This document shows, piece by piece, positions 1-64,000 of a DNA stretch of 64,000 bases. Where the stretch lies: NCBI GenBank assembly GCA_963817255.1, contig CAWFNT010000001.1, forward strand, positions 67,456 to 131,455, read 5' to 3'. Position 1 is the stretch's first letter. Every line of letters starts with the position of its first letter. The notes under the pieces are model-generated. The model saw nothing but the letters and a program-made list of their open reading frames with translations. It was not told the DNA's origin and made no database searches. The translations under genes and the position numbers were made by a program. The DNA is from an uncultured Actinomycetes bacterium. GTDB lineage: Bacteria; Actinomycetota; Coriobacteriia; Anaerosomatales; CAVRZR01.

Positions 1-1
1 G

Positions 2-46
2 AACCTCCTGACCTACGGTGCCGCGACCAAAGTGACGGTCCGCTAG
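2..46 (+). CDS. 3' end of a CDS running in from outside the window (..NLLTYGAATKVTVR*)
   Basis: Open frame ending at TAG 44-46, with a downstream hairpin at 194-224. Confidence 0.4.
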   Translation, partial: NLLTYGAATKVTVR

Positions 47-193
47 CTGGCACGAGATCGCTGCGCTGGTCCTGTCCACCGTCGTTACTTCGGAGGCTGC
101 GACCGCCTAAGGCGGCGGCGTTTTGGGAGACGTGAACCCGAACGCGGAGCCAGCATGCAACGCATGAGCGTCGCTGTCTCGCAGCGATGACCC

Positions 194-224
194 GAGAGGG
201 CCGTTCCCATGGAGCGGCCCTCTC
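194..224 (+). terminator. GC-rich stem-loop, probable terminator
   Basis: Inverted repeat GAGAGGGCCGTTCC-cat-GGAGCGGCCCTCTC. Confidence 0.55.
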
Positions 225-266
225 ACTCTGTCTGGGAAGCGGGGGATCTGGCCGCGGGATGTGACC

Positions 267-291
267 GGTTCAAATCCACGATGGCCCACCA
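267..291 (+). repeat. tRNA 3'-end fragment (att-like site, copy 1)
   Basis: GGTTCAAATCCACGATGGCCCACCA = T-loop, T-stem 3' side, acceptor 3' side and CCA; upstream sequence does not form D or anticodon arms. Confidence 0.8.
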
Positions 292-656
292 TAGAAACAG
301 CAGGTAGAGGGCTTGATTCGGGAGTACCCGGCAGGCCCTCTGCGTCGTTTCAGAACGCGAAATGTAGCAACGCGTGTAGATATCGTCGCTGCGAGACGGA
401 CGTGTGAAGCCGCGCCTGGAGCCTGGTTAGGCTCGGCGGCTGCGATCACGCGAGCGGCCGAGCGACCTCCGAACCCGCGGGATCCGGCCGCTGCGATTCT
501 TCAGTCACCGCTTGCCGATGAGTTCAGCGAGTTCGTGTTCGGACGTCGCGCGACAACACACGCGGAGCGAGCTCCACCGACGCGGCCTGGAGGGGCTCTG
601 ATACGCTTTGAGGCATCAGCAGCGCGGAGACGTTGCCTCCAAGGCGGGGATACCTC

Positions 657-1481
657 GTGAGTGCATTCGGCGCATCGTGCAGAGAGGTCCGAGGAGCCTA
701 TCGGCGATACGGGATGCCGAGAGTCCCACGGCAGGTGCTCGAATACGTGGCCAGACGGATCCACCGCCCTCGTGACAGCCGGATTAGACAGCTTCTCGAC
801 GACCGCTTCGACGAGGAGTATGCAGTCGAAACGGCTGGCAACATCTCTTTCTCATCGCTCGATGCCCCGCCCGACCGCGTAGCGCACGCTGCGGCCTACC
901 GGCCCATCTATCCGGCGCCGTTCCTAGACCTCATCCATCAGCTCCCCATCGACTTCGAGGAGTGGACATTCGTCGATTTCGGATCCGGAAAGGGCAGGGC
1001 GGTACTGCTTGCGTCTGAGTTTCCATTTCGCAAGGTGGTCGGAGTCGAGTTCTCGCCGTCGCTCCACGAGACTGCGCAGAGGAACCTTGGAACATACCGA
1101 AGCGCAACCCAGAGATGCAGGAACATCGAACTCCTGTGCTTGGACGCAGCCGCCTATGAGATCCCGCGGACGCCTGCGGTCTTCCACTTCTACAACCCGT
1201 TCGGCAAACAGGTGATGGCCGAAGTCGCCCGGAACATCGACCGTTCACTGCAGGAAGCGCCGCGAGCAGCCTTCGTGGCCTACTTCTACCCGGAGGTTGC
1301 CGGGGTGTGGACGACCTGCAAGACCCTCGAGGCATATCCCGTGATTCAACCGGTCTGGCCGACCTGGCACCCGCCGGGGCAAGTCGCCAGGGTCTTTGCT
1401 GCGGCGAACAGCGATCACAGAAGCGGCCCGGTCTGCGGAGAACAGCGCCTCCGTTCATCGAGAAGCCGAACAGCGGGCTAG
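657..1481 (+). CDS. Class I SAM-dependent methyltransferase
   Basis: Motifs FVDFGSGKGR, VVGVEFS and FHFYNPF; GTG start after GGGGGA (start uncertain). Confidence 0.8.
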   Translation: MSAFGASCREVRGAYRRYGMPRVPRQVLEYVARRIHRPRDSRIRQLLDDRFDEEYAVETAGNISFSSLDAPPDRVAHAAAYRPIYPAPFLDLIHQLPIDFEEWTFVDFGSGKGRAVLLASEFPFRKVVGVEFSPSLHETAQRNLGTYRSATQRCRNIELLCLDAAAYEIPRTPAVFHFYNPFGKQVMAEVARNIDRSLQEAPRAAFVAYFYPEVAGVWTTCKTLEAYPVIQPVWPTWHPPGQVARVFAAANSDHRSGPVCGEQRLRSSRSRTAG

Positions 1482-1521
1482 GCCTGTCACGCGGGCAGGT
1501 ATCAGAAGGAGGCAGCAGACT

Positions 1522-1677
1522 ATGTGGTGGGTCGTAGGTCTTCTTGTTGCGCTGTGGGCGCTGGGGATGATCACCGGTGTCACTCTCGGTGGCGCCATCA
1601 TGCTGCCGCTCGCGCTCGCGTTGCTTCTCGCCATGTATCAGCTGTTCGTCGTCATACCGAGGGACTGGCGTCGGTAG
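1522..1677 (+). CDS. Small two-helix membrane protein, lmo0937/DUF5670-like
   Basis: AGGAGG RBS; MWWVVGLLVALWALGMITGVTLGGAIMLPLALALL.. Confidence 0.7.
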   Translation: MWWVVGLLVALWALGMITGVTLGGAIMLPLALALLLAMYQLFVVIPRDWRR

Positions 1678-1830
1678 CCCACACTAGACCGGATGACTGT
1701 GCTGTCGGCGATCGGCGGCCATCGCTCACAGGCGCCAGACTCGGGACGTCTTCGACAGAAGCACCGCCGTCTTTCTCGGACTGAGGATCCCCGTGTCACG
1801 TATTACCGGCCTTCCACGAATGCGCCGCCA

Positions 1831-1865
1831 AGGTTACAAGTACGTCCACTATGGCCCACCAGCAA
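1831..1865 (+). repeat. tRNA 3'-end att-like site, type A (copy 2)
   Basis: AGGTTACAAGTACGTCCACTATGGCCCACCAGCAA; 32/35 identical to 3082-3116. Confidence 0.85.
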
Positions 1866-1955
1866 CCGAGGGGGACTCCGCAAACGCAGGGCCCAATGTC
1901 ATATCCTTCTGTACGGGTGTCACCGGCACCGTACGGTGCTTCGAGGGGAGCTGCT

Positions 1956-2639
1956 ATGCGCGGTCTCGGTAAGGTCGCAATCGTCGCGACAGGCTTCGGC
2001 GTTGCTGCGTGGGCGCTGGCGCTCATGCCGAGTTGGATCTGGGTCATCGCGTCTGGCTTTCAGCAGCCAGGCACAAACTGGTTGCCCATTATCGGCGCGC
2101 TACTCGTGCCGACCGGCCTTCTTATCGCATTCGGTTGGTGGCTGATTGCGAGGCGCGATTGGCTATCAGACCGGCTGTTCGATGACGCGGACACCCCGAT
2201 TGCAGTCGATGGACCCGACCTCCTGCGCGTCGGCATCATCATCCTCGGCCTCGGGCTCCTCATCGTGTCGATCCCCCGTCTACTCGGCACCATCGGAACA
2301 TGGGGTACGTACGCAACGCAGCAACGCGCGGCCGATCAGATGACGATTGTCGAGAGCCCATGGCCGACGCTTGCTGCCGCGGCGGCTATCGGGCTCGTGC
2401 AGCTGGGCGCGGGTGTGCTGTTTCTGCGGCGGTCCGACGCGATAGCGAGGCGACTCTGGCTACCTAGGCGAGTGACTAGGCCTATACCAGGAGAGATGTC
2501 GGCGTGCCCCGCATGCGGCGCCAGCTTCGACTCTGGAGACTACGAAGACGCGAGCTCGGCACGGTGCGCCGCGTGCCACTCTCCGCTCTACCCGGAAGGC
2601 GCCCGGACAGCGCATCCAGGGGATGGTCGCGAGGTCTAG
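1956..2639 (+). CDS. Hypothetical membrane protein with C-terminal zinc ribbon
   Basis: About 4 hydrophobic segments; CPAC..CAAC at the C-terminus; GGGGAG RBS. Confidence 0.7.
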   Translation: MRGLGKVAIVATGFGVAAWALALMPSWIWVIASGFQQPGTNWLPIIGALLVPTGLLIAFGWWLIARRDWLSDRLFDDADTPIAVDGPDLLRVGIIILGLGLLIVSIPRLLGTIGTWGTYATQQRAADQMTIVESPWPTLAAAAAIGLVQLGAGVLFLRRSDAIARRLWLPRRVTRPIPGEMSACPACGASFDSGDYEDASSARCAACHSPLYPEGARTAHPGDGREV

Positions 2640-2688
2640 GTTTCGAGTAGAGCGCATCCGCAGTCGCGTGGGTCGCGGGCGTTTCCTG

Positions 2689-2719
2689 CGGTTCGAAACT
2701 CATCAACTATGGCCCGCCA
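2689..2719 (+). repeat. Degenerate tRNA 3'-end att-like site, type B (copy 3)
   Basis: CGGTTCGAAACTCATCAACTATGGCCCGCCA; 24/31 identical to 3716-3746; core matches consensus at 15/17. Confidence 0.7.
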
Positions 2720-2829
2720 TGAATGAGAGGACGCCCCTGAGGGGTCCATCTGGAGGACTCCGAAGGGGTGTTTTAGCTGGTAGAGGCCCCTCCCTCTCGG
2801 CAGTGCTAGGGAAGGTCTCAGACGGCGCG

Positions 2830-2964
2830 TCAGCCGGTGAACAACTGGATCACGAGGACAATCACAGCAATAACCAACAACGCGTGGATCAGTCTGCCGC
2901 CGATGTGGAACAGCAGTCCGAGTAGCCACAGCACGAGCAGTACTCCAATGATCGCCCACAACAT
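2830..2964 (-). CDS. Small membrane protein, lmo0937/DUF5670-like (44 aa, below the ORF-track cutoff)
   Basis: MLWAIIGVLLVLWLLGLLFHIGGRLIHALLVIAVIVLVIQLFTG; GGAGGTG RBS. Confidence 0.8.
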   Translation of the reverse strand: MLWAIIGVLLVLWLLGLLFHIGGRLIHALLVIAVIVLVIQLFTG

Positions 2965-3081
2965 CCGAAACACCTCCAGGTCTGGGGTATCTTCTTTCCC
3001 GTCCACGGCTCTCTGAAAACGCCCCTGCTAAGGGGAGCGCTGGGGTTCCTAGTGAGCCCCTCGGCCGTCAGTGCCGACCGC

Positions 3082-3116
3082 AGGTCACAAGTAAGGCCAC
3101 TATGGCCCACCAGCAA
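3082..3116 (+). repeat. tRNA 3'-end att-like site, type A (copy 4)
   Basis: AGGTCACAAGTAAGGCCACTATGGCCCACCAGCAA. Confidence 0.85.
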
Positions 3117-3137
3117 GATTTCGCCACGTGAGCTACC

Positions 3138-3692
3138 GTGCAATCACTGTACGACTCTGCTCATGGAGGCTTTGGCGTGCCGACGTTCTTCTACGACGCC
3201 GCTTACACTGTGATCTTCCGCTGGCTCGGATTCGGGATGCAGGAACTGTTTGCGGCCGCCATAGCGGCCTCCGTTGCAGCCGCCGTCCTGCTCTGGTGGA
3301 GTGCGGCTCTGGTGCGTGGGAGCGGAGCAGTCCGAGTTCGCAGCACGGCGATTGCGTGGTTGGGCGCCGCCTGTGCGTTCGTGGCTGCGACCGCCGCGTA
3401 TCAGCTGTTCTACTTCCCGGTGACGCACTTCCTGAGTTCATATCCGGCTGTAGGGGTGGCGCTGGCGGCTGCAACGCTCTTGCTGCTCGTGGCAGTCGTA
3501 ATCTCGGTATGGTCCGTGTTCGCGGCAGGCCGACCCGATCGGACGACTCGTCTCCTGAGATTCGCGAGACACGCACGGCTCGTCGCCTGCGTGCTGGCTC
3601 TGATCTGCGTGGCGTCGCTCGGCTGGTCGTGGGTGGACCTGTTGCGGCTCATCGCCGCCGGCCGCGCCGCAGCGGCCGCCGTGGGCCGATAG
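3138..3692 (+). CDS. Hypothetical multi-pass membrane protein (start uncertain)
   Basis: 4-5 hydrophobic segments; fills the interval between att-like copies 4 and 5. Confidence 0.6.
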   Translation: MQSLYDSAHGGFGVPTFFYDAAYTVIFRWLGFGMQELFAAAIAASVAAAVLLWWSAALVRGSGAVRVRSTAIAWLGAACAFVAATAAYQLFYFPVTHFLSSYPAVGVALAAATLLLLVAVVISVWSVFAAGRPDRTTRLLRFARHARLVACVLALICVASLGWSWVDLLRLIAAGRAAAAAVGR

Positions 3693-3715
3693 CCCGCGCA
3701 CGGGCATGAGTGTCA

Positions 3716-3746
3716 CGGTTCGAGACTCGTCCACCGTGGCCCACGA
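3716..3746 (+). repeat. Degenerate tRNA 3'-end att-like site, type B (copy 5)
   Basis: CGGTTCGAGACTCGTCCACCGTGGCCCACGA; core matches consensus at 14/17. Confidence 0.65.
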
Positions 3747-3823
3747 TCCATGGCGCACAGCCTGCGGGAACCTTGAGATCCCCGACATCTGAGCGTCCGA
3801 TACTGGGATAGCGCAGAGACGGC

Positions 3824-4135
3824 CTAGATCTGGACGCCCGGGCCGCCCGCGTCGTCGCAGACCAGTTTGTAGACGTGATCGTGCTCGCGCACGTGCTCGA
3901 CCACACGAATCCCGACGTCGTACCCGGGGTTCGCGTGCGCCACCCGTTGGTGGTCGATCTCCATGGATCCCACCGTCTGTTCGAAGTCGCTCGTGTGACC
4001 CAGCACGTGGATGTGGTCCCCGGCGTCGATCGGAGCGGCGAGGTGCACGCCTGCCACCCCCAGCTCCGACCAGTAATGCGTGACGACGCCGGCATCGACT
4101 TCACGCAGCGGTCCTTGTTCTTGCACCGAAAACAC
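3824..4135 (-). CDS. Stand-alone translation elongation factor domain-II-like beta-barrel protein
   Basis: GVVTHYW..GDHIHVLGHTSDFEQTVGSMEIDH..GYDVGI..VREHDHVY pattern. Confidence 0.65.
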   Translation of the reverse strand: MFSVQEQGPLREVDAGVVTHYWSELGVAGVHLAAPIDAGDHIHVLGHTSDFEQTVGSMEIDHQRVAHANPGYDVGIRVVEHVREHDHVYKLVCDDAGGPGVQI

Positions 4136-4237
4136 CTCCCATCATTCCCGCGTCTTCGGCAAGGTGTATGTACCCTTCGCGCACGGGACCCTCGAACCGG
4201 GGTGCACGGATCCGCCCGAAATTCTTCGGGAAAACTC

Positions 4238-4265
4238 TTGACTAGTCGTAAGTGAGTAGTAGTAT
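4238..4265 (+). promoter_or_regulatory. Sigma70-like promoter of the PadR operon
   Basis: TTGACT-N16-TAGTAT, overlapped by ACTAGT/AGTAGT repeats. Confidence 0.5.
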
Positions 4266-4342
4266 GCGTTGAGACTAGTGATAGGTTGTTACTACTGGTG
4301 GGTACACAGCAGTGCAACGACAAGACGGACAGGAGGTGGGTT

Positions 4343-4711
4343 GTGGACACAGCGGACGAAGCCATGCTCCGCAAGTTCCAGAAGGAACTGAATGCAGGCA
4401 CCGTCGCGCTCGTGCTCCTCGCCATCCTCGACCGCACCGCAGAGCCGCTCTACGGCTACCAGATCGCGAAGCGTATCGAGGGGGCGTGGCAGGAAGTCGC
4501 GCCGGTCAAGCAAGGGACGCTCTATCCGGTCCTGCGCTCGATGGAGGAGAACGGACTGTTGGCAAGCCGAGTCGAGCCGAGTGTCTCGGGCCCGCCTCGT
4601 AAGTACTACGCGATCACTGACCGCGGGCGGGCGGTGCTCGGCGACTGGAGGGCGGCGTGGTTGCGAACTCGCGACTTCGTCGATGCGACATTGGAGGGAA
4701 ACGTTGGCTAA
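4343..4711 (+). CDS. PadR family transcriptional regulator
   Basis: YGYQIAKRI..GTLYPVLRSMEENGLL..GPPRKYYAITDRGR; AGGAGG RBS. Confidence 0.92.
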   Translation: MDTADEAMLRKFQKELNAGTVALVLLAILDRTAEPLYGYQIAKRIEGAWQEVAPVKQGTLYPVLRSMEENGLLASRVEPSVSGPPRKYYAITDRGRAVLGDWRAAWLRTRDFVDATLEGNVG

Positions 4712-5588
4712 CACAGTCGAGGAATACCTCGCGGAACTCAGAACGACCCTTGCGGGAGAAGATCCCGCGCTCGTCCAGGATGCGCTCTATGACGCCGAGG
4801 ACTTCCTGCGCAGCGCGATCGCTGAAGGCGGCAATACGCCCGAAAGTGTGGCCGCAGCCATGGACGCGTACGGAACTCCGGCGGAGATCGCCTCGGCATA
4901 TCGAGACGCCGAGGCCACGGCCGCCGTCGTCCTCCGCGCACCAAAGCGCCCGCAGGCGACGACGTGGTACGGACGCTTCTTCGGCATCATCGGCGATTCG
5001 TCGGCGTGGGGCGCGCTCTTCTACATGCTCCTGTCGCTCGCGACCGGCATCGTCTACTTCACGGTCGTGGTGACGGGCCTGTCGCTCACGCTGGGGATGA
5101 TGGTGCTCATCATCGGCATCCCGCTCGCCCTGCTCTTCATCGCGATGGTGCGGGCGATCTCGCTTGCCGAAGGCCGGCTCGTTGAGGGTCTGCTCGGCGA
5201 GAGAATGCCGAGAAGGCCGCGGATGGCGCACACCGGCAGCATCTGGGAGCGCGTCAAGGGCTGGTTCGCCGACTATCGGACGTGGACCACCATGCTCTAC
5301 ATGCTCCTGCAGCTCGCGCTCGGGATCATCTACTTCACGCTCGCGGTGACCGGTCTCGCGCTCGCTTTGGGCCTGTTCGTGGCGCCGATCGTCCAGGTCG
5401 TGTTCAGTACGCCCGTCGCGCGTGACTTCACATATGGCTACTACCTGTACCCCTGGGCCATGCCGTTCGTGATGCTCGGCGGGGTGCTGCTCTTCTTCGG
5501 AACGCTTTGGATGGCCAAAGGCATCGGCTACCTGCACGCGCAGTACGCCAAAGTGATGCTCGTTGGCAGGATGGAAGGGGGTGCGTGA
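4704..5588 (+). CDS. Membrane 'sensor' domain protein with N-terminal HAAS-like domain
   Basis: VEEYLAELR..YGTPAEIA N-terminus then 4 TM segments; typical PadR partner. Confidence 0.8.
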   Translation: MANTVEEYLAELRTTLAGEDPALVQDALYDAEDFLRSAIAEGGNTPESVAAAMDAYGTPAEIASAYRDAEATAAVVLRAPKRPQATTWYGRFFGIIGDSSAWGALFYMLLSLATGIVYFTVVVTGLSLTLGMMVLIIGIPLALLFIAMVRAISLAEGRLVEGLLGERMPRRPRMAHTGSIWERVKGWFADYRTWTTMLYMLLQLALGIIYFTLAVTGLALALGLFVAPIVQVVFSTPVARDFTYGYYLYPWAMPFVMLGGVLLFFGTLWMAKGIGYLHAQYAKVMLVGRMEGGA

Positions 5589-6358
5589 TGAGACGCGCAA
5601 CCACGATCGTTCTCGTGCTCGTCATGTGTGTGGCTCTTGTCTCGGCGACGGGATGCTACCGGAAGGAACTGCCGCAAAACCAGCAGGTCCATATCGGAGA
5701 CAACACGAGCGGTGGCTCGCCAGTGGACGACATCAGCAACGTTCCGCTCGAAGGCGCGCAGACGCTGGAGGCGAAGGTCCGCATGGGCGCAGGCGAGCTC
5801 TCGCTCGAAGGCGGGGGAGCCGACGCGCTCCAGGCTGACTTCAACTACTTCCCGGCCACCATCAAGCCGGAGGTCGCGTACGAGGTCACGAAGGCCGGCG
5901 CCGGCATCCTGAGCGTCACGCAACCCGAGTTCGATCTCGGTCAGCTGGGTGAGATGACGAACACGTGGAAGCTCGGGCTCGCCGAGGGCGTGCCGCTCGA
6001 TCTCGTCGTCGACCTCGGCGCAGGCAAGGGCGACCTCGCATTCGGCGGGCTCGGCCTGCGGAGCCTCGTCATGAACATGGGTGCCGGCGATACGACGCTG
6101 GACTTCTCGGGCACGTGGGATCACGACGTCGACGCGCAATTGCAGGCAGGCATCGGCAAGGTCACCATGCGATTCCCCGCCGACGTTGGCGTGCGGGTCG
6201 AAACGCACGATTCCGGCATCGGCGAGTTCGTGGCTGACGACGGATTCGTCAAGAAAGGCAGCACCTTCGAGAACCGCGCCTACGGAGAGACCACGACCAC
6301 GATCGAGGTCTCGATCCAGCGCGGCATCGGTGAAGTTCGTCTCGAGACCGTGCAGTAG
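5588..6358 (+). CDS. Toast-rack/DUF2154-like lipoprotein
   Basis: Lipobox SATGC; repeated MGAGE/LGAGK/MGAGD/AGIGK beta motifs. Confidence 0.75.
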   Translation: MRRATTIVLVLVMCVALVSATGCYRKELPQNQQVHIGDNTSGGSPVDDISNVPLEGAQTLEAKVRMGAGELSLEGGGADALQADFNYFPATIKPEVAYEVTKAGAGILSVTQPEFDLGQLGEMTNTWKLGLAEGVPLDLVVDLGAGKGDLAFGGLGLRSLVMNMGAGDTTLDFSGTWDHDVDAQLQAGIGKVTMRFPADVGVRVETHDSGIGEFVADDGFVKKGSTFENRAYGETTTTIEVSIQRGIGEVRLETVQ

Positions 6359-6392
6359 CCGCGGCTCGGGTGAATAGAGAGGACTGAGGAAG

Positions 6393-6761
6393 ATGGAGTT
6401 CATCGCGTTCCTGGCACTGATCGCCGCCGGCTTCGTTGCGGCCGCGCTCGCACTCAAAGCGTCATTCTGGTTCCTGGCGTTCGTCGCGCTCCCGTTGTTC
6501 TGGCTGTGGATGCTCATCGACGCCATCGTGCGCAAGCCCGAGGACTACCCGTCCGGGACGACGAACGAGAAGATCCTCTGGATCGTGCTCATGATCGTGT
6601 TCCAGGTCTCGGCAGCCGTGTACTGGTTCATGGTGTGGCGGGCTGCGCGAAACCGAGTGGCCGCGGAGTCGCCGACAGCCGCTCCAACGCCGCCGGTGGC
6701 GCCAGTGGCCATGGTCCCGGTGGCGCAGGCGCCGGCTCCGGCACAGCCCCCCGCGGTGTAG
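6393..6761 (+). CDS. PLDc_N-domain small membrane protein
   Basis: FWLWMLIDAI..EKILWIVLMI..AAVYW motif; Pro/Ala-rich tail. Confidence 0.75.
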   Translation: MEFIAFLALIAAGFVAAALALKASFWFLAFVALPLFWLWMLIDAIVRKPEDYPSGTTNEKILWIVLMIVFQVSAAVYWFMVWRAARNRVAAESPTAAPTPPVAPVAMVPVAQAPAPAQPPAV

Positions 6762-6792
6762 CTGGGACGCCCCGGCGTCTCACCACCGCTGT

Positions 6793-6834
6793 CGCACGCG
6801 ACCCCGTGGCCGCCCGCCGCGGGGTCGCGGTGCG
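6793..6834. terminator. Long GC hairpin between convergent genes
   Basis: CGCAC-GCGACCCCGTGGC / GCCGCGGGGTCGC-G-GTGCG. Confidence 0.5.
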
Positions 6835-6946
6835 TAGTGCACGCGAGGCTGCGCGTGGTCGCCCCAGACGGCCGGGACTCGCCGGCGCGCCCTCGCGAAT
6901 CACGCGATCGACACGAGCCCGACCTCCGCGGGATGTTCGGTGCTCC

Positions 6947-7900
6947 CTACCCGAAGCGCCCAGTGATGTAGGACTCGGTGCGGCTGTCGCCGGGGTTCGT
7001 GAACATCGTCTTCGTGTCGCCCATCTCGATGAGCGTCGCTGGCTCATCCATGCTCTCGCGCAACATGAAGGCCGTACGGTCGGAGATGCGTGCTGCCTGC
7101 TGCATGTTGTGGGTGACGATCACGATCGTCACCGCAGACTTCAGTTCGGCGATCGTGTCTTCGATCTGCTGCGTCGAGATGGGATCGAGCGCCGACGCGG
7201 GCTCGTCCATGAGGAGCACCTCGGGGGCGGTGGCGAGCGCACGCGCGATGCACAGGCGCTGCTGCTGACCGCCGGAGAGTTCGAACGCGTGCTTCTTGAG
7301 TGAGTTCCTGACCTCGTTCCACAGAGCCGCGCGCTCAAGTGAGTCCTGCACCAGATCATCGAGTTCGCCGCGCTTTCGCACACCGTGTGTCCGTGGGCCG
7401 TAGGCGACGTTGTCGTAGATCGACATCGGGAAGGGGTTCGGCTTCTGGAAGACCTGGCCCACGCGGCGCCGAAGCTCGACCGGGTCGACTGAACGATCGT
7501 ATACGTCGATCCCGTCGAGCATGATCGTTCCGCCCACGTGCACGTTTCCGAGTTCGTCGTTCATGCGGTTCAAACACCTGAGCAGCGTGGACTTGCCGCA
7601 GCCGGAAGGTCCGATGAGCGCGGTCACGACGTGTGCGGGTATGCCCATGGTGACGCCCGCGATCGCGGTCTCGCGCCCGTACGCAACGGAAACGTCACGC
7701 AGGGCGAAGCTGCCACCGGCGGGGGAAGCGAGGGCGGTCTCGTGCTCGGCGACGCGCTCGAGGATCGCCTCGGCAACCTCGGATGGCGTCGTCGTTGGAA
7801 GCCCGCTGAGCGGCAGCTCAGAGATACGCTCCAGCTGCTGCGGGCTGCGCGGAAGCGGGATGACCTGGGCCTCCAGGGCGACTGACTGCGCGTTCACCAT
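6947..7900 (-). CDS. pstB: Phosphate ABC transporter ATP-binding protein
   Basis: [41 protein letters not shown]; ends YITGRFG. Confidence 0.95.
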
Positions 7901-8763
7901 CGGATCCTCTTCCTTTGCGCCGAGCGCCACGCGGCGGCGCTCACGTTGATGATGCTGATGCCGAAGACCAGCACGAAGGCCGTCCCCCAGATGATGTCGT
8001 CGGGTCGACGCGGTATCTGTGTCGCGAGAACGTAGATGTGGTACGGAAGCGCCATCACTTTCGAGGACGGCGAGGTGGGGAGTTGGGGCAGTGAGAACGC
8101 GGCCGCAGTGAAGATGATCGGGGCCGTCTCGCCCGCCGCACGAGAGAGCGCGAGGATCGATCCGGTCACGATGCCGGGCGCCGCAGCGGGCAGGATCACG
8201 CGCCCGATCGTGCGTAGGCGCGACGCGCCTACGGCGAGCGACGCCTGCCGGAGGTCGGACGGCACCTGTTGCAGGGCCTCCTCGGTCGCGGTGATCACTA
8301 CCGGAAGGCTCAGGCACGCGAGCGTCAGCGCGCCCGCGACGATCGAGGCGCCGAATCCGGCAGCCATGACGAACACCGCAAGGCCGAACAGGCCGTAGAC
8401 GATAGAGGGGACGCCGGCCATGTTCGCGATGGCGAGCCGGACGAGTCGTGTGGAGCGGCCCTTCGGCGCGTACTCGGAGAGGTAAATGCCCGCACCAATC
8501 CCCACGGGCAGCATGAAGGCCGCCGTGCCGACGGTGAGCAGAAGCGTCCCCACGATGACCGGGAAGATGCCGCCCTGGCGCATCCCCATCCTTGGCGCAG
8601 TGGTCAGGAAGTCCCATGAGATGGCTTGGATGCCGCGAACGAACACCAGTCCCAAGAAGAAGATCGCGGCGCCGACCACAACGAGTGTGGCGCCGCCGGT
8701 GATGACTGCGGCCGCCGTCTGGGCAGTGCGGGCGCGGGAGGCGCGTGACGTCATCGGCGCCAC
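7894..8763 (-). CDS. pstA: Phosphate ABC transporter permease
   Basis: [21 protein letters not shown]; operon position. Confidence 0.93.
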
Positions 8764-9719
8764 TTCCCGCGTTGCCGCTCGAGCACGACATCGGCGGCGA
8801 GGTTGATGACGAACGTGATCGCGAAGAGCACGAGCGCCATCGCAAACAGCGTCGAATAGTGCAGCCCGCCGCGCACGACCTCGCCCATCTCGTTGGCGAT
8901 GGTCCCGGGCAGCGTACGAACGGACTCGAACGGGGTCCTGGTGATCAACCCGGAGTTACCCGCCAGCATGAGCACGACCATGGTCTCGCCGATCGCGCGG
9001 CCGATGCCGAGCATGACGGCGGCGAACACGCCGGACGAGGCAGCCGGGACGACGACCTTATACGTCGTCTGCCAGCGGTTATTGCCCAGAGCGAGCGAAC
9101 CGAAGCGGAGCGACTCGGGGACGGCGTGCAGCGCGTCCTCGGAGATGGAGACGATGGTCGGCAGCGCCATGAAGCCGACGAAGAGCCCGGCCGTGAGCGC
9201 GGTCAGGCCGCTGCTCAATCCCAGCGTGTCCTTCACGAACGGCACGCCCAGGTAGATGCCGATCATGCCCAAGACGACCGAGGGTATCGCAGCCATGAAC
9301 TCGATGATCGACTTCGCGATGTCCTTCATTCGGCCGCCGGCAAACTCAGAGATGAACACCGCCGAGGCAAGACCGAACGGGACCGCGAGGCCCACGGCGA
9401 CCGTCGTGACCCACAGCGAGCCGACGATCGACGGCAAGAACCCGAACGACGTGGGCGTTCCGGTGGGGAACCATGAGTCGCCGGACAGCATGGGCCACAG
9501 GCCGTTGGACGACAGCGCCTGCACCGCATTCGAGGCGAGGAAGACCATGATCGCCCCGAGGATGAGGATCGCCATCCAGCCGCTCAGGTACACGAGCCAC
9601 CGAACGACGGTCTCGGCCGCCAGGCTACGAGCCCGACGACCGAGTACCGCACTCGACCCGGGTGGTCGCGAGGGAGAGGGAGGCCTCCTCGCGGCCACTG
9701 TGGAAGGCGCGTCGTTCAT
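8751..9719 (-). CDS. pstC: Phosphate ABC transporter permease
   Basis: [19 protein letters not shown]. Confidence 0.93.
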
Positions 9720-10607
9720 CTACTTCGCAAGCGGGACGAATCCCTCGTCCTCGACGACCTTCTGGCCGGCGGGCCCGAGGATCCACTCGACGTAGGTCTT
9801 GCCGGCACCCGTTGGGTCGCCGTTGCTGTATATGTAGAGCTTGCGGCTGATCGGGTAGGTGTTGTCGAGTACGGTCGCCACGGAAGCCGCGACGCCGTCG
9901 ATCTCGAGTACCTTCACGTCGGGCGTCTCGTAGCCGACGCCGATGTAGCCGATCGCGGCCTCGTTGCCCGTGGTTTCGTCGACAATGGCCTGCGTGGAAG
10001 GCAGCAGCTTGGCCGATTTCGCGTAGTTCTTGTCTTTGCCGACCACGGCTTCCTTGAAGTACTCGTAGGTCCCGGACGACGAGTCGCGCGACAGGAGCAC
10101 GATCTCTTGGTCGGCCCCACCAACGTCCTTCCAGTTGGTGATCTCGCCGCGGTAGATCCTGCCGAGCTGCTCCATCGTGAGGCCCGTGACGCCGTTCGCG
10201 GGGTTCACGATGACTGCGATCCCGTCCTGGGCCACGGCCGTCTCGACGGGATTGATGCCCTTGTCAGTGGCCTGCTGGGTCTCTTCGGCCTTCATCTCGC
10301 GGGAGGCGTTCGCGAAGTCGGCGGTGCCGTTGATGAGCGCTGCGATGCCGTTGCCCGAGCCGCCGCCCTTGACGGCGATGTTCACGTTCGGGTTCTCGGT
10401 CATGAACTGCTCGGCCCACGAATTCGCGAGGTTGACCATCGTGTCCGAGCCCTCGACGTTGAACGAGCCCGAGAGGTCCGAGCCGGTCGAGTCCGATGAG
10501 GTGCTCGAGCCCGCGTCCGCCTTGCCGCATCCGGCGAGACTCGACGCGCTCAGAGCGAGCACCGTTACGAGTACCAGTCCGACGACTGTCCTACGCTTCA
10601 CATTCAC
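9720..10607 (-). CDS. pstS: Phosphate-binding lipoprotein
   Basis: Lipobox LAGC; GSDTM, GGGSGNG, RDSSSGTYEYF. Confidence 0.95.
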   Translation of the reverse strand: MNVKRRTVVGLVLVTVLALSASSLAGCGKADAGSSTSSDSTGSDLSGSFNVEGSDTMVNLANSWAEQFMTENPNVNIAVKGGGSGNGIAALINGTADFANASREMKAEETQQATDKGINPVETAVAQDGIAVIVNPANGVTGLTMEQLGRIYRGEITNWKDVGGADQEIVLLSRDSSSGTYEYFKEAVVGKDKNYAKSAKLLPSTQAIVDETTGNEAAIGYIGVGYETPDVKVLEIDGVAASVATVLDNTYPISRKLYIYSNGDPTGAGKTYVEWILGPAGQKVVEDEGFVPLAK

Positions 10608-10715
10608 TCCTCTTGACTGCCGACGATGCTCGAGGCGGTCTTCGCGCCTCGGACATCATGCTAGGGAGCGTCGTCGCCGGAGTGGTTGCACGAGTGTTAC
10701 ATCTCCGGGCTCTTC

Positions 10716-10748
10716 GTAAAATGATTGTTAAATCCATGTTCACTCAGC
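10716..10748 (+). promoter_or_regulatory. PHO-box-like 11-bp direct repeats
   Basis: GTAAAATGATT-GTTAAATCCAT-GTTCACTCAGC between pstS and the response regulator. Confidence 0.65.
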
Positions 10749-10840
10749 GGTGTCCCGTGGGATGATGCGTGTGCAACGTGCGCCCAAGACCCGGCACGTA
10801 CTGCCTGCTCAATGAAGCAGCCGGGAGTCGAAGGAGCCCC

Positions 10841-11575
10841 GTGGCAACGATCCTTGTTGTAGAAGACGACCCGATCATCCGACAGACCGTCGAGTACGCG
10901 CTTCGGCGCGCGGGTTTCGAGACTCACGCGTCGGCGGACGGCATCCATGCGCTCGAACTCGCGCGCGAGGTCCGCCCCGATCTGGTGCTGCTTGACCTGA
11001 TGTTGCCCGGCATCGATGGATACCAGGTCGCCGAGAAGCTGCGGTCGACCGGCGGGGAGATGCCGATCATCATGGTCACCGCGCTCGACCAGGAGCGGGA
11101 CAAGGTTCGAGGGCTCGACGCCGGCGCAGACGACTACATCACGAAGCCGTTCTCGATGGAGGAGCTGCTGGCGCGCGTGCGCGCGAACCTGAGACGTGTA
11201 CGAACGCAGGGTGTGCTTGCCAGGCACGACGTCATCGAAACCGGCGACATCCGGATCGAGCCGAGCAGCGCTAGGGTGTTCGTCAAAGGCGAGCCGGCGA
11301 AGCTCCGACTCAAGGAGTTCCAACTTCTCGTCGCGATGGCCTCCAAACCGGGACTCTTGTGTACTCGGCAACATCTCGCCGAAGAGGTGTGGGGATACGA
11401 GTTCTTGCCCTCTTCGCGAACGATCGACGTGCACATCCGTCGTCTGCGGCAGGCTGTGGAGGAGCCGTCGGACTTCGAGTACGTGCATACGGTGCACGGG
11501 ATGGGCTACCGCTTCGAGGCCGTGCCGAAGCGAGCGACCGGGGCCGGCAGCGATTCCGAAGAGGCTTCGCCGTGA
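10841..11575 (+). CDS. OmpR-family response regulator (PhoB/RegX3-like)
   Basis: ILVVEDD, LLDLMLP, GADDYITKPF, winged helix TIDVHIRRLR. Confidence 0.92.
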   Translation: MATILVVEDDPIIRQTVEYALRRAGFETHASADGIHALELAREVRPDLVLLDLMLPGIDGYQVAEKLRSTGGEMPIIMVTALDQERDKVRGLDAGADDYITKPFSMEELLARVRANLRRVRTQGVLARHDVIETGDIRIEPSSARVFVKGEPAKLRLKEFQLLVAMASKPGLLCTRQHLAEEVWGYEFLPSSRTIDVHIRRLRQAVEEPSDFEYVHTVHGMGYRFEAVPKRATGAGSDSEEASP

Positions 11576-13333
11576 GCGTCCACCGCCCCCGGTGGCTCGG
11601 CTCCTACCGGGGCAGACTCGTCCTTGGCTATGCAATCGTCGTGGCGCTGTTCTGCGTGGCGTGGGCGTGGAGCCTCTTCGGCCCGATCACCACCGCCCTC
11701 GTCACGCAACAGCAGCGCGAGCTTCTTGCGATCGCGCGAGCTGGGAGCGCAATAAGCTCTCAGGGGAGTACCGCCATCGAGATCGCGAAGACGATGAGCG
11801 ACGCAGGCGATCGTTCGGGTGACCGTCGTCGGGTCGGACGGCACGGTGCTCGCCGACTCCAACGAAGACTCCGCCACGATGGAGAACCATGCGAGCCGGC
11901 CGGAGATCGCTGCGGCCCTCCAGGGACGAACCGGCGAAGCGCGCCGAGTGTCACAGACCGAGGGCTCCGAACAGCTGTACGTTGCTGTCCCCGCGACGGT
12001 AGCCGGCACCGCCGGAGCGGTGCGCGTCTCGGAGGAGATCGCAAGCATCGATCGCGTCGCCGCACGCGCCCGGCGGGTCGGCATCATCCTGCTCGTCCTT
12101 GCGCTTGGCCTCGCGGCTGCCATCGCGGCGGTCGTGAGCCGTGGACTCGCGGAGCCGATCCGCGAGTTGTCGGCTGCCGCGGAGAGAATGGCTGCGGGCG
12201 ACCTCGGCGCGGAGATACCGCGTCCCGCAGGCGAACTCGGCGTGCTCGCGGATTCGCTTGGCGAAGTGCGACGGCAGATCCGGCTACGCATAGACGAACT
12301 CGAAGCCGAGCAGGCCAACATGCGGTCCGCGCTCGATGGGTTCCAAGACGCGGTCTTTCTTCTCCACGGCGACGAGATCAGATTCGCCAACGCGGCCGCG
12401 TGCACGCTGTTTCGCGCGCCGGCCGACGGCTGGCGGGGACGCGGCGTCCGCGACGTTGGACTCCCAGTATCGCTCGCGGCGCGCATCGTCGATTTGCTCG
12501 GTCGTGAGGAGCCCTTCTCGGAAGACGTGCCGCCCGAGCCGACCGGACGCAGCCTTCGGCTGTCCACGGTGCCGCTCAACCCTGTCGAGGGCTCGGCTCG
12601 CACTCTGGTCGTCCTCTCGGACATCACCGAGCGCGTCCAACTCGAACGGATGCGCAGAGACTTCGTGGCCAACGCGAGCCACGAACTGAAGACTCCGGCC
12701 GCCGGCATCCAGTTGCTCGCCGAGTCGGCGGCGGATGCGGCGGCCGATGGCGATGAAGCCCAGGCTATCGTGTTCGCTCGACAGATTGCGACGGAGTCGA
12801 GCCGTCTGCAGCGACTCGTTAGAGACCTTCTTGACCTTTCTCGGCTGGAGACGACGCCGTCCGCTGAGTCCATCGCCAACGTGCGCGAGGCGGTCGGAAA
12901 CGCGATGCTCGGCCACCAGTCGGCGGCGGCGGCGCGAGGTCTGTACGTGAGATTCGATGACTCGAAGATGGCCGACCAGGACGCCTTCGTCGTTGCCGAC
13001 CCGACCGACCTTGCGGTGGCACTCGACAACTTGCTCGACAACGCGATCACCTACACGGAGGCCGGCGGCGTGAGCGTCAGCATCGAGGCGACGGCGGACA
13101 CGCTTCGGTTGCGCGTCGAAGACACCGGCATCGGGATGCCCGAGGACGAGCTGCCCAGGATCTTCGAACGCTTCTACCGAGTGGATCGTGCGCGCTCGCG
13201 GGACAGCGGGGGGACCGGGCTTGGTCTTGCTCTGGTTCGACATGCGATAGAGCGTTCCGGAGGCACCGTGGCCGTTGAATCGAAGCCTGGCAGCGGCACC
13301 GCATTCAACCTTGTCTTCAGACGCGCACTGTAG
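11572..13333 (+). CDS. Sensor histidine kinase (PhoR-like; HAMP, HisKA, HATPase), frameshift near 11800
   Basis: MENHASRPEI, FVANASHELKTP, RIFERFYRVD, GGTGLGL; N-terminal TM segment lies in another frame. Confidence 0.88.
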
Positions 13334-13469
13334 GGCCGCGCTGCGCCTGTCCGCGCTTCGGCGCGGTCCGTGCTAGTCTACGTAGCCCCCCGCTCGAGAC
13401 TCGCCGGTTACGCGCGCGTACACTCGGGCGTGAGAGGTCTCGCGCCGTACCCCAACACTCGGAGTTCCC

Positions 13470-15279
<1,810 letters not shown>

Positions 15280-15325
15280 AGGCGGCCGTCGGCCACCGGC
15301 GGGAGCGGGCGGTCAGCTCCGGGGG

Positions 15326-16867
15326 TCAGGCCGACATCGACGTACTCTTCCCAGCACCGTCTGTCGCCTCGGCGACCTTGAAGGCAGAGGTGTGCGCGCC
15401 CACCCAGTCGAACAGGGCGCCGAACATCCGCTTCATGGGACCGAGATGCGTCGGATAGTAGAAGTCCGACTCGTACCAGCCGTGATCTCGATAGTACGTC
15501 CAGTCGGCCTCGTCCATCGCGGCATTGAGCTTGATGCCCGTCCGCCCCATCCGGAACATCATGAGCGCGAAGAGCGAGGGCACCGGGTAGGCGGGACGCA
15601 TCAGTTGCGCGTGGAACCGACGCGCCTGCCTGGTGAGGGCGTCATCCATCTTCTCGATCGCCTTGTCGGTCATGGGCTCAAGCGTGTGGATGACACTGCC
15701 CTTCACGGTCTCGAAGCCCAGTCCGCCGGCGACGAACTCGAGGTACTTCCTGATCCGGCCGCCGAACATGATTCCCTGCACCACGATCGAGGTCGCCGTC
15801 TTGCCGTGGAAGCGCGGCCTGTGGAACGCGAAACCGATCCTGTCGAGGAACACCTTCATCAAGCCGGAGACCTGCCATGAGTAGTTCGGCGATGCGAAGA
15901 CGACCGCGTCCGCGGCGTCCATCTTGCGGAGCAGCACGTCACGATCGTCCTTGAGCGGACAGCGCTCCTCTCCGCGAGCGAAGCACGTCTTGCAGCCTCG
16001 GCAGATGCCGATGTCGTAGTCGCTCAGAGTGACGAGCTCTCCTTGGACATCCCCAAATGATTCGAGGTTGTCGAGAAACTTCCGGGCAGCCGTGTAGGTC
16101 GCGCCTCCTTTGTGCCCGCTGCCGACTAGCGCGAGCACGCTCTTCGTGTGCCTCAGACCATCCGCACTCGCGTCGTCACGAGCGGCGGCGGCGTTCTCCG
16201 TGTTTGATCTTCGGAGGACGACCGCGAACATCGCGATCCACAGCATCGTGCCGTATATGTTGATCCGCTCGACAGCGCCGGCCCACGGAGTCGAAGACGC
16301 CGCGGCTGTCATGTGCGTCGACAACGCACCCGTTGTGACGCCGGCCGCGATGATGATGAGGATCGAAGCGATCGAGTAGACCCGGAAGCCTCTCCCGCGT
16401 GCGCCCGACCCGAACGCGATGAACAGCACGATCGAGAGGACCTCCACGGCGGTGAGGATCATGTGCCCGACGTCGGTGGCCGACGTCACGGATCCGCGTG
16501 GCTGCATCGGGGAGAACAGCTGGGTCACTTCGCCGACCACGGCATAGACGACCAGCATGATCGCCGCCACTCGCAGAGAACGCTTCTGGCCAGCCGACCT
16601 CCACACCCCGACCGCGAAAGCGATCACCAGCAGGTTGTACACCGAGAACATCGCCAGCATGAACGGCCGTGTCGGCGCTTGGAGGGCGGCCAGCTCGCTC
16701 ACCGCCTGATTCACGTAGCTGTAGCTCTCCCAGCGCACGGACGCGAGCACCTCGCCCGCGACGTAGAGAATCGACGAAAGGATGCCGCAGAACAGCAAGG
16801 CGGATACGACCTTCTCGGTGGGAACCTGCCGCTCGCCTCTCGTGAGAACCTTAGTTGTCTGACTCAT
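15326..16867 (-). CDS. DUF998-like membrane domain fused to flavodoxin-family NAD(P)H:FMN oxidoreductase
   Basis: YSYVNQAVSELAA with 5 TM segments, then LVGS..CRGCKTC..FASPNY..MKVFLDR. Confidence 0.75.
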   Translation of the reverse strand: MSQTTKVLTRGERQVPTEKVVSALLFCGILSSILYVAGEVLASVRWESYSYVNQAVSELAALQAPTRPFMLAMFSVYNLLVIAFAVGVWRSAGQKRSLRVAAIMLVVYAVVGEVTQLFSPMQPRGSVTSATDVGHMILTAVEVLSIVLFIAFGSGARGRGFRVYSIASILIIIAAGVTTGALSTHMTAAASSTPWAGAVERINIYGTMLWIAMFAVVLRRSNTENAAAARDDASADGLRHTKSVLALVGSGHKGGATYTAARKFLDNLESFGDVQGELVTLSDYDIGICRGCKTCFARGEERCPLKDDRDVLLRKMDAADAVVFASPNYSWQVSGLMKVFLDRIGFAFHRPRFHGKTATSIVVQGIMFGGRIRKYLEFVAGGLGFETVKGSVIHTLEPMTDKAIEKMDDALTRQARRFHAQLMRPAYPVPSLFALMMFRMGRTGIKLNAAMDEADWTYYRDHGWYESDFYYPTHLGPMKRMFGALFDWVGAHTSAFKVAEATDGAGKSTSMSA

Positions 16868-16922
16868 CGTTCCACTCCTTCATCCCGCTATGCCGCACCG
16901 CCCCTCGGGCAGCCGGCGACGT

Positions 16923-17126
16923 CTATGCGAAGTGCCAGGGGAAGCCCGCGTAGTGCCCCCAGGCCAGAAACCCGGCCATTCCGAGGCCAGCCAGCGCCAC
17001 AAGCGCGGCGGCAATCCCGAGCACCCAACCACCCCAACCACCCCACCGGATCGCCAGCACGGCGGCAACCACAGCGAGGGCGCCAACGATGGCACAGCTC
17101 GGCATCACGGCAGCGGGAAGCGTCAT
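16923..17126 (-). CDS. Small membrane protein
   Basis: Two hydrophobic helices; GGAG RBS; co-oriented with neighbours. Confidence 0.5.
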   Translation of the reverse strand: MTLPAAVMPSCAIVGALAVVAAVLAIRWGGWGGWVLGIAAALVALAGLGMAGFLAWGHYAGFPWHFA

Positions 17127-17189
17127 GACTTCGAACTCCGCCCTCTGTATCGTTCCCGAGGCGGCACGCGCCTCAATCGGCAGGTCGTC

Positions 17190-17396
17190 TCAATAGAGCG
17201 ATGAGTCGAGCACCTTGACTTCGAGCTGAGCCTCGACTCCATCGCCCACCTGTCGCGTGTTTGCCACGCGGACCTGCACGCCCGGCACGCCGTTCTCCGG
17301 CACCCGCACCTCGCTTGCGCCCTTTGCCTTGACCACGTAGTGAAGGGTCGCTCCCTCCCAGCCGACTCGGCAGCTCGGCGTCGTCGTGATCTCCAT
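17190..17396 (-). CDS. Hypothetical protein (68 aa)
   Basis: Strong AGGAGGAG RBS; first gene downstream of the TetR operator. Confidence 0.55.
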   Translation of the reverse strand: MEITTTPSCRVGWEGATLHYVVKAKGASEVRVPENGVPGVQVRVANTRQVGDGVEAQLEVKVLDSSLY

Positions 17397-17454
17397 CTCT
17401 CTCCTCCTCCTTCTCCCGGACAGGTCCGGGTCGATCAGGGCTTGCCCGCCGCAT

Positions 17455-17505
17455 CTTTACGGCGTATACTTTACGGCGTACAGATTATACCCTTACACCG
17501 TAAAG
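17455..17505. promoter_or_regulatory. Three TetR-type operator copies and divergent promoter
   Basis: CTTTACGGCGTA x2 plus palindrome CTTACACCGTAAAG; TTGACT and TATAAT on the minus strand. Confidence 0.7.
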
Positions 17506-17539
17506 TCAACCCCCAATTTGGACGAGAGGTCGAGAAGAG

Positions 17540-18184
17540 ATGACACCGCATCCGAGCAAGGAAGGCCGCAAGCCGCTGACGAGGGAAAAGATCGTCGAGA
17601 CGGCCATCGAAGTGCTCGACACGGAGGGTGTCGAAGGCCTGAGCATGCGCCGCCTCGGCGAAGCGCTGGGCGTCGAGGCGATGGCGCTCTACCATCACTT
17701 CGCGAACAAGGACGCGATCCTCGATGCGGTCGCGAGCCGGATCATCGAGGAGACGGGTCCGGCGTTGCCGCTGGACCTGGACTCGGACTGGAAGACGGTG
17801 ATGCTCTCCGGTCCAGCGTCCGCCGGCCGCGCCCTCGAGGCGCACCCCAAGGCTGGCTGGCTCTTCATCGGCCGGCAGTACACCACCGCGGAGTCGCTCC
17901 AGATGATGGAAGCGCCCCTCGCGATCCTCAGCTCAGCTGGCTTCGAGGGGCAGGAGCTCGTTGATGCCGCGCATGCGATCTTCGCCTACACCGCCGGGTG
18001 GTACATGCTCTCTTCCGGGCAAGGAGGCTCGTGGAGCGGTCCCGATGCGGAAGCCGTTGCGGCGACGCCCGATGCCCCACCGTTGACGGCGTCGCTTGCG
18101 CCCGAGCTGCGCGACTGGAGTCGTGGCATGGAGGTGGGGCTCAAGGCGTTGCTCGACGGACTCGAGGCGAGGCACGAGAAGTAG
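17540..18184 (+). CDS. TetR/AcrR family regulator (TetR_C type)
   Basis: LSMRRLGEALGVEAMALYHHFANKDAIL. Confidence 0.92.
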   Translation: MTPHPSKEGRKPLTREKIVETAIEVLDTEGVEGLSMRRLGEALGVEAMALYHHFANKDAILDAVASRIIEETGPALPLDLDSDWKTVMLSGPASAGRALEAHPKAGWLFIGRQYTTAESLQMMEAPLAILSSAGFEGQELVDAAHAIFAYTAGWYMLSSGQGGSWSGPDAEAVAATPDAPPLTASLAPELRDWSRGMEVGLKALLDGLEARHEK

Positions 18185-18242
18185 CGCTTCGCCTCGATCC
18201 GAATCCGGCCTGCGTCGCGCGGGCAGGGTCAGCGCGTTGGCG

Positions 18243-19076
18243 CTATGCGGGCTTCACCGCCTGTACGGTGACGCTACGGAAGAGCTGTGCCGCCCGAACG
18301 GCTTCCTCGTGCGAGATGTCGCCCCCGACCTCGAACGCTCCGAGGAGCTCTTCGGCCTCGTCGGCGGTCGTTGCGTACGCGCTCTCGCTCGCCACGTGCA
18401 CGTCGGTGAATCCAGCCTCGCGCGCGGCCTCGAGGTAGTCGTCAAGCACGAGCGCTCCGCCGAGGCACGCGACGTAGGCGCCCACCGACGTTCGGGCGGC
18501 CTCGGGCAGCGGCTCGGTCGTCACGATGTCGGAGACCGAGATCCGCCCGCCCGGCTTGAGGACACGCAGCGCCTCGGCGAAGGCCTTGACCTTGTCGGGA
18601 ACGAGGTTGATGACGCAGTTGGAGATCACGAGGTCCGCGGTGTCGTCTTCGATGGGCAGGTCTTCGATCTCGCCGAGGCGGAACTCCACGTTGTCGAAGC
18701 CGCTCGTGCTCGCGTTGCGTTGCGCGAGCAAGATCATCTCGGCGGTCATGTCCACGCCGATGACGCGTCCGCTCGGGCCTGTCCTGCGTGCAGCGAGGAA
18801 GCAGTCGATGCCTCCGCCGGAGCCGAGGTCGACGACGGTCTCGCCTTCGACGATCGACTCGAGCGCGAGCGGGTTACCGCAACCGAGGCCGAGATCGGCG
18901 TCGGTGGGGATCTCGGCAAGGTCGGCCGCATCGTAGCCGGGGACGAGCACTGCCGAGGTGGCGTCGCCGCTGCAGCCGCAGCTCGAGCCGGGGCAGCACG
19001 ACGACTTCGTGCGCGCGTGTCCGGCGTACCGGTCGCGTACTGCCTCTTTGATGGTTTCGGGGTCGTGAGTGGTCAT
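18243..19076 (-). CDS. arsM: Arsenite S-adenosylmethionine methyltransferase
   Basis: N-terminal CC..CGC; LGLGCGNP, DLGSGGGIDC, ISNCVINLVPDK, YVACLGGA. Confidence 0.9.
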   Translation of the reverse strand: MTTHDPETIKEAVRDRYAGHARTKSSCCPGSSCGCSGDATSAVLVPGYDAADLAEIPTDADLGLGCGNPLALESIVEGETVVDLGSGGGIDCFLAARRTGPSGRVIGVDMTAEMILLAQRNASTSGFDNVEFRLGEIEDLPIEDDTADLVISNCVINLVPDKVKAFAEALRVLKPGGRISVSDIVTTEPLPEAARTSVGAYVACLGGALVLDDYLEAAREAGFTDVHVASESAYATTADEAEELLGAFEVGGDISHEEAVRAAQLFRSVTVQAVKPA

Positions 19077-19087
19077 TGGTGCTCCTT

Positions 19088-19381
19088 TCAGCCTTCGATT
19101 CCGAGGGCGGGCGCGATCACCGATCGGACGGCTCCGGCCACGGCGTCGGTCTTCACGAGCGTTACGCAGCAGATCTCTCCGTCGTCGCCTCGGTAGGAGA
19201 TGAGGGCGAGCCGATCTCCGGCCCGTATGCCCGCGCGCACTCGGAGGTCCTTGGGCAGGACGAGCTGGCCGCGCTCGTCCACGCTCACAACCGCCTCGAG
19301 CGCGCAGCACTCCTCGGCTGCGGTCGTCTGCGAAGGATCCGTGTCTGTCGCACACGTTGCGCAGGTGTCCTTCTCTGCCAC
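19088..19381 (-). CDS. Cys-rich AbrB-like DNA-binding protein (HgcAB-associated HgcC-like)
   Basis: CC-ALEAVVSVDERGQLVLPKDLRVRAGIRAGDRL..ICC; GTG start after AAGGAG. Confidence 0.75.
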   Translation of the reverse strand: MAEKDTCATCATDTDPSQTTAAEECCALEAVVSVDERGQLVLPKDLRVRAGIRAGDRLALISYRGDDGEICCVTLVKTDAVAGAVRSVIAPALGIEG

Positions 19382-19431
19382 TGCGGGCTCCTTTGGATCG
19401 GGCGGGCCGCTGAGCGCTCCCGCTTCAAGGA

Positions 19432-19464
19432 AATCAGAATAATCAGAAATATCAGAACAGTCAA
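19432..19464 (-). promoter_or_regulatory. Promoter with three TTCTGAT direct repeats upstream of hgcC-like/arsM
   Basis: Minus strand TTGACTG-TTCTGAT-AT-TTCTGAT-TA-TTCTGAT. Confidence 0.6.
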
Positions 19465-19537
19465 GCCATGGGCCCGGAGAGATCGGGGCCGCGGCATTAC
19501 CGTGCGCATGGCTCGTCAGCGACGCATCGGCACCAAG

Positions 19538-19574
19538 TATTGAGTTTATCAATATAGATATTGACTTTCTCAAG
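19538..19574. promoter_or_regulatory. Two palindromic operator-like sites upstream of the DUF2089 operon
   Basis: TATTGAGTTTATCAATA and TATTGACTTTCTCAAG, 21 bp apart; the second contains TTGACT. Confidence 0.6.
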
Positions 19575-19617
19575 CAATGGGTAGACTATGCGGGGAGATT
19601 AGTGAGGAGGCGACACC

Positions 19618-19986
19618 ATGACCAGTGAATGGCACGACCTGACCGACTTGATCGGCGACCGGGACTTCGTGGTTACGAGCGTGCGTTTGAAGGGCAGCGG
19701 CATCGCGCTCGAGGGCGAATTCGAACTGCCCCCGCTTGCGGGATTGCGCTACGAGGACCAGGTGTTCGTTGGCGAGTTCGTGCGGAGCCACGGTTCGATC
19801 AAACACATGGAGAAGGCATTAGGCGTGAGCTACCCCACCGTCAAGAACCGACTCAACCGTATCGCGGCACAGCTCCAGCTCGTCGAGGTGGACACTGAGC
19901 CGGGCGTGAGTTCGCGTGAGGTCCTCGACTTGCTCGAGAGCGGGGAGATCACCCCGGAGGACGCCGCGGAGAGGCTGAGGAGATAG
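19618..19986 (+). CDS. DUF2089 family HTH protein
   Basis: IALEGEFEL..GSIKHMEKALGVSYPTVKNRL..GEITPEDA. Confidence 0.88.
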   Translation: MTSEWHDLTDLIGDRDFVVTSVRLKGSGIALEGEFELPPLAGLRYEDQVFVGEFVRSHGSIKHMEKALGVSYPTVKNRLNRIAAQLQLVEVDTEPGVSSREVLDLLESGEITPEDAAERLRR

Positions 19987-19988
19987 CC

Positions 19989-20273
19989 ATGGTTCTCCCG
20001 CCGCTCGTCATCGACGTCCGAGTCAAGGAGCAAGACGCGCGGAGCTTTCGGATCTGGTTCCCGTTCGTGTTGCTCTGGCCGCTGCTGCTCTTGGTCGTGG
20101 GGTTCGCGCTCATCGTCACCCTGCTTGTCGACATCGCTCTCTGGTTCGCGGGATCGCGGTACCACCACTACACGGCGCTGCTCCTCAACACCGTGTGGCT
20201 GTTGGGTGAGTGCCGGGGCACGCACGCCCATATCGTGAGCGGCACCAGCCGCGTTCACGTCGATATCATCTAG
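19989..20273 (+). CDS. Hypothetical membrane protein of the DUF2089 operon
   Basis: FRIWFPFVLLWPLLL TM segment; operon position. Confidence 0.7.
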   Translation: MVLPPLVIDVRVKEQDARSFRIWFPFVLLWPLLLLVVGFALIVTLLVDIALWFAGSRYHHYTALLLNTVWLLGECRGTHAHIVSGTSRVHVDII

Positions 20274-20289
20274 AAGGAGTTGAGAGAAG

Positions 20290-20732
20290 TGAACGAAGAT
20301 CGCAAGCGCATCCTGGGCATGCTGGCCGAGGGAAAGATCTCCGCCGCCGAAGCGGAGACGCTGCTCGACGCTCTCGAGCCCTCGTCCGAGGGGGAGAGCG
20401 CGTCCGACGCGCCGATGCCTTCGGCAAGCTGGCCGACCGGTCCCACGGGCACCAAGACGCCCAAGTTCCTGTACGTCAAAGTCACAGGCAAGGACACCGT
20501 CGACGTGAAGGTCCCGCTGGGGCTTCTCCGCGCGGGACTGAAGCTCACGTCGCTCATCCCCCCGCAGGCCATGGATCGCATCAACGAATCCATGGGCGAG
20601 GCCGGCATGTCGATGGACTTCAACAACTTGAAGCCGGAGGACATCGAGGAGATCATCTCGAACCTCGGCGAGATGGAAGTCAACGTCCACTCGGCGGACG
20701 ACGACGCTGACGTGCGCGTCTTCTGCGCGTAG
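20290..20732 (+). CDS. SHOCT-like/YvlB-N-terminal domain protein
   Basis: EDRKRILGMLAEGKISAAEAETLLDAL; VKVPLGL. Confidence 0.8.
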
Positions 20733-20870
20733 GTGCTCTTGCGCGCGGGTCGTGGCTCGGAGGCCGACTACTCCTCGCTGCCGCGTTCGCCCTACCCGAC
20801 GTGTCATCATTCGTGCTGGCGAGCTTCTCCGGCGCCGGGGGTATGAACAGGGCGAGGTGGGAGCGGTGTT

Positions 20871-21572
20871 ATGGCGCGTATGAGGATCACGGTCACAGAA
20901 GACGGACCCTATCTTGTGTCGGGGAGCGTTCCGCTTCTGCGTCTCGAGATTGTGACGAACGACATCGGCGAGTCTGTCGCATGGCGGGAGATCGAACGCA
21001 TCGACACTGGGGAGCGCTATCAGCTCTGCCGGTGCGGCCGATCCCAGGACAAGCCGTTTTGCGACGGTTCCCACGCGGAGGTCGGATTCGACGGGACAGA
21101 GACCGCCGGACACGAGTCGGTTCTCGAACTCTCGGTGCCCATCGACGGCCCAGGCATACGTATCCGGGACGCGAGGAAGCTCTGCGCGGAGGCGCGCTAT
21201 TGCGACCGTGCAGGCGGGTTGTGGAATCTCGTGCAGCGCTGCGACGATCCCGAGATCCTGGCGCTTGTAGAAGAAGAGGCCATGCTCTGCCCGTCCGGGC
21301 GATACACCGCATGCACTGGCGATACCGACGAGGCTCTCGAGCCCGACTACGAACCCTCGATCGGGCTGGTCGAAGATCCCGAGCTGGGTGTGAGCGGCCC
21401 CCTGTTCGTGCGCGGTGGAATCCTCATCGAGGGCGCCGATGGCGTCGCCTACGAGGTACGAAACCGGGTGACGCTGTGTCGGTGCGGCGAATCGCGCAAC
21501 AAGCCCTTCTGCGACGGGTCGCACATCAAGGCGGAGTTCCACGACGCGACGAAAGGACCCCGCGAGCGCTAG
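20871..21572 (+). CDS. CDGSH iron-sulfur domain protein (two CDGSH motifs plus central Fe-S domain)
   Basis: LCRCGRSQDKPFCDGSH and LCRCGESRNKPFCDGSH; CAEARYC..CPSG. Confidence 0.92.
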   Translation: MARMRITVTEDGPYLVSGSVPLLRLEIVTNDIGESVAWREIERIDTGERYQLCRCGRSQDKPFCDGSHAEVGFDGTETAGHESVLELSVPIDGPGIRIRDARKLCAEARYCDRAGGLWNLVQRCDDPEILALVEEEAMLCPSGRYTACTGDTDEALEPDYEPSIGLVEDPELGVSGPLFVRGGILIEGADGVAYEVRNRVTLCRCGESRNKPFCDGSHIKAEFHDATKGPRER

Positions 21573-22372
21573 CCGCGACGTGCGGGTTCGACTGGTGTGA
21601 AACGCGCTACGTCGGGCCCGTCGGCGGGAAGCTCCCACGTCCCGCTCACTCCCTCGTGTTCGCTGCCGAGCTCGACATGGAGCATGGCGATACCGAGGTC
21701 GATCGCCGCAGTCCAATACAGCGTCCGCGCCTTCCTGAGGACGAGTACCCCGTTCTCGAACCGGAACCTCCAGGGCTGCGAGTTGCCTCCCGAGGGCGCC
21801 CTCCTCGCAGCATCGAGAGCGCCGCGTGCCCACTCCGGCCACGTGGTGAGATCCGCGCCCGGTGCGAGCTTCTCGAGAGGACGGCGCGCGTCCGCCTGCA
21901 CGATCGAGCGCATCCTCTGCTCTCCGTTCCTCATCCCAGTCTCGGCCACGCCGAGCGCAACGATCGCCGGCACGCGCTCCTCGGCGGAGAGGTTCACGAG
22001 AGAAGCGGCCCGCTTCCGACTGAACGCCCCCGCGATCCAGCACGTGTCCAGACCGAGGCGCGTTGCCTCGAGAACGAAGGCCTCACCCACGTAGCCGACC
22101 TCGAGGTCGTTGTCGTTCGCGCCAACGAGTAGTCCTGCCGAGGGCGCGCCGACGACCCTTCCGTAGCTCCCGACCAGACCGGTGAACAGATCCTCGGGCG
22201 CTCGTTTGACGAGGGCGACGCGTGCCGTATTCGCCGAAGGGAATGAGACCGGCTCGAATGATTGGCAGTGTACGGCCAGCCGTTCTAGAACGTCCTGGTC
22301 GATAGGCTCGCCAGTGAAACGACGACGCGAAACGCGGCGCTCGATTGCGTCGTACCATGCGTGATCGAGCAC
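21569..22372 (-). CDS. Nitroreductase family protein
   Basis: RRVSRRRF, APSGGNSQPWRF, IDLGIAMLH. Confidence 0.85.
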   Translation of the reverse strand: MLDHAWYDAIERRVSRRRFTGEPIDQDVLERLAVHCQSFEPVSFPSANTARVALVKRAPEDLFTGLVGSYGRVVGAPSAGLLVGANDNDLEVGYVGEAFVLEATRLGLDTCWIAGAFSRKRAASLVNLSAEERVPAIVALGVAETGMRNGEQRMRSIVQADARRPLEKLAPGADLTTWPEWARGALDAARRAPSGGNSQPWRFRFENGVLVLRKARTLYWTAAIDLGIAMLHVELGSEHEGVSGTWELPADGPDVARFTPVEPARRG

Positions 22373-22440
22373 GGGGCTCCTTCAGAGAGGGGCGCGCGGC
22401 GAGCGATGGGGCATCGCCCGACATCCGCCGGGACTCGGTG

Positions 22441-23484
22441 TCAGGCGTCGAAATGCTGGAGGACCTGGAGCGCTCTGAGCGTAAGCCACTTGCTCGGCTG
22501 GCCCTTCTTCTCGACGTCGGCGAGCATCTTACCGTTGAAACTGTTGCGCAGCGCCCAGCGCCATTGGTCGTCAGCCGCGCTGCGCACGGCATCCAGCGCG
22601 AGGTCGTACTCCGTGCAGTGCGGCTCGCCGAGGGCCGTAAGTGCTGCGAGCGCTTCCAGCGCGTCCGAGTTGTACGACAGGGGATAGCCGAACTTGAGCC
22701 AGCCTGGCTTCTCGCGGTACTCGAGCGGCGAGTGCTCCGCCACGTAGCGGTCCCACGCCTCTCGGCGGTCTTCCTTCGGCACGTGCCAGATGTAGTCGGC
22801 GAACTCTTTGGCGCCTTCAGGAACGTACCGGTAGACCTGCTTGGCGCGAAGCGCCTCGACGGCCGCGCCGCGAAGCTCGTCGGCACCCTCCGGCCAAACG
22901 TCTCGGGGTACCTCGGCCAGGAAGAGCAACACTTTGGGCGCGAGCATGTGGCAGTAGCCGTTGAGGTAGAAGGGCGCGAGTTCCCGACAGCCCAGCACCC
23001 CGGTTTCCGCGTAAGAGCGCGCGATCTGCGCGAGAGCGGCGACCACGCGCTCGTCGCGCGCCTGTCCGAGCCGGGCAAGCGCGCGGCCGACGTTGGCCGT
23101 GAGGCAGGGGATGGCTGCGACGGGACGCCCGTTGCAGCTCCACGAGCCGTCGGGAAGCTGGCGAGAGAACGCGTAGTCGATGGCGCGCGCGAGTCGTTCG
23201 TCGGACTCGTCGGCGTACAGCTCCCCAAGGAAGTGGATCTGCCAAAGGCCGCCGCCATACTTGCTGTAGTCGCGCGCGGGTGGGGCCCAGGTTCCGTCTT
23301 CGCGCACGGCGTCTAGGATGGCTGCAACAGGCGCGTACTCGTTGCGTCGCGCCCAGAGCGCCTCGATCGCCGGGGTGTCGGGTTCGTGCAGGAGGGTGCG
23401 GCGCGCGAGCACCGCAACTGCAGGGTTGTCATCGGCGAGCAGCCAGTCGAGCGTCGTCTGCGGCACCTGCGCAAGGACTCCCAC
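22441..23484 (-). CDS. Prenyltransferase/squalene-cyclase-like alpha-barrel hypothetical protein
   Basis: LDWLL, QLPDGSW, FGYP..YNSDALEAL, GQPSKWLTLRAL. Confidence 0.65.
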   Translation of the reverse strand: MGVLAQVPQTTLDWLLADDNPAVAVLARRTLLHEPDTPAIEALWARRNEYAPVAAILDAVREDGTWAPPARDYSKYGGGLWQIHFLGELYADESDERLARAIDYAFSRQLPDGSWSCNGRPVAAIPCLTANVGRALARLGQARDERVVAALAQIARSYAETGVLGCRELAPFYLNGYCHMLAPKVLLFLAEVPRDVWPEGADELRGAAVEALRAKQVYRYVPEGAKEFADYIWHVPKEDRREAWDRYVAEHSPLEYREKPGWLKFGYPLSYNSDALEALAALTALGEPHCTEYDLALDAVRSAADDQWRWALRNSFNGKMLADVEKKGQPSKWLTLRALQVLQHFDA

Positions 23485-23487
23485 CGT

Positions 23488-23961
23488 CTACCGCTTTGCT
23501 ACCGGGAACTGAATCTCAGTGAGGTACTCCTCGGGAGCCACCTCGTTTGGATCCGACATGTAGATCTCCATGGGAGGGCCGCTCATCTCGTAGCCCTCAG
23601 TGGCGATCCACCCGCCCAGTTCGCGGTACGTGGCTTCGACGCCCTCGTAGGGGCCCTTGTGGATCGTGGCTGCAACGCGCTGCGGTGGCACCTGCTTCAC
23701 CCCGAGACCACGCTCGTCGGGTCCGGCCGCGGGGGCGTCGCCCGCGACCGGCGCCCAGAGCTCCCACTGGGCCTCCGACTCCGGTCCAGCGTCGGGTGCG
23801 GTGAAGTAGACAGCGTGCGGCATTCCGGCCGGCACGAACCCGCTGGCTGCGACGAACCCGTAGAGCTGCCCTAGTCCCTCAGGGATCTGGGCGTAGGGGC
23901 CGCGCATCGCGAGGAACGCGACGGTCATTGGCTCGGTCTGCTTGACTGAGACGTCGATCAT
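23488..23961 (-). CDS. GyrI-like small-molecule-binding domain protein
   Basis: HKGPYEG..YREL..EIYMSDP..TEIQFPV. Confidence 0.88.
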   Translation of the reverse strand: MIDVSVKQTEPMTVAFLAMRGPYAQIPEGLGQLYGFVAASGFVPAGMPHAVYFTAPDAGPESEAQWELWAPVAGDAPAAGPDERGLGVKQVPPQRVAATIHKGPYEGVEATYRELGGWIATEGYEMSGPPMEIYMSDPNEVAPEEYLTEIQFPVAKR

Positions 23962-24113
23962 CCCGATCACCTCCGCGTGGGATATACCCGTTCGCGCGGA
24001 GGCAAAGGGTGGCCCTTGCGGACCGGACGCGGGAAGTCTCGGCCCAATGGGGCAGAATGGCGTCGGGCGCTCGTCGACCGCGCGAACTGTCCTGGGCCTT
24101 CGGAGAGGACACG

Positions 24114-24626
24114 ATGACCGTCCATAGCGCAGGGATCCTGCTGTTTCGCCGAGACGCATGCCAGGGCGCGGACGGCGACTGCGGCATCGAGGTACTGCTT
24201 GCACACCCAGGTGGCCCGTTCTTCGCGCGCAAGGACGAAGGTGCGTGGTCGATCCCGAAGGGCGAGTTCGATCCTGGGCGCGAGGATGCGCTGTCCGCTG
24301 CGCTACGTGAATTCGCCGAGGAGACGGGCGCGGAGCTCGACGGCCCGCCCTTCGTGGAACTCGGTTCGGTACTCCAGCGAAAAGGCAAGATCGTGCACGC
24401 TTTTGCCTTCGAGGGAGAGTTTGACGTGCAGACGCTCGTCAGCAACACCTTCGAGCTCGAATGGCCGCCACACTCCGGCAGGATGCAAGTCGTTCCGGAG
24501 ATCGATCGGGCGGCGTGGTATGGCGTGGCCGAAGCACGCCTCAAGGTGCACGCGAAGCAGCAAGTCTTCATCGATAGGCTGCTCGAGGTGTTGCACGCGG
24601 ATAGCCGGCCCGCGGTGGATCGCTAG
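24114..24626 (+). CDS. NUDIX hydrolase
   Basis: HPGGPFF..WSIPKGE..ALREFAEETG. Confidence 0.9.
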   Translation: MTVHSAGILLFRRDACQGADGDCGIEVLLAHPGGPFFARKDEGAWSIPKGEFDPGREDALSAALREFAEETGAELDGPPFVELGSVLQRKGKIVHAFAFEGEFDVQTLVSNTFELEWPPHSGRMQVVPEIDRAAWYGVAEARLKVHAKQQVFIDRLLEVLHADSRPAVDR

Positions 24627-24629
24627 GTA

Positions 24630-25787
24630 TCAGACCTCTTCCGGCGCTGGGACCGGTGCCGGCGACGGCGCAACCTTCGGCCGCATGCCAAAGAGGAACC
24701 GCAGGGCCGGGATCCGACGCACGATCTCGTACAGCGCGTACGTGCCGACAACCGCCGTTACGAATACCGCGAGCCACTCTATAGGCAGCGCCGCGCGCAT
24801 CCGGACGAGGTAGAAGGCGGCAACCACGATCACCGTCTGGTGGATGATGTAGACCGGATACGAGGACTCGGCGAGGTAGGCCAGCGCGGGTGACGTCCGA
24901 TCGAGCCATCGTCTGCCGACCCCCAGGAAGCCCACGATCGACATCCAGGTGCCGAGGAAGCCCAGCAGGTTCGCGCCAAACAGCTGAAACGAGGGATCCG
25001 GGAATGAATCGCGCATCGTCCCGGTGGCCACGTACGCGCCGCACAGTATCAACCCCACGGGCAGCGCCCACAGGGCGTGCCGCTCGGCGGATTCCATGAA
25101 GACATCGCTCGTCATGATGGCGTAGCCGAAGACGAAGAACACCAGGTAGAAGAAGAGGTTCTTGCCCGCGATGGCCGGGAGACCCTCCGAGAACCAGATG
25201 ACGAACGCCGGGAGCAGCCACCAGGCCGGGCGTGAGAGCAGGCGCGCGAAACGCTGCATCGCCGACTCTCCTCGCGGCTTCTTGCCCCACAGAAAGAGGG
25301 GCAGCACGATGAACGTGATCACCAGCAGGAACAGGATGAACCACAGCTGCCCGATGCCGAACCCGCCGTAGTAGTCGCCGCCATCCTGGATGTTGAACTT
25401 CAGGAACGCACCGCTCGTGATGTAGGTGATGAACGATCCGGTGTATCCGGAGTTGTACTGAGCGCCGATCCAGGTCTGCGGCGGGATGAGGAAGAAGATG
25501 CCGAAGACGAGCGGGACCAACAGCCGCTGCACGCGCTCGGTCGAGAACTGCCCACCGCTGCGTCTGCGCAAGGAGAAGTATGCCGAGGCGCCCGCGAGCA
25601 GGAAGAGCAGCTGCATGTGCCACATCGAGATGAACGCGAGGATGTAGCCGAGGGCCACCGAGAGATACGTGCCCTTGATGTAGAAGGGCTCCCCGTAGTT
25701 GAACACGCGCGACGTATGGAAGGGGAAAAGGAGAAGAACCGCGAGGACTCGTAGCCAGTCGATGTAGTGGAGTCGCTTGCCGACCAT
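24630..25787 (-). CDS. Acyltransferase-3 family membrane protein (OpgC-like)
   Basis: RLHYIDWLRV, WHMQLLFLLAG, SYPVYIIHQ. Confidence 0.87.
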   Translation of the reverse strand: MVGKRLHYIDWLRVLAVLLLFPFHTSRVFNYGEPFYIKGTYLSVALGYILAFISMWHMQLLFLLAGASAYFSLRRRSGGQFSTERVQRLLVPLVFGIFFLIPPQTWIGAQYNSGYTGSFITYITSGAFLKFNIQDGGDYYGGFGIGQLWFILFLLVITFIVLPLFLWGKKPRGESAMQRFARLLSRPAWWLLPAFVIWFSEGLPAIAGKNLFFYLVFFVFGYAIMTSDVFMESAERHALWALPVGLILCGAYVATGTMRDSFPDPSFQLFGANLLGFLGTWMSIVGFLGVGRRWLDRTSPALAYLAESSYPVYIIHQTVIVVAAFYLVRMRAALPIEWLAVFVTAVVGTYALYEIVRRIPALRFLFGMRPKVAPSPAPVPAPEEV

Positions 25788-25868
25788 GATTCCGAACCCC
25801 CAATCGACGCGCTCATCCTACGCGCGGTTGGGGCGGTTTTCCAGTCCCGGCACGCGACCAGCGGCGAG

Positions 25869-26228
25869 CTACTTGGCCTTCATCCACCATTCGGTGAACT
25901 CATATGCGCTGCCGTCAGGCGCAAGCCGAACGACCCATATGTTGTGATAGGTCTTGGGCGATCCGTCCGGCGGCTCGGCCGGGTAGTGCGTGACGCCCCT
26001 GACCACTGCCGTGTCTCCGCACTCGGCAATGACGTCGAACTCGAACGCCCACTCGGTTCCTGAGTCTCCGCGCTCGATCCACTTCCGCACGATCGTCTCG
26101 CGATCGACCCACGGTTCGGCGTATGGCTCGGTGTAGTAGCGCGCGTCCTCGGTGAAGAGCGCCGCGATGTCATCCGGGGCATCGGATGCCCAGGCCTTCA
26201 GGTATCCCTGCAACCACTGCTCGATCAT
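25869..26228 (-). CDS. NTF2/SnoaL-like protein
   Basis: YLKAW..ALFTEDARY..EFTEWW. Confidence 0.85.
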   Translation of the reverse strand: MIEQWLQGYLKAWASDAPDDIAALFTEDARYYTEPYAEPWVDRETIVRKWIERGDSGTEWAFEFDVIAECGDTAVVRGVTHYPAEPPDGSPKTYHNIWVVRLAPDGSAYEFTEWWMKAK

Positions 26229-26264
26229 CGCGGTGCCCCCTTGTCGCTCGCCCTACGGCCCTTC

Positions 26265-26603
26265 TTACGCTAGCGCGTTGAGCGCGGCCTGCGCAATCCA
26301 GAGCGTGACCATGCCCGCGACAAGTGTCGCGAGCGTGTTCTTGGTGCGTATGGCGACGAACAGCGCGACGACCGCGGCGATCGTGCGCTCGGGCGCGGGG
26401 TTGTACTGGCCGTGCACCTTGAGATACAGCGCACCAGGCACGACCATCACCGTGAGCGCTGCCACGGGCACGTGCTTGAGCAGCCGGGAGAGCCAGGGCG
26501 GATGTGGCACGTGGCCGTGAAGCATGATGGGCAGGCTTCGCATCGCCCACGTGCCGATGGCGAGCACGAGGATGAGCACCCAGAACTGCGCGAGGGCGGT
26601 CAT
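26265..26603 (-). CDS. azlD: AzlD-like branched-chain amino acid exporter small subunit
   Basis: Starts MTALAQFW; LKHVPVAAL, RTKNTLATLVAGM. Confidence 0.75.
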   Translation of the reverse strand: MTALAQFWVLILVLAIGTWAMRSLPIMLHGHVPHPPWLSRLLKHVPVAALTVMVVPGALYLKVHGQYNPAPERTIAAVVALFVAIRTKNTLATLVAGMVTLWIAQAALNALA

Positions 26604-27341
26604 GGGCGAGGCTCTGTCAGCTCGGTGCGTGTGCTCGGCGTGTTCCTCGGGGGTCTCCCGATCGCGCCACGTTCCGTACAGCATCCCTGTAACGAGCGCC
26701 ACAACGAGGCCGCTTTGGAGCGGCAGGACAGGGACGAGCACCGCGGCCGCCAGGCCCGTTACGATTGCGACCTCGACCGCGATGCGATCCTTGAGCGCGG
26801 GGGCAAGCAGCGCCAAGAAGACGAGCGGTACCGCGAAATCGAGCCCCCACGACGCCGGGACGAGGGGACCGAGAAGCGCACCGGCGATGTTCGAGACCTG
26901 CCACACGCCTGCCAGCGCGAGCCAGCAGCCGACGTAGTACGGGATCACGTCCACGTCTTCTCGGAATCGGCCCACTGTCATCGTCGAGGCGTAGTTCTGA
27001 TCCACGAGCATGTGGCCGAGGAGCGGCCGCAGCTTGGGCGAGGCGTCCGAGAGCACCGGTGCGATCGAGGTGCTGTAGATGAACATGCGCGCGTTCACGA
27101 TGAGCGCGGTCGCGAGCGCGATCCACAGCGGAGCGCCGCCCCCGAACAGCGTCGTCGCGACGATCTGCGAAGCGCCGGCGTTGACCAGCAGCGACATCCC
27201 GAGCACTTCGGCCATGCCGAACCCGGCAGCCACGACAGCCGCTCCCGCGACGAGGCCGAACGGCACGATGCCGATGAGTATCGGCGAGATGTCCTTCATG
27301 CCGGCAAGCATGCTGTGTTTGGTGCGCGAGGTCCCGCTCAC
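26600..27341 (-). CDS. azlC: AzlC-family permease (reads in frame into azlD in this sequence)
   Basis: PILIGIVPFG, NAGASQ, NARMFIYS, GLDFAVPLVFL. Confidence 0.85.
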
Positions 27342-27850
27342 AGGTCGAGCCTCAACCAGCTGATGCCCGGCCAGTGCATGTCGTCGCGGTACGGTTCGGT
27401 CGTCTGGTAGCCGAGGCGCTCGTACAGGTGTTGCGCGAGCGGCATCATCTCGGCGGACGTCGTGAGCACGAGCGCCGAGTAGCCGCGCGCCCGGGCCTCC
27501 TCCTCCGAGCGCTTCATGAGCCCGAGGGCAATGCCGCGCTGCCGATACTCCGGCCTCACGAACAGGCGCTTCAGCTCGCCGAACGCTTCGGCACCGGTGC
27601 CCTGTACGCGCGCCTCAACCGGTACGGGCTGCAAGCCGATGACGCCGACAGGCACGTCGGACACGCATGCGAGAAGCAGCGCTCCCGCAGGTTGGGCGTA
27701 CGGCCCGGGCAGGCGCTCGACCTCGTCGGCAAGGTGTCCGCCCTGCGCGAGATCCCAGCCGAGCGACTCGGCGTACGCCAGGAACAGCGCACGTACCTGA
27801 TCGAAGTCGCGGGGCGCGAGCGCTTCGTAGATGTGAGCTGTCTCGGTCAT
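27338..27850 (-). CDS. GNAT N-acetyltransferase
   Basis: ELKRLFVRPEYRQRGIA..AQHLYERLGY. Confidence 0.9.
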   Translation of the reverse strand: MTETAHIYEALAPRDFDQVRALFLAYAESLGWDLAQGGHLADEVERLPGPYAQPAGALLLACVSDVPVGVIGLQPVPVEARVQGTGAEAFGELKRLFVRPEYRQRGIALGLMKRSEEEARARGYSALVLTTSAEMMPLAQHLYERLGYQTTEPYRDDMHWPGISWLRLDL

Positions 27851-27909
27851 GGGTGCGAGTCTACCTTGCCGCAGAGTGGCGTGCCCGGTGCTCAGCAGCC
27901 GCCGCGGCG

Positions 27910-28501
27910 CTAGAACGGCGGGCTACCTTCGACGGCTGAGGCCACCGTGGCCGCGACGCGCTTGGCGCGCGTCTCCGGGCGCTTCGCGGTCGCGATCCAA
28001 TGCAGGATCATCTTGCGCTGTGAGCCTGAGAAGGCGTCGAAACGCTCCACGGCCCCGGGTCGAGCCGCGAGCGCTTCGGCGAGGTCGTCGGGAACGACGA
28101 GGTTCTCGACGTCGTCGAGCATGTTCCACGAGCCGTCGGCTTTGGCCGCCTCGATCGCCGAGCGCGCAACGGGCGGTGAGCAGTCCCTGCGCCTCAAGTC
28201 GCGCGACACGCTCTTTGTTGGACTGCGACCACGTGCTGCCGGGCTTCCTCGGCGTGAAGAGCTGCTGGAACCTGTGTTCGTCGAGCCGCCGTGTGGTGCT
28301 GTCGATCCAGTTGAAACGGACGGCTTCCTCGACTGCCTCCTGGTACGTGAGAGTTGTCCGAGTGCCACCCTTCTTGCCGACGGCGAGCCAGACGCCTCGC
28401 GCAGCGTCGTGGTTGGCTTCCAGCCACGCGCGCCACTCGTCGCGCGACGCCGGTTCCACGAGCGGCAAGTCGTCGAGCGCGCGGGTCACGGGGCGGCCCA
28501 C
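27910..28501 (-). CDS. YdeI/OmpD-associated family protein, frameshift near 28175
   Basis: WRAWLEANH..WIDS..FTPRKPGSTWS, then VPDDLAEAL..AKRPETRAKR. Confidence 0.85.
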
Positions 28502-28543
28502 GCCGTCAGGTGTGTCACTGAAGGATCCGACTCTCCGCGGCCG

Positions 28544-28942
28544 CTAGGCCGACAGTAACCGCGCGACCTGCTCGTCGTCGGCTGTCTTGAGGACGACCGT
28601 GGCCATATCCGCTGCACCCGCAGTGCCGTACGTGTACTCGATGTTGATTCCGGCGTCGGCGATCCGTCGGGCAGCGACCTCGAGGGCGCCGGGCTTGTTG
28701 GGCATGTCCACCACGACGACGCTCTTCTCGCGGACGTCCGCGCCAACGCCGCAGATCGCCGCAGTTGCCTTTGCATTGTCGGTCGTGACCATGAGGAACT
28801 TCGCCTGGCCGTCTCGCTCGTATCCCGAGATCGCGATGATGTTCACGTCGGCGAGACGCAGGGCCTCGGCGATGTCTGCCAGAAGGCCGACCTTTGTGGG
28901 TACCGAACACACGAGCTGCATGGCGGTTCGCGCGGAAGTCAT
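28544..28942 (-). CDS. Tandem ACT-domain protein
   Basis: KVGLLADI..VNIIAI; NKPGAL..GINIEYTYG. Confidence 0.88.
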   Translation of the reverse strand: MTSARTAMQLVCSVPTKVGLLADIAEALRLADVNIIAISGYERDGQAKFLMVTTDNAKATAAICGVGADVREKSVVVVDMPNKPGALEVAARRIADAGINIEYTYGTAGAADMATVVLKTADDEQVARLLSA

Positions 28943-29066
28943 CTCGACCCCTCCTGATGTCATGACTGGATGCTCAGGGATATACCCGTCTTGCGCTTGT
29001 GGACGACCGCGTGCCCGCACAGTCGGCGTCACGTGATCGCGCCCGGCAAGGACAGGTCCGCTCGCC

Positions 29067-32000
29067 TCACAGACGCTCGATGCTGTCGACGAGTGTGACG
29101 AACTCGCCAAACACGTTCTGGTACTGCGCCGAGACGGACTTCGTGCCGACCCCGGCGGTGAGCGTCCAGGACTTGGAGGCGTTGTACGTCGCCCAGCCGC
29201 TCCAAGTCGTGCCGCCGGTGTTCGAGAAGCGCATCTTGGTCGCGCTCGGAACCGCGGAGTTGATGGTCACGGTGCCCGACGTCGTCGAAACCGCGCCGTT
29301 GTTGAGCAGCATCGTGCCCGGCGGATCTGAGAAGCCAACGGCCTCGATGCTGTCCTCCAGGGCGAGGATTCCGCCGAACACGTTCTGGTACTGCCCGAGG
29401 ACCGTCTTGGTGCCGACGGTCGCGTCGAGGGTCCACGACTTGGTCGCGGCGTACGTTACCCAGCCGCTCCAACTTGTGCCGCCGTCGTCGGAGAACCGCA
29501 TCTTGATCGCGTTGGTGACGAGCGAGTCGATCGCGATCTTGTTCGTGGTGGTCGAGCCAGCGCCTCCGTTCAGAAGCATCGTTCCCGGTGGGACTACCCA
29601 CCCGACGGCCTCGATGTCGTCGCTCAGCGTCGCGACCTCGCCCCAGATGTTCTGGTACTGGCCCCTGACGGTCTTGGGACCAGCCCCCGTGCTGAGCGTC
29701 CACGCCTTCGACACGTTGTAGGTCGCCCACCCGCTCCAGCTCGCGCCGTCGTTGGAGAATCGCATCCTCGTCGCGCCCGGCGACTGCGGAGTTGATCGTG
29801 ACCTTGTTCGTCGTGTCGTGGCACGTCCCCGTTGTTAAGCAGCATCGACCCGGCCGGATCGCCGAAGCCGACCGCCTCGATGGTGTCGGAGAGGTGATGA
29901 CGGGAGCGAACGGCGAGATCTGGTACTGCCCGTAGACGGTCTTGGTGCCGGCGCCCGCTGGCAGCGTCCACGCCTTCGAGATGTTGTACGTCGCCCAACC
30001 CGGCCAGCTCACGCCGTCGTTGGAGAAGCGCATCTTCGTCGCGCCGAGAACCGCCGAGTTGATGGTGATCTTGTTCGAGGTGGTCGCAGCCGCCCCGTTG
30101 TTGAGCAGCATCGTCACGATGCCTTGGCCGGCGATCGGCACCGACGATGCTCCCCTCGTCTGGGTCGTCGGAGACGATGTCCAGGCTGGAGCTGAGCGTG
30201 CCCGTCGCCAGCGGCGCATAGGTCAGCGTCACGTCCACCGAGGCGCCCGGGAGCACCTCGCACGGCACGGGCGGCGCTTGCATCGTTAGCCGCGCCGCCG
30301 AATCGAGCGAGAGCTCTCCGATCGTGAGCGGCGCATCGCCCGTGTTCGAGATGGTGACGCTTCGCTGGGCGCTCTGTCCCAGCACGACGTCGCCGAAGTC
30401 GACGGATGCGGGCGACACCTCGATGTCGGGTTGCGTCGGCACCGACTCGGGATACACCTCGACGGTTGCGGTCACGGTGTTCGAGTAGTCCGCACCGTCG
30501 TAGGCGCGATAGAAGAACGTCGCGGTGCCGGTGAAGCCCGCCTCCGGGCGTGAAGACGAAGGAGCCGTCCGGTTCGAGGATCACCGTGCCGTGCGCCGGC
30601 TGCGAGACGAGGTCCGCCGAGAGATCGTCACCCTCGAGGTCGGTGTCGTTCCAGAGCACGCCGGGTGCCTCGATTGAGAGCGTGGTGTCTTGCGACGTCT
30701 ACGTAGGGCGCGAATGGCGTGAGGACGTACGCCGAGCCCTGTGCGCTGTTCGCGTCGATGTCATCGTCACGGGCGCCGAAGATGGCCGTGTCACCCGAGA
30801 TCGCGACAGACGTCGCCGAAGCAGTCGTGGCCGCGCCGTCGGGTGCGACCAGCTTCGCCGTCTGGATCCAGAAGGTGCCGGTAGCGGACGAACGACGTAG
30901 GCCGCGCCCTGGTTGGTATTCAGACCCGACGTCACCCAAGTACGCGCCGACGACGGCCGTGTCGCCCGCGAGCGCGACCGAGGAGCCGAACCAGTCGTAC
31001 GCGCGACCGTCCGCGGCGATAAGTCTGGCCTGTTGGGTCCACGTGGCGCCGGAGCGCGTGAAGACGTAGGCCGCACCTCGGATAGCGGTCGGCGCCGATG
31101 TCGTCCAAGGGCCGGTACCGCCCACGACGGCCGTGTCACCCGAGATCGCGACTGACGTGCCGAAGTCGTCAGACCCGGCGCACCATCGGAAGGAACGAGC
31201 TTGGCCTGTTGCGTCCATGCGGTGCCGGAGTGCGTGAAGACGTAGGCCGAGCCCAGGGCGTAGTTCGCGCCGACGTCAACTCCGTCGGCGCCGACGACCG
31301 CCGTGTCGCCCGAGATCGCGACCGAGCAGCCGAAGGTGTCGTGCGCCGCGCCGTCGGATGCCACCAGCTTCGCCGCTGGGTCCAGGCAGGCGCCGGTGCG
31401 CACGAACACGTACGCCGAGCCCTGTGATGTCGTTCGCGCCGACGTCATCGGCCCAGGCGCCGATCACCGCCGTGTCGTCCGCGAGCGCGACCGAGAAGCC
31501 GAAGCGAGTCCCTCTGTGCGCCGTCGTCGGCGACTGAGCTTGGTCTGCTGCGGTCCACGTGGCGCCGGAGCGCGTGAAGACGTAGGCGGCGCCCTGATCC
31601 CAGTTCTCGCCGACCCCATGCGCACCCCTCGCGCCCACGATCAGCGTGTCGCCCGAGAGCGCGACCGAGCAACCGAAGTAGTCGAACGCCGCGCCGTCGT
31701 CGGCGACTAGCTTGGCCTGCTGCGTCCACGTCGTGCCGGAGCGAGTGAAGACGTAGGCGGCGCCCTGGCTTTCATGGTCGCCTACGCGTGCGAAATCGGC
31801 GCCCACGACCAGGGTGTCGCCAGAGATGGCGACCGATCCGCCCAGCGTGTCGTCTGTGCGCCCCGTCGTCTGCGATGAGCTTGGTGACTTGGCCCGGCAA
31901 GGTCCCATCGGGCACCGCCACCGGCGCGTCGTTCACCGGCGTCACGGTGATGGTGACCGTTGCCGTCGTTCGAGTGCACCTCCGGGTCCCATGCCCGATA

Positions 32001-33785
32001 CGTGAACGTGTCGGTGCCGTACCAGTCCGCGTCGGGCGTGTAGGTGAAGGAGCCGTCCGTCGCCAGCGCGAGCGCCCCGTGGACGGGCCCGTCCAAGACG
32101 TGAGCGTGCATCGGGTCGCCCTCGACGTCGACGTCGTTCCAGAGCACACCGGGCGCTCCGACAGTCAGTGGGGTGTCTTCGGGCGTCGTGTAGGTCGAGA
32201 AGTACGTAGGCGCAGCCGATGGTCGGCGCGCCGAGGACCGACGCCCGGGCACCGACGACGATCGTGTCGCCGGAGATGCGACACGGAGTCGCCGAAGCGG
32301 TCCTCATTCGGCCCCGTGCGGAGGGGATCAGTCTGGTTTGCTCAGACCACGTCGCTCCGGATCGCTCGAAGAGTAGGCCGCGTACGAACGTCCACCCGAC
32401 CTACGTGCCGCGACGCACCGGCGACGATGGTGTCGTCCGGACCGAGCGACCGAGATGCCCAAGGGTGCCGGCTGCCTGCTGTCGGAGCAGCGAGCTTCTG
32501 TCTGCTGCGTCCAGTACATGCCTCGGAGCGAGTCGAAGACGTAGATCGCACCGGCCGTGTCGTCGCCCGCGACATCAGGCGCGGCGCGCGCCACGACGAC
32601 GCTGTCGCCGGAGACGACAGCCACCGCCCACCGAAGTCAGTCGTCCACGGCGCCGTCGGATGCCGTGAGCTTCTGCTGCTCGGTCCACGTCGTGCCGATC
32701 GTTAAAGACGTATGCGGCTCCGGCATCGGACAACCCCGAGCATCGTCCGCGTACGACCGCCCACGACGATGGTGTCCCCAAATCGCGAGCGAGTGACCGA
32801 AGTAGTCGCCGGTCGCGCCATCGGAGGCCGCGAGCTTCGGCCTGCTCGGACCACGAGGTCCCCGACCGCACGAAGACGTACGCAGCCCCCTGACTCGGTG
32901 CCCGTTCCGAGGTCCGTGTAGTGCGCGCCTACGACGAGGGTGTCCCCCGAAATCCCGACGGAGTTGTCCGAATCCGTCGCTCGATGAACCGTCAGGCGTG
33001 TGAGCTTGGCCTGCTCGGTCCACACGTGCCCGAACGGACGAAGACATAGGCTCCGGACAGGGTGTGACGCGTTGTTCGCACCCACGACGATAGTGTCGCC
33101 AGAGATCGCCACCGCCGGCCGAAGCTCTCTCTTGTCCGCTGTCGGAAGCGACGAGCCTGGCTTGCTGCGTCCAGGCGGTGCCCGAGCGGATGAAGACGTA
33201 TGCAGCGCCCGCGTACTGCTTGCCTGTGAGGGTGGCAAGGTTGTCGCCTACGACCATGGTGTCGCCCGAGATGGCCACTGCAGTGCCGAACGTAGCTCCC
33301 TCCGTGCCGTTCGACGCCAGGACCTTCGCCACCTGCGACGGCAGCGCTCCATCGTCGCGAGTCCTGGGCGCGTCGTTCACGGGACTGACGGTGATGGTGA
33401 CATTCACGTGTGCGGAGATGCCGCTCGAGTTGCGGCACCGGTATGAGAACTGATCGGTGCCGTTGAAGTCCCCGTTGGGCAGGTAGTAGATGCTCCCCGT
33501 GAGACCCAGGATCAGCGTGCCGTCGCGCGGTCCCAGTCCTCCGATGAGTTGCGTCGTAAGCGGGTCCTCGAGCGTACCGCCGATGTCGTTGCCGAGCACT
33601 CCGGGCGCGGGCACGTTCAGCGGGGTGTCCTCAATGGTCTCGTAGGCATCCGGGTATGCCGTCGGCACCGCGAGCGCCCGCTCCGGCGCCGCGCACACTA
33701 CAAACAGCGCTGCGGCCGCAAACAGCAGGCAAAGAGCAGTGCTCCACGCGGATGGAATGGTTCTCGAGTCCGTCATCTCACTCAC
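29067..33785 (-). CDS. Large secreted/surface protein: Ig-like (tandem-95/Big_9), FG-GAP propeller repeats, choice-of-anchor-D-like domain, 4 C-terminal repeats; many frameshifts
   Basis: Signal peptide; EDTPLNVPAPGVLGND, VTPVNDAP; repeated FGxSVAISGDTxVVGA/GAAYVFTRSG; ISNTGDAPLTI. Confidence 0.8.
29070..30120 (-). repeat. Four tandem ~85-aa coding repeats
   Basis: MLLNNGA..TT..TINSAV..ATKMRFSNDG..WSGWATYN.SK.WTL..G.GTKTV.GQYQ x4. Confidence 0.85.
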
Positions 33786-34049
33786 CCTGCCTCTGGCGGG
33801 CGAGCATCTGGCCGATCGGCCGACGAGGTCTTGATGTCACGCTCTTGCGGCCAGCCCCACTGACCGATGCGCCCTAGGTGCTCCCCCTTGCACACCCTGC
33901 GCGCCGAACACGCACCTCCGCCGTGTTCGGCGGGCCAAGCACGACTTCGTACCGCGACTATACCCTCATCGGTGCCCCGCCCGACCCCTAGAGTGCCACG
34001 GAGGCATGCGCTGCCTCTCGGTCCGTCCTCGGCATGACGCGGTCCACGT

Positions 34050-34318
34050 AACACTTTCTGCATGAGGTGGTTGCGGTTGCGGTGAAACGAGGCGGTTCAC
34101 CGCTCGGACGCAAGACGTGGGGAAGCCTCAGCGCAGCGGGCTTGACCACAATCGGCCTTGACGACCGGCTCGCCAACGCGGCCTTCGAACAGTGCACCTT
34201 GCTGAGCTGTTCGTTCTACGACGCGCTCGCCCCCGCACTCGCCGACCAACTCGGCGCGACGCTCTACTCTGCCGATGCGCGCGCGCATGCGCGATTCGCG
34301 GGCGTGCAACTGATCTAG
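34050..34318 (+). pseudogene. 5'-truncated PIN/VapC-like toxin fragment
   Basis: LSCSFYDALAPALADQLGATLYSADARAH is homologous to 50270-50674; N-terminal DAS motif absent; in-frame TAA upstream. Confidence 0.65.
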
Positions 34319-34459
34319 CAGCGCGTGTGACGCCACTCGCTCCCTCGGCTACTCTGCGGTGAGAGCCGCGCCGCGTCGGGCGGACTGTGCCTCGGCGTCC
34401 CAGAAGGCCACGATGCAGCGGCGGAGTCATCAGTCGGCCATCACCAGTTGGGGGCATCC

Positions 34460-37715
<3,256 letters not shown>

Positions 37716-37750
37716 ATCACGCCACCGCACAACCGACCGAGGAGGCAAGC

Positions 37751-38515
37751 ATGGAGCCCGTGAAGGTAATCCCGTGTCTGGACATGAAGGACGGGCGGGT
37801 CGTTAAGGGTGTCCACTTCGTAGACCTGCGCGACGCCGGGGACCCGGTGGACAACGCCCGGTTCTACAACCAGGAGGGTGCCGACGAGCTCGCGATGCTC
37901 GACATCGCGGCGACCGTAGAAGGTCGCAAGACCCGCATCGAATGGGCGCGGCAGGTCGCGGCCGTCATCGACGTCCCGCTCACCGTAGGCGGCGGCATCG
38001 CGGCGCTCGAAGACATGCAGGCCCTCTTCGACGTCGGCGTCAGCAAGGCGTCGATGAACAGTGCGGCCGTGAAGCGGCCAGAGCTCGTGCGCGAGGCCGC
38101 CGAGGAGTTCGGCTCCGAGCGCGTGATCGTCGCCATCGACGGCCGACGGAACTCCGACATGCCATGCGGATTCGAGGTAGTCGTCAGTGGCGGGCAGAAA
38201 GGCACCGGTCTCGACTGCGTCGAGTGGGCACGGCAGTGCGAAACCCTCGGAGCGGGCGCGATCTTGCCGACGAGCATGGACGGCGACGGTACGCTCGCCG
38301 GTTACGACATCCCGTTCACGAAGGCAGTCAAGGATGCCGTCTCGCTCCCCGTGATCGCCTCGGGCGGCGCGGGAACACTCGAGCATTTCTATGACGTCGT
38401 CGAGCAGGCGAAGGTCGACGCCGTGCTGGCTGCGTCGGTGTTTCACTTCCGGACGTTCACCGTGCGAGAGGTCAAAGAGTATCTGGCCTCGCGCGGAATC
38501 CCCGTGAACCTGTAG
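37751..38515 (+). CDS. hisF: Imidazole glycerol phosphate synthase cyclase subunit
   Basis: VIPCLDMKDGRVVKG, GADEL, TSMDGDGT, VIASGGAG; own GGAGG RBS. Confidence 0.93.
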   Translation: MEPVKVIPCLDMKDGRVVKGVHFVDLRDAGDPVDNARFYNQEGADELAMLDIAATVEGRKTRIEWARQVAAVIDVPLTVGGGIAALEDMQALFDVGVSKASMNSAAVKRPELVREAAEEFGSERVIVAIDGRRNSDMPCGFEVVVSGGQKGTGLDCVEWARQCETLGAGAILPTSMDGDGTLAGYDIPFTKAVKDAVSLPVIASGGAGTLEHFYDVVEQAKVDAVLAASVFHFRTFTVREVKEYLASRGIPVNL

Positions 38516-38545
38516 CCGCCGCGCCGCCCGTTCGGAGCTGCCAAT

Positions 38546-39406
38546 ATGTCACCCACCGCACGCTTCAACCTCGTCGACGTCTTCACCGACCGCCCGTTCG
38601 CCGGCAACCAGCTCGGCGTCTTCACCGATGCGCGCGGCCTCACCGACGAGCAGATGCTCGCCCTCGCGCGCGAGCTCGACTTCTCGGAGTCGACGTTCGT
38701 GCTCCCGCCACAGGCGGGCGGGCACGCGCGCGTTCGCATCTTCACGTCGGCGGGGGAGATCCCGTTCGCCGGACACCCGATCCTCGGGACTGCCTTCGTG
38801 CTCGCCGCACCGATGCAGCTTGGGCGCGTCGACCTCGAGACGGGTTCCGGCATCGTGCCCGTCACGCTGGAGCGCGAGGGGGCGCGCATCACCTTCGGCA
38901 GGATGCAGCAACCCGTGCCCACGTGGCACCCGTTCGAGCACGCCGAGGAGATGCTCCTGGCGCTCGGCCTGCCGCCGGATCCCGCGACGGTGTCCGAGCT
39001 CCCTATCGAGGAGTACGACAACGGCGTGCAGCACATCTACGTGGCGCTTTCGTCGGCCGAGCAGGTCGCATCGCTCCGGCCCGACTTCGCTCGGCTTGCC
39101 GAGGTAGTGTCCGAAGGCGTGAGCTGCTTCTTTGCGCGCGGCGCGTGTGTGAAGACGCGCATGTTCGCGCCTGCGCTGGGCGCGCCCGAAGACGCGGCCA
39201 CCGGGTCGGCAGCGGGCCCACTCGCCGTGCACCTCGCCCGGCACGGGCGCATCGCGTGGGGCGAGGAGATCGAGATCTCGCAAGGCGCCGAGATGGGCAG
39301 GCCAAGCACGCTCTTCGCGCGTGCGGTGTGCGAGGGCGACGCGGTCACGGTCGTCGAGGTCGGCGGGAGCGCGGTCGTGGTGGGGCGAGGCGAGATCGCG
39401 ATCTGA
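38546..39406 (+). CDS. PhzF family isomerase/epimerase
   Basis: VDVFTDRPFAGNQL, FAGHP, EDAATGSA. Confidence 0.92.
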   Translation: MSPTARFNLVDVFTDRPFAGNQLGVFTDARGLTDEQMLALARELDFSESTFVLPPQAGGHARVRIFTSAGEIPFAGHPILGTAFVLAAPMQLGRVDLETGSGIVPVTLEREGARITFGRMQQPVPTWHPFEHAEEMLLALGLPPDPATVSELPIEEYDNGVQHIYVALSSAEQVASLRPDFARLAEVVSEGVSCFFARGACVKTRMFAPALGAPEDAATGSAAGPLAVHLARHGRIAWGEEIEISQGAEMGRPSTLFARAVCEGDAVTVVEVGGSAVVVGRGEIAI

Positions 39407-39450
39407 GCGTTCGCACGCCCGCGGTCCACTCGCGCGGCAGTCTCGGCGGC

Positions 39451-40882
39451 CTACAGCCCCAACGCCATGAACACCAGCAGCGCGATGGCGCAACCGCCCA
39501 TGAGCAGTGTGACGACCCAGCCCCAGATGTTCACCATGCGTGAGCTGGTGAAGGGACCCAGCACGCGCTTCGTCTCGGCCGATCCGGAAGATGAAGAACA
39601 TGAGCACCGGCGCGATGATGCCGTTGACGATCGCCGCATAGTAGAGCGCCTTGATCGGATTGATGCCGATGAAGTTGAGCAGCATCCCGGCAAGCATCGA
39701 CCCGGCGATGATCAGGTAGAAGCCTCGCGCCGACCGAAAGCGCTCGCTGAGGCCCTCGCGCCAGTGGAAGAGTTCGGCGACCGCATACGCTGACGCGCCC
39801 GCGAGCACGGGTACGGCGAGCAGACCCGTTCCGAAGATGCCCAAGGTGAACAGCAGCGACGCCCACTTCCCCGCGAGAGGCCGAAGTGCGAGCGCTGCCT
39901 TCTGTGCGGAGTCGATGTTGGTGATGCCGTGGTCGTGGAGCACGAACGCCGTCGTGACGACGATGAACAGGAACACGACGTTCGCGAGTGCCATTCCGGT
40001 GTAGGTGTCTTTGCGCATCTCGCCGATCTCGTGCGAGATGGCCACCGTCTGAAAGTCGCCGATCTCGCCCTCGTCCAGCTCCTGCTCGACCTCTTCCGAC
40101 GCCTGCCAGAAGAACAAGTAAGGGGTGATCGTCGTACCCATGACGGCGACCATCGCTGCGAGGAACGCGGCGTTGAGCTGGATCTTGGGGATAACGAGGC
40201 TTCGCAGAACCGCCGCCCAGTCGGGCTTGATGATGAACCCGGTCAGGATGTAGGCGACGAGCGAGAGCGTCAGCCACTTCAAGATGTGCGAGTAGCGGTG
40301 GTAGGGGACGAGGATCTCGAGCGCCGTCATGAAGATGGTGAGCGCGACGACGGCGGCGATGAAGTTCACGGGGATGAGGAGTTGCAGCGATGCGGCCATG
40401 GCGCCGATGTCCGCACCGATGTTGACCGTGTTCGCGATGAGCAAGAGCCCCACGATCGGGTAGAGGACGCTCCTGCCGTAGCGGCGCCCGATGACGTGTG
40501 CAAGCCCGCTCTGAGTCACTATGCCGATGCGCGCGACCGTTTCCTGGACCGCCACCATCATGGGAAGCAGGTAGACGGCGAGCCACGAGAGCCCCAACCC
40601 GTAGGTCGACCCGACGGACGAGTACGTGCCGATGCCGGATGGGTCGTCGTCCGAGGCGCCCGTGATCAGTCCGGGACCGAGCGTCTTCAGGTACGAGACG
40701 TGGTGCTTCTGAATGATCTCGTCGGGCTGCCGCAGGTAGGCGGCGAGCCGATCCTCGGCGATGAGCAGCTTGTCGCCCTCGAGAACGCCGTCGACCTTGC
40801 CCGTGCGCACGAGGAAGGCGAGCTTGCGCACCGGGACCTTGAACTGTTGCTGCGCCTGCTGGAGCGTGAGATTGGCGGGCAA
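39451..40882 (-). CDS. NRAMP-family divalent metal transporter with N-terminal HTH-like domain, frameshift near 39580
   Basis: LGPGLITGASDDDPSGIGTYS, GTTITPYLFFWQ; last TM segment in another frame. Confidence 0.88.
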
Positions 40883-40957
40883 CGAGGCCTCCCGTGGCCG
40901 CGGTCGCGACCGTCGTCTCGGCTTCCCGGTCGCCAGCGTACACCTACGAGATCGTGT

Positions 40958-42116
40958 CTATCCCAGCGTGTATCGGCGCCCGGCTTCGAGCTCGGCGAGA
41001 GGGTAGAACGTGTCGCGCCAGTAGATACCCTTGCGAGCGACTGCGAGCCACGTGGAGCGCAGAACGCCGAACTCGAAGAGCAGCGTGCCGAGCGGCCAGA
41101 GCAGCGCCGGCGCCCACAGACGACACGTCGCGTGGAAGATGGCGACGTTGGCGGTCCATTGGATGGTCGCTGTTGCGATACCGATGGCGCGGAGCCACGT
41201 CGGCCCCACCGCGATGGCAACGAGCGGCGCGAATTCCAGCGACGCGAAGAACAGCAGGCCCGCTGTGCTGGCGAGCGGCTGTCCCGCAGTCGTCGAGCCG
41301 TTCTTCTCGATGCCCCGCACGAATGCGCTTGCGGACTCGTACATGCGCACGATCGCGCACCCGGTGCCCACCACCGCGGCACACCGCCCGCCGCTCGCCT
41401 TGATCATGCCGGCGAGCGCCATGTCGTCGGCGCTGTCCATGCGCAGGTGCTCGAATCCCGGCGTGCGCTCGAAGGCCGAGCGCCGGACGAGGTTGAACGC
41501 GCCGGACCCGACGACCACTCGCGACTGAGGGTCGGAGATCTTGCTGGGGATGAGAACGAGGCAGAGCGCCCGAATGAAGACCGCCCACACGGCGTCGACG
41601 AGCCAGCTCGAGGAGCGGTACTCCGGCACGAGCGCGAGGCAGTCGATGTCGTTGCGCTCGCAGTGGGCCACCGCTCGCCGAAGCGTGCCGGGCGTGACGG
41701 TCACGTCGGCGTCGCTGAAGAGCAGGAACTCCCCGCGAGCGGCGCGCACACCAGCGTCGAGCGCGTGCACCTTGCCGAGCCAGCCCTCCGGCAGGTCGTC
41801 GATTCGGACGATGCTCAGCCGGGGGTCACCTTCGGAAGCGCCGAGTGCCGCGTCGCCCGTGCCGTCGGACGAGCGGTCGTCCACGAGGATGAACTCCACG
41901 TCCGGGTAGTCGTCGGCCAGTCGCGAGCGCAGCGCCGGCCCGACGCGGTCGGCTTCGTCACGCGCGGGCATCACGACCGACACGCTCGGCCAGCGATCGA
42001 TCCCGTCGGGCGAGACGTCGGCGAGACGCACGTTCGCGCGCAAGTGCGGCCAGGCCACGATGCAGCCCGCTGCCCCGCCGCAGGCGAGCAGGGCGAGTGA
42101 TGACGCGCACGACCAT
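40958..42116 (-). CDS. Glycosyltransferase family 2 (HpnB/CrtQ-like), probable 5' frameshift
   Basis: VSVVMPARDE, VDDRSSDGT, PEGWLGKVHA, LFSDAD. Confidence 0.85.
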
Positions 42117-42262
42117 GCGACCTCCCTCCGTGGAGTGTGTCGGCAGGTCGGGGCACTCGCGCGAGCGGATCGTCGCACTCGAACGGAGAGCACGCGCGGT
42201 GGCCTGCGGGTAGACTCTCACTGCATTCGAACACGGTGGTGGTCGGTCGTCGAGGAGGACTC

Positions 42263-42649
42263 ATGGATCTGCAACCGCACCACGTCGGATTCGTCGTCAG
42301 CGACCTGGACCGCTCTCTCGAGTTCTACGAGAGCCTGGGTTTCGAGATCGAGTCGTCGATGGCACCCGAGCCGGGAAGGTCGCTCACGTTCATCCGCCTT
42401 GGCGACTTCTACCTAGAGCTCTTCTGGTACGAGCAGACGCCCGTCGCGCCGCCGGTGCCGGAAGGGCGTCAGCTCGGCTTCCGTCATTTCGCGCTCAAGA
42501 CGAACGACATCGACGGGGTGGTCGCGGAACTCAAGGCCAGGAACCTCGTCCCCGCCGACGCCGAGATCCGCGAGGTCATGGGACGCTATCGGCTACTGTT
42601 CCTGCACGATCCGGACGGCATCGAGATAGAGATCTCGCAAGAACTCTAG
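42263..42649 (+). CDS. VOC/glyoxalase family protein
   Basis: HHVGFVVSDLDRSLEFY..HFAL..DPDGIEIE. Confidence 0.9.
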   Translation: MDLQPHHVGFVVSDLDRSLEFYESLGFEIESSMAPEPGRSLTFIRLGDFYLELFWYEQTPVAPPVPEGRQLGFRHFALKTNDIDGVVAELKARNLVPADAEIREVMGRYRLLFLHDPDGIEIEISQEL

Positions 42650-42716
42650 GCGCACGGCGCCGACGCGACGCTCGTCGGTCGACGTGGTCCGACTCGAGGT
42701 ATCCGAGAGGGGAGCC

Positions 42717-43178
42717 GTGAGCGACCAGGGACCCTGGTGGGCGGCGCTCACGGTGTGGGCCGTCGTGAACGCGGTCAACCTGCTCCAGACCGCGGGTTAT
42801 CTCTCGCGCGTCGCGACGCGCTCGATGTCGATCAACCACGCGATCGGCTACGCGATCATGCTCCTCGCGATCCCGGCGACCGTGGCTGCCGTGGGGTACG
42901 TGCGCGCGGGCGCGGGCTGGCGTTTCTGGATCGGCCCGGCGCTCTTCGACGCCTTTGTCGTGCTCATGCTCGTCGTCGACTACCTGCGCCCTGTCGAGTT
43001 CAGATCGCCACCGGTGCCCTCGATACTGGTTCCATATCTGACGCTCTTCTTCGGAAGCATTCTGTTCATGGGCCTGCCGATGTTCCGCATGGATCTTCGG
43101 CTATGGGCGGTCACCGCCGTCACTGCGGTCATGCTGCTCGGTTCCATGCTCTTCGCGATGGCCCGGGGCGTCGGCTAG
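42717..43178 (+). CDS. Hypothetical membrane protein
   Basis: About 5 TM segments; GGGAG RBS. Confidence 0.7.
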   Translation: MSDQGPWWAALTVWAVVNAVNLLQTAGYLSRVATRSMSINHAIGYAIMLLAIPATVAAVGYVRAGAGWRFWIGPALFDAFVVLMLVVDYLRPVEFRSPPVPSILVPYLTLFFGSILFMGLPMFRMDLRLWAVTAVTAVMLLGSMLFAMARGVG

Positions 43179-43906
43179 GCGCTACGGGGTACCGGCGCTC
43201 TCCAGGAGTCCTCGCGCGAGCGCGCGGATGCCGAAGTCGAAGTCGGCCTCGAAGAAGTCCTCGCGGGCAGAGGAACGCCTCGCGCAGGTGCGGGAACTCG
43301 TCGGCGGGGAAGTGCTCGGCGAGCGCGGCCAGCTCCTCTGGTGTCGGCGGCGCCGGCGGGCGCGCTCGCGATCATGCCGACGATGCCGCGCACGGCCGCG
43401 GCGATCGCGTTCATGCCCGCCATCGCTCGAGCCGGAGGCAGCCCCGCGTCGCGCAGGATGCCGATGAGGACCTCGACCGGCCGCATCGCCACCGGCGTGC
43501 TCGGTCCTCGCGAGAGCACGATGGGTAGCGCGTTGACGTGCGCGAGCATCGCGTCGCGGTACGCGTGAGCAGCCCACAGGATGCGTTCCTCGGCGGGGGC
43601 CGAAGGGTCGTCTCCGGTGAGGTCGATCTCGGCCATGACCGCTTCGACGATCGCGTCGAAGAGCGCTTCCTTGTTGGGGACGTGGTAGTAGACCGCCATC
43701 GGGTCGACGCCGAGGTCGGCGCCCAAGCGGCGCATCGAGAGCGCCGAGAGTCCCTCGCTGTCGACGATGCCGATGGCCGCAGAGACGATGCGCTCGCGGG
43801 TGAGTGGCGTGTCAGGTCCCGCACGTCGGGCGCGTCGGCCCGCGGCCCGGCTCTCGCGCGCGCTCGCGCGCGCGGCTCTGCCGGCGGGCTGCTTGTCCTG
43901 CGCCAT
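43175..43906 (-). CDS. TetR/AcrR family regulator, C-terminal frameshifts
   Basis: LSMRRLGADLGVDPMAVYYHVPNKEAL. Confidence 0.9.
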   Translation of the reverse strand: MAQDKQPAGRAARASARESRAAGRRARRAGPDTPLTRERIVSAAIGIVDSEGLSALSMRRLGADLGVDPMAVYYHVPNKEALFDAIVEAVMAEIDLTGDDPSAPAEERILWAAHAYRDAMLAHVNALPIVLSRGPSTPVAMRPVEVLIGILRDAGLPPARAMAGMNAIAAAVRGIVGMIASAPAGAADTRGAGRARRALPRRRVPAPARGVPLPARTSSRPTSTSASARSREDSWRAPVPRSA

Positions 43907-43927
43907 CCGAGATTCCTTCGGTCGGGG

Positions 43928-43986
43928 TTGACAGCTCTATTCTACAGTGTAGAATCCCCTGTGTCACCTGTTCTACGGTGTAGAAC
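43928..43986 (+). promoter_or_regulatory. Sigma70 promoter with two TetR operator palindromes
   Basis: TTGACA-N16-TAGAAT; ATTCTACAGTGTAGAAT and GTTCTACGGTGTAGAAC. Confidence 0.8.
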
Positions 43987-44005
43987 TACATGCGAGGAGG
44001 ATTCG

Positions 44006-44572
44006 ATGAAGATCACGATACTCAACGGAGAGCCGGACGCCTCGGCGGCGTTCGACGGCTACGTCCACGCGTTCGGCGACCGCCTCAGCGCGTCCGGCCA
44101 CGACGTGCGCACACTCGATCTGCGCGATCTCGATCTCAAGGGATGCTCCGGTTGTTGGGGCTGCTGGGTCAAGACGCCGGGTGAGTGCGTCAAACGTGAC
44201 GACAGCGCTCTGATCTGCCGCTCGGCGATCGAGAGCGACCTGCGTGGTGTTCGCGTCGCCGATGGTGATGGGCTTCACCTCGGCGCTTCTCAAGAGGGCG
44301 GCCGACCAGATGATCCCGCTCGTCCACCCCTACATCGTCATCGAGGGTGGCGAGATGCATCACCTCGCGCGCTACGCGCACTACCCGCTCATGGGGCTGC
44401 TCGTCTGGCGCCGGCCCGGACACCGACGCCGAGGACCTCGAGATCACGCGAGCGCATGTGGTCGCGCACGGCCCGGAACATGAAGTCGAAGCTCGTATTC
44501 ACGTCGGTCGCCGACCGCGCGGCCGATGCGCTCGCCGAGGAGGTCTCCCATGAGCTCGCTGCTGTTGCTTAA
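44006..44572 (+). CDS. Flavodoxin-family (Fe-S flavoprotein-like) protein, frameshifted
   Basis: MKITILNG, CSGCWGCWVKTPGECV, FASPMVMG. Confidence 0.8.
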   Translation: MKITILNGEPDASAAFDGYVHAFGDRLSASGHDVRTLDLRDLDLKGCSGCWGCWVKTPGECVKRDDSALICRSAIESDLRGVRVADGDGLHLGASQEGGRPDDPARPPLHRHRGWRDASPRALRALPAHGAARLAPARTPTPRTSRSRERMWSRTARNMKSKLVFTSVADRAADALAEEVSHELAAVA

Positions 44573-45236
44573 CGGATCGCCGAGAGGCCCGCGTTCGAAC
44601 TCGATGAGGATGCTCGCTCGCCTCGCCGAGGGCTGGGAGCGCGCGGGCGGCGAGGCGCCAGAGGTCCTGCATCTCGCGCAAGCGTGAGGACTTCGAGCGC
44701 GCTGTCGAGGCGTTCGCCGAGTTCGACACGGTCGTCCTCGGCATGCCGCTCTACACAGACTCGATGCCGGCGCTCGTGAAGACGTACATCGAGGACGCTG
44801 GCGCGCTACGTGGGCCGGGACGGGAACCCGCGGCTCGGCTTCCTGGTGCAGTCCGGGTTCTCCGAGGCGCTGCACTCTCGCCCGCTCGAGCGCTACCTCG
44901 AGAAACTCGCGGCGCGGCTCGGATGCGAGTACGCGGGCACGATCGTGCACGGAGGGGGCGAGTCACTGCAGGCGATGCCCGATCGGGCGCTCGGGAAGTT
45001 CTTCGAGCGACTTGCGCGGGTTGGGCGAGTCGCTCGCTCGCGACGGTCGATTCGACGCCGAGGGCCTTCGGCGGGTCGCCGGGACGGAGCGTTTCTCGCC
45101 GGTGACGGCGGCGGTGCTGTCGGTCGCATGCAGGCTGCCGATCGCGCAGATGTACTGGAACGGACCGCTCAAGAAGAACGGCGCCTGGGAGCAGCGGTTC
45201 GCCGCCCCGTACGGCGCGTCCGCTTCGCGCGGGTAG
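44550..45236 (+). CDS. Flavodoxin-fold NAD(P)H-dependent oxidoreductase, frameshifted
   Basis: LLLLNGSPRG, PLYTDSMPA, VQSGFSE. Confidence 0.75.
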
Positions 45237-45374
45237 ACCGCGAGAGTCTTGAGGAGGACGCGGCCGGTCGCTGCCGGACGCCAGCCTGTTCGCGTGCGCT
45301 CCCCCCTTGGGTATCACGTGAGGTAGGAGCCGTGATGCGCGACGTGCGCGGTGAGTGCGTGGGAGGGGAGAGCC

Positions 45375-45824
45375 ATGCTCAAGGAATTCAAGGAGTTCAT
45401 CGCCAAGGGCAACGCGATCGATCTGGCCGTCGGTCTCGTCCTGGGAGTCGCGTTCGGAGCGATCGTCACCGCACTGGTGAACGGGGTCATCATGCCGCTC
45501 GTAGGCATACTGCTCGGCGGTACCGATTTCACGAACCTGTTCATCGTCGTCAAAGAGGGCAGCACCGCTGCTCCCTACGCGACCCTCAAGGCAGCGACCG
45601 ACGCGGGCGCGGTGGTCATCAGCTACGGCGTGCTCGTGAACACGATCGTCACCTTCATCATCGTGGCATTCGTGCTCTTCCTCGTGGTCAAGGGCGTCAA
45701 CCGGATCCGAAAGCCCGCCCCAGAGCCCCCGATGAAGGACTGCCCGTTCTGCGCGACGTCGATCCCCGATGCGGCGACGCGTTGCCCCGCGTGCACGAGC
45801 CAGCTCGAGACGTCCGGTTCGTAG
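45375..45824 (+). CDS. mscL: Large-conductance mechanosensitive channel with C-terminal zinc ribbon
   Basis: MLKEFKEFIAKGNAIDLAVG; CPFC..CPAC tail. Confidence 0.93.
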   Translation: MLKEFKEFIAKGNAIDLAVGLVLGVAFGAIVTALVNGVIMPLVGILLGGTDFTNLFIVVKEGSTAAPYATLKAATDAGAVVISYGVLVNTIVTFIIVAFVLFLVVKGVNRIRKPAPEPPMKDCPFCATSIPDAATRCPACTSQLETSGS

Positions 45825-45887
45825 CTTCCGCCCGGAACCGCCGCTCAGCGGCGCGCGGCGGCGATCGCGTCGCCGAAGGAGCGCGCC

Positions 45888-46407
45888 ATGGCCGACGCCG
45901 CAGAGGGACTCAAAGGCTCCCGCGTCTTCCTGCGCCCGCTGGTCGACGCCGACATCCCGCGCCTCGTCGAGATCGTGAACGAGCCGGAGATTATCGAGTG
46001 GTGGTCGGACTACGACGAGGCGCGCATGCGCGCCGAGACGCTGGAGGACGACGACGTCACTTCGTTTGCTATCGAACTTGGCGAGGCAGGTCATCGGACT
46101 CATCATGTACACGGAGGAGCTGGATCCCCACTACCGATTCGCGATGATCGACGTGACTGTCGACGCATCGCACGTAGGTCAGGGACTCGGCACCGACGCC
46201 CTTCGTACGCTCGCGCGCTATCTCATTGGCGAACGCGGGCATCACCACATCATGATCGACCCGGCGGCCTCGAACGCCCGCGCTATCGCCGCGTACAAGA
46301 AGGTCGGGTTCAAGCCGGTCGGCATCATGCGTCGCTACGAACTCGCGCCGAACGGCGAGTGGCGAGACGCGCTGCTGATGGACCTGCTCGCGGAGGAGCT
46401 GAGTTGA
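45888..46407 (+). CDS. GNAT acetyltransferase (RimJ/AAC(6')-like), frameshift near 46085
   Basis: LRPL..EWW; GQGLGTDA..IDPAASNARAIAAYKKVGF. Confidence 0.82.
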
Positions 46408-46479
46408 CCTGGGATCGGTCCGCCGCTCCGTCGCACAGCAGCTCTTCCGTGAGGAGCGTCGGTGACTCGGTCCGTCGCT

Positions 46480-46992
46480 CTACTGGCCGTGCTTGACCTG
46501 ACGCACTCGGCGGTGCGAGCGGATCACCTGCGAGTCCATTGGCACGATGCTGATCGTGCCATCGACCTCGAGCACCGCTAGGCGCACGTCGCTCACCTTG
46601 TCGAACCCATGCTCGCGGATCGCGGCGTCGAGTTCCTCGGGGGTCACGCCCTCACGTTCGAGGCTCGATGCGACGACCTGACCGTCGTTCACCAGCACCC
46701 TCGGCTCGCCCATCAACCACCGGCTGACACCGCGCTCTCTGCCCGCGATCCGGCCTACGACCCAGTTGACCCCGAACAGCGTGATCGCGGCGACGATCCC
46801 GCCCAGCAACGTGTTGTCCGGTCCGACCATCGCGTTTTGGACGGCGTTCGCGATGAGGAGGACGAACACGAGGTCGAACGGGGTGAACTGGCCGACTTCC
46901 CGCTTTCCCGTCAGCCGAAGACCAAGCACCATCACGGCGTAGACAACGAGCGTTCGCGCGACCACGAGCAAGGACCGGGGTCCCACCGGCAA
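46480..46992 (-). CDS. DUF421/YetF family membrane protein
   Basis: GKREVGQFTPFDLV..AVLEVDGTISI. Confidence 0.9.
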   Translation of the reverse strand: MPVGPRSLLVVARTLVVYAVMVLGLRLTGKREVGQFTPFDLVFVLLIANAVQNAMVGPDNTLLGGIVAAITLFGVNWVVGRIAGRERGVSRWLMGEPRVLVNDGQVVASSLEREGVTPEELDAAIREHGFDKVSDVRLAVLEVDGTISIVPMDSQVIRSHRRVRQVKHGQ

Positions 46993-47047
46993 CGAGCTGG
47001 TGAATCCCTTCCGCGCTCCAGATCGGGCTCACAGGCAGGCCCCCCTC

Positions 47048-47380
47048 TTACGAACCGACGGCTTCGTACGCCTGCCGAACGACGGAGAGCGCCTCATCGA
47101 GTTCGGCATCCGTGCGCAACGGCAGCACCGGCCAAGCCTTCATCTCCATGCCCGCGTTGTACACGAACGGCGCCACGCCCTCACGCGCGTACAGCGCGTC
47201 GGCCTCCTCGGCGGTGGACGCCTTCACGGACACGCCCTGATCGGCGAGGAACGCGAACATCTTGCCGGTGCGAACGTAGCCACGGTGCCCGAAGACCTGC
47301 TTCGCCTTCACCTCAGGCCACTCGGCGACGATCTCGTCGATGGCGCGCTGGCGCGCGTCGAGGTCCTGCTTCGGGCTCAT
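47048..47380 (-). CDS. TfoX/Sxy N-terminal-like protein
   Basis: KQVFGHRGY..GKMFAF..MKAW. Confidence 0.65.
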   Translation of the reverse strand: MSPKQDLDARQRAIDEIVAEWPEVKAKQVFGHRGYVRTGKMFAFLADQGVSVKASTAEEADALYAREGVAPFVYNAGMEMKAWPVLPLRTDAELDEALSVVRQAYEAVGS

Positions 47381-47443
47381 GACCGCCCCTTCCTTGAAGC
47401 GAGACCGCGGACGAGGCGACCTCGTTCCGCCGCACGTCCGTAC

Positions 47444-47878
47444 TCACTTCATCGGCTCGAAGATCAGAAGCTGGTTGCCGTTGTCGTCCAGGAGCGTGAG
47501 CTTGGTGTCCGAACGTTCGTAGCTCGCCGCCTGGTCCAGTAGCTCGAGGTATATCTGCTCGGCGCGCATGGCGTCCTCGGGGCCGGCGATGAGCGTGCTG
47601 CTGAGCGGCCCCGCCGAGAACGCGCCGAGACGCCCGGCCTTGTACGGCCCGCTGTAGCTGTTGACCGCAGACTGCCCGGAGATCTCACCCTTGAGGAACG
47701 TCGCGGTGATCATGAAGTCGGCGGGATCGAGCGAACTCGCCGACCACCCGTCGAGCCGCCATCGGCTCCCGTCGAGCGAGGTACTCCCGCTGAGGAAGTA
47801 GAACGCCGCGACCCCTCCGAGGATCGCGATCACCACGACAGCGACGAGCACCCAGCGCAACGTCTTGGACACGATCAC
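47444..47878 (-). CDS. META domain protein
   Basis: W.L..ISGQSAVNSYSG..STLIAG..KLTL. Confidence 0.85.
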   Translation of the reverse strand: MIVSKTLRWVLVAVVVIAILGGVAAFYFLSGSTSLDGSRWRLDGWSASSLDPADFMITATFLKGEISGQSAVNSYSGPYKAGRLGAFSAGPLSSTLIAGPEDAMRAEQIYLELLDQAASYERSDTKLTLLDDNGNQLLIFEPMK

Positions 47879-48297
47879 TCAGCCTCCATCCAGGCCTCCC
47901 GGAGCCACGCTAGCACTTCCGAGTCGACCTCCTCGGGTTCGTGTAGTTCCAGGTGGTGCGTGAAACGACCGGGAGTCGGCTCGACAACCGACTTCCAGCG
48001 CGGCGAGCCGTCTCGGTGTCGAAGCGCCACCGTGAGAACGAGCGGCGCCGTCGTCCCGCTCAGGTAGCGGTCGGGTGTCCAAGCGAACGCGAAACCCGTC
48101 CGGCGACGAAACGCGACCTGGCTCTTGGAGACCTTCATCTCGGCGGAGCCCGTCGCGTCGACGGCGTCTTGCAGAGCGGTGAAGATCTCTCGGGCCTCGG
48201 GTCGTCCCTCGAAGAACTCGTCCACCGTCACTTCCGGGGTCTCACGGTAGGGTTGTGGCGCTTCTTCCCGTGGGCCAACCGAGTTGCTCGACCTCAT
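47875..48297 (-). CDS. DUF5655 domain protein
   Basis: VSKSQVAFRR..RFTHHL..EVDSEVLAWLREA. Confidence 0.78.
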   Translation of the reverse strand: MRSSNSVGPREEAPQPYRETPEVTVDEFFEGRPEAREIFTALQDAVDATGSAEMKVSKSQVAFRRRTGFAFAWTPDRYLSGTTAPLVLTVALRHRDGSPRWKSVVEPTPGRFTHHLELHEPEEVDSEVLAWLREAWMEAE

Positions 48298-49064
48298 ACG
48301 TCGCCCAACGCCTGGGGCGGCTGGACGTCGTCGTAGATCCTCGCCGAGACGAGCTTGCCGCTGGGTCCGCGCTCGTACGCGGCCGCTCCGGCTTGAGGCG
48401 CGATCGCGTCGGCGCCCCATCGATCCACCATGTACTCGTAGACGACGGTCGTTCCATCGTCGGCGATCGTACCGAGGTGCAGTGCGATCGGGCCGAGCCT
48501 CAGGATGTCGGCATACCACTTCGTGCGGGCCTCGCCGCAGTACACCCACTCCCCGCCCGCCGGCTCGCGAACACATCCGTCGGACTCGAACGCCTCGTCC
48601 GCGGCGGTCGCATCGCCTCGGCCGAGCGCCTCGTGGTAGGCGCCGACAGGCTCTGGCGGACGCTCGGCACGTCCGTACTGCATGAGAGGCGGCCGGACGA
48701 CATGTCTCCCGGTGAGCGGCCACGTGCTGTGGTAGACGCGCAGGTCACGCACGAGGTCGTCCTCGACGTCCGCCACGAGCATCACCGGCAGCTCTCGCTC
48801 CCGGCCATCGATATCGAGGTAGAGCAGGAGTTCGTGGATCACTCGCATCGACGTCACGGTGTCGTGCAGGGGCTCGATTCGCGCCCCGTGGCGGGCGAGC
48901 CACGCACAGGTCTCTGCGACGAACTCGGCGGGCTGCTGACGACCTCCGTACGGCGAGTCGACCGTCGCCTTCGCGCCGAAGACCCTCACCGCGGTCCGGT
49001 CGCCTTCGGCCAGACGCTGGTACAGACTGCGCAGGTCCTGCGCGACCCCGTCGGATGAAGTCAT
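48294..49064 (-). CDS. Tandem NTF2/SnoaL-like domain protein
   Basis: DLRVYHSTWPLTG; YHEAL..FESDGCVREP..ARIYDD. Confidence 0.7.
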   Translation of the reverse strand: MTSSDGVAQDLRSLYQRLAEGDRTAVRVFGAKATVDSPYGGRQQPAEFVAETCAWLARHGARIEPLHDTVTSMRVIHELLLYLDIDGRERELPVMLVADVEDDLVRDLRVYHSTWPLTGRHVVRPPLMQYGRAERPPEPVGAYHEALGRGDATAADEAFESDGCVREPAGGEWVYCGEARTKWYADILRLGPIALHLGTIADDGTTVVYEYMVDRWGADAIAPQAGAAAYERGPSGKLVSARIYDDVQPPQALGDV

Positions 49065-49188
49065 CTGTCGCTCCCGTCGTCGGATTCGGTAGATGGAGTA
49101 TTCCCGCCGGTAATGAATGCGCGCGTACGTCGCCCGTCGGAAGTGGGCAGATACAGGGGGTAGCTGCTCGCGTGAGGAAGGAATCGCC

Positions 49189-49398
49189 ATGAACGTGCTG
49201 GCCAAACAGCTCTCGGAGAAGGTCGGCATCGACGAGGACACAGCGATGAAGGTCGCCGACTACATCGCGCAGAACCTGGACGAGGTCACGGCCGCGGCCA
49301 AGGCGCCGGAGCCGGATCCGCCAATGGAGGACACGGAGGGCACGGGTCCGATGAAGCTCGACGATCCGTGGGTGCTTCGGCAGTCCGATAGCTGCTGA
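49189..49398 (+). CDS. Small hypothetical protein
   Basis: AAGGA RBS; LAKQLSEKVGIDEDTA helical pattern. Confidence 0.5.
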   Translation: MNVLAKQLSEKVGIDEDTAMKVADYIAQNLDEVTAAAKAPEPDPPMEDTEGTGPMKLDDPWVLRQSDSC

Positions 49399-49403
49399 TC
49401 GGC

Positions 49404-50228
49404 GTGGTAGACGGCACGCGGTCGACTACGGGCAACGCGCGGTTGGAGTCGATCCGCGACCGCATTGAAGTGGCGCCGGGCGTGTTCATGCCCCGCCTGG
49501 GTCTAGGTACGTGGCGCGCTTCAGGCGAGGAGGCCGAGGAGGCGATACTCGCCGCGTTCGAACTCGGCTACCGGCTCGTGGACACCTCGGCGAACTACCT
49601 CAACGAAGAGGCGGTTGGCCGAGCGATCGCACGTAGCGGGCTGCCTCGAGAAGACGTGTTCGTCACGACGAAACTCGAGGCGTCCGATCACGGGCGCCAC
49701 GGCGCACCTTCGGCGCTGCGGATGAGCCTGCGTCGGCTCGGTCTCGACTTCGTCGACCTCTACCTCATCCACTGGCCGAACCGCCACGACACGAACGACA
49801 CGTGGATGGCGATGGAGGATGCCCTGCGCGAAGGGCTGACGCGATCGATCGGCGTGAGCAACTTCGAGATCTCCGACCTGGAGCAGCTCTTCGAGACGGC
49901 GACGATCCCGCCTGCCGTCAATCAGGTGAAACTGCATCCACTCGAACAGCGGCGCGATCTGCAGAGGTACTGCCCGGAGCACGGCATCACTCTCGAGGCG
50001 TGGGAGCCGGTCATGCGCGGCCGAGCAGGCCGGGTCCGCGACCTCGTCGAGATCGGCCGTCGCCACGGCAAGACCGGCGAGCAGGTGTCGCTCCGCTGGA
50101 TCCTCCAGAAGGGCGTCATCGCCATCCCGAAGTCGGTGCACGAGGCGAGGTTGCGCGAGAACGCTGACGTCTTCGACTTCGAACTCACCGCCGAAGAGAT
50201 GCGCGAGATCGACGCGCTGGGCGCGTGA
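49404..50228 (+). CDS. Aldo/keto reductase (DkgA-like)
   Basis: MPRLGLGT, DLYLIHWP, SIGVSNF, IPKS. Confidence 0.92.
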   Translation: MVDGTRSTTGNARLESIRDRIEVAPGVFMPRLGLGTWRASGEEAEEAILAAFELGYRLVDTSANYLNEEAVGRAIARSGLPREDVFVTTKLEASDHGRHGAPSALRMSLRRLGLDFVDLYLIHWPNRHDTNDTWMAMEDALREGLTRSIGVSNFEISDLEQLFETATIPPAVNQVKLHPLEQRRDLQRYCPEHGITLEAWEPVMRGRAGRVRDLVEIGRRHGKTGEQVSLRWILQKGVIAIPKSVHEARLRENADVFDFELTAEEMREIDALGA

Positions 50229-50269
50229 GTGCGGGTGGGCGAACGGGCCAACGGCGCTTGGTCGCGCGG

Positions 50270-50674
50270 CTAGTCTCCTAGCAGTCGTACTTGGGGGTAG
50301 GCGCCGTGCGCTCTCGCGTCGGCCGAAACAAGGGGGGCTCGAAGCTGGCTGGCGAGCCCGGCGGAGAACGCGTCGTAGAGCGAGCAGCTGAGGACTTCGC
50401 GCTGTGCGACCGCTGCTGCCACCAGATCCGCTTCGAGGGCAACCACATTGAGTTCCCAGGCGACGAGGTCGTCCCACGCCTGTTCGATACCCCTTGGATG
50501 CCTGTGTCTGGCCAGCACGCCGAGCACCTCATACATGAACAGCCAGTCGACAGCGAGGACGAGTTCGCCTCTGACGTGCGACGCAAGGAGTTGAATGGCC
50601 TCGATCGAGCCCTGCTCGCTGCGGAACCACTTCACTCCCACGGAAGCGTCGAGCACGTAAACCGGGACATCCAT
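50270..50674 (-). CDS. vapC: VapC/PIN-domain toxin
   Basis: VLDASVGVKW, YEV, SLYDA, LVSAD. Confidence 0.88.
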   Translation of the reverse strand: MDVPVYVLDASVGVKWFRSEQGSIEAIQLLASHVRGELVLAVDWLFMYEVLGVLARHRHPRGIEQAWDDLVAWELNVVALEADLVAAAVAQREVLSCSLYDAFSAGLASQLRAPLVSADARAHGAYPQVRLLGD

Positions 50675-50676
50675 TC

Positions 50677-50985
50677 CTAGTACTCAACCAGCTCAGTTGA
50701 CGTGCCGCGCAGTCGGCGAAGCAGTTCGAGACTCGAGGGCTCGTCCGCCGTAGTTGGATCCTCGGCGTACTCCCGCGCAATCCTCTTGGCATCTTCAATG
50801 GCCGCGAGTGCTTCGCGCTGGTACTCATCGTCGTGTGCGCGCTTCCGGGCCTGCGCGAGGTACTCAGCCGTCGCCTGCTGGATGATGCCGCTTCGGCTCG
50901 CGCCTGTACTCTCGGCCATCTGGTCTACGTCTTCGAGAAGCCAATCCGAGATGGCGATGGCAATCCTGCTGGCGGACGGTCCACA
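50677..50985 (-). CDS. Ribbon-helix-helix antitoxin (start uncertain)
   Basis: RIAIAISDWLLEDVDQMA..SRSGIIQQA; ends 2 bp before the toxin start. Confidence 0.75.
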   Translation of the reverse strand, partial: CGPSASRIAIAISDWLLEDVDQMAESTGASRSGIIQQATAEYLAQARKRAHDDEYQREALAAIEDAKRIAREYAEDPTTADEPSSLELLRRLRGTSTELVEY

Positions 50986-51108
50986 ATCGGGTCTGCGGCG
51001 TGTGGGTGGGAGACAGGGGTCGCCCCGGTGCGCCCGGCCAAGGCAGAGACGGGCGGACCCCGCAAGCGGGCTTGCGAATAGTTGCAGGATATGCAAGTCT
51101 ACTTACCG

Positions 51109-52266
51109 ATGATACAGCGCGACTTCTGGATACGCAGGATCGAGGATGCGTGGGAGCATCGCTCCCTCGTGTGGCTCACGGGCGTGCGACGCGTGGGCAA
51201 GACGACGCTCGCGCAGAGTCTGCCAGACGTCGAGTACTTCGACTGCGATCTCGCCCGGGTGCGTCGCGACCTGGAGGATGCCGAGTTGTTCCTGGAGTCC
51301 GTGCGTGGGAAGCGCATCGTGCTCGACGAAGTCCACCGCCTCCGCGACCCGGCAGAGCTGCTCAAAGTCGCGGCCGACCACTTCCCCGATGTCCGCGTCC
51401 TTGCGACCGGCTCGTCCACGCTGCAAGCGACGGCGAAGTTCCGCGATAGCCTGACGGGGCGCAAGACCGAGATCTGGCTCACACCGATGATGAGCGCCGA
51501 TGTCGAAGCATTCGGGGGAGATCTCAAACGCAGGCTCTCGCGAGGGGGGCTGCCGCCCTTCTTCTTGCCCGAGCGGCTCCCTGTCGCCGACTTTCAGGAA
51601 TGGATGGACTCCTACTGGGCGAGGGATGTCCAGGAGCTGTTCAGGATCGAGCGGCGCCCCGCCTTCATGAAGTTGGTGGAACTCATAATCCTGAACAGTG
51701 GGGGATCGTTCGAGGCCACGGCCTACGCGGGTCCGTGTGAGGTGAGCCGACCGACGATCACCTCCTGGCTGAATGTGCTCGAGACGACCAAGGTCGCTCG
51801 GGTTGTCAGACCCTTCTCGACCAGGCGGTCACGAGAGCTGGTCTCAATGCCGAAGGTCTACGCGTTCGACACGGGGTTCGTCGTGGAGTACAGGGGTTGG
51901 CACGAGCCGAGGCCGGACGACTTCGGCATGCTCTGGGAACACTACGTGCTCAACGAGATCGATGCCCGACTGCCGTATGTGGACGTTGGCTACTGGCGCA
52001 CCACCGCGCACAAGGAAGTCGACTTCGTGATCTCCCATCACGGCGCTCGCCCAGTGGCTGTGGAGTGCAAGTGGTCTGCCGATAACGTCGGCAGTCTCCC
52101 AGGACTCGCTGCCTTCCTCACCGCGTATCCGCAGGCAGAGGCCTACCTTGTCGCACCGGACGTTCGCCGCCGCCGTCTGATCAGGGTTCGCGATCGCGAA
52201 GTTGAGCTGACGGACTTGGAAGGACTGTGCGGGACCCTCGCGGAGCGGTTCCCGGCGCACCGATAA
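51109..52266 (+). CDS. AAA_14 ATPase with DUF4143 and PD-(D/E)XK-like C-terminus
   Basis: GVRRVGKTT, LDEVH, ATGSS, PKVYAFDTG, EVDFV..VECK. Confidence 0.88.
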   Translation: MIQRDFWIRRIEDAWEHRSLVWLTGVRRVGKTTLAQSLPDVEYFDCDLARVRRDLEDAELFLESVRGKRIVLDEVHRLRDPAELLKVAADHFPDVRVLATGSSTLQATAKFRDSLTGRKTEIWLTPMMSADVEAFGGDLKRRLSRGGLPPFFLPERLPVADFQEWMDSYWARDVQELFRIERRPAFMKLVELIILNSGGSFEATAYAGPCEVSRPTITSWLNVLETTKVARVVRPFSTRRSRELVSMPKVYAFDTGFVVEYRGWHEPRPDDFGMLWEHYVLNEIDARLPYVDVGYWRTTAHKEVDFVISHHGARPVAVECKWSADNVGSLPGLAAFLTAYPQAEAYLVAPDVRRRRLIRVRDREVELTDLEGLCGTLAERFPAHR

Positions 52267-52420
52267 AGGGTCTGGACGTGCGAGCGAGCGAGAAGCGGTC
52301 GTGTTCGGATAGAGTGCGGATAGTGGGATCAGCATCGGCCGATGTAGGCCTCGGGCTCGAATCCCAGCTGCAGAGCGCGTCCGGGGGCGACAAGGCCACC
52401 AACGACCCTCAGGAGTCCTC

Positions 52421-53731
52421 ATGATCGATCGATACACCCGGCCCGAGATGGGCCGAATCTGGTCGCTCGAGAACAAGTTCGAGATCTGGAAGGAGATCGA
52501 GGTCCTCGCCTGCGAGGCCCAGGCCGAGCTCGGCGTGATCCCGAAGGACGAGGTCGCGGCCATCCGAACGCGCGCGCACTTCGACGTCGAGCGCATCGAG
52601 GAGATCGAACGCGAGACCAACCACGACGTCATCGCGTTCCTCACCAACATGGCCGAGCACATCGGCGAGCCGAGCAAGTGGGTGCACTTCGGCATGACGT
52701 CGAGCGATCTTGGCGACACGGCGCTCTGCTACCAGATGACGCAGGCGCAAGACATCGTCATCGAGGACGTGCACCGGCTGGTGGAGATCTGCACGCGGCG
52801 CGCGATGGAGTTCAAGGACACGTTGTGTGTGGGTCGCACACACGGCATCCACGCCGAGCCGATGACGTTCGGCATGAAATGGGCGGCGTGGGCGCAGGCG
52901 TTCAAGCGTGCCGAAGGGCGCCTCGTCGCGACACGCAAGTTCTCCTGCGCGTGGGGCGCGATCTCGGGCGCGGTGGGCAGCTACTCGAACATCGACCCCT
53001 TCGTGGAGCAGTACGTGTGCGAGAAGCTCGGGCTCCAGCCCGATCCCGCTTCGCAGCAGGTCATCGCACGCGACCGGCACGCGCACGTGCTCGCGGTGCT
53101 CGCGACGGTCGCCGCCACCGCCGAGTGGGTGGCGCAGGAGGTCCGCGCGCTACAGAAGACCGATACCCTCGAGGCCGAGGAGCCGTTCGCGAAGGGACAG
53201 AAAGGGTCCTCGGCGATGCCGCACAAGCGCAACCCCATCACCGCCGAGCGCGTCTGCGGCCTCGCGCGCGTGGTGAAGGCGAATGCGCAGGTGGGCTTCG
53301 ACAACGTGGCGCTCTGGCACGAGCGCGACATCTCGCATTCGTCCGCCGAAAGGGTCGTGCTCGCCGACAGCTTCATCGCAACCGACTACCTGCTCGACAA
53401 GCTTGCCTGGATCCTCGACGAGCTCGTCGTCTATCCCGAGAACATGCTCGCGAACCTCGAGAAGACGCGCGGGCTCATCTACTCCTCGCGCGTGCTGCTC
53501 GCGCTGGTGGGCGCGGGCATGCTCCGAGAGGACGCATACGCGATCGTGCAGCGCGCATCCATGCGCGTGTGGGACGACATCCAGCACAACCGCGCGGGGC
53601 TCACGTTGCGCGAGGTGCTGGTGGCGGATGCGGAGTTCGTGGCCGCGGGCGTGAGTGCCGAGGAGCTCGACGCCGCGTTCGACCCGCGGGAGTTCCTGAA
53701 GCGCGCGGGGGTTGTGTTCGAGAGATTGTAA
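52421..53731 (+). CDS. purB: Adenylosuccinate lyase
   Basis: MIDRY, GRTHGIHAEP, GSSAMPHKRNP, LWHERDISHSSAER. Confidence 0.96.
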   Translation: MIDRYTRPEMGRIWSLENKFEIWKEIEVLACEAQAELGVIPKDEVAAIRTRAHFDVERIEEIERETNHDVIAFLTNMAEHIGEPSKWVHFGMTSSDLGDTALCYQMTQAQDIVIEDVHRLVEICTRRAMEFKDTLCVGRTHGIHAEPMTFGMKWAAWAQAFKRAEGRLVATRKFSCAWGAISGAVGSYSNIDPFVEQYVCEKLGLQPDPASQQVIARDRHAHVLAVLATVAATAEWVAQEVRALQKTDTLEAEEPFAKGQKGSSAMPHKRNPITAERVCGLARVVKANAQVGFDNVALWHERDISHSSAERVVLADSFIATDYLLDKLAWILDELVVYPENMLANLEKTRGLIYSSRVLLALVGAGMLREDAYAIVQRASMRVWDDIQHNRAGLTLREVLVADAEFVAAGVSAEELDAAFDPREFLKRAGVVFERL

Positions 53732-53902
53732 GGGGAGTCGCGCGCGAAGTCGCTTCGACTTCCGGTCGCGGATTGCGCTCCTCCGCGCTGACAAGTGGGG
53801 GGTCGCAGGTCGATCCTTCGCCGCGACCGCCAAGCGGCTGACCAGCCAGTAGGCCTCGCTGAGCGATGCGCTCGACGCGGACGCCGAGGGTAGGCGCCGC
53901 GC

Positions 53903-55039
53903 CTACTCGTCGACGTCGTTCGGAGGCGCGACCGGCTCTGTTGCGGCCGGAGTCCTCAGGGCGTAGGCGCTTCCGCGCGAAAGAATGCCCCCGACAACCC
54001 ATCCGGTGTTGGCGTTGATGAAGCTCATCGCGGTTCCCGAGTCGCTCTCGCCGGCCACCTTGGGCTTCACGACCTTCCAGGACTTGCCGCCGTCTTTGGA
54101 GGTCCAGATCGCATGGCTACCCGCAGAACCGAGGACTCGCACGTCCGAGGCGCCAAAGGCCTGGACCGCATCGTAGTTCTCCTTGCTCGAGTACCGGACA
54201 CGGCGCCAACTTGTGCCGCCGTTCGTCGTCTTGTACAGGCCCATGCCAATGGCGTAGCCCGTGGTCCCGTTGGCGAACCACACGTCCTCGATACTGCCGG
54301 ATAGCCCTGACTTCACCTGCCGCCACGTGCGTCCACCGTCACCCGTGCGAAGCATGATCGACTTCGTCGAGCCGCCAAGGTAGCCGCCTGACACCCAGCC
54401 GCGTTTGGCGTCGACGAAGCGGAGGCCGTTGAGGTGGGTGAGCTTGACGGGAGCGGTGATCTTCTTGTCGGCGTGCTGATCGGAAAGCGTCGATCCGCCA
54501 TTGCTCGTTGTGTAGACCTTGCCTGTGGCCACGAACCAACCCCGGTTCGCGTTCACGAACTGGAACTCCTCGATGCGTGCATCCCGGCGCGTCCAGACGT
54601 GCTTCCAGGTGACGCCGCCGTCCGTAGTGCGGTACAGGCGGAAGTCGTCCCACGAGTAGATGCCCTTCCTGTACTCGCCTTCGGCCAGCGCCCAGCCGCG
54701 CAGTCTGCTCACGAATTGGACCTGCTTCACGTGCAAGCTCCGATTGGGTAGATAGGACACCTTCCACGTGAGCCCGCCATCGGTGGTGTGGTACATGCGC
54801 CCTTTCCACCCACCCGCCCAGCCCTCTTTGGAATTGATGAAGTAGACGCAGTCGGCCCCCTCCTCTACGCCGTCTTGCATGACGTGTGCCGACCACGAGG
54901 CGACCGATGTCGGGATGGCCGACAGCGCCTTCAGGTTCGCGGAAGCTGCCCCTGTTGCCGCGAACACCGCAGCCGATGAAGCGAGCACGATCGAAACGAC
55001 CGTGGCCGAGACAAACCGCCGCGCGTTTCTCGATTCCAT
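53903..55039 (-). CDS. Secreted YCF48/BNR-repeat beta-propeller protein
   Basis: Signal peptide; repeated TTDGGxTW and Fxxxxx-GW. Confidence 0.85.
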   Translation of the reverse strand: MESRNARRFVSATVVSIVLASSAAVFAATGAASANLKALSAIPTSVASWSAHVMQDGVEEGADCVYFINSKEGWAGGWKGRMYHTTDGGLTWKVSYLPNRSLHVKQVQFVSRLRGWALAEGEYRKGIYSWDDFRLYRTTDGGVTWKHVWTRRDARIEEFQFVNANRGWFVATGKVYTTSNGGSTLSDQHADKKITAPVKLTHLNGLRFVDAKRGWVSGGYLGGSTKSIMLRTGDGGRTWRQVKSGLSGSIEDVWFANGTTGYAIGMGLYKTTNGGTSWRRVRYSSKENYDAVQAFGASDVRVLGSAGSHAIWTSKDGGKSWKVVKPKVAGESDSGTAMSFINANTGWVVGGILSRGSAYALRTPAATEPVAPPNDVDE

Positions 55040-55178
55040 GAATCCCTCCGAATGCACAGCCCCTCGTCAATGTGCCGCTATCTTCCCGCCCGCTGCCGGC
55101 ATTCCTGCCTGACCGGCCGCGTGGACGCGCGGAAGGGGGCGGCCTGGCCAGGAGTTTGACGCGGCGTAGACTCTAGGC

Positions 55179-56114
55179 ATGACCACGACACCGGATGACT
55201 TCGACTATCTCGCCGACAGCGAACCGTACGAGCCGTACGAGCCTGACGACGGCGAGTGGTACGAGCTCGACCGCATTCGACGTCGCCGACGCCGCCTGGT
55301 GGGTCTCGTATCGATGCTTCTTCTCGTCGCCTTCGCTGCGTGGACCTTGGGGCAGGCGCACTTCAACCCGCTCCTCATCTTCAATCCCGGCGCACCCGCC
55401 GTGAACGTCGAAGGCCGGCCGGTACCCCGTCCGCCCGAACGGGTTCTCCGCGACGGTACGTGGGAGATCACCTACGAGTTCTGGTACGAGGGCTCCATAC
55501 GGACTGTGATTGCGCGTGTCCCGGAGAAGGACTACGCGACGTCGGAATCTCGACCGTACGACATGGAGGTCACCCCCGGGGAGAACCGGACGACATGGAC
55601 TGAGCGCTACTACACGCGACAGCTCGAGTGGCCCGAGCAGCAACGGGCCGTCGCAGCGCTGCTGCCTCAACTCCGGGCGATCGGCACCTCGATGCACCTC
55701 GGCTCCGATGACTACGTGCGGTTGCTGAACGCCTTCGTGGGGACGATTCCCTACGACACCAAGGAAGCGGCGACAGGCTCGGAGCGGAAGCGTGTCTGCG
55801 GACTGCTCGTCGAGGGCTCCGGCGTCTGCGAGGAGAAGAGCATGCTGCTTGGCGGGATGCTGGCCGCCGAGGGCTATGACGCGGCCCTTCTCCTTCTCGC
55901 GCGCGACGACCACATGGCGGTGGGAGTGCGTTCGGACTCGTACACGTACAAGGGCACTCCGTTCGCGTTCGTCGACGCCGTCGGCGTCACTGTTCACGAG
56001 CGCGCCCTGGAGTATCAGGCGCCGATCGAGGTGGGTCAGGCCGACAAGGCCTACGAGTCGACGCCGCTCGTCGTGCCGTTGACGCGCGGAGGGGCTCGGT
56101 TCGGCAGCGACTGA
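55179..56114 (+). CDS. Membrane-anchored transglutaminase-like cysteine protein
   Basis: Poly-Arg then a TM segment; IPYD, GVCEEKS, HMAVG, FVD. Confidence 0.7.
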   Translation: MTTTPDDFDYLADSEPYEPYEPDDGEWYELDRIRRRRRRLVGLVSMLLLVAFAAWTLGQAHFNPLLIFNPGAPAVNVEGRPVPRPPERVLRDGTWEITYEFWYEGSIRTVIARVPEKDYATSESRPYDMEVTPGENRTTWTERYYTRQLEWPEQQRAVAALLPQLRAIGTSMHLGSDDYVRLLNAFVGTIPYDTKEAATGSERKRVCGLLVEGSGVCEEKSMLLGGMLAAEGYDAALLLLARDDHMAVGVRSDSYTYKGTPFAFVDAVGVTVHERALEYQAPIEVGQADKAYESTPLVVPLTRGGARFGSD

Positions 56115-57089
56115 TCGCCGGGGGGCCGGTTCTGCCTGTCGTATTCGTCGAACGCCAGAGCCGCCGCGCCGAGGATGCCCGCGTCATTGCTGAGCAGCGC
56201 CTGCACGACCTCGACGTCGCACCGACCCGCGAGTGCCTTCTCGGCGATGACCTCGGCTGCGCGTGTGACGAGCATGTCTGCCGACTCGCCGATGCCGCCG
56301 CCCGACCACGATGAGCCGGGGGTTGAGCAGGTTCACGATCCCGACCAGCGCCTCCCCGAGGATGTTGCCGGCTTCGAGTAGTATGTCGCGCGCAACACCG
56401 TCGCCCGCGAGTGCGGCCTGGACGACGTGCTCGGCCGTGACGGCGTCAGGATCCCCGCCGGCGCCGGTTCGAATGGCCTCGCCGCTCTGGGCGCGGGCGG
56501 CTTCTCGCCCGCGCGCTGCGATCGCCGGGCTGCCGAGGTACGACTCGATGTGCCCAGACGCGCCACATGGGCACGGGGGGCCGTCAAGACGCACGAGTAC
56601 GTGCCCGATCTCGCCGGCGAGTCCTCGCGAGCCGCGGTACAGGTCGCCGTCGAGCAGCAGCGCGCCGCCTACGCCGGTGCCGAGCGTGATCATGACGAAG
56701 TTGCGCACGCCCCTGGCCGCGCCGAAGCGCGATTCGCCAATGGCGGCGCAGTGGCCGTCATTGTCGAGGGTGGTGTTCTGGTGGGTGCCCGACATGACGA
56801 GCGCTCGCACGTCGACCCCCGCGAGGGGCAGGTTCGTGCAGAACTCGACCGACTGCTTGAGGAAGTCGATCTGGGCCGGCAGGCCGATGCCGATGCCGGC
56901 GAGCTGGGACGGGTCAGCGACGGCGATCGTCTCGGAGATGAGGTCGATGATCGCGTCGACGACCGAGAGAGCGCCTTTCTTGGGAGTGAGGGTCTGCGTC
57001 CGCTTGACGACTCGGCCCGTGCGCTCCATGAGGCCGGCGGCGATATGCGTCCCCCCGACATCCACTCCAACGGCGTACGTGGCCCGCAC
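56051..57089 (-). CDS. ROK family kinase (glucokinase-like), frameshift near 56305
   Basis: GVDVGGT, DNDGH, TLGTGVGG, GEIGH..CPCGASGHIE, NDAGILGAA. Confidence 0.9.
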
Positions 57090-57295
57090 TACCCCTCCAA
57101 GGTGAAACGGCCGACGACCAGCTACGAGTCGGTGCGACGGTTTCGATGATAGCAGCAGGGGACGCCCGCAAGACGTCGTCGGTCTACGCGCTTGCGCGAC
57201 CGACGTGGCGTGCCGGGGCATAGACCAACTGTGCGGTGTTGCGTAGGGATCGACGTGAGCGCCGTTGGGTGGCCGGACAAGAGGACCGAACTGCT

Positions 57296-58292
57296 ATGAG
57301 AGTGCTGTTCATCGGGGGCACCGGGTTCATCAGCACGGCGGTCAGCCGGATGGCGATCGCCCAAGGACTTCGAGCTCTACCTGCTCAATCGCGGATCGCG
57401 GCCCGCGCACCTGCCCGGCAGCCACAGCTTGACTGCCGACGTACACCGCCCGGAAGACGTTCGCGCCGCTCTGCAGGACTTGGAGTTCGACGTCGTCGTC
57501 GACTGGATCGCCTTCACGCCGGATGACATCGAGCGCGACGTGGCCCTCTTCCGAGGCCGGGTCGGGCAGTACGTCTTCATCAGCTCGGCCTCGGCGTATC
57601 AGAAGCCACCGGCTCACTATCTCATCACGGAGTCGACGCCGTTGCACAACCCGTACTGGGAGTACGCCCAGCAACAAGATCGCGTGCGAAGAGCGTCTGA
57701 TGCAGGCGTACCGCGATGAGGGCTTTCCGGTGACGATCGTGCGGCCGTCCATGACCTACGACTGGAATCTCCCGATCGCCCTCGGGGGGTGGGGCACCTA
57801 CACGCTGGCCGATCGGCTGACCATGGGGCGGCCGATCATCGTGCACGGGGACGGCTCGTCGCTGTGGGTCGTGACGCATGCGGACGACTTCGCGCGAGGG
57901 TTCCTGGGGCTGCTGGGGAACGAGCGGGCGCTCGGTCAGGCCTTCCACATCACGTCTGACGAGGTGCTGACCTGGAATCAGATCTACCAGACCATCGCCG
58001 AGGCACTGGGTGTCGAGGCGAAGATCGTGCACATCCCGTCTGACTTCATCGCTCGAGTGGCGCCGCAGATGGCCGGGAGTCTGTTCGGCGACAAGACGTG
58101 GAGCGTGGTGTTCGACAACAGCAAGATCAAGTCGTTCGTGCCTGGCTTCGAGGCCACGGTGCCCTTCGCGGGAGGGCATTCGTCGGACGCTGGAATGGTT
58201 CGCAGCCGACGAGAGCCGTCGGCAGCGTCGACGAGGCCGTGCACGCGGAAATGGATCGCATCCTCCGGGCATACGCTGGAGCGTCCGGCTGA
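57296..58292 (+). CDS. NAD-dependent epimerase/dehydratase, frameshifted
   Basis: VLFIGGTGFIS, YVFISSASAY, TIVRPS, HADDFA. Confidence 0.85.
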
Positions 58293-58344
58293 GGGTTGAG
58301 CGGGCCGGTCAGACATTCTGGTCGACGTCCAAAGGAGATGGAAG

Positions 58345-59315
58345 ATGGAGTACCGGGAACTCGGGCGCACGGGAATGGAGAGTCTCGATCGTCGGCCTCG
58401 GCACGTGGGCGATGGGCAGCCAGTGGGGGGCGGTAGACGACCGCGAATCGCTTGCGACGCTCGACCGCGCACTGGATCTCGGCGTCAACTTCTTCGACAC
58501 CGCCGACGTGTACGGCAGCGAGCCGCTGCTCGGCCGGTTGCGTCGGCAGCGAAGCGAGCCGTTCTACGTCGCCACCAAGATGGGCGTGCAACTTCAATCC
58601 CGATCCCAAAGCGTACACGCGCGAGAACATGACGGCTGCTGTCGAGGGCAGTCTGCGCGATCTAGGGACGGAGACGGTCGACCTTATGCAACTGCACGTT
58701 CCGCCGATCGAGGTCTACAACGCCGAGACGTTCGGCATCCTCGACGATCTCGTGGAGCAGGGCAAGATCCGCCACTACGGCGTAAGCGTGGAGCGGATAG
58801 ACCAGGCCCTGAAGGCCATCGAGTTTCCCGGCGTGGCGTCCGTCCAGATCATCTTCAACATCTTCAGACAGCGCCCCGCCGAGGACTTCTTCCCCGAGGC
58901 ACGACGCCGCGGAGTGGGCGTCATCGCGCGCGTGCCTCTCGCATCTGGGCTGCTCACCGGCAAGATGTCGCGCGAGACCGCGTTCGCGCCGGACGATCAC
59001 CGCAACTACAACCGAGAAGGCGAGTCTTTCGATCGCGGGGAGACGTTCTCGGGCGTCGACTTCGAGAGCGGGCTGCAAGCCGTCGACGAACTGCGCCCTC
59101 TGGTTCCGCCGGAAGCCACCATGGCGCAGCTGGCCTTGCGGTGGATCCTGATGTTCGAGGAAGTGACGTGCGCGATAGCGGGAGCCAGGCATCCGGCGCA
59201 GGCCGAGGACAACATCCGCGCCGCCGACGTGCCTCCGCTTTCGGAGTCAACCATGGAGACGATCCGAGCGGTCTACGACCGCCATATTCGCGCGCAGGTG
59301 CACCACTTGTGGTAG
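58345..59315 (+). CDS. Aldo/keto reductase, frameshifted
   Basis: MEYRELGRTG, FFDTADVYG, DLMQLH, RVPLASGLL. Confidence 0.88.
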
Positions 59316-59369
59316 CGCCATTCGAGAACATGCCCCGAGCGCGCATCGGGGGATGAAGGAGGTTCTGCA

Positions 59370-59921
59370 GTGAGCGAGCGCGAGAAGATGCTTGGCGGCG
59401 AGCTCTACGATGCCAGCGACCCCGAACTCGTCGCCACGCGCATTCGTGCGCGGCAACTCACTCGGCGGCTACACATGCTCGACCCGGCCGACGTCGACGC
59501 GCGCTCTCTGTTGCTGCGCGAGCTGCTGGGCGACGTAGGTGCCGACTCGTGGGTCGAGACTCCCTTCTACTGCGACTACGGCACGCAGATCACTCTCGGC
59601 ACTCGAGTCTTCGTCAACTTCGGCTGCGTCTTCTTGGACGCCGCCCCCATCACCCTCGGCGACGACGTGCAACTCGGCCCGTGCGTCCAGTTGTTGACCT
59701 CGGATCATCCACGTGACGCGGCACAGCGGGCAGGCGGGCTCGAATCAGCCCAACCCATATCGATCGGGGCGAGGGCGTGGCTCGGGGGCGGCACGATCGT
59801 GTTGCCGGGGGTCGAGATTGGGCACGACGCGATCGTCGGCGCAGGCAGTGTCGTAACGCGGCCCGTGGAGTCGGGCGTCACTGCGGCCGGGAACCCTTGC
59901 CGGGTCATCAAGGGACGCTGA
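59370..59921 (+). CDS. maa: Sugar (maltose) O-acetyltransferase
   Basis: EREKMLGGELY, PFYCDYG, hexapeptide repeats, GNPCRVI. Confidence 0.88.
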   Translation: MSEREKMLGGELYDASDPELVATRIRARQLTRRLHMLDPADVDARSLLLRELLGDVGADSWVETPFYCDYGTQITLGTRVFVNFGCVFLDAAPITLGDDVQLGPCVQLLTSDHPRDAAQRAGGLESAQPISIGARAWLGGGTIVLPGVEIGHDAIVGAGSVVTRPVESGVTAAGNPCRVIKGR

Positions 59922-59947
59922 GCGAGGCTGCTGAGCGCGCGCTGCCG

Positions 59948-61154
59948 CTATCGCTCGCCCTGGCGTCGCATGCGCGTGATCGATTCGATCGTGACGGCGG
60001 CGATCAGCACCGCGCCGGTCACGATGAACTTCATCGCGGACGAGAAGGCGAGCAGGTTCATCCCGTTGGCGATCGAGCCGATCACGATCGCGCCCAGCAA
60101 GGCCGACCACACGGAGCCGCGCCCGCCGAACAGGCTTGTTCCGGCGATGACCGGGCCCGCGATCGCCATCAGGAGCAGGTCGCTACCGCCCGAGGACTGG
60201 TTCACCGCCAAGAGCCGCGAAGCGGCGAGCACGCCTCCTGCTGCGGCCAGCATCGAGCCGAGCATGAAGACGATGATCCGCACGTGATCGATCTTGATGC
60301 CGGCACGCCGGGCAGCCTCGGCGTTGCCGCCGACCGCGAAGATGTGCCGGCCGAAGCGTGTCCGTTCGGTGAGGTAGGCGAAAGCGAGCGCGAGTGCGAA
60401 GACGATGACAACGACGAGCGGAAGCCCCCGGTCCTGATTGACAACGTAGATCATCGCAACGAACGACACCCCGATTGCGCTCACGCGCAGGATGAGACCC
60501 TGGATCGATCCGACCTCCAGCCCCGCCGCTTTCCGGCTCGCTCGGCCCCAGAGGTTGAAAGCGAGTGTGAGCGCCGATTGCGACAATCGCAATCACCCAG
60601 CCCACGGCGTGCGAGAAGTACGTGTACGTCAGGCCGACGACGAACTTGTCGCTCAGGTTCACCGTTCCCGTCTCGCCAAGCACGTAGAGCTGCAAGCCCA
60701 CCCACGCGAGTGAACCGGCCAGCGTGACGACGAAGGAGGGTATCCGGAAACGCGTGATCATGAACCCGTTGAACAGTCCGATGACCGCGCCGACTGTCAA
60801 AGCGGCGATGACCGCTGCGACGGACGGGACGTGCTTGTTCACGATGAGCACTGCCATGACTGAGGCGCACAGCCCGCTCACCGCTCCGACCGAGAGGTCG
60901 ATCTCGCCGAGCAAGAGGATCAGTACCACGCCGATCGATATCGTCGCCACGGCGGCTTGCTGCAGCATCAGGTTGGTGAGGTTGCCGGGACTCAGGAAAC
61001 GGGGGTTCTGGAATTGGAAGAAGGTCCAGATCACAGCGACCATGATGAGAACCAGGAGCGCGCCTGCTTCACCCTGCGCGAGTTTGCGACCCAGCTCCCG
61101 AATCGCCCCGCCTACGCCATGGGCAGAAGACGTTGTCTTCTGCTCGGCACTCAT
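59948..61154 (-). CDS. Sugar ABC transporter permease (XylH-like), frameshift near 60575
   Basis: GEIDLSVG, IPSFVVTLAG, FAVGGNAEAARRAGI. Confidence 0.88.
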
Positions 61155-61981
61155 GCGTTCCCCGTATGGTTCTCAAGTTCGGCTCCGACGCCGAACTCAG
61201 CTCCCGTGATTGCCGAGACGACTTCCTCGCGGCTGACACCGCGCACGTCGAAGGTGGCCGCTGTGCTGCCCAGGCGGAGTACGACGATGCGATCCGCGAC
61301 GGCGAAGACGTTCTCGAGGTTGTGGCTGATGACCACGACTCCCAGCCCGCGTTCGCGCAGCCTCTTGATGAGAAGGAGCACCTGCTCGGTCTGGGACACA
61401 CCCAGCGCTGCAGTTGGCTCGTCTAGCAAGACGACGCTTGGTTCGCCCAAGAGAGATCGCGCGATCGCCACGGCCTGCCGCTGACCGCCCGAGAGCTCAG
61501 CGACGTGAGCGCGCACATCCTTGATCGTGGTCACAGCTAGTGAATCGAGCAGCTCGAGCGACCTTTGCTCCATGCAGGTCTCGTCGATGAAGAAGGCGGC
61601 TCGCGCCAAGCCCTTGGCGAACTGTTCGCGGCCCAGGTAGAGGTTGGCCACGACATCGAGATTGTCGCTCAGGGCGAGGTCTTGGTAGACAGTCGCGATC
61701 CCGAGCGCCACCGCGTCCTGGGGGCTCGAGATCTTGACCTGCTTGCTCTTGAAGTAGAACGTGCCTTCATCGGCCAACTGCACGCCAGCGATCGCCTTCA
61801 CCAGCGTGGACTTGCCTGCGCCATTGTCACCAACGAGCGCGACTACCTCTCCGGCGCCGACCTCGAAGTCGACGCCGGAGAGGGCCTGATTGGCGCCAAA
61901 CGCTTTGCTCACGCCTTTCAGCGAGAGAAGCGGCGACGCCGCACTCGTCGTCGTGCTCAACGCTTCGAGAGCTGCTGTCAC
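61151..61981 (-). CDS. Sugar ABC transporter ATP-binding protein (single domain)
   Basis: GDNGAGKST, VYQDLAL, LSGGQRQAVAIAR. Confidence 0.92.
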   Translation of the reverse strand: MTAALEALSTTTSAASPLLSLKGVSKAFGANQALSGVDFEVGAGEVVALVGDNGAGKSTLVKAIAGVQLADEGTFYFKSKQVKISSPQDAVALGIATVYQDLALSDNLDVVANLYLGREQFAKGLARAAFFIDETCMEQRSLELLDSLAVTTIKDVRAHVAELSGGQRQAVAIARSLLGEPSVVLLDEPTAALGVSQTEQVLLLIKRLRERGLGVVVISHNLENVFAVADRIVVLRLGSTAATFDVRGVSREEVVSAITGAEFGVGAELENHTGNA

Positions 61982-63102
61982 TTCAACCCTACCGCTGCGC
62001 CTGCCGTCTTGAGTTCAGGGGTGGTCAGTATCTGCTCAGCCGTCCAGAAGCCGTCGGCGACGACCGTTGATGCGATGTTGTCCTTGGTGACGGCAACCGG
62101 CGCCAAGAGCACCGAGTCTACGTCCTTCAGGGTGTTATTCACCTTGGAAAGCGTCAGGTCGGACGGAACTGCCTCGCCCTTGGCGAGGGCGACGGCGAGT
62201 GTCGCAGCCGCCTCGGCCTCGAGCTTGATCGCCTTGTAGATGGTCATGTACTGCTCGCCCAGCAGGATGCGCTGGATGGCAGCAAGCTCGGCGTCCTGGC
62301 CCGTCGTCGGCCTGGTCTTGGGATCGATGCCGGCGCCCTTCATGGCTGCGATGGCGCCGCCACCGGTGCCGTCGTTGGCCGCCAAGACACCCACGAATCC
62401 ATCCTTGCCGAGCTTCGTGATGGCCTGATCCATCTCGGTCTGGGCCTTGTCGGGGCTCCAGTCAGGCGTGTCGTACTCCGCGCCGATCTTCACCTTGCCG
62501 TCCAGGACGCTGTGCGCGCCCTTCTTGAACAACGTGGCGTTGTTGTCGGTGGGAGACCCGTTGATCATCACGATCGTTTTGCCAGCGTTGCCGTCGGTGG
62601 TCAGCTTGTCGAGCAGCGCCTGCCCCTGAAGCGTGCCGACCTTCTCGTTGTCGAACGAGATGTAGTAGTCGAGGTCGGCGTTCATGATCAGACGGTCGTA
62701 GCTGATGACGGGCACATTCTGCTCTTTCGCCTTCTTGACGATCGAAGCCGCCGAGGCCGAGTCGACCGGATCGAGCACCAGCACGTTTGCGCCGTTCGTC
62801 AGCGCCGCGTCAGCCTGAGACTGCTGTAGGGCCGCATCCTGGTTGGCGTTGCTATACAGGATTTCCGCATCGGGGGCGAGTTCCGTGACCTTCGCCTCGA
62901 AGAGCGGCTTGTCCTGAGTCTCGTAGCGAGCCGTCTTTGTCTCCGGGAGCAGAAGTGCGATCTTCAGCGGCGTCGCAGTGGTTCCTCCATTGGTGCCCCC
63001 AGTGCCTCCTCCGCTATTGCTGCTGCAGCCTGCGAGCACTAGAGCGAGACACAGAAGAAGCGCCGTCGCTGCGAACAGTGTCAGTACCTTCTTCACGCGC
63101 AT
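61978..63102 (-). CDS. Sugar ABC substrate-binding lipoprotein (XylF-like)
   Basis: LAGC lipobox; LPETKTARYE, ISYDRL, SFDNEKVG, TGQDAE. Confidence 0.9.
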   Translation of the reverse strand: MRVKKVLTLFAATALLLCLALVLAGCSSNSGGGTGGTNGGTTATPLKIALLLPETKTARYETQDKPLFEAKVTELAPDAEILYSNANQDAALQQSQADAALTNGANVLVLDPVDSASAASIVKKAKEQNVPVISYDRLIMNADLDYYISFDNEKVGTLQGQALLDKLTTDGNAGKTIVMINGSPTDNNATLFKKGAHSVLDGKVKIGAEYDTPDWSPDKAQTEMDQAITKLGKDGFVGVLAANDGTGGGAIAAMKGAGIDPKTRPTTGQDAELAAIQRILLGEQYMTIYKAIKLEAEAAATLAVALAKGEAVPSDLTLSKVNNTLKDVDSVLLAPVAVTKDNIASTVVADGFWTAEQILTTPELKTAGAAVGLK

Positions 63103-63460
63103 GACTACCTCCTAGCATCTGGCATGTCGCGACCCGCACGTCCCGCAGGTCACCTTCCCGACTGAGCCGAATCTATCGCACCGCAACCACCTCGACCTTT
63201 CATCGTGCCCAGCCGGCTGGCGTGCGACCTCGTGCACGCTCCCGGTTGCATGGGCCCATACCCATGCCCATCCGCGGAGCTGCCGCCGTCGGCTCCTCGC
63301 ACGGAGCCGACTCGGTCTGACGACTCACGCCGCGCCCGCGATACTTCCGGCCCACCATCACGACCCACCTGCACCGTAGGGCTGTCGCCGCGTCCTGTCG
63401 GGCCGAAGACCTGACGGCGCCGATTTCATTCGGCCCCGTTCCGGCCCGGCCCTCAATCTA

Positions 63461-63477
63461 TATACCCCTGAGGGGTA
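63461..63477. promoter_or_regulatory. CsoR/RcnR-like palindrome
   Basis: TATACCCCTGAGGGGTA. Confidence 0.4.
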
Positions 63478-63564
63478 GTTGCCCCATCGGGATCGAGCGG
63501 CTGGAGGGACTCAGCGTCGGCGTGTAGACTCTGCCGAATGGATAGCGACTCGAAGGAGCATCGC

Positions 63565-63846
63565 ATGGCAACAGCACAGGCGCGTCACATACTCGTGAGC
63601 ACTGAAGAGCAGTGCAACGATCTCAAGCGGCAGATCGAAGAGGGCGCGGACTTCGCCGAACTCGCGAAGCAGTACTCGTCGTGCCCCTCTGGGCAACGCG
63701 GGGGTGACCTCGGCACCTTCAGGCCTGGTCAGATGGTCAAAGAGTTCAACGACGTTTGCTTCTTTGAGGAGGTCGGCGTCGTGCACGGTCCGGTCCAGAC
63801 GCAGTTCGGCTATCACCTCATCGAGGTCACCAAGCGCGAGGACTAG
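63565..63846 (+). CDS. ppiC: Parvulin-type peptidyl-prolyl isomerase
   Basis: ARHILV, SCPSGQRGGDLG, GPVQTQFGYHLI. Confidence 0.93.
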   Translation: MATAQARHILVSTEEQCNDLKRQIEEGADFAELAKQYSSCPSGQRGGDLGTFRPGQMVKEFNDVCFFEEVGVVHGPVQTQFGYHLIEVTKRED

Positions 63847-63957
63847 TGCTGTTCTTCGGGGCGCCGGCTCCACCGCCTCATCGGGTACCAACCCGATGAG
63901 ACTGCTTCCCGTCGTCTGAGGCGGCGGGCCTCGGTGGCGGGCTCGAGGAGGCGACCG

Positions 63958-64000
63958 ATGGAACCTCGCAAGATGGCAATGCTCGGCAGCGGGAGGGTCG
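63958..64000 (+). CDS. Start of a probable Rossmann-fold oxidoreductase (truncated by the window edge)
   Basis: GGAGG RBS; MEPRKMAMLGSGRV. Confidence 0.45.
   Translation, partial: MEPRKMAMLGSGRV

Follow-up and report, generated by a model that had tools for sequence, protein, structure and literature searches.

In integrons, small units, most of them with one gene and none with a recombinase, stand in a row at repeated sites, and their content is variable. Comparable rows have been described for other elements. According to PMC3146451, the ssrA islands of Dehalococcoides (DsiB) stand in tandem behind a tRNA-like 3' end, and 15 of 31 carry no integration module. Their CcrB-like serine recombinase lies on the reverse strand with its 3' end over the att site, which makes its stop codon context-dependent. 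The same source describes a conserved motif that precedes each direct repeat without aligning to the target, no duplicate units within a strain, and vcrABC islands of about 12 kb. In the SCCmec/pseudo-SCC composite islands of staphylococci, as presented in PMC2900268, serine-recombinase cassettes bounded by direct repeats are likewise found in tandem, and ccr-less units are presumed to depend on the recombinase of a neighbour. CIMEs and the tandem accretion of IMEs and ICEs are explained in PMC5704250 by integration, decay with the att sites kept, and arrival of a new element at the same target. That account assigns elements at gene 3' ends, such as those of tRNAs, to tyrosine recombinases, and specific serine IMEs are described as disrupting genes. 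For the phage LI/A118 serine integrases, PMC3783163 places the ZD motif at bp 16-24 in attP and 5 bp further inward in attB, and states that classical serine integrases do not re-use attL or attR without a directionality factor.

Here we describe an array of small gene units in the window, which is the whole 64,000-nucleotide stretch analysed, from the genome of an uncultured bacterium of the Anaerosomatales (G000, 62% complete). It was compared with relatives, among them G001-G004 (52-97% complete). We propose that the repeats of this array are likely attachment sites of a large serine recombinase (LSR), and that the units between them are likely recombinase-less descendants in tandem, probably still movable in trans by a related recombinase. 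Judging from the sequences compared, we give this reading a probability of roughly 75%.

The repeat array and its units

Five direct repeats were found on the + strand, with cores starting at 275, 1845, 2703, 3096 and 3730 (1, 0, 2, 1 and 3 mismatches; spacings 1570, 858, 393 and 634). By chance 0.06 are expected, and 0 of 100 shuffles gave five. An earlier, sequence-only reading had reported these five copies with one or two small genes in each interval, and both observations are borne out: each interval holds 1-2 small ORFs, comprising methyltransferase-like, small membrane and hydrophobic ORFs (Table 1). That reading had also taken the 17-nt core for a plain tRNA 3' end, which does not describe the array. 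Only copy 1 has tRNA-like spacing. Copies 2-5 are longer, 30-bp sites with a conserved arm 13-14 nt upstream of the core that is out of register with the tRNA, and 5 extra nt, an insert relative to tRNA-Val, separate GGTTCRA from TCCAC. The motif also occurs outside the window: the ten long-form sites of the genome, all on the + strand, fall into four loci, and the window holds four of the ten.

The intact tRNA expected upstream does not head this array. Neither the window nor the preceding 15 kb contains one, positions 216-291 lack a tRNA fold (z 0.65), the tRNA calls listed by ARAGORN at a lowered threshold were spurious, and Rfam gave 0 matches at the gathering score and nothing meaningful by E-value. 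Arrays headed by an intact tRNA are present at two other loci of the same genome. The array is inserted just past the conserved element listed first in Table 1, and the matching spot is empty in G002. No autonomous element adjoins the array in the window. The claim that integrase and transposase are absent holds for tyrosine recombinases on C1, the contig of the window, and for intact LSRs in the whole assembly of its genome; for transposases the check covers seven ORFs of the window.

Table 1 Features of the array in the window
Feature	Coordinates	Strand	Remarks
Context: 171-nt piece of conserved small-ORF/structured-RNA element with terminator	57..227	+	Second copy (96%)
Head site, short (attB-type, tRNA-spaced) half-site plus core	267..291	+	Outside any intact tRNA; predicted crossover CC 285-286
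Unit 1 left arm: hairpin plus TGTAGCAAC direct repeats	292..380	+	Putative arm-site label
Unit 1 cargo: SAM-methyltransferase-like ORF	633..1481 (start may be 718)	+	Methyltransf_25, E 5.8e-5, below cut-off (Pfam)
Unit 1 cargo: 51-aa DUF5670/lmo0937-like membrane protein	1522..1677	+	E 4e-4 to 5e-4, below cut-off
Site 2, long (attP-arm)	1832..1861	+	Predicted crossover CC 1855-1856
Unit 2 cargo: 227-aa membrane protein with CxxC tail	1956..2639	+	
Site 3, long (attP-arm)	2690..2719	+	Predicted crossover CC 2713-2714
LSR C-terminus remnant YQLKHPFGVLQMDPSGASSHSWRA	2711..2851	-	Read into site 3 as IVDEFRT; tblastn
Unit 3 cargo: DUF5670/lmo0937 small membrane protein	2830..3006	-	E 7.6e-14
Site 4, long (attP-arm), somewhat decayed	3083..3112	+	Predicted crossover CC 3106-3107
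Unit 4 cargo: 184-aa hydrophobic ORF	3138..3692	+	No family match
Site 5, long (attP-arm), right end of array	3717..3746	+	Predicted crossover CC 3740-3741

On the minus strand, the site consensus translates to WWAIVD(E/A)(L/F)RT, which is the C-terminus of intact LSR homologs, and the head site reads WWAIVDLN, like the ends of tRNA-fused LSRs. The remnant behind site 3 matches the LSR with 44% identity over 48 aa (E 3.6e-4), rising to 62.5% over the last 24 aa, and its coding DNA is the hairpin that follows this site.

Much of the array has counterparts in relatives. Units 2, 3 and 4 recur in the tRNA-Val(TAC) array of G001 with other units interspersed, at 78% identity over 899 nt for unit 2 and 86% over 618 nt for unit 4, the latter beginning right after the site. 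Unit 3 shows 90-94% identity in the arrays of G001 and G002, as against a backbone identity of 75-82% among G000-G002, and its upstream neighbour differs in all three species. An arm of the unit-1 kind also follows an intact tRNA-Val(TAC) in G042. Thirteen listed sequencing runs, with neither RNA nor raw reads of this strain among them, each matched 0.05-0.07 of the sequence words. Four of these, which contain contigs of other organisms and were compared at 80% likeness, displayed loose ends at site edges 1832, 2688 and 2719 and one weak joint from 448 to 1832 (side 32), which we do not count as evidence.

LSR elements at tRNA-Val in relatives

Nine complete LSR elements of 2.0-6.8 kb were found in relatives, each with an intact tRNA-Val at one end and the motif at the other. 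The LSR gene lies just downstream of the tRNA on the opposite strand, and its 3' end runs into the tRNA. Five of the nine served as an after-the-fact test of this prediction, and all five fit; in two of them the nearest site was weak (scores 14 and 17) and a strong site came next. Besides the LSR, the ten elements compared have two ORFs in common, one small and one Rep-like (weak Rep_trans, E 0.0047). One further element, in G040, has a broken LSR gene, and at its far end another complete tRNA takes the place of the motif. The targets are mainly tRNA-Val (GAC, CAC, TAC). Of the Ile- or Lys-type target proposed earlier, Ile(GAT) is retained as a minor one and Lys is not.

The recombinase itself (P0001/L163, from G016), which was found in relatives, G020 and G052 included, and not in G000, carries resolvase, recombinase and Zn-ribbon domains (PF00239, PF07508 and PF13408, all above cut-off), and its PDB match is the A118 integrase (E 4e-7). 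It belongs to a family of compact proteins of about 490 aa with 532 homologs at E <= 1e-60. Among the best 120 homologs, the C-terminus is the translated motif itself (WWAI(V/L)D(A/G)L(V/R/G)T) in 4 and the tRNA-fused form in 56. Viral contigs gave 0 motif matches, and a single-protein search of them gave no LSR relative.

The geometry of the sites agrees with that of a serine integrase. In all nine pairs the far-end site and the tRNA both have GCC at positions 9-11, while position 8 differs in 3/9 and position 12 or 13 in 3/9. This conserved GCC brackets the CC that is predicted from the LI-integrase geometry as the crossover. GGTTC lies at -13 in long sites and at -8 in tRNA-Val, a 5-bp shift of the left arms only; no clear 5-bp shift was seen in the right arms. 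Cognate LSR domains, a very short shared core and a 5-bp shift of the outer motif are found together.

An in-frame stop triplet that falls outside the search motif, 17-19 nt before the core, was present in 60 of 150 distinct sites (59 in a separate count), against 0-12 of 150 at 11 other offsets and a genome background of 1.8%; it is kept in 0 of the 4 long sites of the window. LSR tails of 20-45 aa follow 20 of the 150 sites, including site 3 of the window. An overall count of synonymous changes (158 vs 105) suffers from a bias that the degenerate scan pattern introduces; at 78 sites not covered by this pattern, 123 changes fall on third, 58 on first and 32 on second positions. The third-position excess supports a coding reading of the site, but could reflect binding tolerance. 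Because related genomes are not independent, the counts of sites and elements overstate the evidence.

Proposed growth of the arrays and alternative explanations

The units surveyed (n = 116) have a median length of 1,057 bp, and the four with a full LSR are all tRNA-adjacent. A 1,264-bp LSR-less unit directly behind tRNA-Val(CAC) at L120 is 99.4% identical to one behind a long site at L150, with different right neighbours, and an 88% identical copy lies behind tRNA-Val(TAC) in G050. The genome G020 carries a 635-bp unit over its full length in each of two arrays. The view that small recombinase-less, att-bounded units derive from tRNA-targeting integration is supported by these comparisons, as content and neighbours vary at the repeat among relatives.

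Based on these findings, we propose the following model. The circular element would carry an attP made of the long arm, CC and the right arm, and this attP would also complete the LSR reading frame (...WWAIVD(E/A)(L/F)RTA-stop). The tRNA 3' end would act as attB, with its GGTTC motif 5 bp nearer the crossover than in attP, and crossover is predicted at the CC of tRNA positions 70-71. Integration would leave the tRNA intact and re-targetable, so that newer elements push older ones outward; these may then shed the LSR and replication genes, with the two ends and one or two genes being kept. The left junction seems to have been re-used, and the right arms look interchangeable. The array of the window, headed by a tRNA-spaced half-site without a tRNA, most likely either arrived as a block or grew on an orphan landing site. 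Action of an integrase in trans, as proposed earlier, is plausible from the sequences. No intact LSR was found in G000-G004, and neither a circle nor an excision junction was seen, so that movement in trans at the present time is inferred. Further points against the model are the loss of the in-frame stop from the long sites of the window, the hairpins that stand behind most internal sites in place of LSR tails, the G040 element that ends in a tRNA, and the need of classical serine integrases for a directionality factor.

The same sites could mark the remains of immobile elements. Under this explanation the repeats are again LSR att sites, and the units are what decay has left of a succession of full elements (cis-mobilizable remnants), shared through vertical descent, block transfer, deletion and homologous recombination between repeats. 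The lack of an LSR in G000-G004, the identical order of units 2-3-4 in the window and G001, the decayed sites or hairpins in the window and the published accretion/CIME model (as set out in PMC5704250 and PMC3146451) are consistent with it. So are breakpoints away from the predicted crossover. The window and G001 have the long arm left of unit 2 in common with different upstream cargo, the homology of unit 3 ends just short of the right arm, that of unit 4 ends at its stop codon, beyond which G001 lacks a site, and the right arms of L120 and L150 differ at two positions. Since several breakpoints lie off the predicted crossover, deletion or homologous recombination also shapes the arrays. As a full explanation, however, immobility is rather unlikely, given that copies of one LSR-less unit stand behind more than one tRNA-Val isoacceptor, that a single genome has the same unit in two arrays, that the 99.4% identical L120/L150 unit is flanked differently at either end, and that the identity of unit 3 exceeds that of the backbone.

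Other enzymes are far less probable. The sequence-only reading suggested that a tRNA-targeting tyrosine integrase acting in trans had duplicated the tRNA 3' end at each repeat. The head site is indeed tRNA-spaced and followed by TGTAGCAAC repeats, which in G017 also adjoin a tyrosine integrase located at tRNA-Val, and tRNA-Val tyrosine islands exist in both G017 and G020; those islands, however, leave a long att that runs from the anticodon loop onward, a different motif. Of 17 regions surrounding tyrosine integrase genes, taken from 7 relatives, only L099 contained the motif, and there the integrase is that of an anticodon-loop island, and the G020 integrase beside tRNA-Val(TAC) is likewise of this kind. 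With a 5-nt insert in copies 2-5, an LSR C-terminus encoded by sites 2-5 and no tyrosine recombinase on C1, this mechanism is largely refuted for these copies and very improbable overall; it could apply to copy 1 only. We consider it still less credible that the resident integron integrase IntI (C4:492439-493440) moves the units, with the motif serving as an attC- or attI-like site. The genome does contain an intact IntI together with a classical attC array, the middle of the motif resembles an attC L'' box, and profile scoring placed attC-like 3' ends just upstream of 9/143 long sites vs 0.13% of control windows; the co-occurrence of IntI in 42/61 relatives is uninformative. Against this, the motif lacks the attC hairpin and is missing from the integron array itself, a strict pattern found 0 full attC in 116 units, and it is LSR elements that end in the motif. 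The only IntI, accompanied by an attC array of its own, is on contig C4 and unlinked to the array of the window. IntI more likely supplies some cargo than moves units. A XerC/D dif-like reading, judged by eye against a dif consensus, was dropped once the LSR elements were found, and reverse transcription, considered since tRNA identity starts 18 nt from the 3' end, was dropped because LSR geometry explains the offset.

Relation to known systems and implications

Read as LSR attachment sites with recombinase-less descendants, the array stands close to the Dehalococcoides ssrA islands, whose architecture, as described in PMC3146451, is already in print: a recombinase 3' end over the att site and tandem module-less islands are found here as well. 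In contrast to single-copy ssrA, the targets here are three tRNA-Val isoacceptors and sometimes Ile. One LSR and a Rep-like gene stand in place of the six-gene DsiA/DsiB module (DsiA, RecF, ParB and Mom homologs), median unit length is about 1 kb, arrays lie at several loci per genome, some without a tRNA, and one unit is duplicated across two arrays of one genome (DsiB was compared by description). SCCmec differs in its target, the orfX protein gene, in elements of 16-38 kb or more and in its Ccr recombinases, and the available part of PMC2900268 does not note a recombinase/att overlap. As in CIMEs, integration and transfer genes are lost and att sites kept in tandem (112 of 116 units lack a full LSR), but here a serine recombinase is predicted to use tRNA 3' ends without disrupting them. 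The phage integrases are matched in the 5-bp shift of the outer motif and in the Resolvase, Recombinase and Zn-ribbon domains.

The likeness to integrons, raised in the sequence-only reading, remains an analogy. The recombinase is of the serine instead of the tyrosine type and not beside the array, the att arm is double-stranded where attC is folded, no intI is linked to the array and no attC was found at the junctions of the window. Hairpins stand at the start of most units; most internal sites precede hairpins, not LSR tails, and these hairpins resemble those behind array-free tRNA-Val genes. By this analogy, we tentatively suggest a serine-recombinase counterpart of the integron as a possible, if somewhat doubtful, extension. 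In such a system tRNA-Val 3' ends and orphan copies (window 267-291) would be attI-like landing sites, cassettes of ~1 kb without recombinase would each end in an attP arm, passing LSR elements would excise and reorder them and move them between loci, and IntI would insert some beside the arm. Such movement might proceed without a directionality factor, because the right arms would be interchangeable.

We found no description of this system in the open-access literature, and the available part of PMC12884075 does not address serine integrases at tRNA genes. What is new here are the three tRNA-Val targets, the units of about 1 kb, the arrays away from tRNAs and, in some cases, the integron attC-like ends. 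The LSR family is compact and is predicted to leave the conserved tRNA end at which it inserts unbroken and open to repeated insertion, a useful property in genome engineering. The C-terminus of the LSR is predicted to differ between circular and integrated forms, a directly testable control switch that PMC3146451, as far as its available part goes, left open. With these findings an enzyme, a target and a probable crossover can be named for a gene-capture hotspot that is common in an uncultured order of actinobacteria. Should single units without an LSR move in trans, they would constitute a second bacterial cassette system, based on a serine rather than a tyrosine recombinase.

An array inserted at a variable locus

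The window array is a real feature. All five tRNA 3′-end-like copies lie where the sequence-only reading had placed them, against 0.06 matches expected, and none of 100 shuffled sequences attained five copies. The repeat core had been described as 17 nt, which is too short, as the true repeat is approximately 30 nt long. In copies 2-5 (the long form), GGTTC.AA lies five bases farther from the CCA end than in tRNA-Val; copy 1, the head site, has tRNA spacing. Across the source genome (G000; 1.64 Mb assembly, 62% complete) the 17-mer matched 12 times, five in the window and seven on contig C4, two of the latter being tRNA-Val genes themselves. The ten long-form sites of this genome are spread over four loci, every one on the plus strand.

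An intact tRNA had been expected to head the array. Neither the window nor the preceding 15 kb contains one, and window positions 216-291 gave no tRNA-like fold. At the head stands a half-site that has tRNA spacing but belongs to no tRNA, of a kind seen elsewhere (see table), and the arm 3′ of it resembles the arm behind an intact tRNA-Val in relative G042. An intact tRNA with an array-type 3′ end does exist in one relative, G048.

The genes that flank the array are separated by about 47 bp in relative G002. At the same spot G003 carries 3.4 kb of other genes, motif-free in the part seen (374 nt unfetched), and G004 has a broken assembly with other DNA present. The array has therefore been inserted, behind a conserved small-ORF/terminator element, into a spot whose content varies. 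It may have come in by block transfer or have grown on an orphan landing site. The conserved element, present in G000, G002, G003 and G004, had no match in Rfam; G000 has two copies (96%) of its 3′ 171 nt, one on either side of a surface-protein gene, which suggests a separate integration into this element.

Coordinates and makeup of features in the window, the source genome and its relatives
Feature	Location	Description
Array repeats	window 275, 1845, 2703, 3096, 3730	copy 1 (head site), 267-291
Long-form loci, G000	window; behind tRNA-Val(GAC); behind tRNA-Val(CAC); second tRNA-less locus	
Similar orphan heads	G000 C4:164894; G002 (L041); L080; L096; L162	
Conserved element	window 57-227; L001:12690-12945	strong anti-16S ribosome-binding site, 22-codon ORF (starts MSS, rich in Ala/Val/Ser/Thr), long pairing region, terminator
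Surface-protein gene	L001:13080-15046 (end = window 46)	repeated ~71-aa domains, split among several reading frames; may be a pseudogene or reflect indel errors of long reads
Phosphate ABC transporter genes	window 6947-9719	pstC, pstA, pstB-like by eye; pstA and pstB apparently fused or frame-joined (single 632-aa ORF)
tRNA-Val(CAC), G048	L047:8052-8126	acceptor stem ending in array-type sequence, compensating 5′ change
Gene pair, G017	L099:2529-6778	785-aa ATPase/nuclease-like gene adjoining 631-aa UvrD-like helicase gene, beside tyrosine-integrase island bearing tRNA-Val(GAC) 3′ half; by eye we take the pair to be Gabija-like
Recombinase element cargo, G016	L164:8314-9717	restriction-endonuclease-like and MT-A70-like methyltransferase ORFs, labels by eye
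Frameshifted recombinase element	L187 (G040:C8)	flanked on each side by a whole tRNA-Val(CAC) gene, the two being 4 kb apart
Integron	G000 C4:492439-499281 (L007)	complete; IntI co-oriented with classical attC array

Origin of the sites

Of 61 related genomes, 13 contained the 30-nt pattern with up to three mismatches, and none contained the reversed pattern. An exact scan of GTDB genomes matched 22 stretches; the titles of 18 name Coriobacteriia, Coriobacteriales or Actinomycetes and those of four name Eubacteriales. Metagenomes contributed 49 distinct loci, and the viral contigs searched had none. The majority of arrays lie behind tRNA-Val genes (TAC, CAC or GAC) and a few behind genes for Ile, Phe or Lys/Glu tRNAs; the number of sites reaches 11 in G001.

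A tyrosine integrase had been proposed as the mover. Such enzymes do occur near the arrays of G017 and G020, but they belong to ordinary anticodon-loop islands with different att sites. A large serine recombinase (LSR) fits better. In G016, an LSR with resolvase, recombinase and zinc-ribbon domains directly follows tRNA-Val(GAC). It is encoded on the opposite strand, its final codons extend into the tRNA, and next to it is an ORF with a weak Rep_trans match. PF07508 matched at 19 places in 13 of the 61 genomes, eight of them the tRNA-Val LSR family (one broken) and one more at tRNA-Ile; class-wide, the LSR was found in 9 of 151 genomes, all of the same order as G000. For five newly found LSRs we forecast an element running from tRNA-Val to the motif, and all five agreed, the nearest motif site being weak in two. 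In total, nine complete elements (2.0-6.75 kb) are motif-ended; the exceptions are a broken element ending at a second whole tRNA and four interrupted by contig ends.

The motif itself reads as recombinase sequence. Its consensus translates on the minus strand as WWAIVD(E/A)(L/F)(R/V/G)T, and among the best 120 LSR homologs the C-terminus is tRNA-fused in 56, of the motif form in four and intermediate in one, the other 59 being unclassed by the pattern used. Of 150 distinct sites, 60 carry an in-frame stop triplet at positions -17 to -19, which the search motif does not cover; counts at 11 other offsets were 0-12, and the four long sites of the window all lack this triplet. A tail of 20-45 LSR codons follows 20 of 150 sites, including window site 3. 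We put the probability that the motif sites derive from the LSR at about 0.92.

In all nine complete elements, tRNA and far-end site have only GCC (positions 9-11) in common, independently of any geometry argument. The CC at core positions 10-11, tRNA positions 70-71, is the predicted crossover. According to PMC3783163, the zinc-ribbon motif lies at bp 16-24 in attP and 5 bp closer in attB; applied to the array, this geometry would explain the 5-nt insert and place the crossover at CC.

Units and their likely movement

The distinct site-to-site units number 116 when collapsed by exact sequence only (48-6,752 bp, median 1,057), and just four contain a full LSR, all tRNA-adjacent. Window units 2, 3 and 4 share 78%, 93% and 86% identity with units of the G001 tRNA-Val(TAC) array, where their order is kept with other units interspersed. 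Unit 3 has a third copy, in a G002 array; identity among the three is 90-94%, each has a different upstream neighbour, and G000-G002 backbone identity is 75-82%. A 1,264-bp LSR-less unit directly follows tRNA-Val(CAC) in stretch L120, and in L150 it follows a long site (99.4% identity, beginning at core position 9; right neighbours differ), and a version with 88% identity lies behind tRNA-Val(TAC) in G050. In G020, a 635-bp unit is present end to end in two arrays. From these comparisons, single LSR-less units likely move independently. Other observations do not suit a simple cassette model. Several breakpoints between the window and G001 fall outside the predicted crossover, the right arms of L120 and L150 differ at two positions, and an LSR search of G000-G004 found none.

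There are precedents for this architecture. According to PMC3146451, Dehalococcoides carries tandem serine-recombinase islands at ssrA in which recombinase gene and att site overlap and a non-target motif lies upstream of every repeat; 15 islands are module-less. Pseudo-SCC elements (PMC2900268) and CIME accretion (PMC5704250) are further precedents. We found no description of a tRNA-Val LSR system in Coriobacteriia in the open-access literature.

Integron cassettes as a possible source of cargo

The C4 integron (IntI above the TIGR02249 cut-off) has six pattern-matched attC sites and more by eye, includes a MazF-like gene, reaches the contig end and bounds none of the LSR-site units. IntI occurs in 42 of 61 relatives; we found no open-access paper on an integron with attC in Coriobacteriia. 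A profile based on the six attC sites of G000 found no attC-like ends at the window array's junctions. Upstream of long sites generally, attC-like 3′ ends lie immediately adjacent in 9 of 143 cases against 0.13% of control windows, and 5′ ends occur in 8 of 143 against 0.8%. Degenerate attC sites end immediately before the LSR arm in L080, L188, L134, L159, L076 and L026; in the first two the LSR stop codon falls on the attC R′ box. Integron cassettes may be one source of cargo for the units.
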